From: an uncultured Shewanella sp.
GTDB taxonomy: Bacteria > Pseudomonadota > Gammaproteobacteria > Enterobacterales > Shewanellaceae
Length of the DNA: 64,000 bases
NCBI RefSeq assembly: GCF_947497935.1
Contig: NZ_CANMIO010000017.1
Coordinates: forward strand, 14,561-78,560
Reading direction: 5' to 3'
Part shown: positions 1-64,000 of the stretch, piece after piece
Position numbering within the stretch: the stretch's first letter is position 1
How the letters are laid out: the number at the start of each line of letters is the position of its first letter
Made by a program: the position numbers and the translations under genes
Notes under the pieces: generated by a model
What the model was told of the DNA's origin: nothing
What the model saw: the letters and a program-made list of their open reading frames with translations, nothing else
The model's database searches: none

Positions 1-405
1 GTCACAAAATCTATCCCAATCTAACCCCCCACGAATACTTGAATCACAATAGAACCAAGTTAATCGATCAAACTCTGGACGCTGAAAAAACATCATCAAA
101 AACTCTGGTAATACAACTTCTTCATCAAGGACTTCAAAAGTTTTATATGCTGGAGAAACAAGAGCTGGTTCATCATCTCTATATAGTGCTATTGGTAGCC
201 TCTCGTCACGGCCTACGTGCATAATGTTACAGGCAAAAACTCCCTTTTTAATGACCTTATACTTGGTTAAATCTAAATTTGTTGAGTTTGCAATTGATGG
301 CATAAAGTTTTTAGATATGTTTATACCTAGTAGGTTAGATACGCTGTTATCTTTATTTTTTTCGTCAACCATAGAAATAAGGTTGCCTATTGGACTAGAT
401 TTCAT
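1..405 (-). CDS. hsdS: Type I R-M specificity subunit, N-terminal part (runs off the window edge)
   Basis: Hand translation from ATG at 405: MKSSPIGNLISMVDE...LDLTKYKVIKKGVFACNIMHVGRDERLPIALY...VSPAYKTF, typical of an HsdS TRD; overlaps the hsdM stop. Confidence 0.85.
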   Translation of the reverse strand, partial: MKSSPIGNLISMVDEKNKDNSVSNLLGINISKNFMPSIANSTNLDLTKYKVIKKGVFACNIMHVGRDERLPIALYRDDEPALVSPAYKTFEVLDEEVVLPEFLMMFFQRPEFDRLTWFYCDSSIRGGLDWDRFCD

Positions 406-1981
406 AACCAATTCCTTTAAATGCTTCAAATAGCTCAGCTTGCGCTTGTTTCTCTTCTTTCATTAATGCCGAAAGTTCAGACTGAATCCTTAACATTTCT
501 CCTTCAAAATCTATTGTGCTATCAGTAGCAGAAAAAGGAATGTACTTACTAGGAACTAAAGAGTAATTATTTTTAATAATTTCTTCTTTTGATGCCGAGT
601 AGCAAAACTCAGCAATATTCTTATACGATTCAGAATGCCCTTCTCTTTGCCAACAATGGAATATTTTTGCAACATCGTTAATGTTGTTTTCCGTAAGCTC
701 TATGTATTTTTTTTCAAACTCAGTACCAAGCCTTCTCAGATCCATAAACAAAACTTCTGTGTTTCTTTCCCTTAAGTTCACCTCACCATCTTCATTTTGG
801 TGAAACCTAGCATCTTTATTTTTATTTATAATCCATAAAGTTACACTAATATCAGTGTTATAGAACATATCTCTAGGTAAAGTAATAATGGCTTCAACTA
901 GATTGTTTTCAATAAGCTGTTTACGTATTTTATACTCATTGCCCGAAGCCGAAGTAGAACCACTTGATAAGATAAAGCCAGCAATGCCATTTTGGGAGAG
1001 CTTAGATACCATATGTAATATCCAGCCATAGTTAGCATTACTAATTGGCGGAGTCTCGTAACCATCCCAGCGATGATCATCAACCAACTCTTCTGTTGCT
1101 CGCCAATCTTTCTGGTTAAATGGTGGGTTTGCCATAATAAAATCAGCTTTAAGAAGCTCTTGCTGATCATTAGCAAAGGTATCTTTAGCAGCTACGCCTA
1201 AATTTGCAGAAATACCTCTAATTGCAAGGTTCATTTTTGCAAGCTTAAATGTAGTTGGGGTCGCTTCCTGCCCATAAATTACAACGTCTTTTGTATTCCC
1301 TTTGTGCTTTTCAATAAACTTCATTGATTGAACAAACATACCACCCGAACCACAACAAGGATCATAGATTTTACCTCTATAGGGTTCGATTAACTCAGCA
1401 ATCAAGTTGACTACGCTTTTCGGGGTGTAGAACTCCCCTTTGCCTTTACCTTCTGCGATAGCAAACTTGGCTAAAAAATACTCATAAACCCTTCCAACAA
1501 TGTCTTTATGGGGGCTATTTAGTGTTTCTATATTTCCAATTACATCTACAAGTGCCGCTAATTTACTAGTATCAAACTCTAATTGAGAAAAGTAATTTTT
1601 GGGCAATGCACCTTGAAGTGCTTTGTTGGTTTTCTCGATAGTGCTCAGAGCGGTATCGATCTTTAGGGCAATATCTTCTTGTTTAGCATTTTGCTGAACA
1701 AAGCTCCAACGACTCTCTTCTGGTAGATAAAACACATTTTCTTTAGTGTATGCCTGAACTAAATCAACATACTTTTCTTGACCCGCATCAATCAGATCTT
1801 GCTTACGCTTCTCGAACGTATCACTGATGAATTTGAGGAAAATCAAGCTCAATACGATGTGTTTGTATTCTGACGATTCAACACTACCACGCAGCTTGTT
1901 TGCTGCATCCCAGAGTGTTTCTTCAAATGATTTTTCTTTCTTTTTTGCTGCTGGTTTCTTTTTAGCGGGTGCTTTTGCCAT
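395..1981 (-). CDS. hsdM: Type I R-M N6-adenine methyltransferase
   Basis: LWDAANKLRG N-terminus, GEFYTP, DPCCGSGG (motif I), NPPF (motif IV). Confidence 0.97.
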   Translation of the reverse strand: MAKAPAKKKPAAKKKEKSFEETLWDAANKLRGSVESSEYKHIVLSLIFLKFISDTFEKRKQDLIDAGQEKYVDLVQAYTKENVFYLPEESRWSFVQQNAKQEDIALKIDTALSTIEKTNKALQGALPKNYFSQLEFDTSKLAALVDVIGNIETLNSPHKDIVGRVYEYFLAKFAIAEGKGKGEFYTPKSVVNLIAELIEPYRGKIYDPCCGSGGMFVQSMKFIEKHKGNTKDVVIYGQEATPTTFKLAKMNLAIRGISANLGVAAKDTFANDQQELLKADFIMANPPFNQKDWRATEELVDDHRWDGYETPPISNANYGWILHMVSKLSQNGIAGFILSSGSTSASGNEYKIRKQLIENNLVEAIITLPRDMFYNTDISVTLWIINKNKDARFHQNEDGEVNLRERNTEVLFMDLRRLGTEFEKKYIELTENNINDVAKIFHCWQREGHSESYKNIAEFCYSASKEEIIKNNYSLVPSKYIPFSATDSTIDFEGEMLRIQSELSALMKEEKQAQAELFEAFKGIGYEI

Positions 1982-2180
1982 ACTATTGATTACTCTATAA
2001 TTTATGGTTACTGCGGTTACGTGCAGAACATGGAAAAAGATTATATATGAAATTTAATGAATTAAGTTGATAAAACTCTTATTTTAGAAGCCTTTCTAGG
2101 AAGCCTTAGGAAAGGATGTTAACGGTAATAAACCTTCAAAATTTGAACCAATCAAAACTATTAACACTGACATAAACAAG

Positions 2181-2762
2181 CTAAGCAATAGAAATAGTTT
2201 TGTTCCAATGCCTTTTTACTGTAGCAATCCCTAAACCTAAAACTTCTGCTACTTTTGATTGAGATAAACCCTCGGCTTTCTTAGCTTGTACTAAAGATGT
2301 GGTGTTATGAGCTGCTGGTCTGCCTAGCTTCTTACCTTCGGCTTTAGCTCGCTCAAGCCCTTCTTTTGTTCGTTCCCTGATCCGGTTTCGCTCAAACTCT
2401 GCAAAGGCTGAAAACATCTGCAGCATCAGCTTACCCTCAGCACTTGATAGATCGGCGACGGGTAGATCAAGGCACACAACCTTGATGCCTTTATCTGTAA
2501 GCAGGTTAATTGTGTTTTGTACGTCTATGTTATCTCGGCCTAAACGGTCTAACTTCAATACCACCAGCATATCGCCACGTTCCATCTGGTGATTAATTAG
2601 CATCTTGAACTTTTCACGCTTCATTGCCTCAACAGAACCAGAGACCGTTTCACTGATAGTGCGATCATCATTCACCTCATACCCTTTTTGTCGGATAGCA
2701 AGAATCTGATTCTCGGTGGTTTGCTCTGTTGTAGAAACGCGACAATAGGAAAAGGTACGCAT
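2181..2762 (-). CDS. Small serine recombinase (resolvase/invertase family) with C-terminal HTH
   Basis: YCRVST catalytic motif, KLDRLGR, GRP hinge and HTH. Confidence 0.95.
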   Translation of the reverse strand: MRTFSYCRVSTTEQTTENQILAIRQKGYEVNDDRTISETVSGSVEAMKREKFKMLINHQMERGDMLVVLKLDRLGRDNIDVQNTINLLTDKGIKVVCLDLPVADLSSAEGKLMLQMFSAFAEFERNRIRERTKEGLERAKAEGKKLGRPAAHNTTSLVQAKKAEGLSQSKVAEVLGLGIATVKRHWNKTISIA

Positions 2763-2783
2763 TGGTCACTCACTTTTGTAGAA

Positions 2784-2900
2784 GGTATCAAATATGGGGG
2801 CATCATATAATTAAAGTACCATTAAAGCTACACCCTGATTTTATGATACCCTTTTTAAAAAAATAAAACTGGTATCAACATACGAATGTTTATTGATACC
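2784..2900. promoter_or_regulatory. res-like recombinase binding sites upstream of the serine recombinase
   Basis: GGTATCAA (2784-2791), ATGATACC (2843-2850) and a perfect 8-bp inverted pair GGTATCAA (2871-2878)/TTGATACC (2893-2900) spanning 30 bp. Confidence 0.6.
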
Positions 2901-3040
2901 CATTTTTTATATCACATAATTCAGCTAGCTTTGTTCGTAATGCGCTTTAAATTTGTGCTTCCATATCTGGTAATGACATTTTCAATTAATACCGCGTCAT
3001 TCATTTAAACTCACTTTTTGGAATAGCTACAGCATCTGGG

Positions 3041-3520
3041 GTGCCAGAGAAAAAGAAGATGCCTACGATTAAACCTGATGAGCAGCCTAAATTTATGGAG
3101 CCCCTGTCCTACGCCAGCATCAAGAAAATTACTCACTGCTTGATTGAGATCCAAATTCATACCATGACGCGGCCAACTGAAGCCGCAATGGCAAAGTGAG
3201 CTGAGATTGATTTCGATAAGCTAATATGGGTTATCCCTGCAGATAGAAATCCCAATAATCACACCAGTACAGAAATTAGCAATATGACACTCAGGCGTAT
3301 AGGCTACAAAGGCCGCTTAGTGGCTCACGGCCTGCGTGCTTTGGCCAGCACCACCCTCAACGAGCAAGGATTCGATGCCGAATTGATTGAGGTATCACTC
3401 GCTTATGTAGACAAGATTACCGTTCGTGCGGCCTATAACCGAGCAGCTATATCGAACGATGCAGAGAGCTCACGTGCTGGTGGAGTGAACATATTTCAAC
3501 ACAGGCTTAGGCCAACCACT
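3041..3520 (+). pseudogene. P4-family tyrosine integrase remnant (C-terminal part)
   Basis: MPTIKPDE...HTMTRPTEAAMAK*AEIDF (TGA at 3197-3199 where Trp is expected), apparent internal deletion at IPAD|RNPNNH, HGLRALAST motif, frameshift near 3446 before YIER..CWWSEHI; N-terminal half absent. Confidence 0.9.
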
Positions 3521-3581
3521 CAGACTTACGCTTTCTAAACATAAGAAAAATTCAGAAACAGTAATTTAATGGGAGACATCC

Positions 3582-4139
3582 ATGCCTAGATCTAGGTTTA
3601 AATACAAAACCTCACTGAACCCAGCTGATGCTGTTGCTCTAATTTTAAATGTTGATGACATTTCTACAATTCCACGAGGCGATCCTCATTTTGAAAGAGC
3701 CAACGAATTATATGCTGGATTAATTTCTGAATTCGAGATTGCAATCAACGATCCAAACAAGAGCAAGATCGACATAGTCTTACCACCTGTCATGGGGGCT
3801 TCAGATGCTGAAGCGTCTATAGTCAGCATTGCAAAGTATCTAATCCAAATAGGCCAACGAGAAGATGCTCAGCTTCTATATCCTGGCTCAAACATTCTCA
3901 ATACCAATAAAGATGGCTCTATTCACGGAAACACAGCTAGAAACGCTAGCGCAAGGGAGGAAGTCCTCCAGTTTGCTCTATACCTGCTGAATAAATATCC
4001 AGACCAATGTACTACGATCACACTGTGGGCAGAGTTGATCGATGCAAAAGCACCACTAAAATGGCCAGAAACTTGTGTCCCTCCTCTAGCTCGTGCAACC
4101 GTTGAAAAGCTATTAAGGAAATCTATAAAAGATTTCTGA
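3582..4139 (+). CDS. Hypothetical island protein upstream of alpA
   Basis: 185-aa ORF with GGGAG RBS, in the int-orf-alpA arrangement. Confidence 0.7.
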   Translation: MPRSRFKYKTSLNPADAVALILNVDDISTIPRGDPHFERANELYAGLISEFEIAINDPNKSKIDIVLPPVMGASDAEASIVSIAKYLIQIGQREDAQLLYPGSNILNTNKDGSIHGNTARNASAREEVLQFALYLLNKYPDQCTTITLWAELIDAKAPLKWPETCVPPLARATVEKLLRKSIKDF

Positions 4140-4181
4140 CAGTAATTTTTAGTTTCTGACAGTAAAAAATTACTGTCAGAA
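4133..4181. repeat. Direct plus inverted repeats upstream of alpA
   Basis: TTTCTGACAGTAA at 4133-4145 and 4153-4165; inverted TTACTGTCAGAA at 4170-4181. Confidence 0.85.
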
Positions 4182-4246
4182 TTTATGCCTTAGTCTGTAT
4201 TACGCTTGCCTCGTACTATTAACACCGAGATATAACGAGGCAATCC

Positions 4247-4438
4247 ATGAAAGTTTTAAGATTAAAAGAAGTCATTAACATCACAGGGCTAAGCCGCTCT
4301 ACCATTTACGAGCTGATCGCTCAGAATCAATTTCCTAAGCAACTCCCATTAGGCGCCCGCGCTGTTGGCTGGGTCGAAGAAGAGATCAACAACTGGATTA
4401 CGCAACAAATTGAAGCGAGGGATCACGAAAACATTTAA
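4247..4438 (+). CDS. alpA: AlpA family regulator/excisionase
   Basis: LRLKEVINITGLSRSTIY...FPKQLPLGARAVGWVEEEINNWI. Confidence 0.93.
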   Translation: MKVLRLKEVINITGLSRSTIYELIAQNQFPKQLPLGARAVGWVEEEINNWITQQIEARDHENI

Positions 4439-4582
4439 CTCAGGAACAGTTTACTAAACGATGCGGGTAGCCAGATAGCTCAATTACTTAGCTATGCCAC
4501 GACTTCTTTGCCCGATAACGATTGACTATATCAAGCAGAAGCAAACAAAAACCCTATTTGATGATTAAGCGGAGTTGAACAG

Positions 4583-4807
4583 ATGAAAACCCCAAGATTA
4601 TTAAAGCATATGGAACAAAAGTGCATCCAATCTAAAGATCTGGATTACATCATTCGACCTAAAGAGATGGCAAAACTACTAAGTATCAGCATATCGACTC
4701 TTCACCGAAGGGTGCGTGACAATCAATTCATTCAACCCATAAAAATCAATGGAAAGAATAAGGGCTGGCGCAAAAGCGATTATGACTTTTGGATAGAAAG
4801 CCAATAA
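4583..4807 (+). CDS. Second AlpA-like helix-turn-helix protein
   Basis: IIRPKEMAKLLSISISTLHRRV...FIQPIKING...GW. Confidence 0.8.
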   Translation: MKTPRLLKHMEQKCIQSKDLDYIIRPKEMAKLLSISISTLHRRVRDNQFIQPIKINGKNKGWRKSDYDFWIESQ

Positions 4808-5045
4808 CCCTAGCCTGGAACCATTTATTTGGGGCCCCATGATAAATGGGCAGTAAAAACTGCCCTTTCTTCCATATTACTGACATCAAATGCACTTAGA
4901 TGCGTCCAAATGAGCCTTATAAACAACGAATGAAGGTTCAGAGCAACATTTAGCGCCTTAAGTAGATAGTTATCAAAACTGAAATGCGCGGCATCATTGA
5001 GCTACAGGTCTGGCACAAGCAGCATTTATTACAGGTTTTATTATT

Positions 5046-5609
5046 ATGCCTTTTAACGCTACTGAGTATGAATACCTAGATTACTTCTGGCCAGTGCAAA
5101 AGTTCGATACAGGTTTAAATAAAGACATCATGGATTCTATCTTTGAAAAATTACTTTCAATGCTTGAGCTCCACCCGAAGGTCCTAATGGTCTGTTTTGA
5201 AATCCACACTTACGAAGCCACAAGTAATAACAAACTCATTAGCAAACTGTTCAAGCAGCTGACAAACTCTCTAGAAAAGCACTATAGCAGTAAGATGGAC
5301 TACTTATGGGTACGAGAACAAACAGCAGCTGAAGGGTTCTGCCATTACCACTGCATAGTCATTATTGATGCACAGAAAGTGCGAAACTCATTTGGTATAA
5401 AACCGCACTTAGATAGAGCCTGTTACCTGTTGGTCAATGTTAGTTATTATTTCCCTACTAATTGCAACTATTGGGTGCACTACCAAGACAAAGATAGCTT
5501 TCTAAGCGCAATATTTCGTGCTAGTTATTTAGCCAAAAATGAGACTAAAGAATACACACCTAAAGGCATTAGAAAGTTTCAAGGGGGACGAAAAAAGCGT
5601 TCTCTATAA
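5046..5609 (+). CDS. YagK/YfjJ (inovirus Gp2-like) family protein with HUH-type motifs
   Basis: YLWVREQ, HYH, RASYLAK motifs; CP4-like context. Confidence 0.8.
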   Translation: MPFNATEYEYLDYFWPVQKFDTGLNKDIMDSIFEKLLSMLELHPKVLMVCFEIHTYEATSNNKLISKLFKQLTNSLEKHYSSKMDYLWVREQTAAEGFCHYHCIVIIDAQKVRNSFGIKPHLDRACYLLVNVSYYFPTNCNYWVHYQDKDSFLSAIFRASYLAKNETKEYTPKGIRKFQGGRKKRSL

Positions 5610-5743
5610 AAGAAAAAACATCAACTTTAAAACCAATATTAAATTGGATCTCTGCAAATAAAACCATCCCTACGCAATCCTCTTCGGATCGGGCTATCAA
5701 CTAGATTTAACTAGATTGTTTTAACAGTCTTGGAAAAATAGAC

Positions 5744-6592
5744 CTACTTCTGGAGCCGCTCCCTAAATACCCTTTCATGACACCCAAAACCTGAATCCAT
5801 TAAACCTTGCTGGTGGTAATCAAGCCATAATGCAACCGCATTATCGATACCAAACTGACCTTCACCTATATTTCGTGAGTAAAACTTAGGGTCTGTGGTT
5901 AAGTCTTCAGCTTGAAACCTTCGACCTCTGATTGAGGTTTGTTCGTTGTCGCTATCAGGAATGTGGTTTAACGAGGTCAACCTATGAAACAGGTCAGGAG
6001 AAATCATTCGGCCTGAAACATAGCAATTACGCCCCCAGGCTTGTGCTATACATGCAGCAATATCTGCTCGACATTTCCAGTAGCCATAAATCCACAGCTC
6101 ACAGAAATGATAGCGATAAATAGGTTCGTTTCCGATCTCAGCAACCTGCTCTCTCATTAAAATTAACGCATCATATTCATCAGCCATGAACTTCGTAATT
6201 AACAACCAACCATCAACTCTGTTTCCACCAGCAGCATTCAATATAGAATTCAGCCAGTCACCGAATAACTTTGGCTGTTTGTAAAAATGTTTGAGCTCAT
6301 ACAACTCTTCCGAACCGCCTTCCAACCACTCAAGCTTCACACCAAATAGTGTTGCCGCCGCTTCCAAAATATCTGTATCTAAGCTCTTTAGAAGTTCAGC
6401 CTCATCTTCAACTTGGTGAATGGTGAGGTTATGCCCAAAAAAACGGGGGATTTGTGCACGGGCGACACCATGAGCTTCAAAAAGTCTAATAAAGCGCTGT
6501 GCGGTATTAGTAACGATACGCTCTGGGTTACGCCATTTCTTATACCTTGCTCTAAGCGCAAAGAATGCTTCGATATCACCTAATCCAACCAT
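5744..6592 (-). CDS. Hypothetical protein with possible N-terminal HTH-like region
   Basis: 282-aa ORF 34 bp downstream of the NucS-like gene; ILEAAATLFGVKLEWLEGG resembles the end of an XRE HTH. Confidence 0.65.
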   Translation of the reverse strand: MVGLGDIEAFFALRARYKKWRNPERIVTNTAQRFIRLFEAHGVARAQIPRFFGHNLTIHQVEDEAELLKSLDTDILEAAATLFGVKLEWLEGGSEELYELKHFYKQPKLFGDWLNSILNAAGGNRVDGWLLITKFMADEYDALILMREQVAEIGNEPIYRYHFCELWIYGYWKCRADIAACIAQAWGRNCYVSGRMISPDLFHRLTSLNHIPDSDNEQTSIRGRRFQAEDLTTDPKFYSRNIGEGQFGIDNAVALWLDYHQQGLMDSGFGCHERVFRERLQK

Positions 6593-6626
6593 GGATAATT
6601 GTCCTTTATTAAACTAAACCCTTGCA

Positions 6627-7622
6627 CTATGAGTCGACTTTAGTAACTTCAAAGCCATACTGGCTAACCACTTCAATTAAACGAGTTACACTACCAATAC
6701 TCCATTGGTTAGATATCGCAATAACTTCACCTGAATCAAGCTCAATAAGGTCTTCATCGCTTGAATGATATCGCTTCATTTTTCCATCAGTGATATCTGA
6801 TATAGGCAAGGCTATTCGTCGACGTATATCCTTATCAAATACTTCCAATAAATCCGACAAAGAATTTGGCTGGTGGGCTTCAATCCAATCAGTGATAAGC
6901 GCCAATGCTAGATTTCTCTTATTGTAAGTCTGATCTTTATACTTAAATCGTGAATAATCACGCCCACCAGCAGGCTCGCTTCGTTGCTCCGCTCGCTTCT
7001 CACGAAACTTAATCTGATACTCTTCGGCTTCAGGAACCGGAATAATCTGCTCAGCATTAATCAAAATATCATCGTTATATTGATAAGGTGTTAAGCGGAC
7101 GCAAGTTATATCAAGCTTCTTATCACGTAACCAAAGCACAGAGGTTGTCAGCTCCTTGCCAAAATCAGCTGATGCTAAAACAATACGGACATCATTTCCA
7201 AAGTCATCAATACTAGTCTCATCTAAGTCAACAAAGTCTAGAATTGCTTCTCGGGCATCCAATTCTAATCCTTCAGCCGTAATATATCTGTCAAAATACT
7301 CGCAGGCCTTATCAAAGGTCATGTTCGAGATCATTGCAGCATATCGCAGGGCTTGCAGCTCCATGTGCGCACCAACCTCATCACGCTTAAGCTCAATTAC
7401 CACTAGGTTGGCATTTTTATCAATTGCTAAAAGGTCAATACGACGACGGCTATCCTCCCAATCAGAGAACTCCTCTGAGATAACAAGGCAATCAGGTGCT
7501 ATCGCTTCAATACTTTGCTTCAATGCAGCCTGTAGATCTCGGCGCTCATGCAAACCAGCCTCAGCAAAAGTAGTCTTTTTAAGGGCTGTTAAGTTTTGAT
7601 TAGAAATATTGTATAGGCTCAA
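6627..7622 (-). CDS. NucS/DUF91-like PD-(D/E)xK endonuclease with an unassigned C-terminal domain
   Basis: RRIDLLAID...LVVIELK...ELQALRYAA motifs; TTG start with RBS. Confidence 0.8.
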   Translation of the reverse strand: MSLYNISNQNLTALKKTTFAEAGLHERRDLQAALKQSIEAIAPDCLVISEEFSDWEDSRRRIDLLAIDKNANLVVIELKRDEVGAHMELQALRYAAMISNMTFDKACEYFDRYITAEGLELDAREAILDFVDLDETSIDDFGNDVRIVLASADFGKELTTSVLWLRDKKLDITCVRLTPYQYNDDILINAEQIIPVPEAEEYQIKFREKRAEQRSEPAGGRDYSRFKYKDQTYNKRNLALALITDWIEAHQPNSLSDLLEVFDKDIRRRIALPISDITDGKMKRYHSSDEDLIELDSGEVIAISNQWSIGSVTRLIEVVSQYGFEVTKVDS

Positions 7623-7732
7623 TTTAGCTTCCTATGCAGGTAGTTTGGGATTAAACATATTATAAAGTCTCAACTTTAAACGCCTTTAATAAACGATGAT
7701 ACATGATACGTACAACTTTTGGACTGGAACAG

Positions 7733-10381
7733 TTACAACAAGCTCTCACATTTAGGACATTTGATGTTTGTAGGATTCCAAGGCATTTGTGAGTGATATG
7801 ACCAATAGTCGCCATTTTTGATAAGTCGTGTATCACAACTATAGCAATGGTTATACACGGTAAAGTGCTGACATTCATTGCACTCGTACCACATAGAGCG
7901 TTGATTAGCCTTTATCCATTTTTCTTTCCCGTGGATTCTTACTCTTCGGCTATTTTCCGGTGGCTGGATAGGAGTTAAGTTATGAGAGCCGCAAGCAATA
8001 CAGAAATTTACAGACTCAACATCATCTAATGAGTTATCTAATGAGTTATCTAATGAGTTATCTTCGATACCATATTGCAAGAACATCCCTATCATACGTT
8101 GAAACTCATCTAAATAACGAAACCTTAAGACTGGGTTGGCACAGATAGCGCCATATTGATGGTACAAACTGCGATTAGCCTTATCCCAATCAAACATTGC
8201 TAATTCGCCAAGGTAACTATCTTGTCCCCAGATCTGCGGTGAAACTTTTTCATTAATTGCGCCCTTAGCTGGTTGGAGTACAAATACTGCATTAGCTCCA
8301 TTTTCACTGTAATTTTTCTCATGGTAGAGATGTTTGATTACACCTGAAATGCCACCATTCTTTTTCAGAGTACTTCTAGAGTAAAATTTAGCATCCATAA
8401 CAAAACGTTTCGTAAAGCGCTCACCACTCTTACGCTCAAAGTTGACGTCCATAACAAAATCAGGCGTTCTACCATTAGCAAGAACGGGTTCATATCTTAG
8501 TTGGACATCTCGCTTCAACACCTCATGGCTAAAGCCCAAGCTTTCGCGATGCCTACCTGTTGAAATTATTTTCAGCAACCTACGCTTCCAATCATCAACA
8601 GGCTGATAATGATAATTCTGTACTAACACTTTGATAATTTGTAATAAGCACCAGCGCTCATAGAGCAGAGGCATGTTGATTAACCCAATTTCTTCTACTT
8701 TCTCTAGAGATAGCAGTAGATCTTCATCGGTTAAACTCATTAGTTCACGAATTTTTTTATAGCCTGAATGCACAGCTTGATAATCAGGGTTTTGAACAAA
8801 CGTCATTGAGTTAGGAAAAGTAGAGGATGGCTTAACTCCTAACTTTTCAATCTGATTAAGTAAGGCTTTAAGTTTATGTAACTTAGGCTCAAGTTTCTCG
8901 TAGACTAATTTAATCAATAAATGTTGATTACTATAGGTAACCAGCTGGTTTTGAACAGATCGTTTTTCTCTGTCTTGCTCCGATTTCTCTTGAGATGTAA
9001 GCTGCTTTTTCCAACCATTATTTCGTATGAAATCGACTTTTTCCTTAGATGCCAAATATTTCTCTTGTCGCTTTTTTAAGCTCCAGCCACCAATAACGGT
9101 AATACTGGTCAAGTCTAGTAAGGTATAAATATGGTAAGGCTTACAATGTTGAGACATACCAGAAAAGTTAGCTAAATTAGCTTGAACCTCATATTCAAGA
9201 TACGACTCGAATAGTGACGAATAACTCTCACATCCTTCTCCAAATTTTAAAATGACAGTCTCATTTACTGATTCATATTCAAACCATGGGTCATTTGGAT
9301 TTGTTTTAACTCCAGCAAAAAAGCTTCCATCTTCATTTTTTTTTGATAACTTCAGATACCAGAGGTAAGTAGTCGATTGTCTAGGCTTATTGTTGTTAAT
9401 ATTTTCAAGCTGTTTATGCAGGCCACTAGTAATACCGCTAGCATTGCTCAAAGATTCCATCCGTTTTAAATCTTTTAAAACGAGTTCTTCATCGAGATGT
9501 TTAACATCACTAAACGCCTCAAGCCTTTCATTTAGCTTAATGACGGTATTCTCGAATCGATTGACCTTGCTCTTCGATATTGTGACTAACTGTTTTAAGA
9601 TTTTATGTATACGTTGTAAAGCAAATAACACGTAACGGTTTTCCGGTACGTTATAACTGGGTTCAGTAGCACGGCTGGTTAGGAACTTTCTGTATCCTTT
9701 GGTAGCGAGCTCCATAAAAGTGCGATTTACAGGTCTAACTAACTTTCGAGGTTTTAATGTTTGGATTTCTCGCAGTTCAGACTTAGGTTTCTTTAAGATA
9801 TTTTGTGCATGGGAGAGGATGTTATTGACTAGCTGAATGCTTTCTTCGCTTATCCCGCCTTCCTGTACCTTTTTTGCTTTGCCTGTGACGTAGCTATTTT
9901 CATCTAAGATCAACTCCCATAAATCACTCTTAAAGTCAGAGAGGTAGCGGTTTAGCTGCTCGGCTGTAAATTCAGAAGATCCGATAACGATTTGGCATAT
10001 CTGGCCACTCAGGTAAGCCTTTATATTGCCTGCCGTTCGGTGGGCCTTACCAGCCCAACGTTTATTGTCTTTTAGCCATACATCAGCCTCAACCCACCAC
10101 GTTTTGCCCGTGTCTCTATCTAGCACCTTCTTAAGAGGGATGCGTTGACCGTCAGCCCCTTCAAAATAGGGTGCAGTAGAGCTTTTAGTTAGCAGCCTAA
10201 AGGCTAATTGTCCATGTTTGACGCCGTCAGATTTAGGATAGATTACGGTATTACAAGTAAAGTGTTTTAGCGTGTCTTCATAATCGAGCTTTAAGGGAAT
10301 AAACGACTCTATAACGCTAACAACAGTGTTTTTGTCATACCAAGTAATATCTAGGTACTTTGCTTCAAACTTCGCTTTCAT
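7733..10381 (-). CDS. McrC-like nuclease (DUF2357-type) with a large internal insertion and four C-terminal CxxC motifs
   Basis: ENRY, FVQNPDY, LYERWC, RTPDF...MDAKFY; CIAC, CNEC, CYSC, CPKC; starts 2 bp after the NTPase stop. Confidence 0.8.
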   Translation of the reverse strand: MKAKFEAKYLDITWYDKNTVVSVIESFIPLKLDYEDTLKHFTCNTVIYPKSDGVKHGQLAFRLLTKSSTAPYFEGADGQRIPLKKVLDRDTGKTWWVEADVWLKDNKRWAGKAHRTAGNIKAYLSGQICQIVIGSSEFTAEQLNRYLSDFKSDLWELILDENSYVTGKAKKVQEGGISEESIQLVNNILSHAQNILKKPKSELREIQTLKPRKLVRPVNRTFMELATKGYRKFLTSRATEPSYNVPENRYVLFALQRIHKILKQLVTISKSKVNRFENTVIKLNERLEAFSDVKHLDEELVLKDLKRMESLSNASGITSGLHKQLENINNNKPRQSTTYLWYLKLSKKNEDGSFFAGVKTNPNDPWFEYESVNETVILKFGEGCESYSSLFESYLEYEVQANLANFSGMSQHCKPYHIYTLLDLTSITVIGGWSLKKRQEKYLASKEKVDFIRNNGWKKQLTSQEKSEQDREKRSVQNQLVTYSNQHLLIKLVYEKLEPKLHKLKALLNQIEKLGVKPSSTFPNSMTFVQNPDYQAVHSGYKKIRELMSLTDEDLLLSLEKVEEIGLINMPLLYERWCLLQIIKVLVQNYHYQPVDDWKRRLLKIISTGRHRESLGFSHEVLKRDVQLRYEPVLANGRTPDFVMDVNFERKSGERFTKRFVMDAKFYSRSTLKKNGGISGVIKHLYHEKNYSENGANAVFVLQPAKGAINEKVSPQIWGQDSYLGELAMFDWDKANRSLYHQYGAICANPVLRFRYLDEFQRMIGMFLQYGIEDNSLDNSLDNSLDDVESVNFCIACGSHNLTPIQPPENSRRVRIHGKEKWIKANQRSMWYECNECQHFTVYNHCYSCDTRLIKNGDYWSYHSQMPWNPTNIKCPKCESLL
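8024..8063. repeat. In-frame 12-bp tandem repeat (about 3.3 copies, encoding DNSL) inside the McrC-like gene
   Basis: ATCTAATGAGTT x3 followed by ATCT. Confidence 0.95.
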
Positions 10382-10383
10382 TG

Positions 10384-12579
10384 TTAAGCCCAGTAATTAA
10401 CCACGCCATCATTCGATTTTGCATTCTCAATAATAGCTCTCAGCCCTTCTACGCTGGAGAACTCACTTGAAACTGATTCATGCTCTGTTATCAGTTCTTC
10501 AAGTTTAGGTAGAAGTACTTTCTCTAGTAGGTCTAGCTTGTTGAAGTTTCCAGACTGTTTATTACCGTCAAAGGTAAACTTAGGTAGCACCTTATGGATA
10601 ATAAAATTATTAATCGCCTGTTCATGGCTTGAATTCAGCTCCGAGAACAACTCAAGGTAGTTAAGTCCTTGGCGAATGGTACGCATACCAAACTCAACAT
10701 CAAGAGGGCTAAAAAACTCTTTATTGAGTTCAACAAATAGCTGGCAAAAATCATCGTCTCGTTTAAAGCTTGGATAAGGGGCTCTTTCACCTAGCTCTTC
10801 AACCTCCATAAACAAAGGTTTTGAAACATCATCAAAGTCATAGGTATCGATTTCAGCAAATATCTCGTCCCAATCAGTTAAAAGTGGGCTCTTAAACTTC
10901 ATGATATGTGCGCGATCAAGAATTTTAGGCGACAAGTAATGAGTTGTCTCATCAATGTTAATCGCACCAATGATTCGAACGTTTGCAGGAATTTTTATTG
11001 TTGATGGTGTGCTTATAATGCCTACGAGCATACGGCGTATATCGCCATGATATTTGATTAGTGAATCTTTATCGCTAAAGCCAAAAGCACGCTTCATTTC
11101 AGTATTGACGGCTTCATCCTGCATTAGCTTCACAAAGTCGACCAGCCCATCTTGAGAGTACTTTTCTCTTGCCCCTGAAATGATGGCCACCACTGCTTTT
11201 AGTTCAGATAGTACATGCGCAGATTCATCATCAGAATAAAGCTGTATTTCAGGTGTATTTTCCCTATCTTCTAGTTTTGATAAGAAGTCAGCAAAATAGT
11301 ATTCAACCCTTGCTAAATTCATCTCATCTAAACAGATAAAATAAGGGACTTCTGGATTTTGTTGCGCTTCAATTAAAGCCTCCAAAAATGGTGTGGCTAG
11401 GTACTTTTTTTCTAGTGGGTTGTAGTAGCCGAGTAAATCCTCTGAGCTTGTCCAATTTGGCTTTACTGGAATAATTTTAGATACACCACCAACAGCTTTG
11501 GCAAACGACTGCACCAAGCTGGTTTTACCTGACCCTGAATCACCTGCCAATATGATTAAATCGTTTGAGCGAATAAGCGTAAGGTAGTTTTCGATGATAT
11601 GGCGTGGATAAAGAATATGCTGTTTTTCTAAATAAGCCTGAATGTATGAGACTGCTTGCTTATAATCACCGTCGAGTATCCCTGAAAAGCTGATCATATC
11701 TTCAGTTCCACGGCTCTTAGTCACTTCAAAGATAAAGCTATCGAAATCATCTTCATCGATGAACTCAAAGTCCTTTAGAAAAACGGCTTTTTCAGAAATA
11801 TAAGATTTTAGCTTTTCAATTTTTTTGGCCATTTCTATCTCGGTCTGTTTATATTGGTCTAACAAAGAAGTAAGTTCAGCTTGTTTTTCAGCTACAGCTC
11901 TATTTATTGCGAAATTGGTACTTTCCAGTTCAAGATTTCTAGATTGTAAGCTCTCTGCCTTAAGTCTTGTTTGTTCTAATTTTTCAGCATGTGAATTGAG
12001 TGACTCATCAAGCTGCTTTATCTCAGAATTAATATTGAGCTTTTTTGTATCAAGGGACTGCGCTAACAATCTAGCTTCATGCTCTAAATCATCTTTTAAT
12101 AATTTAAGTTGTAAGCTATAGAGCGTTTCTCGTAAAAGAGTCCCCCCTTCACTTCCAAGTAAATCTTCTTTATCTATTAGTGGAAGTTCGACTAAACGCT
12201 CAATCGTTTCCCCCTTTACCGCTAAAAGAAACGGGTTGTTTTTCTTATTACGCAATGATGACGAAGCTAAAGACAATTCACATGAGATCATCGCACTTTT
12301 ATCTTCACCTAAAATACCTTTTGCTATCAGAGGGCTAAGAAATGCTCCGGACTGTAGGTCTCTTTTTCCAACTAATGGATATTCAATATATTGACTATCG
12401 CTCGTCATCCTTGATTTTTTAATGCCAGCCCAGTTACCTTCAGCATTAGTAGTCAATTCCCCCCATACTTCAATCTTGCCATTGGTGATACCCCAACATT
12501 CAAATAAACGTTGATAAAGTTCTGCATCTGAAAGGTCTTTGACGACATCAAAACTATAGGTAATGTCTGTGTTACTCAT
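10384..12579 (-). CDS. McrB-like AAA+ NTPase (NxD type) with N-terminal domain and coiled coil
   Basis: Walker A GDSGSGKT, Walker B LDEMNLARVEYYFADFLS, GAINIDETT, KILDRA; heptad-rich region at about aa 145-260. Confidence 0.88.
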   Translation of the reverse strand: MSNTDITYSFDVVKDLSDAELYQRLFECWGITNGKIEVWGELTTNAEGNWAGIKKSRMTSDSQYIEYPLVGKRDLQSGAFLSPLIAKGILGEDKSAMISCELSLASSSLRNKKNNPFLLAVKGETIERLVELPLIDKEDLLGSEGGTLLRETLYSLQLKLLKDDLEHEARLLAQSLDTKKLNINSEIKQLDESLNSHAEKLEQTRLKAESLQSRNLELESTNFAINRAVAEKQAELTSLLDQYKQTEIEMAKKIEKLKSYISEKAVFLKDFEFIDEDDFDSFIFEVTKSRGTEDMISFSGILDGDYKQAVSYIQAYLEKQHILYPRHIIENYLTLIRSNDLIILAGDSGSGKTSLVQSFAKAVGGVSKIIPVKPNWTSSEDLLGYYNPLEKKYLATPFLEALIEAQQNPEVPYFICLDEMNLARVEYYFADFLSKLEDRENTPEIQLYSDDESAHVLSELKAVVAIISGAREKYSQDGLVDFVKLMQDEAVNTEMKRAFGFSDKDSLIKYHGDIRRMLVGIISTPSTIKIPANVRIIGAINIDETTHYLSPKILDRAHIMKFKSPLLTDWDEIFAEIDTYDFDDVSKPLFMEVEELGERAPYPSFKRDDDFCQLFVELNKEFFSPLDVEFGMRTIRQGLNYLELFSELNSSHEQAINNFIIHKVLPKFTFDGNKQSGNFNKLDLLEKVLLPKLEELITEHESVSSEFSSVEGLRAIIENAKSNDGVVNYWA

Positions 12580-12911
12580 TGATTATATGGCCTGTTCGCC
12601 CAAGGCGTCGGTACGGTGAATTTGGTGGTTTGAGCATCAGTTGAACGAACTATAATTTAGTTGCAAAATACCTTTAGCTCATCGAACTTAATAATTCTAT
12701 CGGTTTCAGTCAGTTTTAATTTATTGATGCCCATCATCTAACAAAATCCTTCTAGATAAATAACAAACAGTTACAGGCAGTTACAGACAGATTTTTAAAT
12801 TTCGATTGTGCCATAACTTACTGAGGAAACACAGGATTTAGCTCAAGGATTGAAGAACTAACCATCCTGTGAAAAGTGGACTAAGATCAGATCATTTCTT
12901 ATCGCGCAGCT

Positions 12912-13280
12912 TTGACTTTCCCTATAGAAACAAGGACCGTATTGGCTATGACCGAGAATGAGTTCATATCAACAATATATGCTGGAATTAACGTTGGTGA
13001 CATCATCAAGAAACCGAAAGTAACGTCAGAAATATTAGCAATCATGCAAAATGGAAACATCTACTATCGTGTTGGAGAACACAATAAGAAGTATATTTCA
13101 AAGAACGAGCTGGTGGACGTCTATGCGGTACTCAGTACCGGGGAGCTAAGCACTAAAGCTATTAGGAATATTGTGCCAAAGTCAAAACCGTTTAATTCAA
13201 CAACTATACAATGGCTAATAACCCATACCGGCCTCGCAAAACGTAATCAGCATGGTAGGTTCTCAAAAAACTGGCAGTGA
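12912..13280 (+). CDS. Hypothetical protein near the island end
   Basis: 122-aa ORF, no recognised motif; true start possibly the ATG at 12949. Confidence 0.55.
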   Translation: MTFPIETRTVLAMTENEFISTIYAGINVGDIIKKPKVTSEILAIMQNGNIYYRVGEHNKKYISKNELVDVYAVLSTGELSTKAIRNIVPKSKPFNSTTIQWLITHTGLAKRNQHGRFSKNWQ

Positions 13281-13617
13281 CTCATGCTGTTCAGCATTGA
13301 AAAATGGAGTTTCAAATGGATACTTGTGAAGTAAAAGCTATTGTTGAGAGCTTTGGTAATGGAAAACCTTTTAAAACCAGTGATTTCATCGAGTGGGTAA
13401 AACTTGCCAAAGAAACGGCTCTTGACCTGGTAACTGCTAACAGAGATCTTCAGGGCATTTATCGTTGTGCGAATCCTTTTAAATAGGAAAATAATTTGGG
13501 TTGCTTCTTAAAATAGTATTTGTACCATCAAACCAATGTAACACCCAATGAAACACCAACAAAAGCAACCGGCAAACAACCCGAATAATAACAACGCTTT
13601 AAGGTATCAAATAGAGC

Positions 13618-13633
13618 CCCGCCGCCTCCACCA
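13618..13633 (+). other. att core: duplicated 3' end of tmRNA (ssrA)
   Basis: CCCGCCGCCTCCACCA ends in CCA, and its last stem strand CGCCTCC would pair with a 5' GGGGGCG including a G3-U wobble; no upstream T-arm, so it is a fragment. Confidence 0.8.
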
Positions 13634-13660
13634 ATACTAGGTTAGCAATAACCTTCAAAG

Positions 13661-13699
13661 GCCGCTAAATCCCTACCAGACGGATTTAGCGGCTTTTTT
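13661..13699 (+). terminator. Rho-independent terminator after the att fragment
   Basis: GCCGCTAAATCC/GGATTTAGCGGC 12-bp stem followed by T6. Confidence 0.9.
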
Positions 13700-13923
13700 G
13701 TATCTGCTGTTTGCCCACCTTAGAATCCATACAAAAGAAATAGCCACTAACTAATTGATAAACAAGTTTTTTAGATAACTATTAAGTTCCTAAAATATCA
13801 ACAGTTAAGTATGTATGCTAAATCGTTCTCGATATTGCTATAGCCTGACTATCAATTTCAGTTACAAAAAAACCTGCACTTGGCAGGTTTTTTCATATCA
13901 AATCAGCTTATATTTCAAAGCAA

Positions 13924-14265
13924 TTAGTTTTGCTTTCTAACAAACTTAGACTTAAGCATCATCTGGCCGTGGCCATCAACTTTACAGTCAATATCGTGGT
14001 CTGCATCGACAAAACGCTTAATAACCGCTTTAGTACCTACTTTCAGGATTAGCGATGAACCTTTAACTTTAAGGTCTTTGATTAGCGTAACTTTGTCTTC
14101 TTCTGCTAATAGGTTGCCTACAGCATCTTTTAAGATGATTGCATCTGGATCGACGATAACTTCGTTCGGGTTCCATTCATGAGCACATTCAGGGCAAACT
14201 AGGTTTGAGCCGTCTTCGTAAACATATTCAGACTCACATTTTGGGCATGGTGGCATTGCGCTCAT
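13924..14265 (-). CDS. phnA: PhnA/YjdM zinc-ribbon protein
   Basis: [42 protein letters not shown]. Confidence 0.93.
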
Positions 14266-14864
14266 GGTATATTCTCTTTAATAAGTAATCTACTGAGCCA
14301 TACTCGATAAGCCACTGTAAAATGACCATCGCACGACTCGCATTTCAAAGATATATTATAATCAATATTTTGAATATCAGCTAGGTTCAAACCGCCGACC
14401 TGTGAACACGCCTCCCTTTGCCTCGAGCCAGACATGATCAAGTTATCATTTTCACCTCAAAAAGTTCGGTTTACGCCCGTAAACGAGTCATAAGTGCCAC
14501 TGACCTCTCAATTTCCACCCGCTATTAACGGCCTATTTAATCGTAAACAGCGTACTCTAGGCTCTAGGATCATCGTTCTAAGCTGAGAGCTCAAGACTCT
14601 ACAACCTTCCTTATAATAGTCGTTAGCAAAGGCCTATTCGAGTTGTACCTATATCGACTCCATATGCGCTGCAACAAACGAGAACAGCGGCTATTTGCTT
14701 GCACTTCCAAGCTTAACGCCGTGCAGGGTTCAGTATAGACAATTGGACTTCGACAAAGGAGCATTAGATATTAAGAATTGAGAATTGGGTGTGAGTGCTG
14801 AGTTTTCATTGTCGAGGTTTGTTGTAACGAGCTAATCTAGTGAGCTTAGTAGGAAGTCAGCCAC

Positions 14865-15075
14865 AAAAAAGCTCGCTAATAAGCGAGCCTTAAGAATGAG
14901 TGAAAAGCGCGTCGGGGTAGCTATCTTTCACAACAGGGTTATGCTATTTCCCTCGTTGACCGCGCTATAAGCCCAGAAACTAACACGGTTGCTGCTCTTA
15001 GAGCCATGACCTTTTACCTACTCACAAAAGCTAACTTTCACACCTACAAACACACAAACCTAAAGTGCTTGGCTA
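14865..15075 (-). ncRNA. Candidate small RNA or structured leader (5' end uncertain)
   Basis: Orphan minus-strand terminator (14865-14888) preceded by nested stems and a GU-rich tract, inside a roughly 970-bp ORF-free gap. Confidence 0.35.
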
Positions 15076-15237
15076 GCCGACTTACTACTTACTTACGCAA
15101 TAGTCATTGTCTAAAATACGCTTTTCATTATTTAGTATAGTCTATTTTTAAGCCGCTACTAAGCTGGGCTCACAATATTTTTCGCTGATAACATGGCTTA
15201 TTATCGCCCCGCTTTAAACCACTATTTAAATAAGGTC

Positions 15238-16071
15238 TTAATCCCTGATAGTCTTCATATATTGCTTTAGTGAGATCCCAAACTGTGTTTTAAAACGCTG
15301 GCTAAAACGTGCTTCTGATTGATAACCACATCGTATCGCTAACTCAAGTTGTGACAATGGAGTAACGTTCCTAGCCGTTCTCGATTGCATTGTGCCGATG
15401 GCAAACAGCATTCTAACTTCAGCTAAGATCACTCTAAATGAGGTACCCTCTTTGCTTAGGTGACGCATAAAGGTGGCTTGGCTCATAGCAAAATGGCTAC
15501 AGGTATTTTCAATTGTATGATTAGCCCCAGGTTCGGCTGACAAATAGCGGCTTACCTTTTCTCTTAGAGATAACAACTCTCCCTCAAACAGTCTAGATAA
15601 AGCTCCTAGCTCATTGAGCTGTAGGTAAAAAGCATCCAAGTAACACTGCTGAACGGCTGAACTTAAACCTTGTGCTGACATAGCGATAAGCTGCGAAAAC
15701 GCAAAGTTTAAGCTGTCATCCACCTTGAGACTCGGTGAACTCAAAACCGTTAAATCACTTGTCTCTAGGTTAGCTGGCTGCTTTAACACCCATTTCGAAG
15801 GGGGAGAGAGAAATGACAGCTGAATAGACTGAAACTTATTCTGATATGGCTCATTAACAAAGGTGAGCGCTTGTGCGGAAGAGGCAAGCAGCCAATGGTT
15901 AGAATCGAATGTTAGGGTTTCTCCCTGCCAAAGCAGGTCTTTCACGCCAGATGTCACCGCAATAATACTTGGTGTATATATAGGTACATTACGTAAAGGC
16001 TGCGATTTCTGCCCATAGAAACGCTCAATCTGAACCAATGGTGTCACTCTTACTCTCCTCCTTAATGGCAC
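15238..16071 (-). CDS. AraC family transcriptional regulator
   Basis: C-terminal MSQATFMRHLSKEGTSF...CGYQSEARFSQRFK; likely GTG start near 16047 after AGGAGG. Confidence 0.92.
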   Translation of the reverse strand: MPLRRRVRVTPLVQIERFYGQKSQPLRNVPIYTPSIIAVTSGVKDLLWQGETLTFDSNHWLLASSAQALTFVNEPYQNKFQSIQLSFLSPPSKWVLKQPANLETSDLTVLSSPSLKVDDSLNFAFSQLIAMSAQGLSSAVQQCYLDAFYLQLNELGALSRLFEGELLSLREKVSRYLSAEPGANHTIENTCSHFAMSQATFMRHLSKEGTSFRVILAEVRMLFAIGTMQSRTARNVTPLSQLELAIRCGYQSEARFSQRFKTQFGISLKQYMKTIRD

Positions 16072-16124
16072 TAACCTTTATTACAAAAGCTATTTACTGC
16101 AGCTATTTACACCGAAATAAGTGG

Positions 16125-16652
16125 CTAACGCACATAGGTTGCAGTTAATACCGCTTTATCTAGTGCCATTTTATTAAGAGTGAAACCCACAACTGCTGGG
16201 GAGATATCCGTTGGCAGATCAATTTTAGCCTCAGGAAGCGCCCAAATAGTGAATTGGTAACGATGCATGCCATCGCCTTCTGGTGGACAAACACCGCCGT
16301 AGCCTGGCTTGCCATAATCGGTTCTGGTTTCATGACCGATTTTAAGCCTGCCTGATGCACCTTGCTCTAACGATGTGGTCGCAACTGGTATATTGAGTAC
16401 AGTCCAGTGCCACCAGCCACTGCCTGTTGGTGCATCTGGATCAAATGCGGTAATGGCAAAACTTTTAGTCCCTTTTGGTGCATTACTCCAGCTAAGCTGA
16501 GGCGAAAGATTACCACCGTCACAGCCCATGCCCTTGTATTCAAACTTTGACGACATCAACTGTCCTTCACTGATATCTGAACTTGTTAACTCTAAGGCGT
16601 AGCTATGAGCCGAAAAAGCAATTAAGGCGATAGATAAAGCAAGACGTTTCAT
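16125..16652 (-). CDS. YbhB/YbcL (PEBP/Raf kinase inhibitor-like) periplasmic protein
   Basis: Signal peptide; DPDAPTGSGWWHW; YGGVCPP..HRY. Confidence 0.95.
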   Translation of the reverse strand: MKRLALSIALIAFSAHSYALELTSSDISEGQLMSSKFEYKGMGCDGGNLSPQLSWSNAPKGTKSFAITAFDPDAPTGSGWWHWTVLNIPVATTSLEQGASGRLKIGHETRTDYGKPGYGGVCPPEGDGMHRYQFTIWALPEAKIDLPTDISPAVVGFTLNKMALDKAVLTATYVR

Positions 16653-16854
16653 TGTTTTTTCCTAGATTACATGGTGAGTATGTAGCTAGTTTAGTCAAAA
16701 ACCAGAACAATAATTAACATAAACAATCACAATGAAGTATATAGACTATTATAGTGACAGTTTCTGTAATAAACATGAATTTCCATATAAATGCACTCAT
16801 AAAGTTCGAGATAAAACGGCAAACAGCACAGCGCACCTTCCCCCTATTAAAGAC

Positions 16855-17577
16855 TCACTTAATGTTAAAGCCCTGCCCGTTTATATAGGCTTGCATAAAG
16901 GGTCTCGACTCCTTACTCAGGGTCGCCTTGATTAGTTCGGACCAAGAGGTCTGTTTATTGTTACTGCTTCTGCTGGCGTAATAGGCTTGTATATGCTGAT
17001 CGTATTTCGCAAGCTCTTGCTTATCTAAGCTTTGATAACGCTCTTGATGGATCACGATACTCAAGGGTAAGCGTGGTTTTAGCTGCGGCATTTTAGCGGG
17101 ATACCCAAGGCACATACCGAATAAAGGCAATACATGTTTAGGTAAATCGAGGAGCTCTGTAACTTGCTGAGGATCATTGCGGATCCCGCCAATATACACA
17201 CCACCTAGCCCCATAGATTCAGCCGCTAACATGGCATTTTGCCCCATTAAACCGGTATCGACTGCACCTATTAATGTTTGCTCAGTAAACCCAAGTTTGG
17301 CATCTGGTTGTATTTGCTGATGACGGTTAAAGTCGGCACAAAAAACCAGAAACTCAGCTGCCGATTCAACATAGGCTTGCCCACCCGCAAGTTCAGCCAA
17401 CTTGGCTCTGATGCTTGGCAAGGTGACCCTAATAATACTGCTGCACTGTATAAAACTAGAGCTAGAGGCGGCATTGGCACAACGTAGGATGAGTTCCAAT
17501 TTTTCTGCTTCGATCTTTTGCTCAGTAAAGTGCCTAATCGAGCGATGCTGCAAAATGGTTTCTATGGTGTGATTCAT
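16855..17577 (-). CDS. nfsA: Oxygen-insensitive NADPH nitroreductase/flavin reductase
   Basis: HRSIRHF, ASSSSFIQCSSIIRV, GGVYIGGIRN, KPRLP. Confidence 0.95.
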   Translation of the reverse strand: MNHTIETILQHRSIRHFTEQKIEAEKLELILRCANAASSSSFIQCSSIIRVTLPSIRAKLAELAGGQAYVESAAEFLVFCADFNRHQQIQPDAKLGFTEQTLIGAVDTGLMGQNAMLAAESMGLGGVYIGGIRNDPQQVTELLDLPKHVLPLFGMCLGYPAKMPQLKPRLPLSIVIHQERYQSLDKQELAKYDQHIQAYYASRSSNNKQTSWSELIKATLSKESRPFMQAYINGQGFNIK

Positions 17578-17828
17578 GATTATTTCATTTTTAAGGTTTG
17601 AAATAACAGCCTACTTTCCCTTCATACATGCCGCAACCTAAAGCATTAAAAAGAAAACCCTTTTCTACTCTAAAGCCTGCTATGAACTAACCGATAAATT
17701 CAGATTCAGACAGGAAACAGTGAAACAAAAGAGCAAAATATCAACAACTACATCAGATGCTTAACTAAAATTAAATGTGATTCATCTTTATTGACCTGTT
17801 ACTACTACAGGAATAGGTTAATAAACAT

Positions 17829-18449
17829 ATGATGCAGAGATCACATTTTGCCATCTCCGTCAGCCATTTATACCCATGGAGTATTCTGATGAGAAACCTA
17901 GAACTATTTAGCACAGCTTCAATCGATCACTTGATGTGGTCACAAAAAGAGTATTCAGCTAACCTCAACTCCCCTGCTCTATCTATTTTTACTGATTTTG
18001 ACCATTCTCAGCCTATGGTTATAGACTCATCCGCTAGCGCGGTAGATACCGCAGACATAATGGTGAAGACTCATGCGTTTATGCGACTCGTCGTCGATAA
18101 AAGTAACCGTTTTCTCGGCATTATCACTCAGTATGAGTTATCTCATAGTAAGATGATGAAATTAGCGACCAAAAACTCGGGACATATTTCCGATCTTCAG
18201 GTGACAGATATGATGGTGCCACGAGAAGACTTAATGGCATTAGACTACCATCAAGTGACGACTGCCGATGTCAGCGATGTTGTCCGAGCATTACAAGAGA
18301 ATGGCCTGCACCACATGTTAGTCATCGACCATGAACTGCATCATATTAGAGGTTTAATTGCCGCCAATGATGTGGCAAGAAAGCTGAATATCCCGATTGA
18401 TATTCAGCAGCCGCCATCATTTATCCAGATTTTCAAGGCTACGAGGTAG
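17829..18449 (+). CDS. CBS domain protein
   Basis: Tandem CBS-like segments (LVVDKSNRFLGII; VIDHELHHIRGLI); likely start at 17889. Confidence 0.85.
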   Translation: MMQRSHFAISVSHLYPWSILMRNLELFSTASIDHLMWSQKEYSANLNSPALSIFTDFDHSQPMVIDSSASAVDTADIMVKTHAFMRLVVDKSNRFLGIITQYELSHSKMMKLATKNSGHISDLQVTDMMVPREDLMALDYHQVTTADVSDVVRALQENGLHHMLVIDHELHHIRGLIAANDVARKLNIPIDIQQPPSFIQIFKATR

Positions 18450-18569
18450 CTCTAGTTGGCTAATTTTCAGCAGCCAAATTGAATCGTTGTTTGGGTATCT
18501 GAGAGTATCTGACTACAAAAAAGCCTGAATGTAATAACACTCAGGCTTTTGTATCTCACGATAGCGAAT

Positions 18570-20096
18570 TTATACCGCTTTAAGTAAATATGATTCAAGC
18601 TCTCTAACAGGTAATGCCTTCGAATAAAGCCAGCCCTGCTGCAGATTAACGCCAAGTACTTTTAAAATATCAGCCTGAGCCAAGGTTTCCACTCCTTCGG
18701 CAATAACACTAATATTTAATTCTTTAGCAATCGCAATATATGACTCAATTAGAGACAGTTTGCTTTCGGGGGTTCCTAAGTGACCAACGAATTGCTGATC
18801 GATTTTCAGATAATCAAAATCCAAATTCTGCAAACATAGACTACCACTATAGCCAGTCCCTACATCATCTAATTTGACCTTACATCCTAGTGCTTGGCAT
18901 GCTTGAATAAAGTCTTCAAGTTGCTGCCAGTTATTCATAGGCATCCGTTCAGTCAACTCAAAACTCAAGTATTCTACCGGATAGCCCTCTTGCACTAACT
19001 CCTGTAAAAACGGCAACATCTGGCCCTGTTCGATTTCAGCTGCGCTGACATTGATACTGCACCAGCCTATAAGCTTGCCATCTAATTGCTCTTTAAGTTC
19101 ACTCAAGGCAGTTTTAACCACCCAACGAGTGACCTCGGACATAATAGGGTCGTTCTCAAGGATCCCGATAAACTCTCCGGTATTGCGAGTGGTGCCATCG
19201 GGCTTCGACCACCTTAATAACACCTCAACACCAAAGATAGTGAGTTTGTCAGTATCAAAAATAGGTTGATAGGCGAGATAAAACTCCCTTCGACTCAATG
19301 CTGCAACAAATAGACGATGCCAGTAATATTGAGTGACTATCCCCCTAAGAAAATACCAACCGCTAATAAACACACTAAAGAGTACAACGGTGGCTAAAAA
19401 ATACGTACTCCATAACAAAGCCTTGGCATAATAACTGACAAAAAAACGGTATTTCAGCCCGGTTCTTTCAGAGGTGAACTCTAAAGTCCCCCAATTTAAA
19501 TCGTGCTGGTTAACTCTAAAAAGTTCATTGTTATCATCAAGCTGGATACTGATGCCACCACAAACCAAACAATGTTCTAGCACATTTTGTATATTAGGTA
19601 ACACATCAATACCAATAAACCAACGATATTGGTCTGTGTATCGTCCAACATAAATGAGCTTCTTCGCATTCAGATTACGACCCGCTTCCATTTGATAGAT
19701 GTGCATTCCATTTTCCAAGGAATCTATCACGCGATAATATTGTGGTCTTGGTAACGGAGAAGCGCCTAATGCGGAGCAAATAAGCTCTTTATCGTTAAAC
19801 TGCACCCAAACAATCGCTTGCCCTTCTGAAGTTAAGATATACTCCTTAAGCGTATCCACCACCTCTATTGAGCAACTATTTGCTTCTACTTTTTGTAGGC
19901 GCTTATTGACCGCCATTAAACTGCGATTCGCGGCTTCTAGATTTTTTTGATAATAGTTATCAAATTCAGCGACTCTGGCCTCTAATCTTATATAAATATC
20001 GCACTGGGTCAGAATATAAGAGCTGACTCCACACAGCATAAACAAGGCAAAAATAAGCCAAGAGACATGTCGTTGGTTTAAGAATTGGCTAAGCAT
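18570..20096 (-). CDS. Membrane-bound c-di-GMP phosphodiesterase (CSS-like periplasmic domain plus EAL)
   Basis: Two TM segments, periplasmic SCS and LICS cysteines; YQPI, EVLLRW, ELTE, DDVGTGYS, KID, EGVET. Confidence 0.9.
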   Translation of the reverse strand: MLSQFLNQRHVSWLIFALFMLCGVSSYILTQCDIYIRLEARVAEFDNYYQKNLEAANRSLMAVNKRLQKVEANSCSIEVVDTLKEYILTSEGQAIVWVQFNDKELICSALGASPLPRPQYYRVIDSLENGMHIYQMEAGRNLNAKKLIYVGRYTDQYRWFIGIDVLPNIQNVLEHCLVCGGISIQLDDNNELFRVNQHDLNWGTLEFTSERTGLKYRFFVSYYAKALLWSTYFLATVVLFSVFISGWYFLRGIVTQYYWHRLFVAALSRREFYLAYQPIFDTDKLTIFGVEVLLRWSKPDGTTRNTGEFIGILENDPIMSEVTRWVVKTALSELKEQLDGKLIGWCSINVSAAEIEQGQMLPFLQELVQEGYPVEYLSFELTERMPMNNWQQLEDFIQACQALGCKVKLDDVGTGYSGSLCLQNLDFDYLKIDQQFVGHLGTPESKLSLIESYIAIAKELNISVIAEGVETLAQADILKVLGVNLQQGWLYSKALPVRELESYLLKAV

Positions 20097-20100
20097 ATCG

Positions 20101-20829
20101 CTATGCTTTCACAGATTGAAAGCTGCTAAACGGTAGAGTTAACCAAGTAGTATTACACTCATCAGCAGAGATCCCTGACAGAATGAGAGAAAAACCTCTC
20201 TCTCTCATTGTAAATAATGAGTCGACTATTTCATTATCCTTTTGACTATTTAATGCTTTCTTCAAGTCTTGACTATCAAACATTAAGTAATCAAATGGAT
20301 AGAGCGTCTGTAAGTTTTCATCAAACCTACAGACCAGACAAAATTTAATTCCAGCATCATTCAAGAGGTATTTAACCTGAGGTGTGTATAGACTGAAATC
20401 TTTGCAACCATTGTTCAGTATTATCACTAACTTCATTTCTAATCGACGTAAAACAGCGGCTAATGAAATCAAAGCTTTAATCACTGCAGAATCCAACAGA
20501 TAAATACGCTCTATAGCCAGAAATATTTGGCCATTTTGCTGTTTTATATTGCTATCTTGGTCCAAGCGAACACTCAGACTCCTGAGCATACTTTCCAACT
20601 CATGAATATGGGTAAGGTAATAATGAGGTAAAGGGCGATACTCAAGTTGCTCTTCTAACCAGATTGATTTTATCTCTACCCCGCAAAGTGAGCCTTTTCG
20701 GTCACGGATATGACTCACACAAAAGTGATATAAACATGCTTTCCCAGCATTACTTTCTCTATCTAAAGAGCAGTTCTGCTTTAGCGCTCCACTTGCTTGT
20801 ATACAACTATGATTGAAAATACAGCTCAT
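20101..20829 (-). CDS. Degenerate stand-alone EAL-like protein (YdiV/RflP-like)
   Basis: HIRDRKGSLCGVEIK resembles the EAL N-terminal strand, but catalytic motifs are absent; ends 4 bp before the EAL gene. Confidence 0.5.
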   Translation of the reverse strand: MSCIFNHSCIQASGALKQNCSLDRESNAGKACLYHFCVSHIRDRKGSLCGVEIKSIWLEEQLEYRPLPHYYLTHIHELESMLRSLSVRLDQDSNIKQQNGQIFLAIERIYLLDSAVIKALISLAAVLRRLEMKLVIILNNGCKDFSLYTPQVKYLLNDAGIKFCLVCRFDENLQTLYPFDYLMFDSQDLKKALNSQKDNEIVDSLFTMRERGFSLILSGISADECNTTWLTLPFSSFQSVKA

Positions 20830-21281
20830 CTAAAAGTTTCTGATTTAAAATGAATAAAGAGCCAATCGCTCAAATAGGGGCGCGAATTTACGCCTATTTG
20901 AAGATAAACTCAACAACTATCTAGTATAAAAACCAAACAGCCGTATAAATTTTACAATAGAAAAACTAATGCTTATTACTTTCTATATATTCAAACTGAT
21001 AGTCACAAAGAAGCAGGCCTTATAAACCATAGGATCCATGCTGCATAGGAGTGGTGATAATGGCGCTACCTTAGCCTTTGAAGGAGGACGTTAATGGCAA
21101 ATCAATTACCGAGTCGTAATGATTCAAACTTAATATCAGCGTAGCCCGACCACCGACTGACGCAAATAAAAATCACAATGCCCCAGCGTTCTATCCATAA
21201 CTAAGGACAGCTAAATGCTGATATCAATTCTGCCGAATACTATCAATGACAGGCAGCATTGAATCGACTGTCACTAAAGAA

Positions 21282-21337
21282 TTAGCGTTAAATGACTAGT
21301 GCTAATCCTTTAGTGCTAAATGATTAACGTTAAATGA
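21282..21337. repeat. Four degenerate 14-bp tandem repeats
   Basis: TTAGCGTTAAATGA, CTAGTGCTAATCCT, TTAGTGCTAAATGA, TTAACGTTAAATGA. Confidence 0.75.
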
Positions 21338-21494
21338 TTTACGTGCTAGCTTGTAAAGAGCTGAGGCAAATAACAGGCTATATTTAGGTTAGCAACAAGA
21401 CATGATTTTAGTTTGCGTCACAGTATTATTTAACGTTATTCTGGGTGAGTTAGCGTTATGTAGATCTTAGCCTGAAATCATACATCCCTGACCT

Positions 21495-22508
21495 TTGAGG
21501 AGTCATGCTTTGACCTTCTTATCGAATTCGCAAACGCTGAGCAGATTAAGCTTAGCGAGCCTACTTATCTGTGCTCCCTTTTCCTCCTATGCCGATCAAT
21601 GGCACTTAAGTTTTGATAACGATGTGGTGATTGGCCAAGATGGCGATTACTCCAATGGTTTCGTTTTTGGTTGGCAAGCTCTTCCTCAAGCTGATTTTAC
21701 CCAAGCTCCTTGGCCATTTAGCTGGCAACAGAAATTACAATTCTCAAGCCAGAGTAAGACGGTGCAATGGGGAGCCAAGATCTACCAAAGAATGTGGACC
21801 CCGAGTGAAATTGAATATGATTACCCCCAGCCAAATGATCGTCCCTATGCGGGCCTACTCGAACTAGAAAGCTTTACCGGCAGTTATAATGAAACTTTCG
21901 CACAAAAAAACTGGTTTAGCATTGGCGTTATTGGCCCTGCATCTGGTGCGCAAACCATGCAGGAGTGGGTTCATAGGATCACCCCGTCGACTCTTCCTCA
22001 AGGTTGGCAATATCAAGTCGAGAATCAACTCACTCTGCAACTGGCTTACGAAGCAGATGTACTGGCATTACGTCGAGATGCGACAGATGATAGCCAATGG
22101 GAACTCAGTGGCTATAGCCATAGCATGCTGGGTAATTTCCGCTCTGAGGCAAATCTAGGTTTTACATTGCGCTGGGGAGATGACTTAGCCGAGTCATTTG
22201 GTCAACTCAGTAGTCATGCAGGTCATTATGGTCAATTCAGTGCTACAGCACGCACTGATGGAAGTTGGACTGTATATGCTCGGGCGCAAGCAGGGTATCG
22301 CTTTAACGATCTCAGCATCGACGGTGATGTGCCCTACGACTCTTATGTGCAAATGAAACATCAACAAGCCAGAGCCAGCACAGGCGTGATTTGGGCGTTT
22401 CCCACTTGGTCTGTCAGTTGGAGTTTTGAGGTTTACACTCCTGAGTATGAACCGGATCCAAACCGATGGCATGGTTATGGTGTGCTGAGTTACAGCTTTG
22501 TGCTATAA
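21495..22508 (+). CDS. LpxR/DUF2219 family outer-membrane beta-barrel (lipid A deacylase-like)
   Basis: Signal peptide; FDND...DGDYSNG; QRMWTP; DRPYAG; GVIGPAS. Confidence 0.85.
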   Translation: MRSHALTFLSNSQTLSRLSLASLLICAPFSSYADQWHLSFDNDVVIGQDGDYSNGFVFGWQALPQADFTQAPWPFSWQQKLQFSSQSKTVQWGAKIYQRMWTPSEIEYDYPQPNDRPYAGLLELESFTGSYNETFAQKNWFSIGVIGPASGAQTMQEWVHRITPSTLPQGWQYQVENQLTLQLAYEADVLALRRDATDDSQWELSGYSHSMLGNFRSEANLGFTLRWGDDLAESFGQLSSHAGHYGQFSATARTDGSWTVYARAQAGYRFNDLSIDGDVPYDSYVQMKHQQARASTGVIWAFPTWSVSWSFEVYTPEYEPDPNRWHGYGVLSYSFVL

Positions 22509-22513
22509 CAAAA

Positions 22514-22554
22514 ATAGAAGATAGAAGATAGAAGATAGAAGATAGAAGATAGAA
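22514..22554. repeat. Heptamer tandem repeat (ATAGAAG, about 5.9 copies) between convergent genes
   Basis: Directly visible. Confidence 0.95.
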
Positions 22555-22615
22555 TAACAATGTGAGATAAGAGATAAGCTCAAATATGTAAACTTATCTC
22601 AGGATCGCACAAGGC

Positions 22616-23437
22616 TCAAAAACTAAAGGCCCAACCTAGCTGTGGGCCTTTTTCAATGAAGTCCATCTCATACTGCACGCCATCGACCTCACTGTCGTTA
22701 CCTATCTGCAAATAACGATAACCAACCCAAACATTATGTAGATCCCCGAAACGGTATAACGCCGCAGCATTAAAGCCGTAATCCCTGTCGTTATCACCAT
22801 AGATTTTAGTGTCGGCGCCTACCGAAAGCCCCCAAGACTCAGTGAGCCAGTAGCGGTAGGTCACCCCCACTAACCAGTCAAAAAGGTGTTCATCGGCAAT
22901 GGGGACTTGTGCATTAATGTTAATAAGTCCATCGTCGCTCAGAGGCTTAATATTCAGATCGATTTTGCTAAACACATGGCGTACGCCGGTAAACAATCGA
23001 AAACCCGGCGTCACTTCATAGCCTGCTAGAAAGTCATTAACGGCTAAGTGCATGTCGGTTTCAATATTATGTCCAGGTGAGATAATACCGCCAGTGATAG
23101 GCCCCTTAAGACCCTCTGTTTGGCTATCGCTTTTAACTCTTAAATAGTTAACCCTAAGGCTATAGAGCCAATCTCCTTTTTGTGCGTAAAGCTCCCCAAT
23201 CACACCGAAGTTAAGGTTATCAATGATACTTTTGAAAGGGACATCGATATCGACTCTGTCTGCATCGGCAGCAATAGAGCCTGAAATATCAGGTGCCCAA
23301 ACCATGGGAAAGGCAATTAAATAGTTCCACCCATCATTGCTCTCGTCATAAGAGTCGGGGCCAATCTCGTACTCTTCATTGGCAAAGGCTGCAGAATGGA
23401 TGGCCAACATAAGTAATACAGTAATAGGTATCTTCAC
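22616..23437 (-). CDS. Putative outer-membrane beta-barrel protein
   Basis: GTG start at 23437 after AAGGGAG; signal peptide; alternating beta-strand pattern; C-terminal Phe (WAFSF). Confidence 0.75.
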   Translation of the reverse strand: MKIPITVLLMLAIHSAAFANEEYEIGPDSYDESNDGWNYLIAFPMVWAPDISGSIAADADRVDIDVPFKSIIDNLNFGVIGELYAQKGDWLYSLRVNYLRVKSDSQTEGLKGPITGGIISPGHNIETDMHLAVNDFLAGYEVTPGFRLFTGVRHVFSKIDLNIKPLSDDGLININAQVPIADEHLFDWLVGVTYRYWLTESWGLSVGADTKIYGDNDRDYGFNAAALYRFGDLHNVWVGYRYLQIGNDSEVDGVQYEMDFIEKGPQLGWAFSF

Positions 23438-23471
23438 CAACAATACTCCCTTAACCATAAGCGCCAAAATG

Positions 23472-25681
23472 CTATTCCACCCAACGCAGCACATCCTTTA
23501 TTACCGACCAGCGGGGCTCTTGAGGCTTGGCATTCTCACCTAAAATCCAATAGCCGTAGAGTTTGTCTACATAACCTGATGACTTTTGCAGTTCCAGCCA
23601 GCTATTTAAAAAGGTTTGCAACGAGGCATTGTCAAGAGCCACCGCGTAAGACGCAGGAAAGGACTTAATCTCTTTACGATTATAAAGTGTGGTGTACTCT
23701 GGATATAAGATGGTCCAGGTTTTACCCGCTTCGAGACTTATCATAAGCCCATCCCAAGTCTTGCCGCCATCTTCAAAAAACAATCGGTCTGACTCAATGG
23801 TCTCAAACTCGATATTGGGAAACTTCTCCTCTAACTTGGGGATAATAGAATAACGCCCTACTGTGGCAATTCTGATCTGGTCGGCCTCTCGGATTAACTT
23901 GTCGGTTTTGAATTCATCAACCCGATGATCTTTCACCACAAATGCATAGTGCAAGTCGAGCACTGGAGTAGTAAAACCCACCAGCTCGATTCGCTTGGTT
24001 GTCATCTGCAAACCCGATATGGCAATATCAAACTGCCCTTGATTGATCCCCTCTAATACATTGGTAAAGGTATAAGGTACAAATGCGATTTTAAGCTCTA
24101 GTTCTAACGCTAATTTTTTCATTAGCTCAACATCGAACCCAACAAGCTGATGCTCTGCATTATAAAAAGAGAAAGGGACTTGAGTCGGATTATACCCCAC
24201 TCTTAGCACACCACTTTCTCTAATCTGTTGCATGTTGCGAGGCCCATCCGCTTCGGCTAAGTCAGCCCAGTTATAAGCAGTGACTTGATCAGGCACTTTC
24301 TCTGCCGCACTCATCTGCGCGACGACTTCATCCATCTCATACTCTGTATTGACGATAGAGCTTAATAACCAGCTCGTTGCCAGTAAACTCACACCAAACA
24401 CCACAGGGGTGAGTAGGCTAACTATGGCTAATCGCTTCATACTCACCTTAGCAATACCGACCAACATGGCTGTGCCACCAATAGCCAAGATAAAGATATT
24501 CATCGCGGCAAGCAGGGAAGTAAAACGACTGGTGAACAGACTCGAAACCATATACAACTGAAAGAGATCGGAAGAAAGCTCGAGCGAATCAAGCAGCATA
24601 GGAATAGTCAAATAAACACTACCAAACAGGCTCACTAAACCATTTAGTGACATAGGCAAGTAAGTTAAAAAATCCAGTTCCTTACCTGAAAACCAAGCGG
24701 CAAATAACACAAAGACTATGGTGAGTAATTTGCCAAGATTTGGGAAGCTGAACACCACAGGAATAATGATGTTGGCATAGTCATCACTTTGCTGACTGCC
24801 GATATTGTATTTATGAAATAACTCTTTAGTGCGCTCAATTAGAATAGGAATTACGATAAAAATATTACCCGCGGCAAAGGCTGTGATCATCGCATCTTTT
24901 GCAATTCCCGTGATATCTCGATAGGAGAAAGGAGTGATCACCACTAAAATAGCCGGTAATATCCAGTAAGTCAGAATGATGGTCATCACCACATGGGCAA
25001 CAAAATAGACCTGTAGCTTTTGGAACTCATCAAAGTCCATTGTCCCTGCGGTGGCTGCCGTCATCGCAAAGATACCAATAGGCATTAATTTAACGATGCT
25101 TTGTGTCACCTTATTAAACGACTCTCCAAGCAGCTGCATCGGCTTCATAAGCGAGTCTTTGTTATCGATAGAGATCAGTGCAATACCCGTGGCCACACAA
25201 AACAGCACAATCGCAGGGATATAGCTGTTCGATAATGAAAAGAATGGGTTGGACGGAATATAGATATCGAGCAAGTTCACCGAATTAGGATCTTCTAGGG
25301 CAGTTAAGCTAAAAAACTCCCCCGCCTGCCAATCAGGAAAGGTGTATTTAATAAAGTACATACTCAGCAAACCAAGCGCCCAGATCACCAGCATTAGTTT
25401 ACCGACCTTCACCCCCAAAGATTTAGCCTGTTCCATAGTCAGGCTACCAAGGCTCGAGACCAAGGACACTATGATGTAGGGAATAATGGTCATCTGTAGC
25501 AGTTTAATAAATGCATCGCCGATGATAGACATCCACGCCAACATCTCACCAAAAAATAACCCTGCAATAATGCCTGCCGCAAACGACAATAAAACCAGAG
25601 TCGACATGCTCATCTTCTGTTTGGGTTTTTCTTGCTCATTGTGGTTAGCTTCTGGCTCTATGGTATCCGTTTTACTGCTCA
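23472..25681 (-). CDS. Dicarboxylate/amino acid:cation symporter (DAACS) fused to a periplasmic SBP family-3 domain
   Basis: GDAFIKLLQM, PIGIFA N-terminal DAACS pattern; C-terminal GVLRVGY..PFSF...GFDVEL binding domain; likely ATG at 25681. Confidence 0.88.
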
Positions 25682-26856
25682 TTACTGTCTCCGTGTAAAG
25701 CCTGCTGTGATGAAGAGTTACCTTGGCAATCATTTATTGCTTCAAGGTAGCAGGCTAGGTATTGCTCAATTTTAGCCTCTGGATTAAAAAGCTTAGCAGC
25801 CCGCAGCCTACCTGCATGTCCCATCTGCTTTTGCCGCTCCGGCTCAAACAAAATCTGCTCCATGGCCTTAGCCATTGCAATCGCATCATCGGGGTCGAAC
25901 ATAAACCCGGTCTGTCCATCATCTACAACCTCAGGGATCCCATCGACATTACTACTCACCGTCGGAATACCGCAGGCCATCGCTTCAAGCAGTACCATGC
26001 TAAAAGATTCACGATAGCTAGGTTGGATCATGCAATCTGCATTTGGCAGGTAGTGCTCAACATGAGTCACATCCCCCATAAAAGTGACATGTTTTAAAAT
26101 TCCCAGCTTTTCACATTGTTGCTTAATACTATCAATATCAGGCCCGCTGCCGAGCAAGACTAGTCGAGCCTTGACCTTTCGCTGCAACAAGTGAAAGGAG
26201 CGGATCACCGTATCACTGTTCTTTAACGGCCTAAAATTTGATACATGCATAACGATTTTCTCGTCATCTTTCGCCATTTTGCGACGAACGTTAATATCGG
26301 CTAAATCAGGTGAGAAAACGGCTAAATCAATGAAGTTATGGATCACGTCTATCGGCTTTGTCTCATCAAAATGGCTATAGATGTAGTTGCGCTGAAAGTC
26401 CGACACAGTCGTTACTCTGGTGCTTTTATGAATACTGAAGCGATTGAGAGGGTAAAGCGGTTTATCTTGGCCAACGATGGTGACATCAGTGCCATGAATC
26501 GTGGTTACTGTTGGAAATTTATGGGTGGTAATTTCGCCAGCGAGATAGGCACATAGAGAATGGGGGATCGAGTAGTGAGCATGTACAACATCGAGCTTAA
26601 ATTGCTCTACGACTTCAATAATTTTAGCCGTTAATGCAAAGGTATATAGCGGATCAGAAAATAGTGGATAATTAATTGCTTCTACCGAGTGAAAAAATAA
26701 CCTGTCGGAGTCTTCTATTAATTTAAAAGGGCGTACACTCGATATAAAGTGCACTTCATGACCAAGCTTAGCAAGCCCAAGCCCTAATTCTGTTGCCACC
26801 AGCCCTGAACCACCAATACTGGGGTGGCACACTATCCCTATGCGCATCTTCGACAT
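25672..26856 (-). CDS. bshA: BshA-like GT4 glycosyltransferase (GlcNAc-malate synthase family)
   Basis: IGIVCHPSIGGSGLVATELG, HAHYSIPH, TTIHGTD, HVSNFRPLK, ESFSMVLLEAMACG. Confidence 0.8.
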   Translation of the reverse strand: MSKMRIGIVCHPSIGGSGLVATELGLGLAKLGHEVHFISSVRPFKLIEDSDRLFFHSVEAINYPLFSDPLYTFALTAKIIEVVEQFKLDVVHAHYSIPHSLCAYLAGEITTHKFPTVTTIHGTDVTIVGQDKPLYPLNRFSIHKSTRVTTVSDFQRNYIYSHFDETKPIDVIHNFIDLAVFSPDLADINVRRKMAKDDEKIVMHVSNFRPLKNSDTVIRSFHLLQRKVKARLVLLGSGPDIDSIKQQCEKLGILKHVTFMGDVTHVEHYLPNADCMIQPSYRESFSMVLLEAMACGIPTVSSNVDGIPEVVDDGQTGFMFDPDDAIAMAKAMEQILFEPERQKQMGHAGRLRAAKLFNPEAKIEQYLACYLEAINDCQGNSSSQQALHGDSNEQ

Positions 26857-27073
26857 AAATTCCTTACCATCATAAAACAGTTAAAAGAATGTTACAGCTT
26901 AAGAAAACTTAGCACCCTTAATCACTTAAGCCAAGTTAATCATTAATACACTCAGTAAGTTGGCAATATGCACTCGATCTTGTGGTCCTTATTGATTTGC
27001 AAAATGCAAAAGCCCACCTTCAGCCTATCTAGATAAACGAATTAACTAACTGAATAAACAATATAAATTCTAA

Positions 27074-27089
27074 TGGCATAAATTATGCT
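27074..27089 (+). promoter_or_regulatory. Candidate sigma-54 promoter
   Basis: TGGCATAAATTATGCT has GG-N10-GC spacing, about 40 bp before the ATG. Confidence 0.5.
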
Positions 27090-27130
27090 GTTCCCAGTTA
27101 TATTGATTAGCTAACAGCGAGAGATGCATT

Positions 27131-29287
27131 ATGAAAATAGCCAAGCCAATTCCATTAATCTGCTCCCCGTTAATTCTCAGTGTATTGATTTCTATCAACG
27201 TCAGTGCATCGGACCCTTTTAGTGCATGTCCTACAGAAGCCTTTGTCATCCAAAAACAATCTAATACTCCAAAAAGCTACGGCGTTAACTTGGCTACGGG
27301 TAGCTATGTGGTTTTATCGGAAGATATGGGAACTGGAAACGGCTATAACGGCGTAGGTTTTAACTACCATGATAATTATCTCTACGGTTGGGATTACGCC
27401 AGTGCCTCACTCGGACGCACCGGTAATGACTATCAAATAACGGCACTGAGTGTCAGTAAAGATGCAGCTTCGGCTTCAGCAGGTAACTTCTTTGTGGGTG
27501 ATATCGCCATCAATGACAATGTTTGGTATGGCTATAGAAAAGGCAAGGGGCTATTTAAAATTCCGCTGGATGATCCCGACAGCTACAGCATGACACTGGT
27601 ACCAGGTAGCAGCAGCTTTGCCACCTACAATATCACCGACTTCGCCTTTCATCCCAGCGATGGCTACCTGTACAGTATCAGTAATGGCGCTTCTGGGGAT
27701 CTCTTACGAATCAACCCCGCCACGGGGGAAGCATTAAATCTAGGTACCGTCATTACATCAACTTCCGGCAACTTTACCTTCGGTGCACAGTTCTTCGACC
27801 CCGATGGTAATCTCTATGTCAGTAACAACAGTAATGGCTATATCTACAAACTCAATGTAAACGCCTCCTCACCTAGCCCCGTTTTATTCGCCTATGGCCC
27901 GGCCTCTTCGAGTAATGATGGCGCCCGCTGCGCGCTAGCCGAAGTCGTGCTCGGAGATGATGTCGACTTCGGTGATGCCCCCGACAGCTACGGCACCCTC
28001 CTAGCCTCTAACGGCGCGAGACACACAATGAGTGATGACTTGTATCTAGGTGCCAGCGTTGATAATGAGTCCAACGGTTATCCATCACCATTGAGTGATG
28101 ACAGTAGCGATAATTCCGATGATGAAGATGGTGTATCTATGCCGACGGGATTTGAGTTAGGAGAAAGCGCAATTTTACTGGTTACCGCTAAAGGAAGTGA
28201 AGGTTACCTAAATGCTTGGTTCGACTGGGACAGAGACGGCAGTTTTAGCGCCGACGAACAGGCTATTGTGGGTGAAAGTCTCGTTGATGGTCAAAATAGC
28301 ATTAGTATTGATGTGCCTAGCTGGGCTAGAGCGGGCTCAACATGGGCACGTTTTCGCCTCAGTACTCAGCAAGTCATTAACCCGACGGGGGGCGTCGGTG
28401 ATGGAGAGGTCGAAGATTATGCCGTAACCCTAACGGAAACTGGCGTAACCATTAATTACTATCCCTCCTCTTCCACTTACACGACTCTCGCCTTTGAAGA
28501 TCTCTACCCAGATCAAGGTGACTTTGATATGAATGATGTAGTGATTCAATTGCGTCTTATCGAATATGTCAAAAATAACCAGGTCAGACGTATCGGCTTT
28601 GAGGCGCAATTAGCCGCTATGGGCGCCGCTTACCATAATGGCTTTGCCATTCACTTACCCGGTGTCGACCGCAGCAAGATAAAAGAGTCTGTTATCAGCT
28701 GGTCAATTGATGGCGTAGCTCAAACAGACTCCCCCCTAGAAACCGGGCAATCTAATGCCGTCTTAGTCTTCACCCAAGACTTAAAGCAGTACGTGACACT
28801 CGAGCAAGGTTGTCTATACCTTAGAACCGAGACAGGCTGTGATACAGCCTATCGAACCTCTTGGTCATTTGAGATCCCGTTTGAAAGCCCTGTGGATGAG
28901 AACCTCGTTCCCCCATTCCCCTATGACCCATTTATTTTCGCCACACCGAATACTGATCATGGCTTAGCTGCTAAAAATGTAGTCGGTGAAAATCCAGGTC
29001 GACAGTTAGAGATCCACCTTAAGAACCAGACTCCAACCGATAAGTTCTCAACTAATTATTTTGGTGCTCGAGATGATGCCTCGGATCCAAGCGCCCAGCA
29101 ATACTTCCAAGATGAAAACGGCATGGCCTGGGCTATCGAGATCCCTGTTACTTGGAAACACCCAAAAGAGAATGAACGCCTAGATGATGTCTACACAGAT
29201 TTCGTCGATTTTGCTGCCGATCCCACAGGAAACACCAAGCCAACATGGTACGAAAATGCCAATGAATCATTGATTTTTAGCCATTAA
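27131..29287 (+). CDS. Secreted LruC/DUF4842-domain protein with GEVED domain and N-terminal repeat (propeller-like) region
   Basis: Signal peptide; DFGDAPDSYGT; GEVEDY; TLAFEDLYP..GDFDMND; YDPFIF; EIHL. Confidence 0.85.
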   Translation: MKIAKPIPLICSPLILSVLISINVSASDPFSACPTEAFVIQKQSNTPKSYGVNLATGSYVVLSEDMGTGNGYNGVGFNYHDNYLYGWDYASASLGRTGNDYQITALSVSKDAASASAGNFFVGDIAINDNVWYGYRKGKGLFKIPLDDPDSYSMTLVPGSSSFATYNITDFAFHPSDGYLYSISNGASGDLLRINPATGEALNLGTVITSTSGNFTFGAQFFDPDGNLYVSNNSNGYIYKLNVNASSPSPVLFAYGPASSSNDGARCALAEVVLGDDVDFGDAPDSYGTLLASNGARHTMSDDLYLGASVDNESNGYPSPLSDDSSDNSDDEDGVSMPTGFELGESAILLVTAKGSEGYLNAWFDWDRDGSFSADEQAIVGESLVDGQNSISIDVPSWARAGSTWARFRLSTQQVINPTGGVGDGEVEDYAVTLTETGVTINYYPSSSTYTTLAFEDLYPDQGDFDMNDVVIQLRLIEYVKNNQVRRIGFEAQLAAMGAAYHNGFAIHLPGVDRSKIKESVISWSIDGVAQTDSPLETGQSNAVLVFTQDLKQYVTLEQGCLYLRTETGCDTAYRTSWSFEIPFESPVDENLVPPFPYDPFIFATPNTDHGLAAKNVVGENPGRQLEIHLKNQTPTDKFSTNYFGARDDASDPSAQQYFQDENGMAWAIEIPVTWKHPKENERLDDVYTDFVDFAADPTGNTKPTWYENANESLIFSH

Positions 29288-29826
29288 TGGAGAGCGTTAT
29301 GAAAAATCAAAATGAGAAATCCATTAACAATCACTTAGTCCTATTATTCATTATGGCGGCATTCGTTAGCGCCTGTGGTGGCGGTGGCGATGATGCACCA
29401 GACACTCCGGCTGCTATAGAAACAGCTACAAACACAACATCGACTGATACTACAACGACAACGGATGATCCAACTCCTGACCCCGCTCCAGAGCCAACGT
29501 CATTGGACGATCTAGTGGTCGATGCCGATAACAAGCTTGAGTCAGCGTATATGCTAACCATTAATGTGGATAGGAACAGTACTCAGAGGGGGTACTTCTC
29601 ACTGTGTGATGACTACCAAGCACAAGGTGACGGTTACTCGGTAAACTTCGATTCTTGCCTATTTAGGGGGCCGTTAACTCAAGGCAAGCTCAGTAAAGAG
29701 GTCAAAGTCGCCAATCATGAGAGTCAACTGATTGCGGTTATTTGGTTTTATAAAGGCCAAGCGCCACAATTTCTGGAGTGGCGATATTTGCAAGATGCGG
29801 ATCCACAAGTACTCACTATGAATTAA
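29287..29826 (+). CDS. Hypothetical lipoprotein with Thr/Pro-rich linker
   Basis: Lipobox VSAC, GGGG, T-rich linker; coupled to the LruC gene; likely start at 29299. Confidence 0.8.
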   Translation: MESVMKNQNEKSINNHLVLLFIMAAFVSACGGGGDDAPDTPAAIETATNTTSTDTTTTTDDPTPDPAPEPTSLDDLVVDADNKLESAYMLTINVDRNSTQRGYFSLCDDYQAQGDGYSVNFDSCLFRGPLTQGKLSKEVKVANHESQLIAVIWFYKGQAPQFLEWRYLQDADPQVLTMN

Positions 29827-30014
29827 CCTTGTCTTAAGCCACCTAAGGTTTATTTAGATTTTGCTGCGAATCATTCTCCATTGGATCGCAGCATTTTTAT
29901 TTAAATAATTTAATAATAAAACGCAAATTATTGTTCTCCTTTTGTTCTTCAACCAACCCATTGGTATCGATTTAATCACTACAGTAAACTTTTCTAACCT
30001 TAGCTACGTACTCA

Positions 30015-30713
30015 ATGAACATGATTACAATGAAGATGAACAATGCTAAAAACAATCAGAGATTAAGGTTTGCAGCAGCTGAACGTTTACATAAAGCATG
30101 CAAAAAGATTTCGAGACTTTTCTTTTCGGCGAGCACACATACTTTAATCATGACCCTAACTATGGGCTTAACTTTAGGCTTAACTATGACCGCAAGTTAT
30201 CAAGCTAACGCAGAAGAAGTCATCAGTTTCGATGTAATAACTCCTTCCATATGGCGGACCGTTAACGACACTGTGATGGGCGGGATCTCGCAAAGCACTG
30301 TAAAAACCAATGCCAATAGCGCGATCTTTTCTGGCGAGTTATCATTAGAGCGAAACGGCGGTTTTGCATCAACCCGAACTGAAATGACTCAAGCAGTCCC
30401 ATCAACTCACAATTTAATACGTATTGCAGTTAAAGGTGACGGCAGGCAATACCAATTAAGAATACGAACAGACGAGCAATGGGATTCTTATGCCTATTCA
30501 AAGCCTTTCAATACTGAGAACAACCAATGGTTACAGCTAGTGTTTAAAGCTGAAGATTTTACGCCGGTATACCGAGGCCGCGAGGTTGACGCACCAGCGC
30601 TCAGTTTTAGCCAAATTAAACAAATTGGATTTCTACTTGCCGATAAGCAACCCGGTCCATTTGAGCTGGCTTTTAAAAATATCGATTTTATCGTTAGTGC
30701 GTCCGAGCAGTAA
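30015..30713 (+). CDS. CIA30 family protein
   Basis: WRTVNDTVMGGIS, NGGFAS, VKGDGRQY, ADKQPGPFEL. Confidence 0.92.
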   Translation: MNMITMKMNNAKNNQRLRFAAAERLHKACKKISRLFFSASTHTLIMTLTMGLTLGLTMTASYQANAEEVISFDVITPSIWRTVNDTVMGGISQSTVKTNANSAIFSGELSLERNGGFASTRTEMTQAVPSTHNLIRIAVKGDGRQYQLRIRTDEQWDSYAYSKPFNTENNQWLQLVFKAEDFTPVYRGREVDAPALSFSQIKQIGFLLADKQPGPFELAFKNIDFIVSASEQ

Positions 30714-30758
30714 CATCAACAAATCAACAATAGCAACAATAGCAACAGGTCATCCCAA

Positions 30759-31394
30759 TTGAGCATAACGGTAAACCGACATTTCGATTTTAGTCAGATC
30801 CACGGGGTTATCTTTGATTTAGATGGCACTCTAGCTGATTCAAATCCTGATTTTACAGGCTTAAGAGCAGAGCTTGGTATTGAGGCATCCACAGATATTC
30901 TAGGTTATGTTAATTCAATTACTGAGCCTGAGTATGCGCTTAAAACTCAAGCTGTCATAAAGCGTTATGAACTTGATAGCTCACACAGTGCTACTTGGAT
31001 CGACGGTGCTCAGCAGCTAATTGCTTTTTTAAAGCAGAGGCAAATCCCTCAAGCCATACTGACTCGTAATATGCCCGAGGCAGCTAATATCACCCTAAAT
31101 AACTTAGGATTAGAAATAGGCTCTGATATAGAGGTATTACTCACCCGCTTTGACGCTAAAGCTAAACCACACCCTGAAGGCGTTGAACTGATTTGTGCAA
31201 AGTGGCAAATCAAACCCGCAAATATTTTATTTGTTGGTGATTATCTATTTGATCTTCAAACCGCCAATAATGCTGGCACAAGAAGTATCCTTTATACGCC
31301 AAGCCTAATCCCTGACTACGCCAACCAAGCCGATATTGTTTGCAGTTGCTACTTAACACTTATTGACTATTTTCGCTCTCAACTGCAAACATAA
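30759..31394 (+). CDS. HAD superfamily hydrolase
   Basis: FDLDGTL, KPHP, VGDYLFD. Confidence 0.93.
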   Translation: MSITVNRHFDFSQIHGVIFDLDGTLADSNPDFTGLRAELGIEASTDILGYVNSITEPEYALKTQAVIKRYELDSSHSATWIDGAQQLIAFLKQRQIPQAILTRNMPEAANITLNNLGLEIGSDIEVLLTRFDAKAKPHPEGVELICAKWQIKPANILFVGDYLFDLQTANNAGTRSILYTPSLIPDYANQADIVCSCYLTLIDYFRSQLQT

Positions 31395-31625
31395 GCCCAA
31401 GCAGAATTCGCAAGCTTAAGTCAGTTAAGGTTCAACATATTTAGTACTTTCTAACGGCTATTATCACAAGAGCAAATGTGAGAACGCCCACAACTTCACC
31501 AACATTAATTAAGCAAACCTCGCCTTGCAACTAAGGAGTTGCTAAATTACATTAAAAGTTTGTATTGTTGCATTTAACACTGCAAACGCCCCTATTAACG
31601 ATAGCTTTAGAAAATGGAGAATTTG

Positions 31626-31667
31626 ATGATTGTAGTAAACCCTAACTGGGCAGCTGCAGCACTTTAA
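31626..31667 (+). CDS. Candidate leader peptide MIVVNPNWAAAAL (in-frame upstream ATG at 31614)
   Basis: GGAGA RBS at 31616-31620; lies in the rsgA 5' region and is followed by hairpins. Confidence 0.5.
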   Translation: MIVVNPNWAAAAL

Positions 31668-31874
31668 GTACCCTCTCTTGTTAAAAAACAAGAGTCAGTA
31701 TTAGGCATGTTTACCATGCAAGTCACATGAGCGAGTTAGTATGATATTTTTCATACTTACCTATTGTGCTGACTTTTTAAAGCGCTTTGCCCGGTAACTA
31801 TTTCTAAGTACCGGGGTCTTATCGAATCAAGTCCCCCCAGAATCAATATTCAGGCGCTTTGCGCTGGGGTTTAT

Positions 31875-33065
31875 ATGACAAAATCAAATCGTTTTAACCA
31901 CCTAAAATCCAGTAGATTTTCACGTACCACGTCTTCAGCTAGTACTTGCTCATCGAGTACATCGTCAGCGAACAGCTCTGCTACGGGTGTAGAAAACCCT
32001 ACTGATGTATCCACGCCACTAGAAAATGGCTCTTTATATAGCTTAAAGCAACTTGGCTGGAATCCGTTTTTTCAGCAACAGCTGCTAATTGAAACTAAGC
32101 AGTACGCGACTGTAGCAAGAGTATGTGCTCATCACCGTAGCCAGTATCAATTACTCACTGAAAACGGAGAGTCGACACTGGCAATCCATCAAAACATGCC
32201 AGAGATGACGGTCGGAGACTGGTTACTGTTAGACAGTCAGCAGCATTTTGTCTGTGTACTGGAGCGCAGCGCATTGTTTAGTAGAAAGGCTGCAGGCTCT
32301 AAGGTTGAGCAGCAACTTATCGCAGCGAACCTTGACTGGGTATTTATCGTATCGTCATTAAATGATGACTTTAATATCAACCGAATCGAACGCTACTTGG
32401 CACTGGTGCACGAGGCAAAAGTCACGCCGGTTATCGTGCTGACAAAAGTCGATTTATGTGATGATCTTACGCCCTATATAGCAGCATTAAGAGAATTAGA
32501 TTCGAGTCTATTAATCGAAACCGTTAACGGTCTCGACGAGAAAAGCACTCAGGCACTCTCGAGTTATTGCGCTGACGGTAAAACCGTGGCTTTTATCGGT
32601 TCTTCTGGTGTGGGGAAGTCCACTCTCGTCAACGCACTATTAGGCGACAGCAGCCAGTTAACTTCGGGAGTTCGCCAAGATGATAGTAAGGGACGACATA
32701 CCACCACTAGCCGTTCACTGCATTTAACTCACTGCGGCGGGCTATTGTTAGACACTCCTGGCATGCGCGAGCTTCAACTGGTCGATTGCGAAGAGGGACT
32801 CAAGGAGACCTTTGCCGATCTTGTTGAATACGCGCAGCAATGCCGTTTTATCGACTGTCAGCATGAGCAAGAACCCGGCTGCGCCGTTCAGGGGGCAATT
32901 GAAAGTGGTCAGCTAACTGAGCGTCGGTTACAAAGCTACCAAAAGCTAATGCGAGAACAGGCGTTAAACGGCGCCAGTATTGCCGAAAAACGAGCAAAGG
33001 ATAGAAACTTAAGCAAGATGTACAAACGAGTCCAAGGTGAGGCTCGAGTACATAAACGAGGTTAA
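31875..33065 (+). CDS. rsgA: Ribosome small subunit-dependent GTPase A, probably a paralogue
   Basis: Circularly permuted GTPase: TKVD, GSSGVGKST, GRHTT, DTPG; CRFIDCQHEQEPGC zinc finger. Confidence 0.95.
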   Translation: MTKSNRFNHLKSSRFSRTTSSASTCSSSTSSANSSATGVENPTDVSTPLENGSLYSLKQLGWNPFFQQQLLIETKQYATVARVCAHHRSQYQLLTENGESTLAIHQNMPEMTVGDWLLLDSQQHFVCVLERSALFSRKAAGSKVEQQLIAANLDWVFIVSSLNDDFNINRIERYLALVHEAKVTPVIVLTKVDLCDDLTPYIAALRELDSSLLIETVNGLDEKSTQALSSYCADGKTVAFIGSSGVGKSTLVNALLGDSSQLTSGVRQDDSKGRHTTTSRSLHLTHCGGLLLDTPGMRELQLVDCEEGLKETFADLVEYAQQCRFIDCQHEQEPGCAVQGAIESGQLTERRLQSYQKLMREQALNGASIAEKRAKDRNLSKMYKRVQGEARVHKRG

Positions 33066-33368
33066 TAGGCCTAAAACCTAATAACAGGTGTACTTAAACA
33101 ACCAAATTTTTCTATTGATTGGTATTAAACCAAACACAAACAAGGGCGATATCGCCCTTGTTTTATTTTTAATTCTCAATAATTAAACTGCTCTAATACT
33201 AATTCGTATTGGAAGTCAGCCCCCTCTCTTTTACTGACTCAATTAACCCCTGCTCACCATTGTAATAACGTCATATCACTAAAAATAATTTCATTCGAGC
33301 GTACACGCGTAAGCTTATGAAATTTGTAGCGTAAATAATCAAAACTAAACAGAACCTTAGTCAAAATC

Positions 33369-33382
33369 CAAACAAGCGTTTA
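33369..33382. promoter_or_regulatory. Candidate PsrA-type site upstream of fadE
   Basis: CAAAC-N4-GTTTA versus the C/GAAAC-N2-4-GTTTG/C pattern. Confidence 0.4.
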
Positions 33383-33441
33383 AATTTATCGTTTGAAAAT
33401 TTGATCTATGACTCGTTTTATGACGTAATGTGAAGCATAAC

Positions 33442-33458
33442 TTCTGGTCGGACGAGCA
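33442..33458 (+). promoter_or_regulatory. Candidate FadR operator
   Basis: TTCTGGTCGGACGAGCA versus consensus AACTGGTCnGACCAGTT, directly before fadE. Confidence 0.7.
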
Positions 33459-33464
33459 TATAAT

Positions 33465-35702
33465 ATGAGCATAAGAACACAACTAAAAAAAATATTGCCA
33501 AGCATTTCTACCACAGAACAAGAAGCACTCGATGCCGGTGATGTGTGGTTAGAAGGTTCGATTTATCAAGGTGTACCTGACTTTGCAGCCCTACGTGATA
33601 TCCCCGTTGCAACGCTATCGAACGACGAACAGGCATTCCTAGATGGTCCCGTGGCGACCTTACTAGAGATGGTGGATGACTTTGAGATCCAGCGCAGCAC
33701 CCACCTTCCCGAAAACATTCTTAACTTCCTAAAAGAAAATAAATTTTTCTCACTGATTATTCCAAAATCTTTCGGCGGTCTCGAGTTTAGTCCCTATGCA
33801 AACTCGACGATTGTGGCGACCATTGCCGCTAAAAGTTCGGCGGTTGCGGTCACAGTGATGGTGCCAAACTCTCTCGGTCCAGGTGAATTATTGATGCACT
33901 ACGGCACCTCTGAGCAGCAAGATTACTGGTTACCTCGCCTAGCTAACGGTCAAGAGATCCCTTGTTTTGCACTCACTAGCCCTGAGGCGGGTTCAGATGC
34001 CGGCGGGATCCCGGATATCGGTACTGTAACCATGGGTGAATACCAAGGTGAACAAGTATTGGGCATGAGCGTAACTTGGGATAAGCGTTATATCACCCTA
34101 GCACCAATCGCCAGCGTATTAGGTTTAGCCTTTAAAGTAGAAGATCCAAACGGCCTATTGGGCGACAAAGAACAGCTAGGCATTACCTGTGCGCTTATTC
34201 CTAGGTCACACCCTGGCGTGCAACTAGGTAATCGCCATGATCCTATGGGCATTCGCTTTTACAACGGTACGACCCGTGGCGAAAATGTGTTCATCCCGAT
34301 GGACTTCATCATAGGTGGCCAAAAGAATATTGGCCGCGGCTGGGCAATGCTGGTTGCCTGTCTTGGTGCAGGACGCGGTATTTCACTGCCAGCCCTTGGC
34401 GTGTCAGTGAGTCAGGCCTCATTTAAGTCTTCTGCTGAGTACGCTGCAGTGCGTGAGCAGTTTGGCCTATCGATTGGAAAGTTTGAGGGTATTCAAGAAA
34501 AGCTTGCTGATATTGCCGGTAAAACCTACCTGCAAGAAGCGATGCGTGTACTCACCACTGAGGGGCTAGGATTAGGCTTAAAACCATCTGTTGTCACCGC
34601 AATCGCCAAGTATCACATGACAGAGCTTGGCCGAGATGTGCTCGACTCGGCAATGGATATCCAAGCGGGTAAGGCGATTCAATGCGGCCCACAAAACACC
34701 TTAGCCTCAGGCTATGTGGCGCAACCGATTGCGATCACCGTAGAAGGCGCGAACATCTTGACCCGTAACCTGATGATTTTCGGTCAAGGCGTCATGCGTT
34801 GTCACCCATATCTACAGACTATGGTGGAGTCAATCCACTCAAACGAAAAAGGCGCTGACAAAGAGTTTAATGGCATCTTACGTAAAACTGTTAGTTACAG
34901 TGTCGGCAATAGCCTCCGCGCTTTTAAGCTTGGATTACTGCCTTTCACTGCTTCAGCAGACTCAACCCTTGCTGAAGTCAAACCTTACGAGCAATCGGTG
35001 CATAAGCTCGCCTCTAAGCTAGCGGTATATGCAGACTTCTCGTTACTGGTATTAGGTGGCAAGCTCAAGCAGGCAGAAATGCTGTCAGCGCGCCTAGGTG
35101 ATGTGATGAGCTATCTGTACGCTGCTATGGCATCTATTCGTTATTACGAGAAGAAGCTAACCGCTGTCGAGCGACAAGAAGCGGCGCCCTATTTCCATTA
35201 CGCAACGCGCTGGTCACTGTGTCAGGCAGAAAAAGCACTATTAGACTTCTTAGATAACTTCCCATCTTCAGCGACACGTAAGTTTATGCGTTTAATCACG
35301 GTTACTTACTCGGCTAAGATGCCAAAAATTAATGACAACTTGATACGCGAACTGGCTGAGCAAGCTCAGCTTAATACCGAGTTTAAGAAGAACCTGACGC
35401 ACCTAGTTAAGCCTATAGCAGGTGACGGTAACGACATTAATGAGCAAGCTTACCTTGCTAAAATCGAGTGTTTACCGCTACTGGCCAAAGTTAAAAAGGC
35501 GATTCGCGCCAAGACATTTAAGCCTGGTGTCAGATTCGCATTGACCTTAAATGCCGCACTTGAGGCTAAGGTGATCAGCGAAGCTGAGCATAAGCTACTG
35601 CAAGATTACAATCTTAAGCGTGAGCGTGCTATTCGTGTCGATGAGTTCGATTTTGATATGAATTTAATCAGCGACAAGCCAGACTTAAAGATCGCTAACT
35701 AA
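33465..35702 (+). CDS. fadE: Acyl-CoA dehydrogenase (FadE type)
   Basis: TEQEALDAG, PNSLGPGELL, CFALTSPEAGSDA, ITVEGANILTR. Confidence 0.95.
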   Translation: MSIRTQLKKILPSISTTEQEALDAGDVWLEGSIYQGVPDFAALRDIPVATLSNDEQAFLDGPVATLLEMVDDFEIQRSTHLPENILNFLKENKFFSLIIPKSFGGLEFSPYANSTIVATIAAKSSAVAVTVMVPNSLGPGELLMHYGTSEQQDYWLPRLANGQEIPCFALTSPEAGSDAGGIPDIGTVTMGEYQGEQVLGMSVTWDKRYITLAPIASVLGLAFKVEDPNGLLGDKEQLGITCALIPRSHPGVQLGNRHDPMGIRFYNGTTRGENVFIPMDFIIGGQKNIGRGWAMLVACLGAGRGISLPALGVSVSQASFKSSAEYAAVREQFGLSIGKFEGIQEKLADIAGKTYLQEAMRVLTTEGLGLGLKPSVVTAIAKYHMTELGRDVLDSAMDIQAGKAIQCGPQNTLASGYVAQPIAITVEGANILTRNLMIFGQGVMRCHPYLQTMVESIHSNEKGADKEFNGILRKTVSYSVGNSLRAFKLGLLPFTASADSTLAEVKPYEQSVHKLASKLAVYADFSLLVLGGKLKQAEMLSARLGDVMSYLYAAMASIRYYEKKLTAVERQEAAPYFHYATRWSLCQAEKALLDFLDNFPSSATRKFMRLITVTYSAKMPKINDNLIRELAEQAQLNTEFKKNLTHLVKPIAGDGNDINEQAYLAKIECLPLLAKVKKAIRAKTFKPGVRFALTLNAALEAKVISEAEHKLLQDYNLKRERAIRVDEFDFDMNLISDKPDLKIAN

Positions 35703-35750
35703 TCGCTAACTGTGGATCAGCTGCTCAACATGCAGCTATAGACTGTCACT

Positions 35751-35776
35751 AAAAAGCCACCGCAAGGTGGTTTTTT
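35751..35776. terminator. Bidirectional-type terminator after fadE
   Basis: AAAAAGCCACC-GCAA-GGTGGTTTTTT. Confidence 0.85.
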
Positions 35777-35878
35777 AGCTTCGAAATAAGCTAAATAAAT
35801 TTCTTGTGGGGAAGGTGTTACCAAGTAGCGTGTTCGAACTGGCAGTTTCGTAGTTTTCAATCGCCTCCAGCGGGGTAT

Positions 35879-35968
35879 GTGCAGACACTGCTGCGAGACG
35901 CTGTGAATATGTCCCTATACGCTCTGCGGTTTCATCCCTGAAACCGAAGCCCGCAGCCGTATCTACAC
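35879..35968 (+). repeat. 90-bp foldback REP/MITE-like intergenic element, copy 1
   Basis: Ends GTGCAGAC.../...GTATCTACAC; internal hairpin GGTTTCATCCCTGAAACC; core 35920-35959 matches copy 2 inverted at 39/40. Confidence 0.8.
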
Positions 35969-36431
35969 GGGATAATTGGTGGAACCTTTTGGCTGTAGCT
36001 GTTCGGTTTCTAACTTGAAAATGCCCCAAAGTTAGCTAGGAAATAAGTTTGTTTACACCTGCTTATCAGCTTCGGCAATAATTAAGCTAATGAGAGGCGC
36101 AAAATTCAAGACTAGCGTCTGAGTTATCATATGGGCCGCAGCCTAGTGACTTTGTTCTTTATTCTTTAATAGCGTCTAGCTGCATCTGAAATTACTTAAC
36201 TCAATTGTTAACTATACCCTTATTGTGACTTATTCTCCTGAGTGAGCAATGCAATTTGAGCATTGATTGAGGTTCTTGGTTTCATTCAAAAACAGAAACT
36301 GGGGGAGAGATTCTTCTACATCATAACTCATTGTTAACAAATTGGTTTGCTGTTATTCTTGAGCCAATAAAGTACTGGCACCTGTTCTTATTAAGACCGT
36401 TCTTATTCTGAGTTCAAACTGATATACTTTT

Positions 36432-36773
36432 ATGCTTTTTATACATTTCGGAGGAAATTTGAGGCTATTCGTAACGAGTAAAGCAGGTAAAAAGATTTAC
36501 CTTCAAATGACAGCTCTTACTAAAAGAGAGCTCATGAATAAAATTGGCGGGCATAAATTTACTCTCGAGGGCAAGTTGTACACTGTTAGTAACGTAAAAG
36601 CTGAACCATCGAATGAGAATGCTGCCGTTTCAATGGTCATTGGCGGAGCCATAGGTCTTCTTGGTGGAGTGGCTGGTGTTCTAGCTGGAGGAGTTCTTGG
36701 CGGATTCTTTGGAAACGAAAAAGATAAGAAGGATATTCTTATGGTTGAGCGTTTCAATGGGAGTAAGTCGTGA
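36432..36773 (+). CDS. Hypothetical protein with glycine-zipper-like hydrophobic segment (cassette ORF)
   Basis: VIGGAIGLLGGVAGVLAGGVLGGFFG; likely TTG start at 36459 after GGAGG. Confidence 0.65.
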   Translation: MLFIHFGGNLRLFVTSKAGKKIYLQMTALTKRELMNKIGGHKFTLEGKLYTVSNVKAEPSNENAAVSMVIGGAIGLLGGVAGVLAGGVLGGFFGNEKDKKDILMVERFNGSKS

Positions 36774-37240
36774 ACATAAAGGTTTTAGGGGCAGCAAGTA
36801 TCCTTGCTGTAATTTGCTTCTTTTTTACAGCAAATCAAGATTCTGCAATGCAGTATATTCGGGAATTTTTAGAGTCTGGGTACCTGATGATAATTTGCTT
36901 GGTTTTTGTTGTAGTTTCTATTTTATGCCACGCTATTTTTGTTCCTGAATCAAACTTAGATGTTCCGATGTTCAAGAGTAATCAGATGTGGATTCTTGAG
37001 GTTATTGTGAATATTGCGACGTATGCGGCAGTAACATCAACAGCAATTACCCTATTGAAAGCTATCTATATTCAGAAGTTTTACGGTGACATACAGTATT
37101 TTCACCAATTTGAAAGTTATGATATTTATACGATGTTCGCGGTGAGCGGTGTACTTCTTTGGTTCTCGATGTTCAAGTGTTGGCAATTGTTTTACGAAGC
37201 ATTAAAAACAACAGAAAGTGCAAAAGTACAAAAAGCGTAA
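36770..37240 (+). CDS. Hypothetical multi-pass membrane protein (cassette ORF)
   Basis: About 3-4 hydrophobic segments; GTGA overlap with the previous ORF; stop codon lies inside the attC 1L site. Confidence 0.75.
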   Translation: MNIKVLGAASILAVICFFFTANQDSAMQYIREFLESGYLMIICLVFVVVSILCHAIFVPESNLDVPMFKSNQMWILEVIVNIATYAAVTSTAITLLKAIYIQKFYGDIQYFHQFESYDIYTMFAVSGVLLWFSMFKCWQLFYEALKTTESAKVQKA

Positions 37241-37328
37241 CAAGTTGCTCAATTGGGATAAAAACCTTCGGCACTTTTCGCTGCGCTTAAGTTAACCCAT
37301 TTTTTTGCTCATTAGCAAAGCGTTAGGC
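37235..37328 (+). other. Integron attC site (94 bp)
   Basis: GCGTAAC (1L) ... TTGCTCAAT / ATTAGCAA pairing with an extrahelical C ... GTTAGGC (1R). Confidence 0.85.
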
Positions 37329-37341
37329 CAAAAGGATAATT

Positions 37342-38106
37342 ATGGAGTTCTTAAAAGGAGCAAAGGATTTTGCAAGGAACCCACTGGGTATTGTTGCCCT
37401 ATTTATATCTTTGATTTATGGGTTTGCTTCACTACTGCTTGGGGCGTCAGCAGACAAGTTAGAGTCGTTAGAACGTTGGCCTTTGCTTGTTTTCGTTGTC
37501 ACTTTTCCATTTGTAGTACTTTATGTTTTTTACAAATTGGTTACGGAGCATCATGGAAAGCTATATAGCCCCGGTGACTACAAAGATGATGACTCATTTC
37601 TTAGAACTTTATCTCCAGAAGAAAAAGAAAAGAAATTGGAAAATGACGCTAAAGAAGCCACTGGGGATGTCTTTATTGAGAAAGCTCAACCAAGTCAAAG
37701 GGCATCGTTCTCAGCAACTAAAACACGCATTCAACAAGCCGAGAAACATGTTATTAATATGCTTTCCGCCGAATTGGGGGTTACTCCTAATATTGACGTG
37801 CAGATAAGTACTGAGAAATACACCTTCGATGCAGCATATTTTAAACCAGGGTCAAGCGCCACAATACTTGAGGTTAAATATTACTCACAACCAAGAATTA
37901 CGTTCAAAGCAGTACAAGAATTTGTTTATCGAGCAAAGCTGGCTGCTGAATACATGACGATAGATACCAAATTTATACTTGCTTTGGTTCTTGACGGTGA
38001 TACCGATAAATTCCAACTGATCGCTGACGCATGGTCAAAATCTCTAGAAGACTCTGGTCTAAATATTGAGTTGAGGGTTATAAGCGGAGAGGAAGTCAGT
38101 GCCTAA
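37342..38106 (+). CDS. Cassette ORF: two N-terminal TM helices plus a PD-(D/E)xK-like C-terminal region
   Basis: Begins after GTTAGGC and ends in GCCTAAC (exact complement); FDAAYFKPGSSATILEVKY motif. Confidence 0.75.
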   Translation: MEFLKGAKDFARNPLGIVALFISLIYGFASLLLGASADKLESLERWPLLVFVVTFPFVVLYVFYKLVTEHHGKLYSPGDYKDDDSFLRTLSPEEKEKKLENDAKEATGDVFIEKAQPSQRASFSATKTRIQQAEKHVINMLSAELGVTPNIDVQISTEKYTFDAAYFKPGSSATILEVKYYSQPRITFKAVQEFVYRAKLAAEYMTIDTKFILALVLDGDTDKFQLIADAWSKSLEDSGLNIELRVISGEEVSA

Positions 38107-38163
38107 CTAAGCCAGCCATAGGGACTTCCACACTGCGTGATCCAGCTCCTGGTGGCGTCAGGC
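38101..38163 (+). other. Degenerate short attC site (63 bp)
   Basis: GCCTAAC ... GTCAGGC (GTT changed to GTC) with imperfect internal symmetry, followed by AAAAGGAG and ATG as after the first attC. Confidence 0.55.
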
Positions 38164-38176
38164 AAAAGGAGAAAGT

Positions 38177-38557
38177 ATGAAGATCGAAGTACTCGAAGAG
38201 CCATTGTATGCAGGTGCTATAGCGTGTGAGACCGGTGCATTCAGAAAATGGCTGAAGATAAAGCACCCTGACGTCGAGGTAATCACTCCCTATGAAACAA
38301 ACAAGGTAGATCTACACGATTTTACTCTGGTTATGCCATTAGTTCAGTTGATTACTGATGGCTCAGTTCTTAGCTATCTGAACTTAGTTTTAGAATACTC
38401 AAACTATTACTTTTCATATATATGGGGTCAGAGTAAACTTTATTTGAGAACCATATTTTTCCTCATCCCACGCCCTAGCTTTAGGCTCCTTGCTCTAACG
38501 TATTTCTCTCCAAAAATAAGTTTGTACCATCCCAAGAGAGATAACTTGGTAAGTTGA
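38177..38557 (+). pseudogene. Probable truncated cassette ORF
   Basis: Strong RBS and start after the attC; the C-terminal part after about 38400 looks like read-through into non-coding sequence; no closing attC. Confidence 0.45.
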
Positions 38558-38565
38558 ATAATCAG

Positions 38566-38655
38566 ATGTCGCTGCGGCTGTGGGCTTCGGTTTCAGGGAT
38601 GAAACCGCAGAGCGGCCATGGATGGCTTTACAGCGTCCCACAGAAGTAGCGACAT
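38566..38655 (-). repeat. 90-bp foldback REP/MITE-like intergenic element, copy 2 (inverted relative to copy 1)
   Basis: ATGTCGCT.../...AGCGACAT ends; core 38575-38614. Confidence 0.8.
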
Positions 38656-38713
38656 GTGAACTGACTATCACCTTTCTTGATTCTGAACTGACTTATTACT
38701 CGCTAAACTCATC

Positions 38714-40735
38714 CTAAGGAGTGACAATATTAAACACACCTTTGGGTTTATCCAATGTAGAGAAGAAGCTGACTAAATCCAGCTTACTGCCCTCGATCTC
38801 AAGCTCATCAGAAAATAGCACCTCTTTCACTCCGGCTTTACCAATAATCAGATCGACAAACAGCTCATGGCTAATATTCAATGTGGCGTTAGCCTTAGCC
38901 GACTTAGGCGCGAGTTTATGATGCAACACGGCATTTTTAAGGCTTAAAACATAGTTTTGCTCAAGGTCGATAAAGTAAATGTTTAGCTCAAACTCCTCAC
39001 CAAATGCTTCAGGCCCAATCACTCTGGTCGCCATCGACTGCATAAAATTATCGAGCGGTGAATGAAGTAAAATAGACTTCATCGACGCGAGATCGATGCC
39101 CTTTTCAGGGCTACCGTGACGCAGCTCATAGGCCGCCGTCAGATACACATCTCGCCATGGTGCAGACTCAGCTTGATAGCCCAACTGATCATAAATACTG
39201 GCAAGCAAAGCTTTAGCTTCATTATGCTTAGGTTCTGCCACCACTAAATGATTTACCAGCTCTGCCGCCCAGCGATACTCGCCAGCAGCAACAGCTTTGT
39301 TAGCCGCTGCTATGATTTTGTCAGCGCCGCCCATTAGCTCCACATATTTAACCGCTGATGCCGTTGCTGGTAGTGGATCTAGGTTAACTGGATTGGCGTC
39401 GTACCAGCCTAAATAAGCTTGGTATACCGCCTTGGCATTATGCTTGGCGGTGCCGTAATAACCGCGGGTGGCAAAGGTGTTAGAAAGTGACGGCGGCATC
39501 TGTATTTGCTCGGCAATTTCTGCGGGGGTGAGCCCAGCATTTAGCATCCGCACGGCTTGGTCGTGAATATATTTATAGGTGTCACGCTGCTTTTCTAAGA
39601 ACTCATTGACTCTCTCTTGGCCCCAAATGGGCCAATGGTGACTGCCAAAATAGACTTTGGTGTCTCGCTGAGAATTAAGGGCATCATCAATCGCACGGCT
39701 CCAAGTCAATGCATCACGCACCTTTGCACCACGTAACGTATACAAATTATGCATATTCTTAGAGACCAGCTCCGCACCGCAATAGGCTTGCTGCTCAGGC
39801 AGGTAAAAAGTAAATTCGGCTGGCGCCTCTGAGCCCGAGACAATTTGAAACTCAAACGGCACGCCATCAATCATCATAGATGAATCTTGTTCGACGACTA
39901 AGGTCGGACTCAAGATCCCAAACTGTCCAAATGCAGGCTCTTTACCCAGCCCCGAATCGATATGACCACGCTTTGATCGCGGTAATTGCTTGCCATACAT
40001 ATACATGGCGCGGCGACTCATGGCGGTCCCAGCGGTAACATTCTCACTGGTTGCCTCATGCATAAAGCCTGCAGGCGCAATAATATCAACACCTTCAAAG
40101 GGATCCTCTACTTGTGCATTCTCGTCTAACAAACCTAATGCGCCGCCGAAGTGATCCATATGACTATGGGTGAAGATAATCGCTGATACGGGGCGTGCTC
40201 CCAATGTCTTATTGAGAAACTCGAAGGCAACATTAGCCGTTTCTGCCGTGGTAAGCGGGTCGATAATAATCCAGCCGGTCTCTCCCTCAATCACTGTCAT
40301 GTTGGCTAAATCGAAGCCCCGCAACTGATAGACACCCTCTGTCACCTCAAACAGGCCGTCTATGTTGTTGAGACTCGCTTGACGCCAGAGGCTGGGGTTA
40401 ACGCTAGTAGGAGCTTCTCCCTTGATAAAATCATAAGCAGTTCTATCCCAGACTGTATTGCCCTCACTATCCAATACGGTTAGCTCATCCATTCTCGCAA
40501 TAAAGCCTCGTTTGGCATCTTCAAAATCTTGAACGTCATCGAAAGGCAATTGAGATCTCACGGCCTGATTAGCCGCGACCGTATGTAAACTCGCAGGCGT
40601 AAACCCTTCGCTATCAGCGACTAACGAGGAGAGTTCTGGGGATGTAATTTCAGGCTGGCACCCCAGTAGCAAGAGAGTCGTTACTCCTGCAAGCATATAA
40701 GGTTTGAGGGTCTTTTTTGTTGTTTTTTTTAGCAT
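38714..40735 (-). CDS. Alkyl/aryl sulfatase (SdsA1/BDS1 family, MBL fold), lipoprotein
   Basis: Lipobox LLGC; SLWRQA; RGFDLANM; THSHMDHFGG; HNLYTLRGA; C-terminal SCP2-like region. Confidence 0.93.
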   Translation of the reverse strand: MLKKTTKKTLKPYMLAGVTTLLLLGCQPEITSPELSSLVADSEGFTPASLHTVAANQAVRSQLPFDDVQDFEDAKRGFIARMDELTVLDSEGNTVWDRTAYDFIKGEAPTSVNPSLWRQASLNNIDGLFEVTEGVYQLRGFDLANMTVIEGETGWIIIDPLTTAETANVAFEFLNKTLGARPVSAIIFTHSHMDHFGGALGLLDENAQVEDPFEGVDIIAPAGFMHEATSENVTAGTAMSRRAMYMYGKQLPRSKRGHIDSGLGKEPAFGQFGILSPTLVVEQDSSMMIDGVPFEFQIVSGSEAPAEFTFYLPEQQAYCGAELVSKNMHNLYTLRGAKVRDALTWSRAIDDALNSQRDTKVYFGSHHWPIWGQERVNEFLEKQRDTYKYIHDQAVRMLNAGLTPAEIAEQIQMPPSLSNTFATRGYYGTAKHNAKAVYQAYLGWYDANPVNLDPLPATASAVKYVELMGGADKIIAAANKAVAAGEYRWAAELVNHLVVAEPKHNEAKALLASIYDQLGYQAESAPWRDVYLTAAYELRHGSPEKGIDLASMKSILLHSPLDNFMQSMATRVIGPEAFGEEFELNIYFIDLEQNYVLSLKNAVLHHKLAPKSAKANATLNISHELFVDLIIGKAGVKEVLFSDELEIEGSKLDLVSFFSTLDKPKGVFNIVTP

Positions 40736-40866
40736 CTGTCTGCGCCAAGTTGTTAATAACTTAAGTTCAACCTATTACACATTAACAACATGGCAGTTAT
40801 CATTTTTCGCCAATTCTCTCGGCAGTGACTTAAACGCTCCATCCGTTTCGCTCTAGCGAGTAAAGG

Positions 40867-41892
40867 TTAACCTGTAAACGAGCCGTTTTTTTGACGATAC
40901 TGCGAAGGGCTGATCCCCTGCCAAGACTTGAATGAGCGCGTAAAGTTGCTCACGCTGCTATAGCCTAGAGTGTCGGATAGCAGGGCAATAGACATATCGG
41001 TATGGGTGAGATAATGATGCGCAAGTTCTTGACGCTTAAGGCTGAGTAGTTCTCTAAAGCCTGTGCCTTCGAGCTGTAGATATCGGCCTAAGCTGCGCTC
41101 ACTAATATTATACATCTGCGCTATTTTTGCCGCCGTAGGCTCTTGATTAAGTAAACTTGCGTGGATCCCTTGGCTGGTTTTTTGTCTCCAGCTCAACGCC
41201 TGCATGTTATCTAGATATTGCCGCACGGCAACTTCATTAGACTTAGCCAGCAAGGGATCTTTAGTTAGCGCGGCCTGCTCTAGCATGCTTCTATCCATCC
41301 ACATGCAATTATCGGCTGCATTCATCACCACTGGACAGCCGAAACACGCTTGCCAGGCTTGAGTCGACTTTGCCCCCTGACGTATTAGCTCGACTCTACG
41401 CACAAAATGACTATGACCGACCATCTGTTTACCGTGCTGCATTAGACTACTAAAGAACGCATCAATAGCTAATTCGCTAATTTCAACGCCTTTTAATGGA
41501 CTAATCGTCAGCCCAAGCATGTGTGGCGTACGCTGTAAACGGATCCGCCCACCGTTACTCACAAGCGCAGAATAGTCAGGCAATGCTTCGAAGGCTTGCG
41601 CCAATGAGTCACTCGCCATTAATAACTTGCCCAAGTTATGAAAATGCATCGGGTAAGCATAACGACCAACGGTTAGACCAAAAGCCGCAGAAGCTGATGC
41701 CTTTTCTGCCGCTTGCCAAAGCCGTGTCATTTTATCGATATCGACTCTGGCATCGGGCTGAGCCTCTAACCGCTCAAGATCTAAACCGACTTGTTTAAAC
41801 AGGGCTCTAGGCTCAATGTTACTCACACTTAATGCCCGAGCAATCGCCAAAGACCAAGCTGCAATCGTGGTGTAGCTATCCAAGATAATCAA
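40867..41892 (-). CDS. AraC family regulator (long N-terminal domain, OruR-like)
   Basis: ISERSLGRYL..EGTGF; LGYSSVSNFTRSFKSWQGISPSQYR. Confidence 0.92.
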   Translation of the reverse strand: MIILDSYTTIAAWSLAIARALSVSNIEPRALFKQVGLDLERLEAQPDARVDIDKMTRLWQAAEKASASAAFGLTVGRYAYPMHFHNLGKLLMASDSLAQAFEALPDYSALVSNGGRIRLQRTPHMLGLTISPLKGVEISELAIDAFFSSLMQHGKQMVGHSHFVRRVELIRQGAKSTQAWQACFGCPVVMNAADNCMWMDRSMLEQAALTKDPLLAKSNEVAVRQYLDNMQALSWRQKTSQGIHASLLNQEPTAAKIAQMYNISERSLGRYLQLEGTGFRELLSLKRQELAHHYLTHTDMSIALLSDTLGYSSVSNFTRSFKSWQGISPSQYRQKNGSFTG

Positions 41893-42394
41893 TGCCTCTT
41901 AACAAGAGATGCTCTTCAGCTTACGGCGGCTCATCGCGCCATCGTATATGGCTAATAAGCCCTATGTTTGTCGAACTCCAAAGTAATCACGCTGACTCGA
42001 TTGATACTTCTTTTGCTCTATCAAACGGGCGTATAGCTTGGTTTATCGATAGCCAAAGTCACCTTGCAATGCACATATTCATCGACAACCTCCCCACTAA
42101 CAAACTGATATAGAAGTTAATATCTGCAACTGCGCTATCAAGTCTCTGCCCGGCATTTTAGCCACCACAACACCTCTTCCTTCTGGTTAACGCTCAACGG
42201 GAGCTCCCTGTCACCAGCTAGCGGTAAGGTGATTATTTTATTGCGATTTAATCGCAGTGAATATCGAATTTCGAATAAGTAGCATTCAATAAGCCCACAT
42301 TATCAGCTTGCCTTATATCTAAGCAACCCAGCAAAGAAAAAGGCTCAAAGGAGAACCCTTGAGCCTTATAAAATGAGTCATGTTTGACACATGA

Positions 42395-43819
42395 TTAGTA
42401 ACCGTAACGAGTCACTTCCGACCAATTTTTATCGACTTCTTGCTTAATGAACTGCTGCTTTTGCTCCGTCAATTTATCAAGCTTAATTCCTACCGCGGCT
42501 TGAGCCGACTCTTTGCTACTAATGTCTGGATACTCAACCTTAGTGACAGCAAACATCTTCAAAATTTCGGCTAACGATTCACGGGCATACTTAACCTGCC
42601 TGATGGACATATCCAGTAGCGCATTGCCCTCTTTAGGATTATGGGCATACAGACCATGTGATGCCATGGCGAAGTCCCAGCGCCACTGTGAGTGACGAAT
42701 CGCCATAATCGCATCATTCATCAAGGGCCAAGTCGCGCCAGCCTCCCAAGCCGCTGCGGCCTCATAGTGAGCCTTAACCAAGAGCTCTTCGACTTCCCGA
42801 GCTTTAGCATTGATTTTGGCTTTACTGTTCTCAAGCGACTTAATAATGGTTTTTTCACTCTTGTGGCAGTTTTGACAAACTGAGTCAAAGTGATCCAAGG
42901 CTTTACTCACCTTATGGCTGGTAAATGTATTGCCTTGTTTGTCTGTTTCTTCAGGCATATGGCAAGTAATACAAGTCACACCAGCCTCAGCATGCTCACT
43001 TCTCATCCAATGCTCAAACTCAGGGTGACGCGCCTTTAAGATTGGCGTTTTAGAGATAGGGTGGATCCATTCATAGAAGCGGCGAGTATCGTAATACTTC
43101 TCGATATCGTCGACATTGTTACCGAAGATCCACGGGATATTGACCTTGTCACTGCGCTCCGGTTGGAAATAGTAAGTCACATGACACTGACCACAAACCT
43201 GTGCCCCTTGCATATTGGCATCTTGCTTGTCGAAAGGCAGATGCACTTTCGCCATCGCATCTTGGGCATGGGGTCGTGGCAAAGCCAGCTCAGCCTTGCC
43301 GTCAACGTGACAATCGGTGCAATAGACCACGCTATTGACTTCAACCCCAACATCGGTAAAGTTTTTCGCAGAAAACCCCTCTACACCAAGCTCATTCATT
43401 AGTCTTGGCGCATCCGGTGTCTTACAGGTCCAGCAGCTAGCAGACAAGCCCTTGTCTCCCGCCGCTGGCGGCACGCCAGTACGTAGGGTATGTGTCACAT
43501 CAGCCACCGCGAAATGGTGGCCGCGAGGGCTGTTGTACTCTTTTGCAAATGAGGAGCCGGCCCATAAGATGATCGCCGCAGGATAGCTAGCAAGCATATC
43601 TTCACGCTCTGTTTGCTCCGAAGTCTCCTGCCAGCTTTGATACTGCACCGGAAATTTGGCCCGTAGCGATTGATCTCTTTGCTGTTGCTCTTTTGCTGCA
43701 ACAGTCTGAGCATTGGCATTATCAGCGGCTTGCGCACTTGCTACCGACATAAGCATGGCTAACGAAATCGGCCCTGCAATTTTTATCAGATTGTTTACTG
43801 TCATTTGTTTTTCTATCAA
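42395..43819 (-). CDS. nrfA: Pentaheme cytochrome c nitrite reductase NrfA, KxRH type
   Basis: CWTCK, CTDCH, CGQCH, CITCH, CQNCH; SPRGH; KARHPE; signal peptide. Confidence 0.9.
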   Translation of the reverse strand: MIEKQMTVNNLIKIAGPISLAMLMSVASAQAADNANAQTVAAKEQQQRDQSLRAKFPVQYQSWQETSEQTEREDMLASYPAAIILWAGSSFAKEYNSPRGHHFAVADVTHTLRTGVPPAAGDKGLSASCWTCKTPDAPRLMNELGVEGFSAKNFTDVGVEVNSVVYCTDCHVDGKAELALPRPHAQDAMAKVHLPFDKQDANMQGAQVCGQCHVTYYFQPERSDKVNIPWIFGNNVDDIEKYYDTRRFYEWIHPISKTPILKARHPEFEHWMRSEHAEAGVTCITCHMPEETDKQGNTFTSHKVSKALDHFDSVCQNCHKSEKTIIKSLENSKAKINAKAREVEELLVKAHYEAAAAWEAGATWPLMNDAIMAIRHSQWRWDFAMASHGLYAHNPKEGNALLDMSIRQVKYARESLAEILKMFAVTKVEYPDISSKESAQAAVGIKLDKLTEQKQQFIKQEVDKNWSEVTRYGY

Positions 43820-43918
43820 CCTTATCTGCGTTCTTATTCTTTGGCCTTATTAAAAAGCTGCTTTTATCAAGCGACTTTTTATTAAGAAATCCCTCTAGGT
43901 AAAGCTATTAAAGTAAAG

Positions 43919-45130
43919 CTATCCGGGTCGACCATCTATACGCGGTTTAGAGAGTATCGAAGCGTAATTTATTACAAACATAGCAAACGCCAGCGACCAC
44001 AATCCCCCCGCTAACCATAACCATACTTGGTACTGAGCCGGTGCGATGATTGGCATTACCGAGCGCAGTATGGCTGCAATGGGCAAACAAGCGAACGCCA
44101 CAGCCATATTCGGCCCTTCATAAATATTGCGGCTGGTGTGGCCTAATGACACTCTCGAGATCATTGAAAGACAGATCCCCGCCAGCGTACCTATGGCAAA
44201 GAGGTGTAATAAATGCCTATAGGCCATTGAGTCATTAATATTCCATGCTAATAAAAATAGCGTGATGGGAAGAAACAAATAGGCAATTTGCAACGACCAT
44301 AGCATAGGCTCTTTTAGTGTCTTATGGGGAAACCAGCGCAACCATCGAACTAAGTGTAATCCACCTGCGCTATATAGTAGCACTTGCTCTAATCCTTTAG
44401 GCATCACCTGAGTGATCGCCTGCACCACCAAAGCCACCATAATTATGATTAAGCTTCTGTCGAGAATCGCAATTGGCTGTGGTTTCGTCTGTTTTATACG
44501 TATAGCAGTGAAGAAAGGGATGACACGTCCACCGACTATGGTGATAAGCAGACCTAGCCACCACAGCATGGCTTGCCAAATTTGCTGACTCAGAGAAAAG
44601 TCTCTCTCGCTGAGGGCGTAATAGCTTAAGAGATTAATCAGCATCGCCACAAATAACATGATAGGAAAGCCGATATTATGCCACTGCTTCACCTTATAGA
44701 TGCAGCGCCAAAGTTTTATGGCGGTGAAGGTTAAAAACAAGGAGTCGAGTAATGCTGGCAGCCACAGAGGAATAGAAACTGGAAGCAGCAGGGTCAGTCT
44801 TGCTAATAGCCAGCAAGAGAAAGTCAGCGCCAAGGCCCAGCCTTTCATCCCAGGCTGATTCGTCCATGTCTGTACCGATGTCAGCAAGAACCCACAAACA
44901 ATCGCTAATGCAAAACCAAACAACATCTCATGGGGATGCCACCATAACGGCACGACTTTCACCCAGAAGTCAGTCTGGAACAGACTATATTGCGGATAAA
45001 ACCAGGTGAGTAGCCATAAAGGCACGAATAGCATGGCGACTGTTGCACCACCTAAGAAAAAAGGTCTAAACCCTAAGCGAAAAATGGCCGGGATCTTTTC
45101 CGTCGCTTTTGGATCATCAATATTCAGCAT
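43919..45130 (-). CDS. nnrS: NnrS family protein
   Basis: FRLGFRPFFL, WHPHEMLFGF, GFLLTS, GRVIPFFT, SRVSLGHTSR; start at 45130. Confidence 0.95.
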   Translation of the reverse strand: MLNIDDPKATEKIPAIFRLGFRPFFLGGATVAMLFVPLWLLTWFYPQYSLFQTDFWVKVVPLWWHPHEMLFGFALAIVCGFLLTSVQTWTNQPGMKGWALALTFSCWLLARLTLLLPVSIPLWLPALLDSLFLTFTAIKLWRCIYKVKQWHNIGFPIMLFVAMLINLLSYYALSERDFSLSQQIWQAMLWWLGLLITIVGGRVIPFFTAIRIKQTKPQPIAILDRSLIIIMVALVVQAITQVMPKGLEQVLLYSAGGLHLVRWLRWFPHKTLKEPMLWSLQIAYLFLPITLFLLAWNINDSMAYRHLLHLFAIGTLAGICLSMISRVSLGHTSRNIYEGPNMAVAFACLPIAAILRSVMPIIAPAQYQVWLWLAGGLWSLAFAMFVINYASILSKPRIDGRPG

Positions 45131-45145
45131 AGTCCACCCCATAAA

Positions 45146-45164
45146 CACGCATTTTAAATACAGC
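45146..45164 (-). promoter_or_regulatory. Candidate NsrR operator
   Basis: Minus strand GCTGTATTTAAAATGCGTG versus GATGTATTTAAAATGCATC (16/19), 16 bp upstream of the nnrS ATG. Confidence 0.7.
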
Positions 45165-45537
45165 TTTAAGTTATTCGTCAGTGTATCCGCGCCTATTCAT
45201 GATAACAATCACTATCGGTTTAGATTATAGCTTCTGTGAGCCATGTGGCTATCTGACTGTTTTAAATCTATATCTTTATGAGTAGACAACCAAATCCAGC
45301 TTATCCTTGTTCTACTTTTTACTCGAAATGTTCCAGACCCATCTCCCTTTTTTAAATACCTACAGCATCACTTACATAATAGGGAGCGACTACCTGCCTT
45401 TACAGACCCTCTTACCATTCCATTCCATGCCCTACCTTCAGATTACCAACCACTCAAATACCTAAAAACACTTAGCGCATCTAACTGTCTATGCTAGATT
45501 GAATAACAATCTGTTATGTAAACTGGTTGGATAAAAA

Positions 45538-46158
45538 ATGGCACTCGCGGCAAAAAAAATCCTCGTCCTCTATGCTCACCCCTCTCAAGAACGATCTGAA
45601 ATCAACACCCCATTATTTAAAGCAACCCAATTACAGCCGAACGTGACTGCCGTTGATCTCTATGGGGAGTACCCCACTTTCAGGATCAATATCGACAAAG
45701 AACAACAAAGACTCAGAGACCACGACATAGTGGTCTTTATGTTTCCGCTGTACTGGTATTCCACCCCTGCAATTTTAAAAGAGTGGCAAGATCTAGTCTT
45801 AGAGTACAACTTTGCCTACGGCACTAAAGGCAAAACCCTATGTGGAAAAACCTTTCTGTGCGCGCTCAGCGCGGGAGGCAGTGAAGCGGCCTACAATGAA
45901 GATGGCTACAATCACTTTACCCTAAGAGAGCTGCTAAGACCCTTAGAGCAGATGGCTAACTTAACTGGTATGCATTTCTTAGCGCCTTTTGCACTCTTCT
46001 GTGCCCGCAGCGCCTCAGAGGAGAATCGAGTGGATACTCATGTGCAAAAGTGGATTCGAACACTCTCGGCACTGAGTGAGGGCAGATTCGATATAGAACG
46101 AGCGCTATCCCTCGATAAATTGAATGGTCATCTCGACCAATTGATCCAGGAGCACTGA
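45538..46158 (+). CDS. KefF/KefG-like NAD(P)H oxidoreductase (flavodoxin-2 fold)
   Basis: LYAHP, FPLYWYSTPAILKEWQDLVL. Confidence 0.92.
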   Translation: MALAAKKILVLYAHPSQERSEINTPLFKATQLQPNVTAVDLYGEYPTFRINIDKEQQRLRDHDIVVFMFPLYWYSTPAILKEWQDLVLEYNFAYGTKGKTLCGKTFLCALSAGGSEAAYNEDGYNHFTLRELLRPLEQMANLTGMHFLAPFALFCARSASEENRVDTHVQKWIRTLSALSEGRFDIERALSLDKLNGHLDQLIQEH

Positions 46159-46160
46159 TA

Positions 46161-48089
46161 ATGACAGCTTATTTCATTCAAGCTTTTATCTATTTATGCG
46201 CCGCAGTCATCGCTGTGCCCATCGCTAAACGTCTCGGTCTGGGCTCAGTGCTGGGCTACTTGATGGCAGGCGTTGTGATAGGACCCATTATTGGCCTTGT
46301 CGGCGCTGAAACCAATACACTGCAGCATTTTGCCGAATTTGGTGTAGTCATGATGCTATTCCTAGTCGGACTTGAACTTGAGCCTCGAATGCTATGGAAT
46401 ATGCGTAATAAACTTATCGGCTTAGGCGGGCTTCAGGTCGGACTATCTACCTTGGTAGTGATGGGTATCGCCCTGAGTTTCGGCTATGGCTGGACCGTCG
46501 CCCTTACGGTGGGGATGATTTTCTCTCTATCCTCAACCGCTATCGTACTGCAGACCTTCAATGAGAAGAGTCTAACCAAAACCGAAGGCGGCAAAAACGC
46601 CTTTTCGGTGCTGTTATTCCAAGATATCGCCGTGATCCCTATGCTGGCGTTTATTCCGCTCTTAGCCTTGCCTGAACTGGTCGAAAAAGCACAATCAGTC
46701 ACTCAAAGTGCAGCCGAGCACCATGAGGAGCTTTCATTAGTCGCAGGCCTGCCAGGCTGGGCATACGGTATTGTCGTGCTACTGGCCATCGCCAGTGTTG
46801 TGGTAGGCGGACACTATTTAAGTCGGCCACTTTTTCGCTACGTTGCCAGTTCTGGGCTTAGAGAGATCTTTACCGCCACCGCGCTTATGCTCGTTATCGG
46901 TATTGCCGCGCTTATGAGCCTCGTCGGCCTGTCTCCGGCGCTGGGTACTTTCCTTGCCGGCGTTGTTTTAGCAAACAGTGAATTTAGACACGAGCTTGAG
47001 TCCAATATTGAGCCTTTCAAGGGCTTATTGCTCGGGCTATTTTTTATTACCGTTGGCGCAGGGATCAACTTCGATGTGCTGATCAGTAATATCGGCCCCG
47101 TGATGGCGATGACTGCTGGGGTGATCTTGATTAAGGCCTTAGTATTACTGGTACTGGCCTTTATTTTTAAGATCAGAGGCAGTGACCGCTGGCTGTTTGC
47201 TCTTAGCCTAGCGCAAGCTGGTGAATTTGGTTTTGTGCTCTTAAGTTACACAGTACAAAACCACGTTATTCCTACCGAGCTGGCGCAGCTACTCTCGCTA
47301 GTCGTCGCTATATCCATGTTCCTCACACCAGGTCTGTTCATCCTGTTTGATAAAGTCATATTGCCGCGCTATGAAAAAACAGAAAATACACGTGAGCCTG
47401 ACGATATCGATGAGACTGGCACTGTGATTATCGCCGGCGTCGGCCGTTTTGGTCAGATAGTTAATCGCCTGCTGGTGACTAATGGCGTTAAGACTGTGGT
47501 ATTGGACCATGAGGTTCAGCAAATCGAAAACTTGCGTAAAATCAATACCAAAAGCTATTACGGCGATGCCACTCAGCCAGATCTACTCCATACTGCCGGT
47601 ATCGAACAGGCTAAGATGCTTGTTATTGCCATTGATGACCCAGATCGAGCCGTTGGTTTAGTCGAATACATCAAGCATAGCCACCCCCATGTGATTGTGA
47701 TGGCTCGTGCCTTTGATCGACGTCATCTCTATCGTCTTCGTAATGCTGGAGCTGACTTTATGGTCAGCGAGACTTTCCATTCAGCCCTCAATTTAGGTAA
47801 GCACGCCCTGATAAGACTTGGCGTACACCCGTTTAAGGCTGAGCAACAACGTGCAACTTTCTATGAGACCGAAACGACTCATAAAGATACTCTGTATGAG
47901 GCTTGGAAGCAGTTCACCGAAGACGATAAATATCTAGTTCATTACCGCGATATGTTTATTCAGCTTGAAGAGACCCTTAGCGAGGCGATGAAGGACGAGC
48001 GTTATCGCAGCTTTTCGAAAGTAGAGCGCAGTTGGACGCCTCCTCCTAAGGAGAATCATACCGAGTTTTCTAAAGCGGAAAGCGATTAA
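46161..48089 (+). CDS. KefB/KefC-like CPA2 potassium efflux antiporter
   Basis: LGSVLGYL, AEFGVV, LSSTAIV, FRHELE, QAGEFGFV, GVGRFGQ KTN domain. Confidence 0.93.
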   Translation: MTAYFIQAFIYLCAAVIAVPIAKRLGLGSVLGYLMAGVVIGPIIGLVGAETNTLQHFAEFGVVMMLFLVGLELEPRMLWNMRNKLIGLGGLQVGLSTLVVMGIALSFGYGWTVALTVGMIFSLSSTAIVLQTFNEKSLTKTEGGKNAFSVLLFQDIAVIPMLAFIPLLALPELVEKAQSVTQSAAEHHEELSLVAGLPGWAYGIVVLLAIASVVVGGHYLSRPLFRYVASSGLREIFTATALMLVIGIAALMSLVGLSPALGTFLAGVVLANSEFRHELESNIEPFKGLLLGLFFITVGAGINFDVLISNIGPVMAMTAGVILIKALVLLVLAFIFKIRGSDRWLFALSLAQAGEFGFVLLSYTVQNHVIPTELAQLLSLVVAISMFLTPGLFILFDKVILPRYEKTENTREPDDIDETGTVIIAGVGRFGQIVNRLLVTNGVKTVVLDHEVQQIENLRKINTKSYYGDATQPDLLHTAGIEQAKMLVIAIDDPDRAVGLVEYIKHSHPHVIVMARAFDRRHLYRLRNAGADFMVSETFHSALNLGKHALIRLGVHPFKAEQQRATFYETETTHKDTLYEAWKQFTEDDKYLVHYRDMFIQLEETLSEAMKDERYRSFSKVERSWTPPPKENHTEFSKAESD

Positions 48090-48332
48090 ACAGAATAAGC
48101 CCCCATAGAAAATGGGATAGGCCACCCGCCTATGCCGTTAGCATTTTCAAGGGTTGCCACAAACAAACCAATTACTAACTTTAAGGTTTTTGAGTAAGAA
48201 GTTAGAGAGTATAGGCTTGGGAACTTGTGCCAATCTGTCATGTTGGGCAAACAGTCAAAAAAAGCCCTCGTTACCATTAGGTAGCGAGGGCTTGTTATCT
48301 TTTGTCTGGTGACAAGAATCTATCTGTGGAGA

Positions 48333-48689
48333 TTAGACTAAGTTCATCTCTTGAACTTTCTCATGTGCAATCTCAGGTGTCGTCACAACAGGCTTGGAAT
48401 GTAGATCTGCCTTTAGTTGACCTTTACGATGCTTTAGTGCCGCATCGAGTTTCTTAGCTGCGTTGGTAATCGCGGGATACATAACTGGATCATTACCAGA
48501 CGCCGAAATTCGACTTCCCTCATAATTAGTTCTAATTTCAACCTGGAATTCGCCGTGCTCTTTCGAAACGATAATATCTAAAGCGATCAGGGTTGGAAAA
48601 TGACTCTCTATCTTCGAAAACTTCTCTTGGACATGCTGCCTAACAACGTCTGTAACTTCAACGTGGTGACCAGAAAGATTTATTTTCAT
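48333..48689 (-). CDS. hpf: HPF/RaiA family ribosome hibernation factor
   Basis: MKINLSGHHVEVT...KFSKIESHF...MYPAI..AAKKLDAAL. Confidence 0.85.
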   Translation of the reverse strand: MKINLSGHHVEVTDVVRQHVQEKFSKIESHFPTLIALDIIVSKEHGEFQVEIRTNYEGSRISASGNDPVMYPAITNAAKKLDAALKHRKGQLKADLHSKPVVTTPEIAHEKVQEMNLV

Positions 48690-49194
48690 AGGTTTTCCTT
48701 TTTACAATGACTTCTTACCTAATACATTTGAGGCTTTCGCATTAAATTACAAGCTTTATTAAAAATAATTTATACAAATTTATGAGAAAATTATCCTTAA
48801 AATTTGCTGTAGCCCAGTCTATATAGGGGAAGTACACATTTTGTTGTATTGATAGTTTTAATCGAGCGACCAGTTAACTATGGTTAAAACATAAGCTAAC
48901 GATGGCATTTATAAGGATATCGAGTATTAGCAAACAGCAATCTAACCTCGTATACCTCTACTAATTTAGACAAAAAAATTTGCTTTAGCTTGATTTTTAT
49001 CACTCTTTGCTCAAATAAATTTAATTTTATTTTTACGTTTGCCTCGCATCAGACACTTACGCGTAAATTCATTCACATATCCATACTGTAACAATCAGCA
49101 AATCTTCATCTGCTTAGGGTTTCTTAGCGTGTCTTTTAAGACTTAAAGATTTGCGAGCTACATCCCAAGTTTGTAAGCTTACAAAGTAAATACG

Positions 49195-49213
49195 AATGAA
49201 AACAGTTCTCAAT
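49195..49213 (+). promoter_or_regulatory. Candidate Fur box
   Basis: AATGAAAACAGTTCTCAAT upstream of an iron-uptake-type membrane operon. Confidence 0.65.
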
Positions 49214-49275
49214 ACCCAGGTTTGATGTAGAATGCTAACACCTTCTCATGTGCTTTCTAAACTTACGTCAAATAG

Positions 49276-49587
49276 GTGTACGCCGAAGTGCAAACAATAA
49301 AGACAAACTTACTTCAAACTCTGGACTCAAACAGAGTGAAGATTGGCTACCGCGCCTTTTCAGCTATTTTTGCAGGCTACCTTTTAGCTGCCACGGTATC
49401 GAGTGTTCTAGCCTTAACGCTGCCCTTCTCCCCGATAGACAACATACTAACGGCGATGATGTTGTCATTTGCAGTCTACGCCAGTGCGGCTATATGGGCC
49501 TTTAGTGTACAGAGCCATTGGCGTGCATTGAGCGATCTTGTGTTACTTAGTGGACTTTTCTACCTGCTTACTCTGGCGATAGGTTAA
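49276..49587 (+). CDS. DUF3649-like small membrane protein
   Basis: RAFSAIFAGYLLA...LSFAVYASAAIWAF; standard partner of PepSY-TM genes. Confidence 0.75.
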   Translation: MYAEVQTIKTNLLQTLDSNRVKIGYRAFSAIFAGYLLAATVSSVLALTLPFSPIDNILTAMMLSFAVYASAAIWAFSVQSHWRALSDLVLLSGLFYLLTLAIG

Positions 49588-49590
49588 ACA

Positions 49591-51234
49591 ATGAAAGAGA
49601 CTTTTTTTCGCAGCATGACTTGGCTGCACACTTGGGTTGGCTTACTCGTATGCTGGATATTATTGTTGGTATTTTTTGCTGGCACGCTAAGTTACTACCG
49701 TTATGAGATGACGTTGTGGAGCAAGCCAGAACTGCATAAGAATGTGTTCCAGCAGTATGACGCCACTAAGGTCACCAACGAGCTCGAACGCGCTCAGCGC
49801 TATTTAGAAGAGCATGCTCCTGATGCACGAGACTGGCGAGTTAATTTCCCTACCGACCGCAAGCCCTATATGAGCTACAGCTGGCAAACACAGCCAGAGG
49901 TCGGTCAGCGTCGGGGGAAATTTATTGAGCATATTGCTAAAACTGACTCCGAAGAGCTGATCACAGAAGTACGCGAATCGAAAGGCGGGCATTTTTTCTA
50001 TCGTCTGCACTTTGACCTGCACTACCTCCCAGCTAAAGTCGCTCGTTGGATAGTCGGCTTTTGTACCATGTTTATGCTCATAGCACTTATTAGCGGCATA
50101 GTGATCCATAAGCGTATTTTTAAAGACTTTTTCAGCTTTAGACGTAACAAAGGCAGTCGCTCATGGTTAGATGCTCATAATGTCAGCTCAGTGCTTGCCC
50201 TGCCTTATCACCTGATGATCACCTACACAGGTCTTGTAACCCTGATGGTAATGTATATGCCATGGGGGGTTATTACGGCCTATGATGGCGACTTTAAAGC
50301 CTTTAGTAAGGAGTTAAGGCCAAGCAGAGTACTCGTTAAACCAGTAGGCATTGAGGCGCAAACCGTTTCTCTGAGTACTCTATTACCCGAGGTAAGAAAT
50401 ATCTGGGGCAATACTCAGATCAAACAGGTCGTTGTTAATAACCCAAGCGATCAAAATAGCCGAGTTAATTTCTACAAAGAGACCGGAGAAACTGTTACCG
50501 ACAGAAGAACAGCGATTATCTTTAACGGTACCAATGCAGAGTTACTCAGTCCCGGCATAGAGCCAGACTCGGGTGCCCATAACACTCATGACACCTTAAT
50601 AGCCTTGCATACCGGACGTTTCGCAGAGCCAATACTGCGCGTGCTATTTTTCATTAGCGGGATCTTAGGCTGCGCCATGATTACTACGGGCACTTTGCTC
50701 TGGGCAGTGAAAATTCGCCAGAAACAACAAAAGCAAATTAGCCAAGGTGCCAAAGCCAGCTTGGGCTTACGCCTAGTAGAAGGACTAAACCTGACTTTCA
50801 TTACCGGTCTGCCTTTAGCTACTGCGGCCTTCTTCTACGCCAACCGCCTGTTACCTATCGATCTGGTTAATCGTGCACAATGGGAAGTGAATACCTTCTT
50901 TATCACGCTAGCTTGTGTCGCTCTATTAGCCTGTATTAACCGTACGCTAGCCGCTTGGCGCCTTGTTATCACAGTGACGGCAACCAGCTTAATCGCTATT
51001 CCAGCCTTAAATGCATTAACCTCTAATAGCGACTTATTGAGTAATATTGCCCAAAAACAGTGGCCTTTAGTAGGGTTTGATTTAATGTGCGTATTGATTG
51101 GACTCTCGTTATTTTTCGCGAAAACGAAACTTGGTAACAAACAAGATGTCATACCCAAAAGAATCGTACGTACACGCAGCGAAAACAATCAGCTGAGAGT
51201 CGACACTTCATCAGCGATGAAAGAAGGAATATAA
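49591..51234 (+). CDS. PepSY-associated TM helix protein (iron-regulated membrane protein)
   Basis: SMTWLHTWVGL, FYRLHFDLH, DAHN..SVLALPYHLMITYTGL, LHTGRFA. Confidence 0.93.
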   Translation: MKETFFRSMTWLHTWVGLLVCWILLLVFFAGTLSYYRYEMTLWSKPELHKNVFQQYDATKVTNELERAQRYLEEHAPDARDWRVNFPTDRKPYMSYSWQTQPEVGQRRGKFIEHIAKTDSEELITEVRESKGGHFFYRLHFDLHYLPAKVARWIVGFCTMFMLIALISGIVIHKRIFKDFFSFRRNKGSRSWLDAHNVSSVLALPYHLMITYTGLVTLMVMYMPWGVITAYDGDFKAFSKELRPSRVLVKPVGIEAQTVSLSTLLPEVRNIWGNTQIKQVVVNNPSDQNSRVNFYKETGETVTDRRTAIIFNGTNAELLSPGIEPDSGAHNTHDTLIALHTGRFAEPILRVLFFISGILGCAMITTGTLLWAVKIRQKQQKQISQGAKASLGLRLVEGLNLTFITGLPLATAAFFYANRLLPIDLVNRAQWEVNTFFITLACVALLACINRTLAAWRLVITVTATSLIAIPALNALTSNSDLLSNIAQKQWPLVGFDLMCVLIGLSLFFAKTKLGNKQDVIPKRIVRTRSENNQLRVDTSSAMKEGI

Positions 51235-51564
51235 GTGGTGATTTTAAGTCTTTTAGGATTTAGCTACCTTGCATTTGGCTTATTAGCGCTGGCCATGTTT
51301 TCACACTATCGGGACACTTTTGGCAGTGCTCCTAGCCCAACACAGGCGAAAGTTTTATATATTGCAGGTTGGCTCGCCATCGCGGGTACCTTTTGGGGCT
51401 GCATAACTAGCCTCGGAGGCGCTTACGGAAGTATTTTATTCTTTGGATTACTGTCTGTTGCGGGGCTATTGGTCATTCTTACCTTGAGCTATCGTGCTAA
51501 GTTTCTGCCTTATTCCATGGCGCTTAGCACTCTACTTAGCTCAGTTTTGGTGGGCTTTAACTAA
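51235..51564 (+). CDS. DUF3325-like small membrane protein
   Basis: LALAMFSHYRD; last gene of the PepSY operon. Confidence 0.75.
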   Translation: MVILSLLGFSYLAFGLLALAMFSHYRDTFGSAPSPTQAKVLYIAGWLAIAGTFWGCITSLGGAYGSILFFGLLSVAGLLVILTLSYRAKFLPYSMALSTLLSSVLVGFN

Positions 51565-51750
51565 AAATATAGCGGCCTATTATCACTATGGTTTAGCAAA
51601 TAAAGCAGCCTTTTGCATCGCAATAAAAGCGCGCACAAAAGGCTGTTTTCTATCTGATAAGCAGGGAATGAAAGCTGACGTAAAATGATTCAGCTTACGT
51701 ACAGCTAGCTAGCGCTAAGGTGTTGACATATTTAAAACTGACTTAGAGAA

Positions 51751-52209
51751 ATGATGCTTGTTTCAAACCACAGCTCGCAACAATTGACTACGCCGTCAAA
51801 CGGCCCAAATCATAGCCAGAACATGTGCTCTCAAGCTAATCAAGAACCTAAGTTAACAGTACAGACTGATACCCTAACTCTCAGTTCTAAAGCGATAGCG
51901 TTAAGCAATCAAGACCCTATATCTCAACCTTCGCAAACACGTCCGGATCTAAGTGAACGACCCAATAATGGTGAGAAAGCCGAAGCTTATGTGCAATATA
52001 AAAAAGCAATGGTGCAGTATCAAATCTATGCTGATATGGCGAATATCGCCACTGGCAGCAACAGTGGTATCTCTCCAGCCACAGCCTACTACCTGTCTAA
52101 AAATGATGATGCTCGGGCAGCAACAGTGAACGCTAAGTCCCAACAACACCAGATTGCTAACATGCAAATCTACGTAAAAACAAGCCAAAGCTCTATGGAG
52201 GGTAATTAG
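51751..52209 (+). CDS. Hypothetical protein
   Basis: 152-aa ORF with RBS, Q/S-rich N-terminus, no recognised motif. Confidence 0.65.
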   Translation: MMLVSNHSSQQLTTPSNGPNHSQNMCSQANQEPKLTVQTDTLTLSSKAIALSNQDPISQPSQTRPDLSERPNNGEKAEAYVQYKKAMVQYQIYADMANIATGSNSGISPATAYYLSKNDDARAATVNAKSQQHQIANMQIYVKTSQSSMEGN

Positions 52210-52459
52210 CGACGCCTCCTTATTCAAGGGACTTTGACTCTGTTCTTATAGTAAAGCTTTTTCCCCCTGTAATCCCCCTCCCTAACACACAACCGTGATG
52301 CTTTTGATTAAAATCAAACTCTCGCCCTCTTTGTGCGAGTACACTTTCATTTAATTATTTTGAAGTTGCTGCAATTTAACTAGCAAATCCTAGCCAAATC
52401 GCTTAAATCTAGTCATACCCTTCAGCGCGAGTTATTCACGAATTAAATGAGTTAACCTT

Positions 52460-52903
52460 ATGAGCTTTAAGATCAACCTCTGTTGGACCGCCTCTGAGGA
52501 GCCTATAAACGATCCGCAAAAGTTTTGTCGCGATCATCAAATTACCTTTGGCAGTGGCCAACAAGTTAACGGTTCTTCCGCCCCAGAATATAGCGGTAAT
52601 CCTGAGAATGTTAATCCTGAGGAAAGTCTATTGGCAGCGCTTTCCTCTTGCCACATGTTAACCTTCCTGACAATTGCGCACCTAAAACGCCTACCCATTA
52701 TCTCTTATCAAGATAATGCCCATGCAGAGTTGGGTAAGAATGCAGAAGGAAAAATCTTTGTCAGTAAAATTGTCTTAAGTCCAAAGATTGAGTTTGCGGC
52801 AGAAATCGAACAGGAGATTATCGATAAGATCCATGAAAAGTCTCACAGTAACTGCTTTATCGCTAATAGCTTAAGCTCTGAAACAGTATTTGAGATCAAG
52901 TAA
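52460..52903 (+). CDS. OsmC/Ohr family protein
   Basis: NPEESLLAALSSCHMLTFL; HSNCFIANSL. Confidence 0.92.
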   Translation: MSFKINLCWTASEEPINDPQKFCRDHQITFGSGQQVNGSSAPEYSGNPENVNPEESLLAALSSCHMLTFLTIAHLKRLPIISYQDNAHAELGKNAEGKIFVSKIVLSPKIEFAAEIEQEIIDKIHEKSHSNCFIANSLSSETVFEIK

Positions 52904-52980
52904 TCACCTATAGAGCGATTCTTAAGGCATAAAAAAAGCTAGGTTATGACCTAGCTTTTCTATTCAGATAGTTTGGGCTG

Positions 52981-53565
52981 CTAACCATCATTCTCAACGA
53001 AGTCATCGCTAAAATCAGTTTCCCAATACTTGTATCCCTGTACGGTTGCCTGAGCCGCTGCGCCCATTAAGTTGACTTGATAGGTCTTAACACCTGAAAC
53101 ATCGACAGATTGGTTTGCCGATGCCTGATCACCGCTTCCTTCATATTCTGCACTGGCCTCAGCCTGAGCTTGACCTTCATATCCAGACTCTTTAAAGCGA
53201 GTTAACGCATCACGCTCGGTAAAGGCTTGTACAAATGCCATCTGCTTCCAACCAATACCCGCGCCTACCCCACCTGTTGCAAAACGGTAGTAAGAAAGCT
53301 TGCTGCCCTCATGTAACACACAGATCCCGCCACCTGTAGATAAGGCAAACAGATAACTATTACTACCTGTACAAACGACATAACCAACCGAACTGGAAAC
53401 AGCCGACTTAGCTGCAGGATGCTCGGTATAGATCTCTTGAAGCGCAGCTTGAGTTTCTTCTCTCGCATGCATTTTCTTCGCTTCAGGGGTATCGCCTGTT
53501 GCACAACCAACAAGCAAAACTGGTAGAGCAACTGCGGCAAACTTAAGTGTATTTAGTCGAAACAT
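52981..53565 (-). CDS. Ysc84/SYLF-like lipid-binding lipoprotein
   Basis: Lipobox LVGC; GGVGAGIG; YQVNLMGAAAQATVQGYKYW. Confidence 0.75.
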   Translation of the reverse strand: MFRLNTLKFAAVALPVLLVGCATGDTPEAKKMHAREETQAALQEIYTEHPAAKSAVSSSVGYVVCTGSNSYLFALSTGGGICVLHEGSKLSYYRFATGGVGAGIGWKQMAFVQAFTERDALTRFKESGYEGQAQAEASAEYEGSGDQASANQSVDVSGVKTYQVNLMGAAAQATVQGYKYWETDFSDDFVENDG

Positions 53566-53760
53566 AGTTTCATCCTTATCGATAAATATTGATATGTGGT
53601 CGATTCACTCTTGTAATATGTCATGATCAAAACTTTGCGCCATTTAACATATAGCATAAGAACCAAGTTATTGATTCAGTTATATATCATAATCTTGCTT
53701 AACGATTGCTGTCTTCTTCCGACATCGGCAGCAAATTCGCTCTCAAACGAGAATTCTAAT

Positions 53761-54831
53761 CTAGAGACTGTTGCGCTTTTTTAGAAACTTCCAGTCTCTA
53801 GACTCTAAAAAGAAAGAGGCAAAAATCATGTAAACGCCCACTAAAAATAGTTGCAAGATCCTAAGGTAAAAATTCACCGCAACATCTTTATCGGTCGATG
53901 ATGCCGTTGAGCCCACAACCACAAGTAGGGCAGATAGAATCCCCGCATAGAGAGGCGCTTTTGCCGGTTCGGCATAGATTTTTTGGCCGAAGAACAAGGC
54001 TGCTAACATCGACATGCCAATATAAAATTGGATCTCTGGCACTATGGTTAATAAGTTATAAAACACAACGGCTAACGCGCCGCCAATTCCATTAGTCACC
54101 AGTAAAAACAGACTCACCTTAATACTTTTCGCCCCTGCCGCTTGCAAGGATAAGATAGCGATAAAGATCATGGTCAGCAGCGCACCTGAGATCTCAAGAA
54201 AATAAAAAAAACAGATCACGGGAAAAGCGATAATTAGTGCGCGAAATGCCTCATGGGTTCGCTCATCATGGCTCTGTTCGGCGCTGGCTATCAGCTCTTT
54301 TTTAGGGGAGAGATCCGGCAGCAAGGCGTGCAGTAATGCAAATATGACGACAGCCACTACACCTGAAAAGCTCAGGCCCACACCCACCAGTATCGCAGCG
54401 CCAGGCTGCAATAGGCTTAGGTAAGGTAGCAGCAGGGTTGCCACAATAAAGATGGTAGCGAAGAAGTTCCACTTAGGATCGCTAAACAGGTAATAGCCCC
54501 ATAACATCATCATTGCGAGCAAGGGCAATAACACCATAGGGTAATGAGTCGGGCCGAAACTTACCACCCAAGCTAAGCCAATCGTACAGATCATGGAGAT
54601 CAGCAACTCATACACTGTCTGCATTGTCGGCTCTTGCCTATCAACCAAAAATTTAGCCACAAAAACCGGTACGATAAAGGCGAGCGGCCAGGCCCAAATT
54701 GCTGACACGGCAACCGCTAAGCCTATCCCGAGGGTAAAACGCAGTACCCTACGAGTATAAATGGCCTCCTCAGTCACATTTTGGTTATTTGCTGAAGCAA
54801 TCGAGCTCTGCTGTTGATTGCTATCTGACAT
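53761..54831 (-). CDS. DUF2955-like inner membrane protein (efflux partner)
   Basis: Multi-TM; RRVLRFTLG; overlaps the HlyD-family gene. Confidence 0.75.
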   Translation of the reverse strand: MSDSNQQQSSIASANNQNVTEEAIYTRRVLRFTLGIGLAVAVSAIWAWPLAFIVPVFVAKFLVDRQEPTMQTVYELLISMICTIGLAWVVSFGPTHYPMVLLPLLAMMMLWGYYLFSDPKWNFFATIFIVATLLLPYLSLLQPGAAILVGVGLSFSGVVAVVIFALLHALLPDLSPKKELIASAEQSHDERTHEAFRALIIAFPVICFFYFLEISGALLTMIFIAILSLQAAGAKSIKVSLFLLVTNGIGGALAVVFYNLLTIVPEIQFYIGMSMLAALFFGQKIYAEPAKAPLYAGILSALLVVVGSTASSTDKDVAVNFYLRILQLFLVGVYMIFASFFLESRDWKFLKKRNSL

Positions 54832-55966
54832 AAGAGAACCAGCTTACTAGGCGGATCCAGAATTTACCAAAAAGATTGATGATACTGCTGTCACTGGTGT
54901 AGACGATCACATCGGCTTGACCGCCGACTCGTCTTAAGCCAACAGCTTCATCTGCAGGCAATACAATAGTGACAGGGAAACGCTGAGATTGACGTAACCA
55001 GCCCGTTTGGCCAGTCACTTGTGCTAATTTTCCCGTCTGCTCACTCTGGCCCCAGTCGATACCGTAATCTATACTTCCTACCGTCGCTTGAAAGACCTCT
55101 CCAGGTGCGTAATCTAGGGCAAACTCAACTTTGTCACCTGGCTGCATATTACCTAAGCTGTTTTCCCTAAAGTAAGCTTCAATCCATACATCTTCCGACG
55201 AGATAAAAGTCATCACAGGTTGACCTGCACTGGCGTAAATCCCCTCTTTTAATCGAAAGTTTGACGCGACGCCATTGGTGGGAGCCGTAATGGAAGTTCG
55301 GGTTAGATCAAGCTGAGCTTTTTCTAGACTCAATAAAGCCGATTTTACATTGGTATTATTCTCACCTTCGGCGCCTAAGCGTTCCTGAGCTTTGGCTAAA
55401 TCGGCTTTAGCACTGGCCACACCGGCTTCAGCCTTAGTTAACTCGGCTCTGGCATTATCGGCATCGGCCTGTGACATCACCGCTTTATCAACCATGGCAA
55501 AAATACGCTTGGATTGAACTTGAGCATTGGTTAAATTGGCCTGAGCATTGGTGACCTTAGCTTGAGCAGCTGCCACATTGGCGGTTTGGGCACCGACATT
55601 TTGTCCAGCCTTTTTGAGCGATTGCTCGGCTTGATGCAGTGCGATTTCATAATCATGAGGGTTAATCTTGGCAAGCACATCACCTTGTTTTATTAAGGTG
55701 TTAGGCTCAACTAAGATATCAATTATCTCGCCTGAGACCTGAGGGCTGATCGGTACCACATAGCCTCGAATGCGACCCAGATCCGTTGAGGGGATAAATC
55801 TGTCAGCAATAAGATGAAAAACGAATAGAAAACTAACAACGATTAAGATGATATTCGTGGCTTTACGAATTTTATTGCTCTTCTTGCTCTCGGTTTGCTC
55901 GGGCTCATTACTCTGCTCACTCTTCGTAACACCCTCGTTCGCAGTCACACCCTTGTCTTCAGTCAT
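54821..55966 (-). CDS. HlyD/EmrA family membrane fusion protein
   Basis: ISPQVSGEI, KQGDVL, APTNG, WIEAYFRE, QRFPV. Confidence 0.93.
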   Translation of the reverse strand: MTEDKGVTANEGVTKSEQSNEPEQTESKKSNKIRKATNIILIVVSFLFVFHLIADRFIPSTDLGRIRGYVVPISPQVSGEIIDILVEPNTLIKQGDVLAKINPHDYEIALHQAEQSLKKAGQNVGAQTANVAAAQAKVTNAQANLTNAQVQSKRIFAMVDKAVMSQADADNARAELTKAEAGVASAKADLAKAQERLGAEGENNTNVKSALLSLEKAQLDLTRTSITAPTNGVASNFRLKEGIYASAGQPVMTFISSEDVWIEAYFRENSLGNMQPGDKVEFALDYAPGEVFQATVGSIDYGIDWGQSEQTGKLAQVTGQTGWLRQSQRFPVTIVLPADEAVGLRRVGGQADVIVYTSDSSIINLFGKFWIRLVSWFSYVR

Positions 55967-56258
55967 ACTTATCCCTTTAGTAACCGAGCTATTTTTTAAT
56001 CAGTTTAGTGTCTTAAACAGTTAACATTCAATACTTTTATCAAATTAATTTACAAACAATACATTAATAAAAGGACTTAAAATGATAGCTGAATAAGGTC
56101 GACTGCAATAATTGGTCAGTAGGGGCTTTGCCGGAAAGTTTTATTGAAATAAGTACGAAAAAAGGCGTTATTAACTCGGAAACCGCTTAGTCTATAACGC
56201 CCTATAACTATCACTTTGCGCCAATTTCTATAGGATTAAAAATTGGCGCTCAATGCCG

Positions 56259-59200
56259 TTAAAATGCCTTCTGCACGTCTTCTGCCATGCCCTTTGTCGG
56301 CATAGGCTTTGGCGTTAGCTCAGGAACAGGTTGTGCTTGCAGCGCGCCCTTCAAGTAGCTTATCGCTTTATCCAACTGTGCATCGTGACCTGTAAATGTG
56401 GCATAGGGTAAGTTGTCGACCTCAATGTCAGGACTCACGCCTCGGCCTTCAATAATCCAGCTGCCATCCATCGCATATTGCGGGTACTCGGCAACTCGAG
56501 CCATACCTCGGTCGGTTAATGCGTTACGGCCAGAAAGCCAGACACCGGCACCTGCAGTCTGCTTACCTATCAAGGGAGCAATCCCTAGTGCCTTAACCCC
56601 TGCCGAGAAGGTTTCGCCATCAGAATATGTAAGCTGATCGGTCAACACTACCAGCTGGCCCCTAAAGGTCTGCTGCATATTACCCGATGGCGTGCCATGG
56701 GTCGGTGCCCAGAATGCCCATGTACGGCGCAGTAGTTTTTCGATAATCCAGCTATCAATATTACCGCCGCGATTACGGCGCACATCGATAATCAAACCAT
56801 CTTTGTCGACATTGGCATAAAACTCACGAGCAAAGCTGGCAATATCACCGCTTCCCATAGCGTATAGGTGCAGATAACCTATCTTACCGTCACTATTTTT
56901 GGTGACTTCATCACTGTTGTGACGCACCCAATCAATATATCTGAGCTTAGCGTTTTTAGACGCTGTGACAGGTTTCACTATGGTCTGGTGTGTTTTACTG
57001 CCGCGCTTAAGTGTCAGTAGTACTTGCTTGCCACCTTGGTTACGCAAAAGTTTAGTCACATCGGCAATATTGCTTAGCTTTTTCGCATTGATAGCGACGA
57101 TCACATCCCCTATCTTGGCATTAACACCCATCTGCATTAATGGCGCCGCCTGTGCAGGCAACTCAGGATCGCCCTGATAGATATGTTCAATCACCACGCC
57201 GGCCTTGGTTTGCTCGAGTCGCGCCCCTAAGCTTGCCGATTTAGCCTTATTAGGATCTTTAGGGCTATCGCCACCGCGCACCTGAGAATGGAGTGAGTCT
57301 AGCTCGCCCATCATCTGCATGAAGATATCATTGAGCTCATGTCGGTCTGTGAGTCTATCGACCAAAGGTTGGTACTTAGCCTTGGTTGCTTGCCAGTCTA
57401 GACCGCGCATGTTTTTGTCATAGAAAGAGTCTCTATGCATCAGCCAGGCATCTTCAAACATCTGCTGCCACTCGCTCGCAGGCTCAATCGCAAGTTGCCA
57501 TAGATTGGTTTGTACTTTGGCGTGGCTAAGCTCTTTAGGCAGCTTGTCACCTGCATCGACAATCAGCATTTCACTGCCCTGCTTAGATTGCTTACGGATA
57601 AACAGCTTTTCGCCATCTTGAGACAGTTGGTACTCGCCAACATCCTTTGAAAAAGTCTCAACCTTAGGGCTAAGCGCGTCAAACTTCACGACTTTAAGTG
57701 TCGACTTACCACTACTTGATGTATCGAGCAGATAGAACTTATCTTTGGCCATCTGCAGAGAGTCATAATTACCGGCACCAATCGGCACCTGCCATAGACG
57801 ACTCGATAGCCCTTGCCACTCGACCTCTGTTGTTACCTCATCGTCATCGGACTTTTTAGCTTCAGACATCAGCTCATTGGGCTTTTGGAAAGCAAAGCGC
57901 GCGTCTTCATTGAGGGCAATAGCAAAAACCTGCGTGCGCTTATCGAACATAGGGCCTAAGTTTCTGTCTCCCCAAGGTGAGCTAGGAGTGGAGACAAATT
58001 TTCGATTAGACAGGAAATATAACCAGTCGCCGTCGGCACTAAAGCTTGGTGAAAAGGACTCATACTTATCGCTGGTTAAAGACTCTGCTCGGTTATTCTT
58101 TAGTGAGTACAGCACGATTTGTGGCCGAGCCTTACCCATTTCGGCCTTAGTTAAGGCAATAAAGCGACTATCAGCAGACCAGACGATATCGGCATAGGGG
58201 CCAAGACCCTCACCTTGCGTGATGATCTTTTTGTTACTGCCCTTTTTAAGATCGAGCAACCACACATTGCCGTCGTAGTCATCATGAGCAAGATAACGGC
58301 CATCGGGAGACAGATGTAGACTCAGCCTTAAAGTCTTACCATCCTTAGTCAGCTGCTTAGACCTGTCACTGCCATCGGCGGCAAACTGCCATACCTCTTG
58401 CTCGCCAGAGGCGTCGCTAATACCGTAGACCCAAGCACCATCTTGACTCATTAGCGCGTGACGCACACGACTCTGCTCTGGCAATGCGACTTCAACTAAG
58501 CGTTGACCATCCGTGCCCGCTATCGCCACATGACTTCGCGCGGTGATCACCACCTTATCGCCATTAGGAGCAAGAGTGGTGGACGTGGCGTACTTCATTG
58601 GCTCTTTTACCCAATGTTCACGCTTTTGTGCAAAGTCGGAGACGAGCTTAATATCGAGAGTCTGCTCTTTGCCGGATGCGATATCGAACAATTTAATATC
58701 GGCGCCCTGTTGAAACACAATGCGCCCTTGATCTAACCGAGCATCGCGAACTTGCCATTCGCTATGGTGGGTATGCTGCTTAACATCAGTGCCATCGGTC
58801 GCCATTGACCAGATGTTGTCATTACCATCGCTATCGCTAATAAAATACAGTCTCGATTGCCACAACATAGGCTGCCTGACTGAGCCTTGATGAGCCTGAG
58901 TCAGCGGTGTGGCTTCTTGCTTAGCGCCTAACTTGAACTTCCACAGCTCGCCTTTAGCGCCGCCGCGATAAACCTTGGCGTTATCCCCTGTGGTCTGTAA
59001 GCCAAATCGAGTGAAATAAAGGTACTCGCCCTTGTCATCCATGGCGCCTTCAATCGCATCGGCTAATGGGAGATCTTCTGTTATCAAAGTGTCGGGATCG
59101 ACGGTTCTTAGTACCCAGTAATTCGCCGGGCCAAATGCATTATCGGTTGAATAAAGCACCTTGCCATTAGCAGTCCACCCTTGAACGCGAACGCGGCTAT

Positions 59201-59537
59201 TTTCAAAGCTCACCCGCTTAGCTTGTCCACCAGCAATCGCAATAACGTAGACCTCAGTTGAGCCTTCATAGTTGGCAACATAAGCCACAGACTTACCATC
59301 GGGGGAGATTGTCGCTCCAAGCTCCTGTGCCGGTAAACTCGTCAAGCGCTTCGCTTGAGGGTCACCTAAAGATTGTGTCCAAAGATCGCCTTCAGCGGTA
59401 AAGACTAGGGTCTGTTGATTCAATGCTGGCGCACGAAAGTAACCCGGCTTTACAGTGGATTCAGCGGCAAAAGAGGGGGAAATATTAATCGTGCCTAAGG
59501 CAAGCATGCAGCATGCGAGAGAGTGACGGAGTTTCAT
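56259..59537 (-). CDS. Tricorn-like S41 peptidase with signal peptide
   Basis: PD40/beta-propeller repeats, GELDSLH, PDZ region, DVRRNRGG, YSDGE; start at 59537. Confidence 0.93.
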   Translation of the reverse strand: MKLRHSLACCMLALGTINISPSFAAESTVKPGYFRAPALNQQTLVFTAEGDLWTQSLGDPQAKRLTSLPAQELGATISPDGKSVAYVANYEGSTEVYVIAIAGGQAKRVSFENSRVRVQGWTANGKVLYSTDNAFGPANYWVLRTVDPDTLITEDLPLADAIEGAMDDKGEYLYFTRFGLQTTGDNAKVYRGGAKGELWKFKLGAKQEATPLTQAHQGSVRQPMLWQSRLYFISDSDGNDNIWSMATDGTDVKQHTHHSEWQVRDARLDQGRIVFQQGADIKLFDIASGKEQTLDIKLVSDFAQKREHWVKEPMKYATSTTLAPNGDKVVITARSHVAIAGTDGQRLVEVALPEQSRVRHALMSQDGAWVYGISDASGEQEVWQFAADGSDRSKQLTKDGKTLRLSLHLSPDGRYLAHDDYDGNVWLLDLKKGSNKKIITQGEGLGPYADIVWSADSRFIALTKAEMGKARPQIVLYSLKNNRAESLTSDKYESFSPSFSADGDWLYFLSNRKFVSTPSSPWGDRNLGPMFDKRTQVFAIALNEDARFAFQKPNELMSEAKKSDDDEVTTEVEWQGLSSRLWQVPIGAGNYDSLQMAKDKFYLLDTSSSGKSTLKVVKFDALSPKVETFSKDVGEYQLSQDGEKLFIRKQSKQGSEMLIVDAGDKLPKELSHAKVQTNLWQLAIEPASEWQQMFEDAWLMHRDSFYDKNMRGLDWQATKAKYQPLVDRLTDRHELNDIFMQMMGELDSLHSQVRGGDSPKDPNKAKSASLGARLEQTKAGVVIEHIYQGDPELPAQAAPLMQMGVNAKIGDVIVAINAKKLSNIADVTKLLRNQGGKQVLLTLKRGSKTHQTIVKPVTASKNAKLRYIDWVRHNSDEVTKNSDGKIGYLHLYAMGSGDIASFAREFYANVDKDGLIIDVRRNRGGNIDSWIIEKLLRRTWAFWAPTHGTPSGNMQQTFRGQLVVLTDQLTYSDGETFSAGVKALGIAPLIGKQTAGAGVWLSGRNALTDRGMARVAEYPQYAMDGSWIIEGRGVSPDIEVDNLPYATFTGHDAQLDKAISYLKGALQAQPVPELTPKPMPTKGMAEDVQKAF

Positions 59538-59746
59538 CTTAGCGACCAATCCTATTGTTATTGTTCTAAAAGAATTAATTTCAAGCCAACAAGGTAGCAA
59601 AATTTTCACAAAGCAGCAGCAAAAGAGTCCCAAATAATTATGAGTAAATGTGTTTCATCGACTTGAAGCAAAAAGCCCGCTAATGCGGGCTTTTTCTTGT
59701 GAGTCTTTGTAATACGACTCAAGCTTGGTACTGGTAGTGATATCTG

Positions 59747-60307
59747 TTAATGACCAGACATAATCGCCTGCTGCAACATTAAATATCTTGTATGTAACGT
59801 GTGACTAGGCTCTAACAGCTCAGGTTGTTGCTTTGCTAATTGCTGAAGTAAATCGTGAGCTTCTGCAATTTTCTTCTCTTGAATTAGCTGCTCAATATTA
59901 TCTAGTTGCGCTGTTAAATCAGCATCTACCGACTTAAGCTCACTGCCCTGCACTCTCAGAGCTTGCTCATCCAATTGCTCAACCGCTTGATTAGGATTAT
60001 CCAACGCGCGCATCATCTGTGGCTTAGGCGAAGACATCATCACAGGCTCCCCTTGCTCTAATACATCGCCACTTTTCATTGCCGGATTAATCACAAACAG
60101 GGTCACCACCACTAAAACGGAGGCGGCAGAAGATAAGGACCAGCGGTATTTGCGCCAAAAAGACTGACTCTCTCGTGGCTTAGCGACACGACTACCAGCC
60201 ATTTTCAGGATCTCGGCATCGAGCTGACTCGAAGGCTGCTCTTTATCAATTTGCTGATAAAGCGACTTAATCTCAGCCTCAACTGCCTCATGCTCTTTAT
60301 CTGTCAT
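59747..60307 (-). CDS. Putative anti-sigma factor (single TM)
   Basis: PSSQLDAEIL, WSLSSAASVLVVV; overlaps the ECF sigma stop. Confidence 0.7.
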   Translation of the reverse strand: MTDKEHEAVEAEIKSLYQQIDKEQPSSQLDAEILKMAGSRVAKPRESQSFWRKYRWSLSSAASVLVVVTLFVINPAMKSGDVLEQGEPVMMSSPKPQMMRALDNPNQAVEQLDEQALRVQGSELKSVDADLTAQLDNIEQLIQEKKIAEAHDLLQQLAKQQPELLEPSHTLHTRYLMLQQAIMSGH

Positions 60308-60914
60308 GCTCAGCTCCTTGCCATTTTAAGTCTACGCAATCTTTAAGGCCTTTATAAGCATAACGAATGCGACTCTTTGTTGCCTCTAACGTCGCCCCAG
60401 CTATGTCTGCGATAATCGCAGCGGTAAACCCCATCTCGACGTTTAGTAAAAACGCCTCTTTTTGTACTTGCGGTAAGTTGGCCACACAACCTTTAAGCAG
60501 AGTCGACTTTTGCTTATCTACCATTTGCAGCTCAGGATTAAAATCATCGTTACTTAGCAGGGACTCAGTATCTTGCTCTGGCTCGAAAACTTCACTGAAG
60601 TTATTCACCGGCTTTAATGCCCTAACATGATCGATAATAAGGTTATGAGCGATGCGATATAGCCAAGTGGTAAATTTTGCGCTGGTCTCATAACTGTTGG
60701 CCGCCTTTATCACTCGACTCCAAGTTTCCTGATACAGATCTTCTGCTAGCTGTTGATCATAAATTTGCCGAACGAAGTAGCGGTATAGCGGACCTTTGTG
60801 CTTATTGTAAAGTAGCTCAAACGCTCGAGCGCTGCCTGCGGCATATTGCAACATCAGGGCTTGATCTGAATCGACCTCATTAGATATATCATCTGAGGGC
60901 AAGGGTTGCTCCAC
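60297..60914 (-). CDS. ECF RNA polymerase sigma factor
   Basis: AEDLYQETW, KFTTWLYRIAHN, LPQVQKEAF, ATKSRIRYA. Confidence 0.95.
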   Translation of the reverse strand: MEQPLPSDDISNEVDSDQALMLQYAAGSARAFELLYNKHKGPLYRYFVRQIYDQQLAEDLYQETWSRVIKAANSYETSAKFTTWLYRIAHNLIIDHVRALKPVNNFSEVFEPEQDTESLLSNDDFNPELQMVDKQKSTLLKGCVANLPQVQKEAFLLNVEMGFTAAIIADIAGATLEATKSRIRYAYKGLKDCVDLKWQGAEHDR

Positions 60915-61167
60915 GGTATCTTCCTTAGCTTAAATTTTTCGCTTATTGAGTTTGCATATTACATTAAGCATTGTCTAGTTTATCTAGACTAAACTCATTA
61001 AGCCGAGTTACAGGGGAGCTATAGATTAGTCATGGGTGAGATCCCCATAGGGATAAGTATCAAGATTGTACAAGCAGATGTTGAAGTTGGTGTGGCAGGT
61101 ATAAAAAATGCCACCTAAATGGAAATTTAGATGGCATTTGATATTTACAGGCTAAGTGCCTGTTAAA

Positions 61168-61671
61168 TTAAGCTAGTTTAGCTTGTAGAGCTGCGTCTTT
61201 AGCTTGAACAGCTTCGGCAGACTTTGCACGCTCTTCTTTTACAGCTACAGCTAGAGCATCATCACCTACAGCTAACATTTGCGCTGCTAGGTAACCTGCG
61301 TTTTTAGCACCTGCACTACCAATAGCAACAGTTGCTACTGGAACGCCGCCAGGCATCATTACTGTAGATAGCAGTGCGTCATGGCCTTGTAGTGGACCAC
61401 AATCAACTGGAACACCGATGACTGGACGAGTAGTAATACCCGCTACAGCACCAGCTAAGTGCGCAGCAAGACCTGCAGCACAAATAAAGACTTTACAACC
61501 ACGCGCTTCTGCATCGGTTACGTAGGCATGCGTAGCAGCAGGCGTACGGTGCGCTGAAGTTACTTTAGCTTCAAAGTTGATTTCGAAAGTTCTAAGCACA
61601 TCGAGGGTGGCTTGCATTGTAGGCAGATCTGAATCAGATCCCATTAATACTGCAACAAATGGTTTGCTCAT
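61168..61671 (-). CDS. purE: N5-carboxyaminoimidazole ribonucleotide mutase
   Basis: [30 protein letters not shown]; start at 61671. Confidence 0.97.
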
Positions 61672-62183
61672 TTTAAGTCCTTGAGTAGGGCGGTACATTA
61701 TTATATTTGCGCGCATTATACTGAAATTTAGCGCACTTAGTAAACAGGCTTCCCCCAAGCCTGCGGCGCAATTATCCCTAAGGTTTGCCTCAACTGCAAA
61801 TAACTTATTAATACATATGTATAACAAACCAGTAAAATTATACATAAAGAATTAAACTCTTAAACTAGGCCTCATTTTAGAGCTTACTACGCTAGTAACT
61901 GTGACAAACACGCTAATAACTTAGTTTCTAACTTTGCGCTCAACCGAGAAAAGCCGATATATCAAGAGCGATTTTCGCTTGGCTAAACATGAGAAGTATT
62001 CAATAAGAGAAAAAACACTTAGCAGAGCAGCCCTTCTCGCTAAACTTGCTACAAAGAGAGGATTATTGGATAGATATGAAATGAATAAGAAGCCGCTACA
62101 TAGGTCAAAGATTAGCGCATAACCTTGATAAGGCATGAAAACAAAAAGCCCCTACTGATGTAGAGGCCTAATTCATACTTTAT

Positions 62184-62801
62184 CTAACCAAAAAAGAGTC
62201 GCCATAACCATGAGGAATCTAAATCTTCCTGACACTGCCGATATTGAGTCGCATAGCGTTTAGAGCGCGAATCCACCTTATCAGCCACCTTAATTAACCA
62301 GGCTTTTTGGTTATAGGTTTTACGCTTGTAGCCCCCCCAGCCTTCGTGATAATTAAGATATTGATTACGGGCATCCCATTTAGACACGCCATTAATCTTG
62401 TGGGACTTATAAATAAACCAGCCCATAAAATCCATGGCATCGTCAAAGTTACTTCGGCTCGACCAAGAGTTACCGGTTTCCTTAACGTAATCATCCCAGG
62501 TCATCGTCTTAGCCTGAGCATAGCCATAAGCATCACTGGCGCGACCTATAGGAATAAAGCCTAGAAAATATTCCATAGGGGGCGCAGCATTATGTTTAAA
62601 GGAGCTCTCTTGGTACATCATGGCCAAAGGTACGTGAACCGGAACCCCCCACTTTTCACGGGTATTTTTAGCGGCGCTATACCAAGATCTGTTTTCGGTA
62701 TAAATCGAACAAAGATTCTCAGGATCTTTTGGCGGAGGAGTGGCACACCCGGTCAACAGGGTTGCTAAAATAACAGTCGCAAATAATGCAGGCCATTTCA
62801 T
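62184..62801 (-). CDS. SLT-like transglycosylase domain lipoprotein
   Basis: Lipobox LTGC; MYQESSF; AYGYAQA; YHEG; start at 62801. Confidence 0.85.
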   Translation of the reverse strand: MKWPALFATVILATLLTGCATPPPKDPENLCSIYTENRSWYSAAKNTREKWGVPVHVPLAMMYQESSFKHNAAPPMEYFLGFIPIGRASDAYGYAQAKTMTWDDYVKETGNSWSSRSNFDDAMDFMGWFIYKSHKINGVSKWDARNQYLNYHEGWGGYKRKTYNQKAWLIKVADKVDSRSKRYATQYRQCQEDLDSSWLWRLFFG

Positions 62802-62925
62802 AAAAAACAATACCAATAAGCAGTAATAGCAAAACGCTAGTGTCACACTGATAAGCTAAAGATGCAATTAAGCGTTTAGTGAAATGTGTTACAAATCAAA
62901 TAGGATAAAAGATAGGCTAGCGTGA

Positions 62926-63366
62926 CTAAACCTCAGGAGTTAATTCGCAATCGTGAGCTTCTTGTTGCCACACTTCGGGCCGCCAGAAGCTACTATCATT
63001 GCCTCTGTACACCTTGTCGGTATTCAGTTTCGCGCCGATATGATAGCGCTGGTTATGGGCTACATTCACCTTGAGTTGTTTAGGTGTGCGGGCAGCAAGC
63101 TTGACCTTTAAGCTAGGCGCATCAATTAGCTCGGCAACGGTAAAGGTATGCTCCCCTACACTCAAACGGTAGTTCGGCTGAGAAATCACTGGTTTTCCAT
63201 CGAGATGAGTCACTACCACTCGATAAATATCGGCCTCACGGTCAGGATCCATGTAAGTCGCGACAATGCCACACTGATTAGCGGTATCGGATTGTGAAGC
63301 ACAACCCGATACCATCAATAATAATGCGGCTATGCCTAATACGCCTTTGAGGCCCTTTATCGACAA
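62926..63366 (-). CDS. Hypothetical lipoprotein
   Basis: Lipobox VSGC; directly downstream of gshA. Confidence 0.75.
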   Translation of the reverse strand: MSIKGLKGVLGIAALLLMVSGCASQSDTANQCGIVATYMDPDREADIYRVVVTHLDGKPVISQPNYRLSVGEHTFTVAELIDAPSLKVKLAARTPKQLKVNVAHNQRYHIGAKLNTDKVYRGNDSSFWRPEVWQQEAHDCELTPEV

Positions 63367-63368
63367 AA

Positions 63369-64000
63369 CTAAACCTTAAAGTAATCGACTAAAAACTGAT
63401 CGAAGCTTACGCTTGGTTGCGACTCTAGATATACCTGCTTTTCTAGCGAGTCGACAGCATCTTGCTGATATCGTTTGTCTATACTCTCAGTTAGCGGGTA
63501 AGCTTTCAACTGTTGGTGATACTGCTCGGCAAGCTCCATGACCCACTGACTATGATCGATTTGTTCATCCTTCAGCCCAGCCATGATTTTACCCGACAGA
63601 GTTTCACTTGGATTCTCGACCGCTTTATGCCACTTAGCAAGTGCGACTTGGTAATCGTCTTGACCTTCATCGTCTATCAATTCGGCAATCTGCTTTAAAT
63701 TACCAAATAGCGACTCTAGCCAATGGGTTAAACTTAACTCTTCACCAGAACGCTTTAGCAACAGGCCTGGTTTACGCCCCTCTAAAACAACTGCCTGCAA
63801 GTTTTCAGCAATTTCAGCCTCTTCACTTGCATCCGACGGAGCCGATGGCTGCAGTAAGCAGTTCAATAAGAAGAGATCTAAGAAGCGGATCTGCGACTTT
63901 TCGATGCCGACGGCGCTGTAAGGGTTAACGTCTAACGCTCTAACTTCAATATATTCAACCCCAGCACGTGCTAGAGACTCAGATGGCTTCTCATTGCCCT
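63369..64000 (-). CDS. gshA: Glutamate-cysteine ligase, C-terminal part (runs off the window edge)
   Basis: GVEYIEVRALDVNPYSAVGI..QIRFLDLFLL; VVLEGRKPGL. Confidence 0.93.
   Translation of the reverse strand, partial: GNEKPSESLARAGVEYIEVRALDVNPYSAVGIEKSQIRFLDLFLLNCLLQPSAPSDASEEAEIAENLQAVVLEGRKPGLLLKRSGEELSLTHWLESLFGNLKQIAELIDDEGQDDYQVALAKWHKAVENPSETLSGKIMAGLKDEQIDHSQWVMELAEQYHQQLKAYPLTESIDKRYQQDAVDSLEKQVYLESQPSVSFDQFLVDYFKV

Follow-up and report, generated by a model that had tools for sequence, protein, structure and literature searches.

Why does a marine, glutathione-capable Shewanella carry a BshA-like glycosyltransferase beside a membrane transporter, and what might the two make or move together? 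The question is raised by three minus-strand genes in the window (the whole 64,000-nucleotide stretch of DNA that was analysed), which, read from the sequence, follow one another in the order GT4 glycosyltransferase, DAACS-SBP fusion transporter and outer-membrane barrel. The genes and the signals around them are:

26939-26966, minus strand: candidate sigma-70-like promoter (TTGCCA-16-AATGAT) 5' of the GT4 gene, from a consensus scan
25672-26856, minus strand: BshA-type GT4 glycosyltransferase, ATG at 26856, TAA at 25674-25672, 394 aa
25672-25682, minus strand: overlap of GT4 stop and transporter start, ATGAGCAGTAA, 11 nt, read directly from the sequence
23472-25682, minus strand: DAACS (SDF) and SBP_bac_3 fusion, ATG at 25682, TAG at 23474-23472, 736 aa
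22616-23437, minus strand: outer-membrane beta-barrel, GTG at 23437, TGA at 22616, 273 aa

The initial annotation had bshA overlapping the transporter start and the barrel gene following after about 35 bp, and all coordinates were confirmed, with an 11-nt overlap and a transporter-barrel distance of 34 nt. A GGAG lies six nucleotides 5' of the transporter ATG, and an AAGGGAG lies 5' of the barrel GTG. The length of the overlap hinges on the choice of start, as starting at an internal ATG (MSMST, about 25622) would leave the genes 49 nt apart; in S. pealeana, the deposited transporter protein is likewise 736 aa long. Translational coupling, as proposed earlier, agrees with the overlap found here, but overlap-type coupling is restricted to part of the clade: loci L001-L005 overlap by 8-11 nt, L017, L018 and L047 by about 1-4 nt (taking the nearest start), and the other loci have gaps of 2-103 nt. 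The promoter candidate is a weak pattern match only, and such sites are fewer in the region than in shuffled sequence.

On its sequence, the GT4 protein looks like a genuine BshA-type enzyme. It scores 431.1 bits against the NCBIfam BshA equivalog TIGR03999 (cut-off 273.7), with residues 4-374 placed on model positions 1-374, carries the Pfam domains Glyco_transf_4 and Glycos_transf_1, and gives a gapless full-length match to Bacillus anthracis BshA (2JJM/3MBO) at 39% identity (E 4e-88). The BshA motifs had been described as intact, and our conservation analysis bears this out, since 102 of the 104 family-conserved columns are retained; CHPSIGGSG, HYSIPH, HGTD and SNFRPLK were all found, as was the E-x7-E motif (ESFSMVLLE, residues 283-291). 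Its closest relatives outside the Gammaproteobacteria, 54-55% identical, sit in PIG-L(bshB)-bshA operons (L052, L053) and a bshC-bshA operon (L055), and our phylogeny places the transporter-linked BshAs in one clade (support 99/96) nested among canonical BshAs. The most likely product, made from UDP-GlcNAc and L-malate, would be GlcNAc-alpha-L-malate. A clade-specific Tyr-to-His change lies directly before the GGSG substrate loop, and could signal an altered acceptor.

What would become of this product? The annotation had noted that the window contains neither bshB nor bshC, and the genome search that it proposed gives the same result across the entire genome (completeness rating 100%): there is no match to TIGR04001 or to PF02585 (PIG-L) for BshB and none to TIGR03998 for BshC, and the best match to the BshC core (PF10079) reaches 15.7 bits, under the cut-off. 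An MshC-like ligase was also not found in the genome, which holds one copy of cysS. With BshB, PIG-L and BshC missing and cysS single, bacillithiol by the known route is excluded, and as the MshC-like ligase is missing too, GlcNAc-malate is not processed to bacillithiol by known enzymes. The same holds more widely, as, of the 13 further genomes of the order that carry BshA, none has BshC and 12 lack a PIG-L protein. The gshA gene reported in the window is present at 63384-64892 on the minus strand, although it runs past the end of the window at 64000 and lies only partly inside. The proposal of a BshA orphaned from its pathway in a glutathione-capable gammaproteobacterium is thus supported by the missing BshB and BshC and by gshA, and we infer from this gene content that GlcNAc-malate, or some derivative, would be the end product of the pathway.

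The partner of this enzyme is a fusion in which Pfam recognizes an SDF domain (residues 27-390, 157 bits against a gathering score of 27.9) and an SBP_bac_3 domain (PF00497, residues 493-713, 92 bits); its AF2 model has a pLDDT of 74. Its parts are:

24459-25604, minus strand: divergent DAACS membrane core, residues 27-408, from Foldseek and motif alignment
24354-24440, minus strand: extra ninth transmembrane helix, residues 415-443, an AF2 helix after TM8 (373-408)
23544-24233, minus strand: predicted periplasmic class-3 solute-binding domain, residues 484-713, from phmmer and Foldseek
23475-23516, minus strand: family-invariant C-terminal motif PRWSV(I/L)(K/R)(D/N)VL..W, of low AF2 confidence

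In Foldseek, the membrane core matches an ancestral aspartate transporter (9bgz, TMt 0.82) and GltPh (6v8g, TMt 0.70). Its HP1 reads AFAAGNIF where GltPh has RSSS, its TM7 reads FPNLGK where GltPh has NMDGT, and in TM8 an Asn and a conserved basic residue, differently spaced, are all that is left of the canonical signature D-x3-R-T-x2-N. As the HP1 "SSS" and "NMDGT" motifs are lost, the DAACS name reveals neither substrate nor coupling ion, and no NCBIfam carrier equivalog is approached (the best, GltP, scores 38 bits where 638 are required). The ninth helix, preceded by a basic KVSMKR loop and followed by an acidic linker, should bring the C-terminal domain to the periplasmic side, given the N-in/C-in topology of DAACS carriers. 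This domain has the two-lobe binding-protein fold, matching AncCDT-1 (5T0W) in sequence (phmmer E 1e-25) and in fold (Foldseek TMt 0.89, rmsd 2.3) in addition to its SBP_bac_3 score. Nearly all members of the window clade keep an Arg (..QMTTKR..) at the position of HisJ/LAO Arg77, which contacts the alpha-carboxylate; the distant clade f23 lacks it. The position aligned with the alpha-ammonium Asp is a Ser, and an invariant Glu stands two residues on. An extra Arg in "VGRY" was considered as a dicarboxylate site and dropped, since most close homologues have Asp there. Within the C-terminal motif, R724, W725 and S726 are shared by all of 30 family members compared, which reach down to 37% identity. 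Taken together with the models, the fusion can tentatively be viewed as a binding-protein-dependent secondary importer built on an elevator-type DAACS carrier.

Of 20 related loci from four genera, 19 show the order GT4 then transporter, which recurs in Shewanella, Ferrimonas, Thalassotalea and Psychromonas as well as in metagenomes, and the adjacency survives full turnover of the flanks across genera. A second, distant clade shares it at about 30%/38% identity. The linkage of GT4 to the DAACS-SBP transporter, first noticed in a single window, is therefore deeply conserved and far beyond chance. The barrel is another matter. It had been read as part of a unit of three, but synteny and phylogeny uphold the pair and not the trio. 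Only in one Shewanella subclade does the barrel come after the pair (7 of the 19 paired loci: L001-5, L014 and L020); Colwellia, Thalassotalea agarivorans and a Pseudomonadales MAG have homologues of it that are unlinked, in unrelated contexts. It is a lineage-specific neighbour outside the conserved module. The protein has a signal peptide (..SAAFA/NEEYE), a C-terminal Phe and, in its AF2 model (pLDDT 80), about 14 strands; Foldseek retrieves only generic or unrelated barrels (TM 0.55 or less), and the Pfam Phenol_MetA_deg match is weak (E 5e-4) and under the cut-off. We rejected an acidic-sugar porin, FadL/TodX, OmpW, KdgM/NanC and MipA as identities, with no specific match in sequence or fold. 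In the distant locus L044, a MipA gene does lie some 700 bp downstream, probably by coincidence.

We surveyed 401 genomes of the order and a 401-genome sample of the phylum. BshA is present in 14 of the former, all 14 without BshC and all with at least two transporter-family copies; the 17 BshA-negative carriers have one copy each. In the phylum sample, BshA was found only in G123, a relative with the same module. Two BshA-like clades are transporter-linked, that of the window and f23, and each has its own transporter copy. Across genera, the pair has no further conserved neighbour. An ApbA/PanE-type 2-ketoacid reductase abuts a transporter paralogue in two Shewanella. Distant family members L050 and L051 are not BshA-linked; the 383-aa gene upstream of the family member in L051 (Thermodesulfobacteriota) was considered and is not a GT4. 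A link to PanP, a pyridoxal-dependent aspartate decarboxylase, was also set aside, as the adjacency in Thalassotalea agarivorans is limited to that lineage. The pair may be a self-contained two-gene module spread among marine Gammaproteobacteria, a view that we hold provisionally. Since BshA occurs without the later enzymes of its pathway and always joined to the importer, the pair probably makes a GlcNAc-malate compound for a use other than bacillithiol. The GlcNAc-acid metabolite other than bacillithiol proposed in the initial annotation is, given the orphan BshA and the conserved transporter linkage, the most economical reading.

How could such a pair work? Gene content, family membership, fold, the missing remainder of the pathway and the conserved linkage are shown by the analysis, and on them we would build a scheme of import followed by glycosylation. 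The tethered domain would capture a periplasmic carboxylate, our first guess being L-malate or a near relative among the C4 hydroxy-dicarboxylates; the carrier, with its remodelled DAACS core, would take this ligand into the cell; and the co-expressed BshA would glycosylate it, giving GlcNAc-malate, possibly an anionic solute. The acceptor, the ligand, the direction of transport and the role of the product are what we infer here. The identification of the GT4 as BshA, by its model score, conserved columns, bshB- and bshC-operon relatives and nested clade, speaks for this scheme, as does the carboxylate-binding Arg kept in the window clade. The substrates known for DAACS carriers, amino acids and C4-dicarboxylates, together with the reductase beside the paralogue favour a small acid as ligand. 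However, malate is a TCA-cycle intermediate with no obvious need for a dedicated importer, the analogy with DctA and GltP is weak once the HP1 and NMDGT motifs are lost, clade f23 lacks the Arg77 equivalent, the position where the alpha-amino-binding Asp should align holds another residue, the Tyr-to-His change could shift the acceptor, and a Hahellaceae MAG has the transporter type without BshA. As a whole, import and glycosylation by an orphan BshA and its importer is therefore a tentative reading, falling somewhat short of probable.

Several alternatives bear on the same observations. GlcNAc-malate could be an intracellular (osmo)protectant or a secreted metabolite that the transporter retrieves, as the glycoside or a relative of it. 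Synthesis coupled to salvage is known for compatible solutes, TeaABC recapturing ectoine and GgtABCD glucosylglycerol, and such a role would suit the dedicated extra transporter copy beside BshA in every positive genome, despite general dicarboxylate carriers, as well as the separate recruitment of a copy by each of two BshA-like clades. SocA/deoxyfructosyl-glutamine among the fold matches indicates that class-3 proteins can bind sugar-acid conjugates, and the heavily remodelled HP1/HP2 could shape a larger pocket. On the other hand, GlcNAc-malate (337 Da) is far above the size of known DAACS substrates, no hydrolase or catabolic gene is linked, and the 17 of 31 family-positive genomes without BshA, along with the Hahellaceae MAG, would need to be scavengers; we regard recapture as doubtful, though worth serious thought. 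If the flow were instead outward, the carrier would release GlcNAc-malate to the periplasm or the medium, and the domain and, in this lineage, the barrel would pass it on, for example as a chelator or envelope component. A biosynthetic gene translationally coupled to a membrane carrier, a barrel directly after the pair in the Shewanella subclade and the loss of the Na+-site motif NMDGT, by which coupling could differ, all fit export. To our knowledge, however, every characterized binding-protein-dependent system is an importer, the binding protein giving inward directionality in all that have been studied; conservation of the pair does not extend to the barrel, and the transporter family is widespread without BshA. 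Export is accordingly very unlikely.

The other two readings concern the enzyme more than the carrier. We know of BshA only as a thiol-pathway enzyme, so might a non-homologous deacetylase and cysteine-adding enzymes encoded elsewhere complete bacillithiol or a new thiol, with the transporter perhaps importing cysteine or cystine? The binding domain is weakly similar to cystine- and cysteine-binding proteins, and the DAACS family includes cystine carriers such as TcyP. Set against this are the lack of PIG-L, BshC and its core in the genome, the single cysS, the presence of gshA and the want of any other conserved neighbour across genera, which leave a cryptic thiol pathway highly improbable. 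Finally, the GT4 could be an envelope-glycan or generic glycosyltransferase over-called by the BshA model and lying beside an ordinary nutrient transporter. TIGR03999 is indeed permissive, since the f23 and g24 matches exceed its cut-off yet depart from the family at roughly half of the conserved columns, and the g24 copies adjoin serA- and serC-like genes and not the transporter. But the GT4 of the window keeps nearly all of these positions, its adjacency persists across genera with exact co-occurrence (14 of 14), and no other glycan-synthesis genes lie near the locus, so that the absence of any functional link is the least probable of these explanations.

Our literature search found no description of an orphan BshA with a transporter, nor of SDF and SBP_bac_3 fusions, and the GT4-transporter pair appears to be undescribed. 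The fullest claim, that GlcNAc-malate or a derivative is an unrecognized end product of marine Gammaproteobacteria, that DAACS-SBP fusions, which number over 2,000 sequence clusters, form a fourth, undescribed class of binding-protein-dependent secondary transporter and that the BshA-linked members carry the malyl glycoside itself, is on present evidence unlikely. If true, GlcNAc-malate could serve, for example, to protect the cell as an anionic solute or as a public good that is exchanged, and a malyl glycoside would lie far beyond the known DAACS substrate range. That BshA stands orphaned implies a biological function for GlcNAc-malate itself. BshA is treated, and in automatic annotation labelled, as a bacillithiol marker; as it repeatedly occurs without the rest of the pathway, this use fails for a group of marine bacteria.

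In comparison with known systems, the enzyme shares the GT-B fold, the motifs and E-x7-E with the BshA of bacillithiol producers, and differs in its transporter operon, the missing BshB and BshC, a host with gshA and the Tyr-to-His change. Bacillithiol is made by BshA, BshB and BshC, and N-methyl-bacillithiol with NmbA (PMC5790435; PMC6282198). The first committed step is apparently identical here, and steps two and three are absent. With DAACS carriers (GltPh, GltTk, DctA and GltP; TC 2.A.23, PF00375), the fusion shares the SDF domain and a GltPh-like predicted fold, but it has GNIF for the HP1 SSS and PNLGK for NMDGT, and adds the ninth helix and the binding domain. BetT-BetIBA, TeaABC and GgtABCD are precursor-import or salvage systems for compatible solutes, in which a transporter is co-regulated with solute synthesis; the likeness is one of analogy only, with no homology. 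The ABC permease fusions GlnPQ and OpuA likewise tether a class-3 domain to a translocator, and GlnPQ binding domains are among the sequence matches of the fusion, which itself translocates by a secondary carrier and lacks an ATPase. Also comparable are TRAP, TTT and TAXI-GltS, the last proposed as a binding-protein-dependent secondary transporter class in 2025 (PMC12344293), which also combine a periplasmic binding protein with an elevator-type secondary carrier and exist in fused versions. Their membrane parts are DctQM, TctA(B) or GltS where the fusion has DAACS, and their binding proteins DctP, TctC or TAXI where it has a class-3 domain. Judged by these domains, the fusion would work like TRAP, TTT and TAXI-GltS yet is a member of none, and the DAACS fold, having also recruited a periplasmic binding domain, extends the theme, noted only recently, of binding proteins on elevator-type carriers.

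The interval is made up of three minus-strand genes, all in the same direction, which are listed here with the other features on which the analysis draws.

Features of the window, of its genome and of related loci (window positions unless a contig or locus is named)
26856-25672, minus strand: gene 1, GT4 glycosyltransferase, 394 aa
25682-23472, minus strand: gene 2, transporter fusion, 736 aa, with an ATG start six bases past GGAG
23437-22616, minus strand: gene 3, outer-membrane barrel, 273 aa, with a GTG start preceded by AAGGGAG
63384-64000, minus strand: 3' part of gshA, which continues beyond the window end (the full gene scores 596 bits on TIGR01434)
Contig C15 of the window's own genome (G000), 65797-67944, plus strand: second SDF+SBP_bac_3 fusion (stand-alone paralogue), 38% identical to gene 2
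Related loci L061:7781-10000, L062:7788-10484 and L063:7418-9385: c-di-GMP enzymes beside second transporter copies

The ATG of gene 2 overlaps the TAA of gene 1, and the overlap is 11 nt if the annotated start of gene 2 is used; the deposited orthologue of gene 2 from S. pealeana, a near relative whose orthologues are 92-96% identical, likewise has 736 aa. A 34-nt spacer leads to gene 3, whose product has a signal peptide with a cleavage site and ends in Phe. Scans found a weak promoter-like site upstream of gene 1 and no terminator between the three genes, the sole terminator-like match lying within the transporter gene (24594-24578). On the downstream side, an LpxR-family outer-membrane lipid A deacylase gene (21495-22508, plus strand; Pfam 250 bits) converges with the barrel gene, and the spacer between them holds 5.9 perfect tandem copies of the 7-bp unit ATAGAAG (22514-22554), adjoined just past the barrel stop codon by an inverted repeat with an 8-bp stem (22571-22600). 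Divergent from the operon is a gene for an LruC-domain protein (718 aa, TIGR04456, 278 bits) with an overlapping 179-aa ORF (27131-29826, plus strand); the LruC-domain gene is syntenic with the operon in most Shewanella loci, not in other genera.

By every sequence test available, gene 1 encodes a BshA. It scores 431 bits against NCBIfam TIGR03999 (cut-off 273.7), and its alignment with B. anthracis BshA is free of gaps (E 4e-88, 39% identity). Of 104 columns conserved to 93% or more among 46 other BshAs, it retains 102, including the GGSG loop, HY.IPH, HGTD, SNFR and E-x7-E. Its closest non-gammaproteobacterial relatives, about 54% identical, are encoded directly after a PIG-L/bshB gene (L052 and L053) or directly after bshC, behind a gene for a methyltransferase (L055). 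The transporter-linked BshAs form a single clade (support 99/96) in a maximum-likelihood tree, nested among canonical BshAs of this sort. No more than three positions separate the two groups cleanly, most notably residue 11, just ahead of the GGSG loop, where Tyr gives way to His in the linked clade. PGAP names BshA for these proteins in several Shewanella, Ferrimonas and Thalassotalea genomes. The enzyme is a new addition to a known family. A third, divergent "BshA" in another genus (L046:8621-12475, and L048) scores 355 bits with about 31% identity to gene 1, adjoins serA-like and serC-like genes, and has a fusion transporter 2-8 kb away; it passes the cut-off although roughly half of the BshA-conserved positions differ, which makes TIGR03999 look permissive.

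The later steps of the bacillithiol pathway are missing. The initial annotation had reported overlapping genes, intact BshA motifs and a gshA gene, all borne out here, and had seen no bshB or bshC in the window. A six-frame search extends that absence to the whole genome, rated 100% complete, which yielded no BshC, BshB1, PIG-L domain or BshC core domain. The genome has one copy of cysS, and hence no MshC-like ligase. There is, then, no known route in this genome from a GlcNAc-malate-type product to bacillithiol. When 401 genomes were sampled evenly from the same GTDB order, 14 had a BshA hit above the cut-off; among the 13 besides the window's own, BshC occurs in none and a PIG-L protein in only one. 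A phylum-wide sample, also of 401 genomes, has BshA only in the window's genome and one relative. The window further holds a KefC-like glutathione-gated K+ efflux gene (46161-48089).

The annotation's trio holds up as a conserved unit for two genes and fails for the barrel. A GT4 gene lies immediately upstream of the transporter, on the same strand, in 19 of the 20 loci retrieved with the transporter (the two genes overlap by about 1-11 nt or are 2-103 nt apart), across Shewanella, Ferrimonas, Psychromonas and Thalassotalea with otherwise unrelated flanks; the remaining locus is from a Hahellaceae MAG with no BshA anywhere in it. A barrel gene after the pair is confined to the S. pealeana/S. 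waksmanii group (seven loci). Its homologues in Colwellia piezophila, Thalassotalea agarivorans and a Pseudomonadales MAG have unrelated surroundings, the pair of T. agarivorans being elsewhere in the genome, and its AF2 model (pLDDT 80; about 14 strands) gives only generic structural matches. The barrel may be co-transcribed with the pair in the window, with no tie to the chemistry seen, and is not part of the conserved module.

The same GT4-transporter arrangement recurs in metagenomic relatives that branch basally in the BshA clade and in a second, distant clade from another family of the order, where the BshA-like enzyme and the transporter are about 30% and 38% identical to the window's proteins. 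Clade A of the transporter tree consists of the window's type, and the BshA-linked copies of that other family fall in clade B as sister to the stand-alone Shewanella paralogue. The paralogue on C15 has a LysR-type regulator directly upstream and orthologues in many BshA-less Shewanella; three Shewanella species have the gene order paralogue, BshA, clade-A transporter. All 14 BshA-positive genomes of the order sample carry at least two fusion copies, and each of the 17 BshA-negative carriers has one. The linkage is tight, whether repeatedly evolved or anciently kept. At one Shewanella locus (L056, G262:C1:4298441-4300651; whole-genome search), the paralogous transporter upstream of BshA has one in-frame TAA, which may mark a pseudogene or an alignment artefact. 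In one species, T. agarivorans, the pair is directly adjoined by a gene for PanP (PLP-dependent aspartate 1-decarboxylase, 926 bits; L047:4780-6405), and in two Shewanella the paralogous transporter has an ApbA/PanE-type ketoacid reductase gene right next to it (L059:5005-5991, L074:8006-9031). In B. subtilis, too, pan genes lie beside the bsh genes (PMC5790435); all of this may be coincidence.

What might the pair do? Given its conservation, we think it very unlikely that the GT4 and the transporter adjoin by coincidence, and with the later bacillithiol genes missing, a cryptic thiol pathway is similarly improbable. To our knowledge, all characterised binding-protein-dependent systems are importers, and DAACS carriers are known to take small amino acids and C4-dicarboxylates. 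For these reasons we rank first, tentatively, a reading in which the carrier would import an acceptor, L-malate or a near analogue, and BshA would glycosylate it to GlcNAc-malate as a terminal product, the direction of flow being our suggestion. Its main weakness is that malate is plentiful inside cells. The main rival, that the carrier takes the product back up, accounts for a dedicated transporter copy per BshA but needs a DAACS substrate of unprecedented size, and we consider it rather unlikely; export by the carrier we also think very unlikely. The interpretation of the initial annotation is supported in part, for a BshA-type enzyme without a bacillithiol route that is linked to the fusion transporter, and not for the trio; the dicarboxylate is a putative substrate.

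Gene 2 encodes a fusion protein. Its Pfam domains are SDF (residues 27-390) and SBP_bac_3 (493-713), and its AF2 model (pLDDT 74) has a GltPh-like core (Foldseek 9bgz, TMt 0.82) with an additional ninth helix (415-443) behind it; a disordered, acidic linker then leads to a binding domain of two lobes that matches AncCDT-1 (Foldseek TMt 0.89). DAACS carriers have both termini in the cytoplasm, and a KVSMKR loop lies just before the ninth helix, so the binding domain should be periplasmic. At its far C-terminal end the protein carries a PRWSV..VL..W motif that does not vary within the family, which comprises 2,236 clusters (E ≤1e-10, among 8,000 candidates scored) and reaches Alphaproteobacteria and Thermodesulfobacteriota. 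Second fusion copies in another family of the order adjoin c-di-GMP enzymes (GGDEF-EAL, CHASE4-PAS-GGDEF-EAL, dCache-GGDEF), and an EAL protein is encoded 2.5 kb from the operon (18570-20096); such neighbours may be a hint that the fusion family has a sensory function.

Whereas GltPh has SSS in HP1 and NMDGT in TM7, gene 2 has GNIF and PNLGK; judged by these motifs its DAACS core is strongly remodelled, and the family name therefore gives neither substrate nor coupling ion. In HisJ/LAO-type proteins an Arg holds the alpha-carboxylate and an Asp the alpha-ammonium group; the Arg is kept in the window's transporter clade and not in the distant clade, and the Asp is absent from the aligned position in gene 2. 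Binding-protein-dependent families are listed as ABC, TRAP and TTT, with TAXI-GltS proposed as a new class in 2025 (PMC12344293). The literature searched holds no description of a DAACS and SBP_bac_3 combination, nor did we find one published for the orphan-BshA-plus-DAACS-SBP module, which is a new variant.

Follow-up and report, generated by a model that had tools for sequence, protein, structure and literature searches.

How might four small, co-oriented open reading frames have come to lie between a fadE-type acyl-CoA dehydrogenase gene and an alkyl sulfatase gene in a Shewanella genome? We analysed a stretch of 64,000 nucleotides of contig C17 (hereafter the window), and found that the block between these genes is a small, decaying, integrase-less array of gene cassettes, which starts at a probable attI site and lies between two copies of a foldback repeat. 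We considered that the block might be a satellite platform of an integron, now decaying, on which the integron integrase (IntI) acts in trans, and we put the probability of this reading at roughly 0.55. The features of the locus are as follows.

33465-35702, plus strand: fadE-type acyl-CoA dehydrogenase gene, left flank (Pfam ACDH_C, 1.1e-71, with Acyl-CoA_dh N, M and C domains)
35757-35771: bidirectional terminator of fadE (terminator scan)
35775-36039, minus strand: L-type foldback unit, about 265 bp (limits by blastn; structured core 35875-35969)
36046-36438, plus strand: candidate orphan attI, named attI-B (homology and conservation break; conserved core 36225-36438)
36430-37322, plus strand: cassette 1, with two genes, ORF1 and ORF2 (ORF list, sequence reading)
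36460-36773, plus strand: ORF1 (TTG start after GGAGG; alternative ATG at 36432)
36770-37240, plus strand: ORF2, a 156-aa membrane protein, its start overlapping the ORF1 stop
37235-37328, plus strand: attC1, 94 nt (full-length match to covariance model R1, 38.9 bits)
37323-38157, plus strand: cassette 2, with ORF3 (homologues cassette-borne elsewhere)
37342-38106, plus strand: ORF3, 254 aa, TM helices at the N terminus, uncharacterised domain at the C terminus
38101-38163, plus strand: attC2, degenerate, 63 nt (read from the sequence)
38158-38417, plus strand: remnant of cassette 3, with ORF4 (ORF list)
38418-38531, plus strand: REP-bearing repeat segment, found also on contigs C19, C5, C7 and C13 and in other species
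38565-38659, plus strand: R-type foldback, of another subfamily than L (covariance model R2, 101.7 bits)
38714-40735, minus strand: alkyl sulfatase gene, right flank (Pfam Alkyl_sulf_dimr, 1.5e-59, with Alkyl_sulf_C and Lactamase_B)

The initial annotation had placed the block between fadE and a sulfatase gene, and the Pfam matches of both flanking genes, which are convergent, bear this out. Its description of co-oriented, AT-rich ORFs with cassette-style boundaries also holds: the GC content of the four ORFs is 0.33-0.42, versus 0.45-0.52 in the flanks, and the stop codons of ORF2 and ORF3 lie inside the R'' boxes of attC1 and attC2, respectively. ORF1 encodes a small, glycine-zipper-like membrane protein. 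ORF3 has about 300 homologues, patchily distributed across Vibrio, Aeromonas, Pseudoalteromonas, Halomonas and others; the homologue in V. vulnificus is a superintegron cassette with an attC on both sides and, as in the window, an R'' box over its stop codon. ORF4 starts at 38177 in an open frame that continues to 38557, into repeat DNA, and no attC is left for this remnant of a third cassette. Searches with Pfam, NCBIfam and PADLOC assigned none of ORF1-ORF4, a sub-threshold Bacteriocin_IIc match in cassette 1 being the sole hit. No obvious phenotype attaches to the window copy.

Are the cassette boundaries true attC sites? Such a site is recognised by an R'' box (RYYYAAC), an R' box (GTTRRRY), an imperfect palindrome of 57-141 nt and an L box with an extrahelical base, and IntI recombines it as a folded bottom strand. 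Because single-sequence DNA or MFE folding of both candidates was no better than that of shuffled sequence, we adopted a comparative model, R1, a covariance model trained on the eight attC sites in the genome's own integron on contig C7; RNAalifold on the MAFFT alignment of these eight sites missed the R box, and the pairs were entered by hand. R1 also recovers true superintegron attC sites in V. vulnificus. In the window, R1 confirmed the clear attC reported earlier as its sole match (E-values of 8.5e-6 against the window and 6.5e-4 genome-wide), with a next-best score of 14 bits. In attC1, the R'' box GCGTAAC (37235-37241), which overlaps the ORF2 stop codon, has one deviation from RYYYAAC; the R' box is GTTAGGC (37322-37328) and the L box is TTGCT(C)AAT/ATTAGCAA. 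Common TAACAAG...GCGTTAGG termini and a sub-terminal hairpin link attC1 to the attC sites of the C7 integron. As for the degenerate attC of the initial annotation, the part of the claim that stands is its position, which is that of the attC in homologous cassettes, with its R'' box (GCCTAAC) over the ORF3 stop codon as in the V. vulnificus homologue; its fold is not distinctive, and the site, read by eye alone, was missed by R1 in the window scan. It deviates in its R' box, GTCAGGC (T to C), and in its spacers of 3/0 nt, and its L box, GCCA(G)CCA/TGGTGGC, has one extrahelical G.

A profile search with TIGR02249 found no intI on contig C17, and the earlier statement that the locus lacks an integrase gene is upheld, since the sole match above the cut-off in the genome lies on contig C7 (C7:127213-128151; 369 bits versus a cut-off of 265). 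This IntI is intact and accompanied by an eight-cassette array, and its attC family matches attC1; synteny of the C7 integron with S. waksmanii extends no further than intI and attI. The attI of the C7 integron, which we name attI-A, occurs in six copies in the genome, five of them without intI and each followed by different cassettes. Orphan attI platforms with differing content are thus the rule in this genome.

What, then, is the element at which the window array begins? Homologues of attI-B, at 73-81% identity, occur in 27 of 148 Shewanella species, with one to five copies each. The core contains two direct repeats, GTTCTTATT. In the 27 copies (from about 22 species), the sequence hardly varies as far as ...ATATACTG|TT and has nothing in common beyond this point, as expected of an attI site that is conserved to its G|TT crossover and then followed by variable cassettes; the sequences after the crossover begin with TTRRRY-like ends, ribosome-binding sites and ORFs. 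An attC lies within 1.5 kb downstream, in the same orientation, at 12 of 26 loci. None of the 27 copies adjoins an intI, and tblastn found no IntI-like gene within 1.5 kb at 26 loci; a locus that resembles an exception, L154, has a gene 28% identical to IntI immediately after attI-B. In complete genomes, intI lies 0.1-2 Mb from attI-B, and 6 of the 27 genomes have no intI match at all. Judged by its sequence, the segment 36046-36438 is a probable orphan attI, and attI-B would function as an integration site. The window copy is the most divergent of all, its crossover G being replaced by T at 36429 (ACTTTTA, versus the consensus ACTG|TTA). With blastn, we ruled out that this 390-bp element is a copy of the C7 attI or a remnant of intI. 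A search for sigma-54 and sigma-70 promoters in the head of the L unit and in attI-B gave nothing convincing, and nothing resembling a cassette promoter was found in the element.

The array is bracketed by the two inverted repeats of about 90 bp that the initial annotation had described. A repeat search aligned the arms 35887-35977 and 38557-38647 over 91 nt with 78% complementarity, and the 39/40 identical core common to both (CGGCTG[C/T]GGGCTTCGGTTTCAGGGATGAAACCGCAGAGCG) was confirmed. The covariance model of the foldback family, R2, scored the L core at 105.1 bits (35875-35969, minus strand) and the R copy at 101.7 bits, and detected no others in the window. Over 81 nt, the L arm shares about 80% identity with the R arm. 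The two represent different subfamilies, differ in the sequences next to them, and do not make up a matched pair from one transposon. L-type copies (about 10, 97-100% identical over 116 bp) often stand in tandem at a period of about 263 bp, and the head of the window L unit, TTGGGGCATTTTCAAGTTAGAA, is oriented toward the cassettes. The foldback itself is a structure of about 95 nt with three helices within the ~263-bp unit; 19 of its 29 base pairs show compensatory changes, and 97.5% of cells pair, versus 26-45% in slid controls. The R-type copy folds as DNA at -29.5 kcal/mol (z = -5.8). The family occupies 71 loci in the genome and is present in 116 of 121 Shewanella species, its copies lying directly after the 3' ends of genes that converge (for 30 of 34 full-length copies, the next gene is oriented toward the repeat). 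Neither the region nor repeat-rich loci matched an Rfam family above threshold (Ysr224 reached 23-27 bits, versus a gathering score of 70). We also considered whether L units might be cassettes that lack an ORF and carry a 34-nt 'mini-attC' (CTAAC-N20-GTTAG at the junctions), and rejected this, the motif being too short and the usual spacing absent; R1 found no match at L-unit junctions.

The association of foldbacks with cassette arrays extends well beyond the window: 27 of the 71 loci have an attC or attI no more than 3 kb away, versus 1.25 expected, a roughly 20-fold excess. A divergent foldback bracket recurs at about nine arrays in the genome, foldbacks flank nearly all of its attI/attC arrays, the intI-bearing one among them, and the bracket is also present in the relatives G012, G023 and G003. 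The earlier observation that inverted foldbacks bracket an integrase-less array is correct, and such a bracket recurs at most arrays. Both end segments of the arrays on C3, C35 and C7 are alike at 89-98% identity with different inner cassettes, and platform ends are common to C3, C35, C7, C12 and C5, with unrelated interiors. A divergent foldback lies at most 650 bp upstream of attI-B at 13-14 of 26 loci in many species, with conserved spacing and orientation, forming a module conserved across species. Foldbacks may have some role at arrays.

The REP-bearing segment at the right end of the array concerns a second repeat. It contains the 15-mer GGGGTCAGAGTAAAC (38424-38438). The genome has about 23 copies of this 15-mer, which cluster around the Y1 transposase at C14:48076-48774, and the REP-bearing segment is also embedded in the final attC of the C7 integron. 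This transposase is the genome's only RAYT; it is flanked by GGGGTCAGAGTAAAC repeats and not by foldbacks, and one foldback lies about 0.8 kb from it in a non-equivalent orientation. A link between RAYT and the foldback is not supported, the REP that flanks this single RAYT being different in sequence, and the assignment of the foldback to REP/RAYT elements (REPINs), which calls for a repeat that flanks the RAYT and shares its recognition hairpin, failed. In the closest relative, G019, the orthologous fadE-sulfatase site carries the R foldback at 98.9% identity (flanking genes, 82%) and a truncated L remnant, between which lies an unrelated 200-aa ORF; no attC was found at this site. In more distant species, no foldback lies within 1.5 kb of fadE.

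Could the repeats have carried the cassettes in? The initial annotation held that a REP/MITE composite rather than IntI had captured or moved them, noting that REP-type repeats are linked to RAYT transposases; in such composite transposition, a compound element would be bounded by the foldbacks, and a RAYT or another transposase would have moved the cassettes whole, independently of IntI. The recurrence of the bracket at about nine arrays, the ends shared by C3, C35 and C7, and the REP copy of the genome's one RAYT inside the bracket are what one would expect of this. However, the arms belong to different subfamilies, no target-site duplication could be defined (on both counts a composite MITE of the IMU type was rejected), and the same ends with different contents argue against movement of the whole unit; moreover, of 25 intI loci in other Shewanella (6-kb flanks), only two have foldbacks. 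Relatives empty of both repeats would be expected, but G019 keeps the R arm and an L remnant around unrelated DNA, so that the repeats, abundant as they are, stand at this site without cassettes, which is the finding that the initial annotation itself had named as fatal to its proposal. The RAYT, flanked by a 15-mer of its own, is not supported as the agent. Given also an intact IntI and an attI-like start, we regard the composite proposal as improbable. With an attI-like site at its beginning, the array is more simply explained by an IntI that acts in trans. A different use of the same repeats is exchange by homology: foldback pairs at convergent-gene spacers would serve as portable homology, and RecA-dependent crossover or gene conversion would swap the interiors, attI-plus-cassette modules included, within the genome or after DNA uptake. 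The G000 and G019 sites, with the same bracket, different content and an R arm far better conserved than the flanking genes, fit this, as do the common ends with unrelated interiors at five arrays and the cross-species foldback-attI-B module. Nevertheless, the arms are short (about 95-265 bp), a donor would have to carry the same L/R pair because L and R are of different subfamilies, no donor locus with an L-attI-B...R combination was found, and selection on structure could explain the conservation of R equally well. We regard such exchange as unlikely, though by no means far-fetched.

Two further explanations dispense with both transposition and exchange. A complete integron might have decayed in place, losing intI by deletion and leaving its attI and cassettes. 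In the C7 integron, L-type units lie directly beyond the 3' end of intI, and the window L unit occupies the equivalent far side; yet the L-unit head and the start of attI-B are no more than about 6 bp apart, no intI pseudogene is present at the locus, and neither the other 26 attI-B loci, with no adjacent IntI-like gene (save the 28%-identical gene at L154), nor the remote position of intI in complete genomes favours such a history, to which we give somewhat less credence than to the composite. Alternatively, the convergent-gene spacers, which tolerate insertions, might simply have gathered foldbacks and cassettes independently. The preference of foldbacks for converging genes, such as fadE and the sulfatase gene, agrees with coincidence, but the estimated 20-fold excess near attC/attI and the spacing and orientation kept at half of the attI-B loci in many species do not, and we consider it the least credible of the alternatives.

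We return to the satellite platform served in trans. Most likely, an integron integrase encoded elsewhere inserted the cassettes singly at the orphan attI, and the intact IntI at C7:127213-128151, or a predecessor, is the candidate for this enzyme. The third cassette would be a stump, cut off by the REP-bearing segment and the R-type foldback. The platform now appears to be inactive, in that the crossover G of its attI is T, the R' box of attC2 begins with GTC where GTT is expected, and the array no longer has its last attC. Because the window attI-B is the most divergent copy, the cassettes may have arrived before its decay, or by another route.

How does this platform compare with known systems? 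In attI1, which is characterised, the direct repeats DR1 and DR2 accompany a simple site that ends in G|TTRRRY. The attI-B element resembles it in having direct repeats (GTTCTTATT, twice) upstream of CTG|TTA and in the end of conservation at G|TT; unlike characterised attI sites, it adjoins neither intI nor its promoter in any of its 27 copies. MITE-flanked integrons have two identical MITE copies and target-site duplications, and move as a single unit. The window array is like them in having small, non-coding inverted repeats on either side of integron material, but its arms come from two subfamilies of a repeat that occurs across the genus, no such duplication was identified, and the bracket predates what it encloses. 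These mobile units (IMU, and the MITE-bracketed class 1 integrons of Acinetobacter and Enterobacter) have been reviewed (PMC3575428). Like REP and REPIN elements with their RAYTs and the longer, structured intergenic repeats of the ERIC type (PMC3733652, PMC3337134), the foldback is abundant, intergenic and hairpin-forming, lies past gene 3' ends, has compensatory stems and forms tandem clusters; it differs in its three-helix form of about 95 nt in a ~263-bp unit and in not flanking the RAYT.

Clusters of attC sites and single attC sites without an integron integrase were defined as CALIN and SALIN, respectively, by Cury et al. 2016 (PMC4889954), and are reported to be common in Shewanella (PMC9229058). 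The IntegronFinder definition of a CALIN calls for at least two covariance-model attC sites and no integron integrase within 4 kb; here the only IntI is on C7 and the window on C17, the cassettes are co-oriented, and one attC passes R1, the second having been read by eye, so that the array might count as a SALIN under the strict rule. Much of all integron material consists of CALINs, for whose origin intI loss, insertion at secondary sites, rearrangement or an unknown process have been proposed (PMC4889954). A multi-copy orphan attI, remote from intI and followed each time by different cassettes, offers a concrete alternative. If the integrase uses such sites in trans, a single integrase would supply many arrays, each placed independently, and some of what is classed as CALIN would be landing pads in active use and working extensions of an integron, not relics or debris; the consistent foldback brackets hint at how platforms might be placed, insulated or exchanged. 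We tentatively raise the possibility that integrase-less satellite platforms, each a foldback unit with an orphan attI, are an undescribed accessory of Shewanella, self-contained, fed by IntI in trans, and either dispersed or given new contents through their brackets. As in CALINs and SALINs, attC-bearing cassettes of uncharacterised function lie here far from intI in a genome that encodes IntI elsewhere, and one cassette belongs to a family carried in Vibrio superintegrons; unlike them, the array opens with a multi-copy, cross-species attI-like site that never adjoins intI, and it is bracketed by a structured repeat.

Most likely, the block between fadE and the sulfatase gene is a satellite integron platform that is now decaying. 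The spacer in which it lies has a GC content of 0.33-0.42, below that of its flanks, and its four ORFs all have the same orientation, in agreement with the initial annotation; no family assignment was obtained for ORF1-ORF4. The following features are referred to below.

33465-35702, fadE, left flank of the 3-kb spacer
35775-36039, minus strand, L-type unit of about 265 bp with the left arm as its core
38101-38163, second attC candidate; the ORF3 stop lies under R'' GCCTAAC, a single G is extrahelical in the L box, and R' is spoiled to GTCAGGC
38418-38531, segment before the right arm; carries GGGGTCAGAGTAAAC, a repeat also flanking the single RAYT of the genome (contig C14)
38714-40735, minus strand, alkyl-sulfatase gene, right flank, convergent with fadE

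The genome is assigned to Shewanella, and the assembly is a draft of 4.9 Mb in 79 contigs, the window being C17:14561-78560. Its single integron integrase (C7:127213-128151; 369 bits to TIGR02249, whose cut-off is 265), 84% identical to the IntI of S. waksmanii, is on contig C7, and the array on C17 is without intI, as had been noted. A standard eight-cassette array lies upstream of this intI, and its attC sites share the pattern xxxTAACAAG...GGCGTTAxxx; on these eight sites we trained a home-made covariance model, R1. Exactly one site in the window was found by R1, at 37235-37328 (38.9 bits, E 8.5e-6; runner-up, 14 bits), which is the attC previously called clear; genome-wide it is outranked by about 20 attC sites of other contigs. 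Because attC sites of a V. vulnificus superintegron are likewise recovered by R1 (E about 1e-6), the model is not purely strain-specific. The degenerate attC proposed at 38101-38163 gave no match to R1 in the window scan; indirect support comes from the V. vulnificus homologue of ORF3, a cassette with attC on both sides and an R'' over its stop codon. Homologues of ORF3 number about 300 and are patchily distributed. ORF4 lacks an attC, its frame continuing into repeat DNA.

Within 36460-37240, the small protein encoded by ORF1 has a tail resembling a glycine zipper (...GGAIGLLGGVAGVLAGGVLGGFFG...); the ORF1 stop and the ORF2 start overlap, and ORF2 encodes a multi-pass membrane protein. The two look like a two-gene cassette and are possibly a membrane toxin/immunity-type pair; the sole match for this cassette was Bacteriocin_IIc, below threshold. 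In an unrelated assembly, an ORF3 homologue (L128:3835-4584, 72% identical) is preceded by an Abi_2 gene and followed by an HNH-domain gene, a setting that resembles a defence island. In the intI-linked array, the last attC (L004:12703-12844, corresponding to C7:122702-122843) is apparently split by a REP-bearing segment of about 115 bp that is homologous to window 38418-38531, which hints at insertion of this segment into attC sites. Three tandem 190-bp repeats (L004:10474-11043, corresponding to C7:120473-121042) lie immediately past the distal end of the integron region; compared with the first copy, the other two show 94% and 62% identity.

We considered the sequence at window 36046-36438, here termed attI-B, as a copy of the attI of the C7 integron, and rejected this for want of any resemblance. 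Homologues of attI-B, 73-81% identical, occur in 27 of 148 Shewanella species, with one to five copies per species. In an alignment of 27 copies anchored on internal sequence, near-invariance extends through two GTTCTTATT direct repeats to ...ATATACTG|TTA, and the copies are unrelated beyond this point, where a ribosome-binding site and then an ORF typically follow. This conservation stops at G|TT, which is what an attI looks like, and judged by its sequence attI-B probably has attI function. An R1 attC follows within 1.5 kb in the same orientation at 12 of 26 loci, and at 13-14 of the 26 a divergent foldback is present within 650 bp upstream of attI-B. No IntI-like gene was found within 1.5 kb of any copy examined; at one locus, a gene 28% identical to IntI directly follows the element. 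The distance to intI in complete genomes is 0.1-2 Mb, and an intI is present in 21 of the 27 attI-B genomes and missing from the other 6. Of all copies, that in the window diverges most, with T replacing the crossover G at 36429.

The attI of the C7 integron itself reads ...GGATAATAAGCTG|TTATGA and is present in six copies, the intI-linked one included. The five copies without intI, on C12, C5, C3 (two) and C35, are as follows.

C12:65338-65425, C7-type attI without intI
C5:113913-114002, C7-type attI without intI
C3:31420-31508, C7-type attI without intI
C35:20285-20372, C7-type attI without intI
C3:142268-142353, C7-type attI without intI

All five lie between foldback repeats, and an R1 attC is near four of them, the exception being C12. 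The C7-type loci have end segments in common, at 89-98% identity, and differ in their interiors; attI platforms that lack an integrase and vary in content are therefore a common feature of the genome.

The inverted pair described around the cassettes is real: a repeat search returned 91-nt arms, 78% complementary. A blastn count gave 71 foldback loci in this genome. The right arm, which folds at -29.5 kcal/mol (z = -5.8), belongs to a different subfamily from the left. The L-type unit has about 10 near-identical copies, often in tandem with a period of about 263 bp, two of them directly past the 3' end of the C7 intI. Aligning 18 diverse foldbacks yielded a three-helix structure of 29 pairs, 19 with compensatory double changes; pairing holds in 97.5% of cells, versus 26-45% with partners slid, and two conserved G.U positions favour the strand with hairpin loops A(N)GGA. 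Of 121 Shewanella species, 116 have matches to a foldback covariance model, R2, as do 18 of 75 genera across the order. For 30 of 34 full-length foldbacks, the gene on the far side is oriented towards the repeat. In the foldbacks at 35875-35969 (minus strand) and 38565-38659 (plus strand) and in the family alignment, both inner hairpin loops have the form CA(N)GGAUG (e.g., ACAAGGATGT), which we take to match the CsrA/RsmA binding consensus, and a third GGA is immediately 3' of the fold. Members of the family may function at the RNA level, for example at 3' ends or in binding CsrA. Several foldbacks (C13:80110-80200, C7:670-760, C7:122460-122600 and C3:142060-142140) contain a second small repeat (...GGTGAGAGATAAGGAAGTTATCAAGCTCTCGAACGAGAGGCATGGATGCCGAACTGGCTTTTTAGC...) nested within their hairpin loop. 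The single RAYT-like Y1 transposase (C14:48076-48774, L027:1453-2151; NCBIfam REP_Tyr_transpos, 70.6 bits, below the cut-off of 80; Pfam Y1_Tnp, 58.9 bits) carries a duplication of its 3' portion and is apparently inserted beside an IS110-like transposase fragment.

Divergent foldbacks bracket nearly every attC/attI cluster of this genome, the intI-bearing array included, and 27 of the 71 loci have an attC or attI within 3 kb, against an expectation of 1.25; coincidence is one rival explanation. Of 20 attC clusters from three other species, 13 have foldbacks in the 7-15 kb of sequence retrieved, several with the same bracket. Most Shewanella intI loci, however, have none within 6 kb. The foldbacks may have a role at arrays. 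Another rival, true composite transposition, is the mechanism of the initial annotation, in which a REP/MITE composite rather than IntI captured or moved the cassettes. In the closest relative, G019 (fadE 82% identical), the same spacer holds the R foldback at 98.9% identity and a truncated L-like remnant, with an unrelated 200-aa ORF, lacking any R1 match, between them. The bracket is thus independent of the window's cassettes, the finding that the initial annotation had named as refuting its proposal. The two arms are also unlike each other (about 80% identity), and no target-site duplication could be defined at the bracket; composite mobilisation is now unlikely.

Two further rivals are that the contents of the bracket were exchanged by homologous recombination through the foldbacks, and that intI was lost in situ. 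On the reading that we favour, the satellite platform would be made up of a foldback unit and an orphan attI, together with cassettes that IntI delivered in trans. Within the literature searched, we found no prior description of a conserved multi-copy orphan attI or of a recurrent structured-repeat bracket. Integrase-less attC arrays (CALINs) have already been reported as common in Shewanella (PMC9229058), their possible origins have been discussed (PMC4889954), and MITE-flanked integrons are likewise already known (PMC3575428).

Follow-up and report, generated by a model that had tools for sequence, protein, structure and literature searches.

Integron cassettes store compact anti-phage genes, most of which are uncharacterised. 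Epona is an anti-phage cassette of the chromosomal integron of Vibrio cholerae N16961. Its protein combines a 2-TM 'holin' domain with an Mrr_cat nuclease, protects Escherichia coli from phages and reportedly occurs almost only in V. cholerae (Darracq et al., bioRxiv 10.1101/2024.07.02.601686). SNIPE, a nuclease bound to the membrane, cuts phage DNA while it is being injected. Its anchoring in the inner membrane prevents self-cleavage yet permits attack on injected DNA, and its N-terminus is the least conserved part of the protein (Nature 2026, PMC13190303). Shedu (SduA, DUF4263) is a defence nuclease with variable N-terminal domains and is frequent in chromosomal integrons.

Here we describe an open reading frame (ORF) of 254 aa (37342..38106, forward strand) in a contig of a marine Shewanella. 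The window, to which positions refer unless another contig is named, is the whole stretch of 64,000 nucleotides that was analysed. The ORF product resembles Epona in its small size, its two N-terminal TM helices and a predicted nuclease of the PD-(D/E)xK superfamily, and both are encoded by single-gene integron cassettes. This comparison was made by description: the architecture is the same, but assignment to one family is unsupported. The Pfam models of Epona (Mrr_cat and holin) did not match the cassette protein even at E-values up to 0.1, and the cassette family is spread across many phyla, in contrast to the near-confinement of Epona to V. cholerae. SNIPE is likewise a single protein with an N-terminal membrane anchor and a cytoplasmic nuclease, a location that is probable for the cassette protein. 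However, SNIPE combines a single TM helix with a DUF4041 DNA-binding domain and a GIY-YIG nuclease, all of which are missing here, and conservation runs the opposite way, as the N-terminal module is the most conserved part of the cassette protein. With Shedu, the cassette protein has in common a predicted PD-(D/E)xK nuclease encoded by a single gene, but the DUF4263, PADLOC Shedu and SLATT models did not match it.

The ORF is confirmed as an intact single-gene integron cassette. The preliminary description had read it as a complete cassette between the words GTTAGGC and GCCTAAC, and both are present, at 37322-37328 and 38101-38107, respectively. The first is the R' box of the attC of the preceding cassette (37235..37328, forward strand) and delimits the present cassette at its 5' end. 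The ATG lies 14 nt after it, with an AGGA ribosome-binding site at 37333-37336, 5 nt ahead of the start codon. The second word opens the cassette's own short attC (63 nt; 38101..38163, forward strand), and the TAA stop codon of the ORF (38104-38106) falls within this box. Bare motif counts cannot alone carry the cassette claim, because in the window neither the boundary 7-mers (5 found vs 7.4 expected) nor GTTRRRY (134 vs 130) occurred above chance. Minimum-free-energy folding of both attC candidates was also unremarkable (z from -0.5 to +0.9), and this test was replaced by a fixed-architecture scan with a genome-wide background.

The architecture scanned for was R''(7)-4-L''(8, one bulged base)...L'(7)-4-R'(7), with Vibrio arrays and this genome's own integron as references. 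The background comprised both strands of the 4.9-Mb genome (9.8 Mb), allowing at most one R-box mismatch and demanding a perfect 7/7 L box. Nine sites passed genome-wide, five of them evident attC sites, and the site at 37235-37328 was among these five, with 7/7 L-box pairs and a bulged C. It is laid out as R'' GCGTAAC, spacer AAGT, L'' TGCT(C)AAT, then L' ATTAGCA, spacer AAGC and R' GTTAGGC. The attC at 38101-38163 reads R'' GCCTAAC, spacer TAAG, L'' CCAG(C)CAT, then L' CTCCTGG, spacer TGGC and R' GTCAGGC. It has 5/7 L-box pairs, a bulged C and one R-box mismatch (GTCAGGC), and in the fold of its bottom strand the R and L boxes pair. Sites of this class occur at about 4.6e-5 per base, so chance is unlikely to have made one begin precisely at the stop codon (~5e-4). 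Over their full length, both sites can be aligned with the attCs of the genome's integron and with the Vibrio VCRs. As for a first and a third attC in the cluster, the architecture scan gave no convincing candidate, and the claim is limited to these two.

The only integron integrase of the genome is encoded on another contig (C7:127177-128154; 369 bits vs a cut-off of 265), together with its own array, and the cluster in the window is not an array beside intI and attI. Since it sits between core genes with the integrase elsewhere, it is an integrase-less cluster (CALIN), small and with two recognisable attC sites. The attC at 38101-38163 is probably crippled, because the conserved GTT is mutated to GTC, and this mutation together with the lack of an integrase nearby suggests that the cassette is immobile here. 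The boundaries and the attC fits therefore bear out the claim of a complete cassette, with the qualification that the R' box of its own attC carries GTC instead of GTT and that no integrase is adjacent.

The cluster occupies a low-GC island (~35.8-38.7 kb; 36-43% GC vs 45-50% in the surroundings) flanked by an acyl-CoA dehydrogenase gene and an alkyl sulfatase gene. The island holds three further small co-oriented orphan ORFs. The preceding cassette (36432..37240, forward strand) contains two of them, which overlap and encode a 113-aa glycine-zipper-like protein (36432-36773) and a 156-aa multi-TM protein (36770-37240). After the attC at 38101-38163 comes the next, of 126 aa (38177..38557, forward strand), for which the architecture scan found no clear attC of its own. 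An inverted pair of hairpin repeats brackets the island, with the left copy at 35887..35977 (reverse strand) and the right copy, which bounds the island, at 38557..38665 (forward strand). This dispersed repeat has 22 copies across the genome and folds much more stably than shuffled sequence (z = -5.9). The repeats were rejected as attC sites, as they do not have the RYYYAAC...GTTRRRY ends.

In the nearest sampled relative, the flanking genes are ~78-81% identical, and the same intergenic spot carries a different small ORF and a 98.9% identical copy of the hairpin repeat. The spot with the cassette cluster is hence variable between relatives. An Rfam search of the island yielded only a sub-threshold match to Ysr224 (23 bits vs a gathering score of 70). 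A promoter scan gave no more sites than chance would (4 vs 6.5 expected), and no promoter was evident.

The C-terminal domain of the cassette protein (aa 129-254; 37726..38103, forward strand) is predicted to adopt the PD-(D/E)xK, or restriction-endonuclease-like, fold. Pfam, NCBIfam and PADLOC gave no meaningful match for the protein, weak matches to DMRL_synthase, Cas3 and MFS being rejected as noise, and phmmer of the domain against the PDB retrieved only T-cell-receptor noise. We modelled the domain on its own with AlphaFold from an alignment of 45 sequences taken from loci in many phyla (pLDDT 92.4, pTM 0.86). The elements of the model follow the order H-E-E-E-H-E-H-E (alpha-beta-beta-beta-alpha-beta-alpha-beta), which includes the alpha-beta-beta-beta-alpha-beta core of the superfamily. 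Foldseek matches in the PDB were almost all PD-(D/E)xK nucleases (probability up to 1.00), with query TM-scores of 0.45-0.55 and no E-value below 1e-3. They included BstEII, the RLE domains of R2 elements, Cdn1, NucS, Can2, SfsA and Card1, as well as bunyavirus cap-snatching endonucleases, Avs4, Cap4 and McrC. The top matches in the viral structure library BFVD were likewise nearly all PD-(D/E)xK nucleases.

In a comparison of the domain profile with PDB sequences, Card1 (6wxw) was the best match (E=0.002), and the helix-1 Glu, the strand-2 Asp and the ExK of the domain are in register with the catalytic residues of Card1. By profile and fold, the nuclease domains of Card1, Can2 and Cdn1 are the closest solved relatives, and the fold relatives among CARF effectors (8q3y, 8z4i and 6xl1) have E...D...ExK in register. 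Unlike these effectors, the cassette protein has no CARF or SAVED sensor and no CRISPR or CBASS context, and it is probably membrane-tethered instead of soluble. The putative catalytic residues are E134 (37741-37743) on helix 117-145, D163 (37828-37830) on strand 160-168, and E177 (37870-37872) and K179 (37876-37878) on strand 172-181, thus providing the helix-1 Glu, the strand-2 acidic residue and the strand-3 (D/E)xK typical of such nucleases. The motif had earlier been given as D-x(11)-EVK; it is present, but its spacing had been miscounted and is D163-x13-E177-V-K179. Its D, E and K are invariant in the homologue alignment (A3), and the full tetrad is kept in 43 out of 45 nuclease-type relatives from many phyla, which are 11-29% identical to the domain apart from the two closest homologues (39% and 59%). 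A few relatives weakly match the Pfam families NERD, PDDEXK_9 and DpnII-MboI (E 0.003-0.005), and NOV_C was a further weak match among them. Nuclease activity of the domain is what we infer from these residues and the fold.

The N-terminal membrane module (aa 1-100; 37342..37641, forward strand) consists of, in order, NPLG, TM1, a short loop with ERWP, TM2 and a juxtamembrane motif, HHGKLYSPGDY..D.SF (aa 70-86; 37549-37599). TM1 (aa 15-35; 37384-37446) and TM2 (aa 47-67; 37480-37542) correspond to AlphaFold helices H14-36 and H42-71 in the full-length model (pLDDT 77). A charged low-complexity linker (aa 91-128; 37612..37725, forward strand), in which 15 out of 38 residues are charged and whose length varies between homologues, separates the module from the C-terminal domain. 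K/R residues are commoner before TM1 than in the short loop, and this distribution, with two helices, argues for a cytoplasmic location of both ends of the protein. The product is probably an inner-membrane protein of this topology. Both hydrophobic helices and the charged linker had been recognised in the preliminary description, and its proposal of a membrane-anchored PD-(D/E)xK protein agrees with the domain model, the Foldseek matches to a restriction-endonuclease-like fold (all E-values above 1e-3), the Card1 match and the conserved tetrad. Modelling and alignment together support the assignment of the cassette protein as a membrane-anchored protein of the PD-(D/E)xK nuclease fold.

We detected 297 full-length homologues of the cassette protein, all unannotated, in Vibrio, Aeromonas, Pseudoalteromonas, Halomonas, Marinobacter, Tolumonas and beyond. 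The closest are of full length and 72-83% identical. Within the order, the family is present in 8 out of 301 genomes (2.7%), always as a single copy, and is absent from ~56 other sampled species of the genus. It is absent from 50,697 phage records, and no match was found on true plasmids, the sole plasmid match being a mislabelled E. coli chromosome. Homologues in V. vulnificus and V. rotiferianus (42-56% identity) are complete cassettes in VCR arrays, with 10-18 VCR repeats at these loci and canonical attC sites on both sides, and their stop codons likewise lie inside a GCCTAAC box. Sites resembling attC likewise lie immediately next to homologues in Stutzerimonas, an Oleiphilaceae MAG, Vreelandella, Parashewanella and Sessilibacter, whereas a rigid scan found none at homologues in most other phyla. 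The patchy distribution, the low-GC island and the variable spot point to an accessory, horizontally moved gene.

No partner gene is conserved across 80 homologue loci, suggesting that the protein works alone. The 72%-identical homologue is flanked by Abi_2 and HNH genes, and other neighbours include SIR2/ThsA-like genes, retron reverse transcriptases, NotI and an ABC-3C component. Intermingled with these defence genes are many housekeeping genes. It is noticeable that the absence of the family from phage records and plasmids, the lack of a PADLOC match and the housekeeping neighbours count against a defence reading.

A defence role for the cassette protein, a candidate anti-phage effector in the preliminary description, is plausible on this analysis. 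The explanation we favour, with about even confidence, is that it encodes a stand-alone membrane-tethered nuclease that defends against phages or other incoming DNA. The two-helix hairpin would tether a cytoplasmic PD-(D/E)xK nuclease through the flexible charged linker, and the tethering would hold the nuclease off the nucleoid. The hairpin and the HHxKLYxPxD[YF] motif would probably drive oligomerisation and serve as a switch. On infection, the nuclease would cut DNA at the membrane, with the entering genome as its target or, if it acts by abortive infection, DNA of any kind. The cassette itself would now be stranded in the integrase-less cluster between the acyl-CoA dehydrogenase and alkyl sulfatase genes.

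The membrane module is nearly invariant in the homologue alignments, including the TM residues themselves, and mean pairwise identity is 75% for the module vs 37% for the C-terminal domain. Judged from these alignments, the family has its conserved core in the membrane hairpin rather than in the nuclease. Such conservation is unusual for a mere anchor and counts against the main reading. A profile of the HHxKLYxPxD[YF] module retrieved 2,549 cluster representatives (clusters defined at 50% identity) at E <= 1e-3 among 1.84 billion, 1,159 of them at E <= 1e-10. Among the best 150 of the 2,549 matches, the module is almost always N-terminal, in proteins of mostly ~250-300 aa. Its range extends from E. 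coli to Scalindua and Bacteroidota. The module is covered by no Pfam, NCBIfam or PADLOC model and is shared by phrog_26238, a PHROG of unknown function, at 5e-8.

Many homologues in other phyla match residues 1-100 only, and their C-terminal halves are different domains. These alternative heads are an HTH_45 winged helix (8 members), a prokaryotic YEATS domain (pYEATS; 6 members, best E 8e-14) and a receiver domain (Response_reg; 5 members, best E 1e-12), along with one weak match to the ubiquitin-like YukD. Because the module also carries receiver, winged-helix and pYEATS heads, which are non-enzymatic and no obvious effectors, the nuclease may have a sensory role, or the family a regulatory one. 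With the hairpin as the conserved core and other heads elsewhere, the nuclease may not be the effector.

One alternative, unlikely in our judgement, reverses the roles of the two halves. The hairpin would be the effector, holin- or SLATT-like, oligomerising and depolarising the membrane in abortive infection, while the variable head would be the sensor. The PD-(D/E)xK domain would then serve chiefly to detect foreign DNA or DNA ends and to set off the module. That the N-terminal module is the constant and highly conserved part would fit this arrangement, as would its joining to heads of binding or sensing type (Response_reg, 1e-12; HTH_45; pYEATS, 8e-14). The nearly invariant TM residues suggest a specific packing of the helices, and the TM part of Epona has been described as a holin domain. 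Nevertheless, no Pfam holin or SLATT model matches the cassette protein, and two short helices per chain would require high-order oligomers. The conserved catalytic tetrad, kept in full in 43/45 nuclease-type members and unneeded by a pure sensor, argues against a nuclease that only senses.

The heads can also be read outside immunity. The family may comprise non-immune, membrane-tethered signalling or regulatory proteins, although we think this improbable. The hairpin would sense an envelope or lipid cue, or would be a site of regulated release, and the heads would do ordinary regulatory or DNA-processing tasks, the nuclease version possibly processing incoming DNA or taking part in repair. 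Receiver and winged-helix heads are typical signalling parts, and PGAP names the receiver-headed member of E. coli 'response regulator'. That same member is carried by only 28 out of 5,426 complete E. coli genomes, where it occupies a mini-island that lies between yfgI and guaA and also contains an AAA ATPase gene and an IS remnant; this counts against a regulatory family. The strong conservation of the module across phyla and the many housekeeping neighbours would suit a regulatory family; its carriage on integron cassettes, and the lack of a conserved partner kinase or any other conserved gene, would not. Overall, a housekeeping regulator is argued against by the sparse and mobile distribution (2.7% of the genomes of the order, patchy and always single copy).

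A selfish or addictive toxin stabilising the cassette cluster, or an inert unexpressed relic, is very improbable: toxin genes are abundant in chromosomal integrons, the cassette's own attC is probably crippled and the promoter scan stayed within chance (4 sites vs 6.5 expected), but no conserved antitoxin-like partner was found, the reading frame is unbroken and has a good ribosome-binding site, and the full-length closest relatives, at 72-83% identity, argue for purifying selection.

As a putative membrane-tethered defence nuclease, the cassette protein belongs with the compact nuclease cassettes of integrons, and the membrane module is the newer lead. Small and clean, with point mutants that suggest themselves, the cassette lends itself to a cheap test of whether membrane tethering of a non-specific nuclease recurs as a means of separating self from incoming DNA, and it offers a contrast with SNIPE in that a conserved anchor is combined with a different nuclease fold. 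More tentatively, the HHxKLYxPxD[YF] module may define a large uncatalogued family of one-protein membrane switches with interchangeable cytoplasmic heads, an immune class. The heads would be the PD-(D/E)xK nuclease, the receiver, the winged helix, pYEATS and the ubiquitin-like domain, each of which would either sense or execute. The hairpin would sense a universal envelope consequence of phage attack or perforate the membrane. If true, immune proteins would include a new modular class, spread partly on integron cassettes. The membrane module is the more valuable lead, as establishing its function would annotate thousands of proteins together.

The N-terminal two-helix membrane module of the cassette protein is found joined to other heads. 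In E. coli (loci L121 and L122), the yfgI-guaA interval encodes a 256-aa protein in which the two-TM module is joined to a receiver-like domain. This protein is annotated as a 'response regulator' and has an AAA ATPase of 504 aa and an IS remnant as neighbours; among 5,426 complete genomes of the species, 28 carry it. In other phyla (L034, L037, L043 and L050, among other loci), the heads joined to the module are winged-helix (HTH_45), prokaryotic YEATS, receiver and ubiquitin-like domains. A family of phage proteins with unknown function, phrog_26238, likewise starts with the module.

The preceding cassette (window 36432-37240) contains two overlapping orphan ORFs. The product of the first, 113 aa long, has a glycine zipper at its C-terminus and gave a weak Bacteriocin_IIc-like match (E=0.007); the second encodes a multi-TM protein of 156 aa. 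Together they could make up a toxin-immunity pair. On the other side, 3' of the attC of the cassette, lies a 126-aa orphan ORF (window 38177-38557) with a good ribosome-binding site, for which neither a family match nor a recognisable attC of its own was found. Its 3' end enters a structured hairpin repeat.

The true integron of this genome is located on another contig (C7:122700-128154), where intI (C7:127177-128154; 369 bits) is divergent from an array with six or more attC sites, each roughly 100 nt long and of the form AYMTAACAAG...GGGCGTTAGGT. Further cassettes are present on contig C35 (C35:19411-19884), while contigs C5 and C3 hold isolated attC sites.

The hairpin repeat is 80-116 nt long (fold z = -5.9), and 22 copies were detected in the genome. 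Two mutually inverted copies flank the cassette cluster of the window, at 35887-35977 on the left and 38550-38665 on the right. Among the copies elsewhere, one is located about 160 nt beyond the end of intI (C7:128314-128384), and those on C35 and C5 (for example, C35:20809-20889 and C5:114658-114738) have attC sites no more than about 1 kb away. This distribution suggests that the repeat is tied to integron activity, perhaps as a MITE or as a site of secondary insertion. The repeat lacks attC ends and had no significant match in Rfam.

The same intergenic spot, between the fadE-like and sulfatase genes, is also occupied in the nearest sampled relative (L116, contig G019:C45). There a different ORF, likewise small (about 190 aa), is accompanied by a hairpin repeat 98.9% identical to that of the window. 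Small accessory genes therefore have a hot spot in the fadE-like/sulfatase interval.
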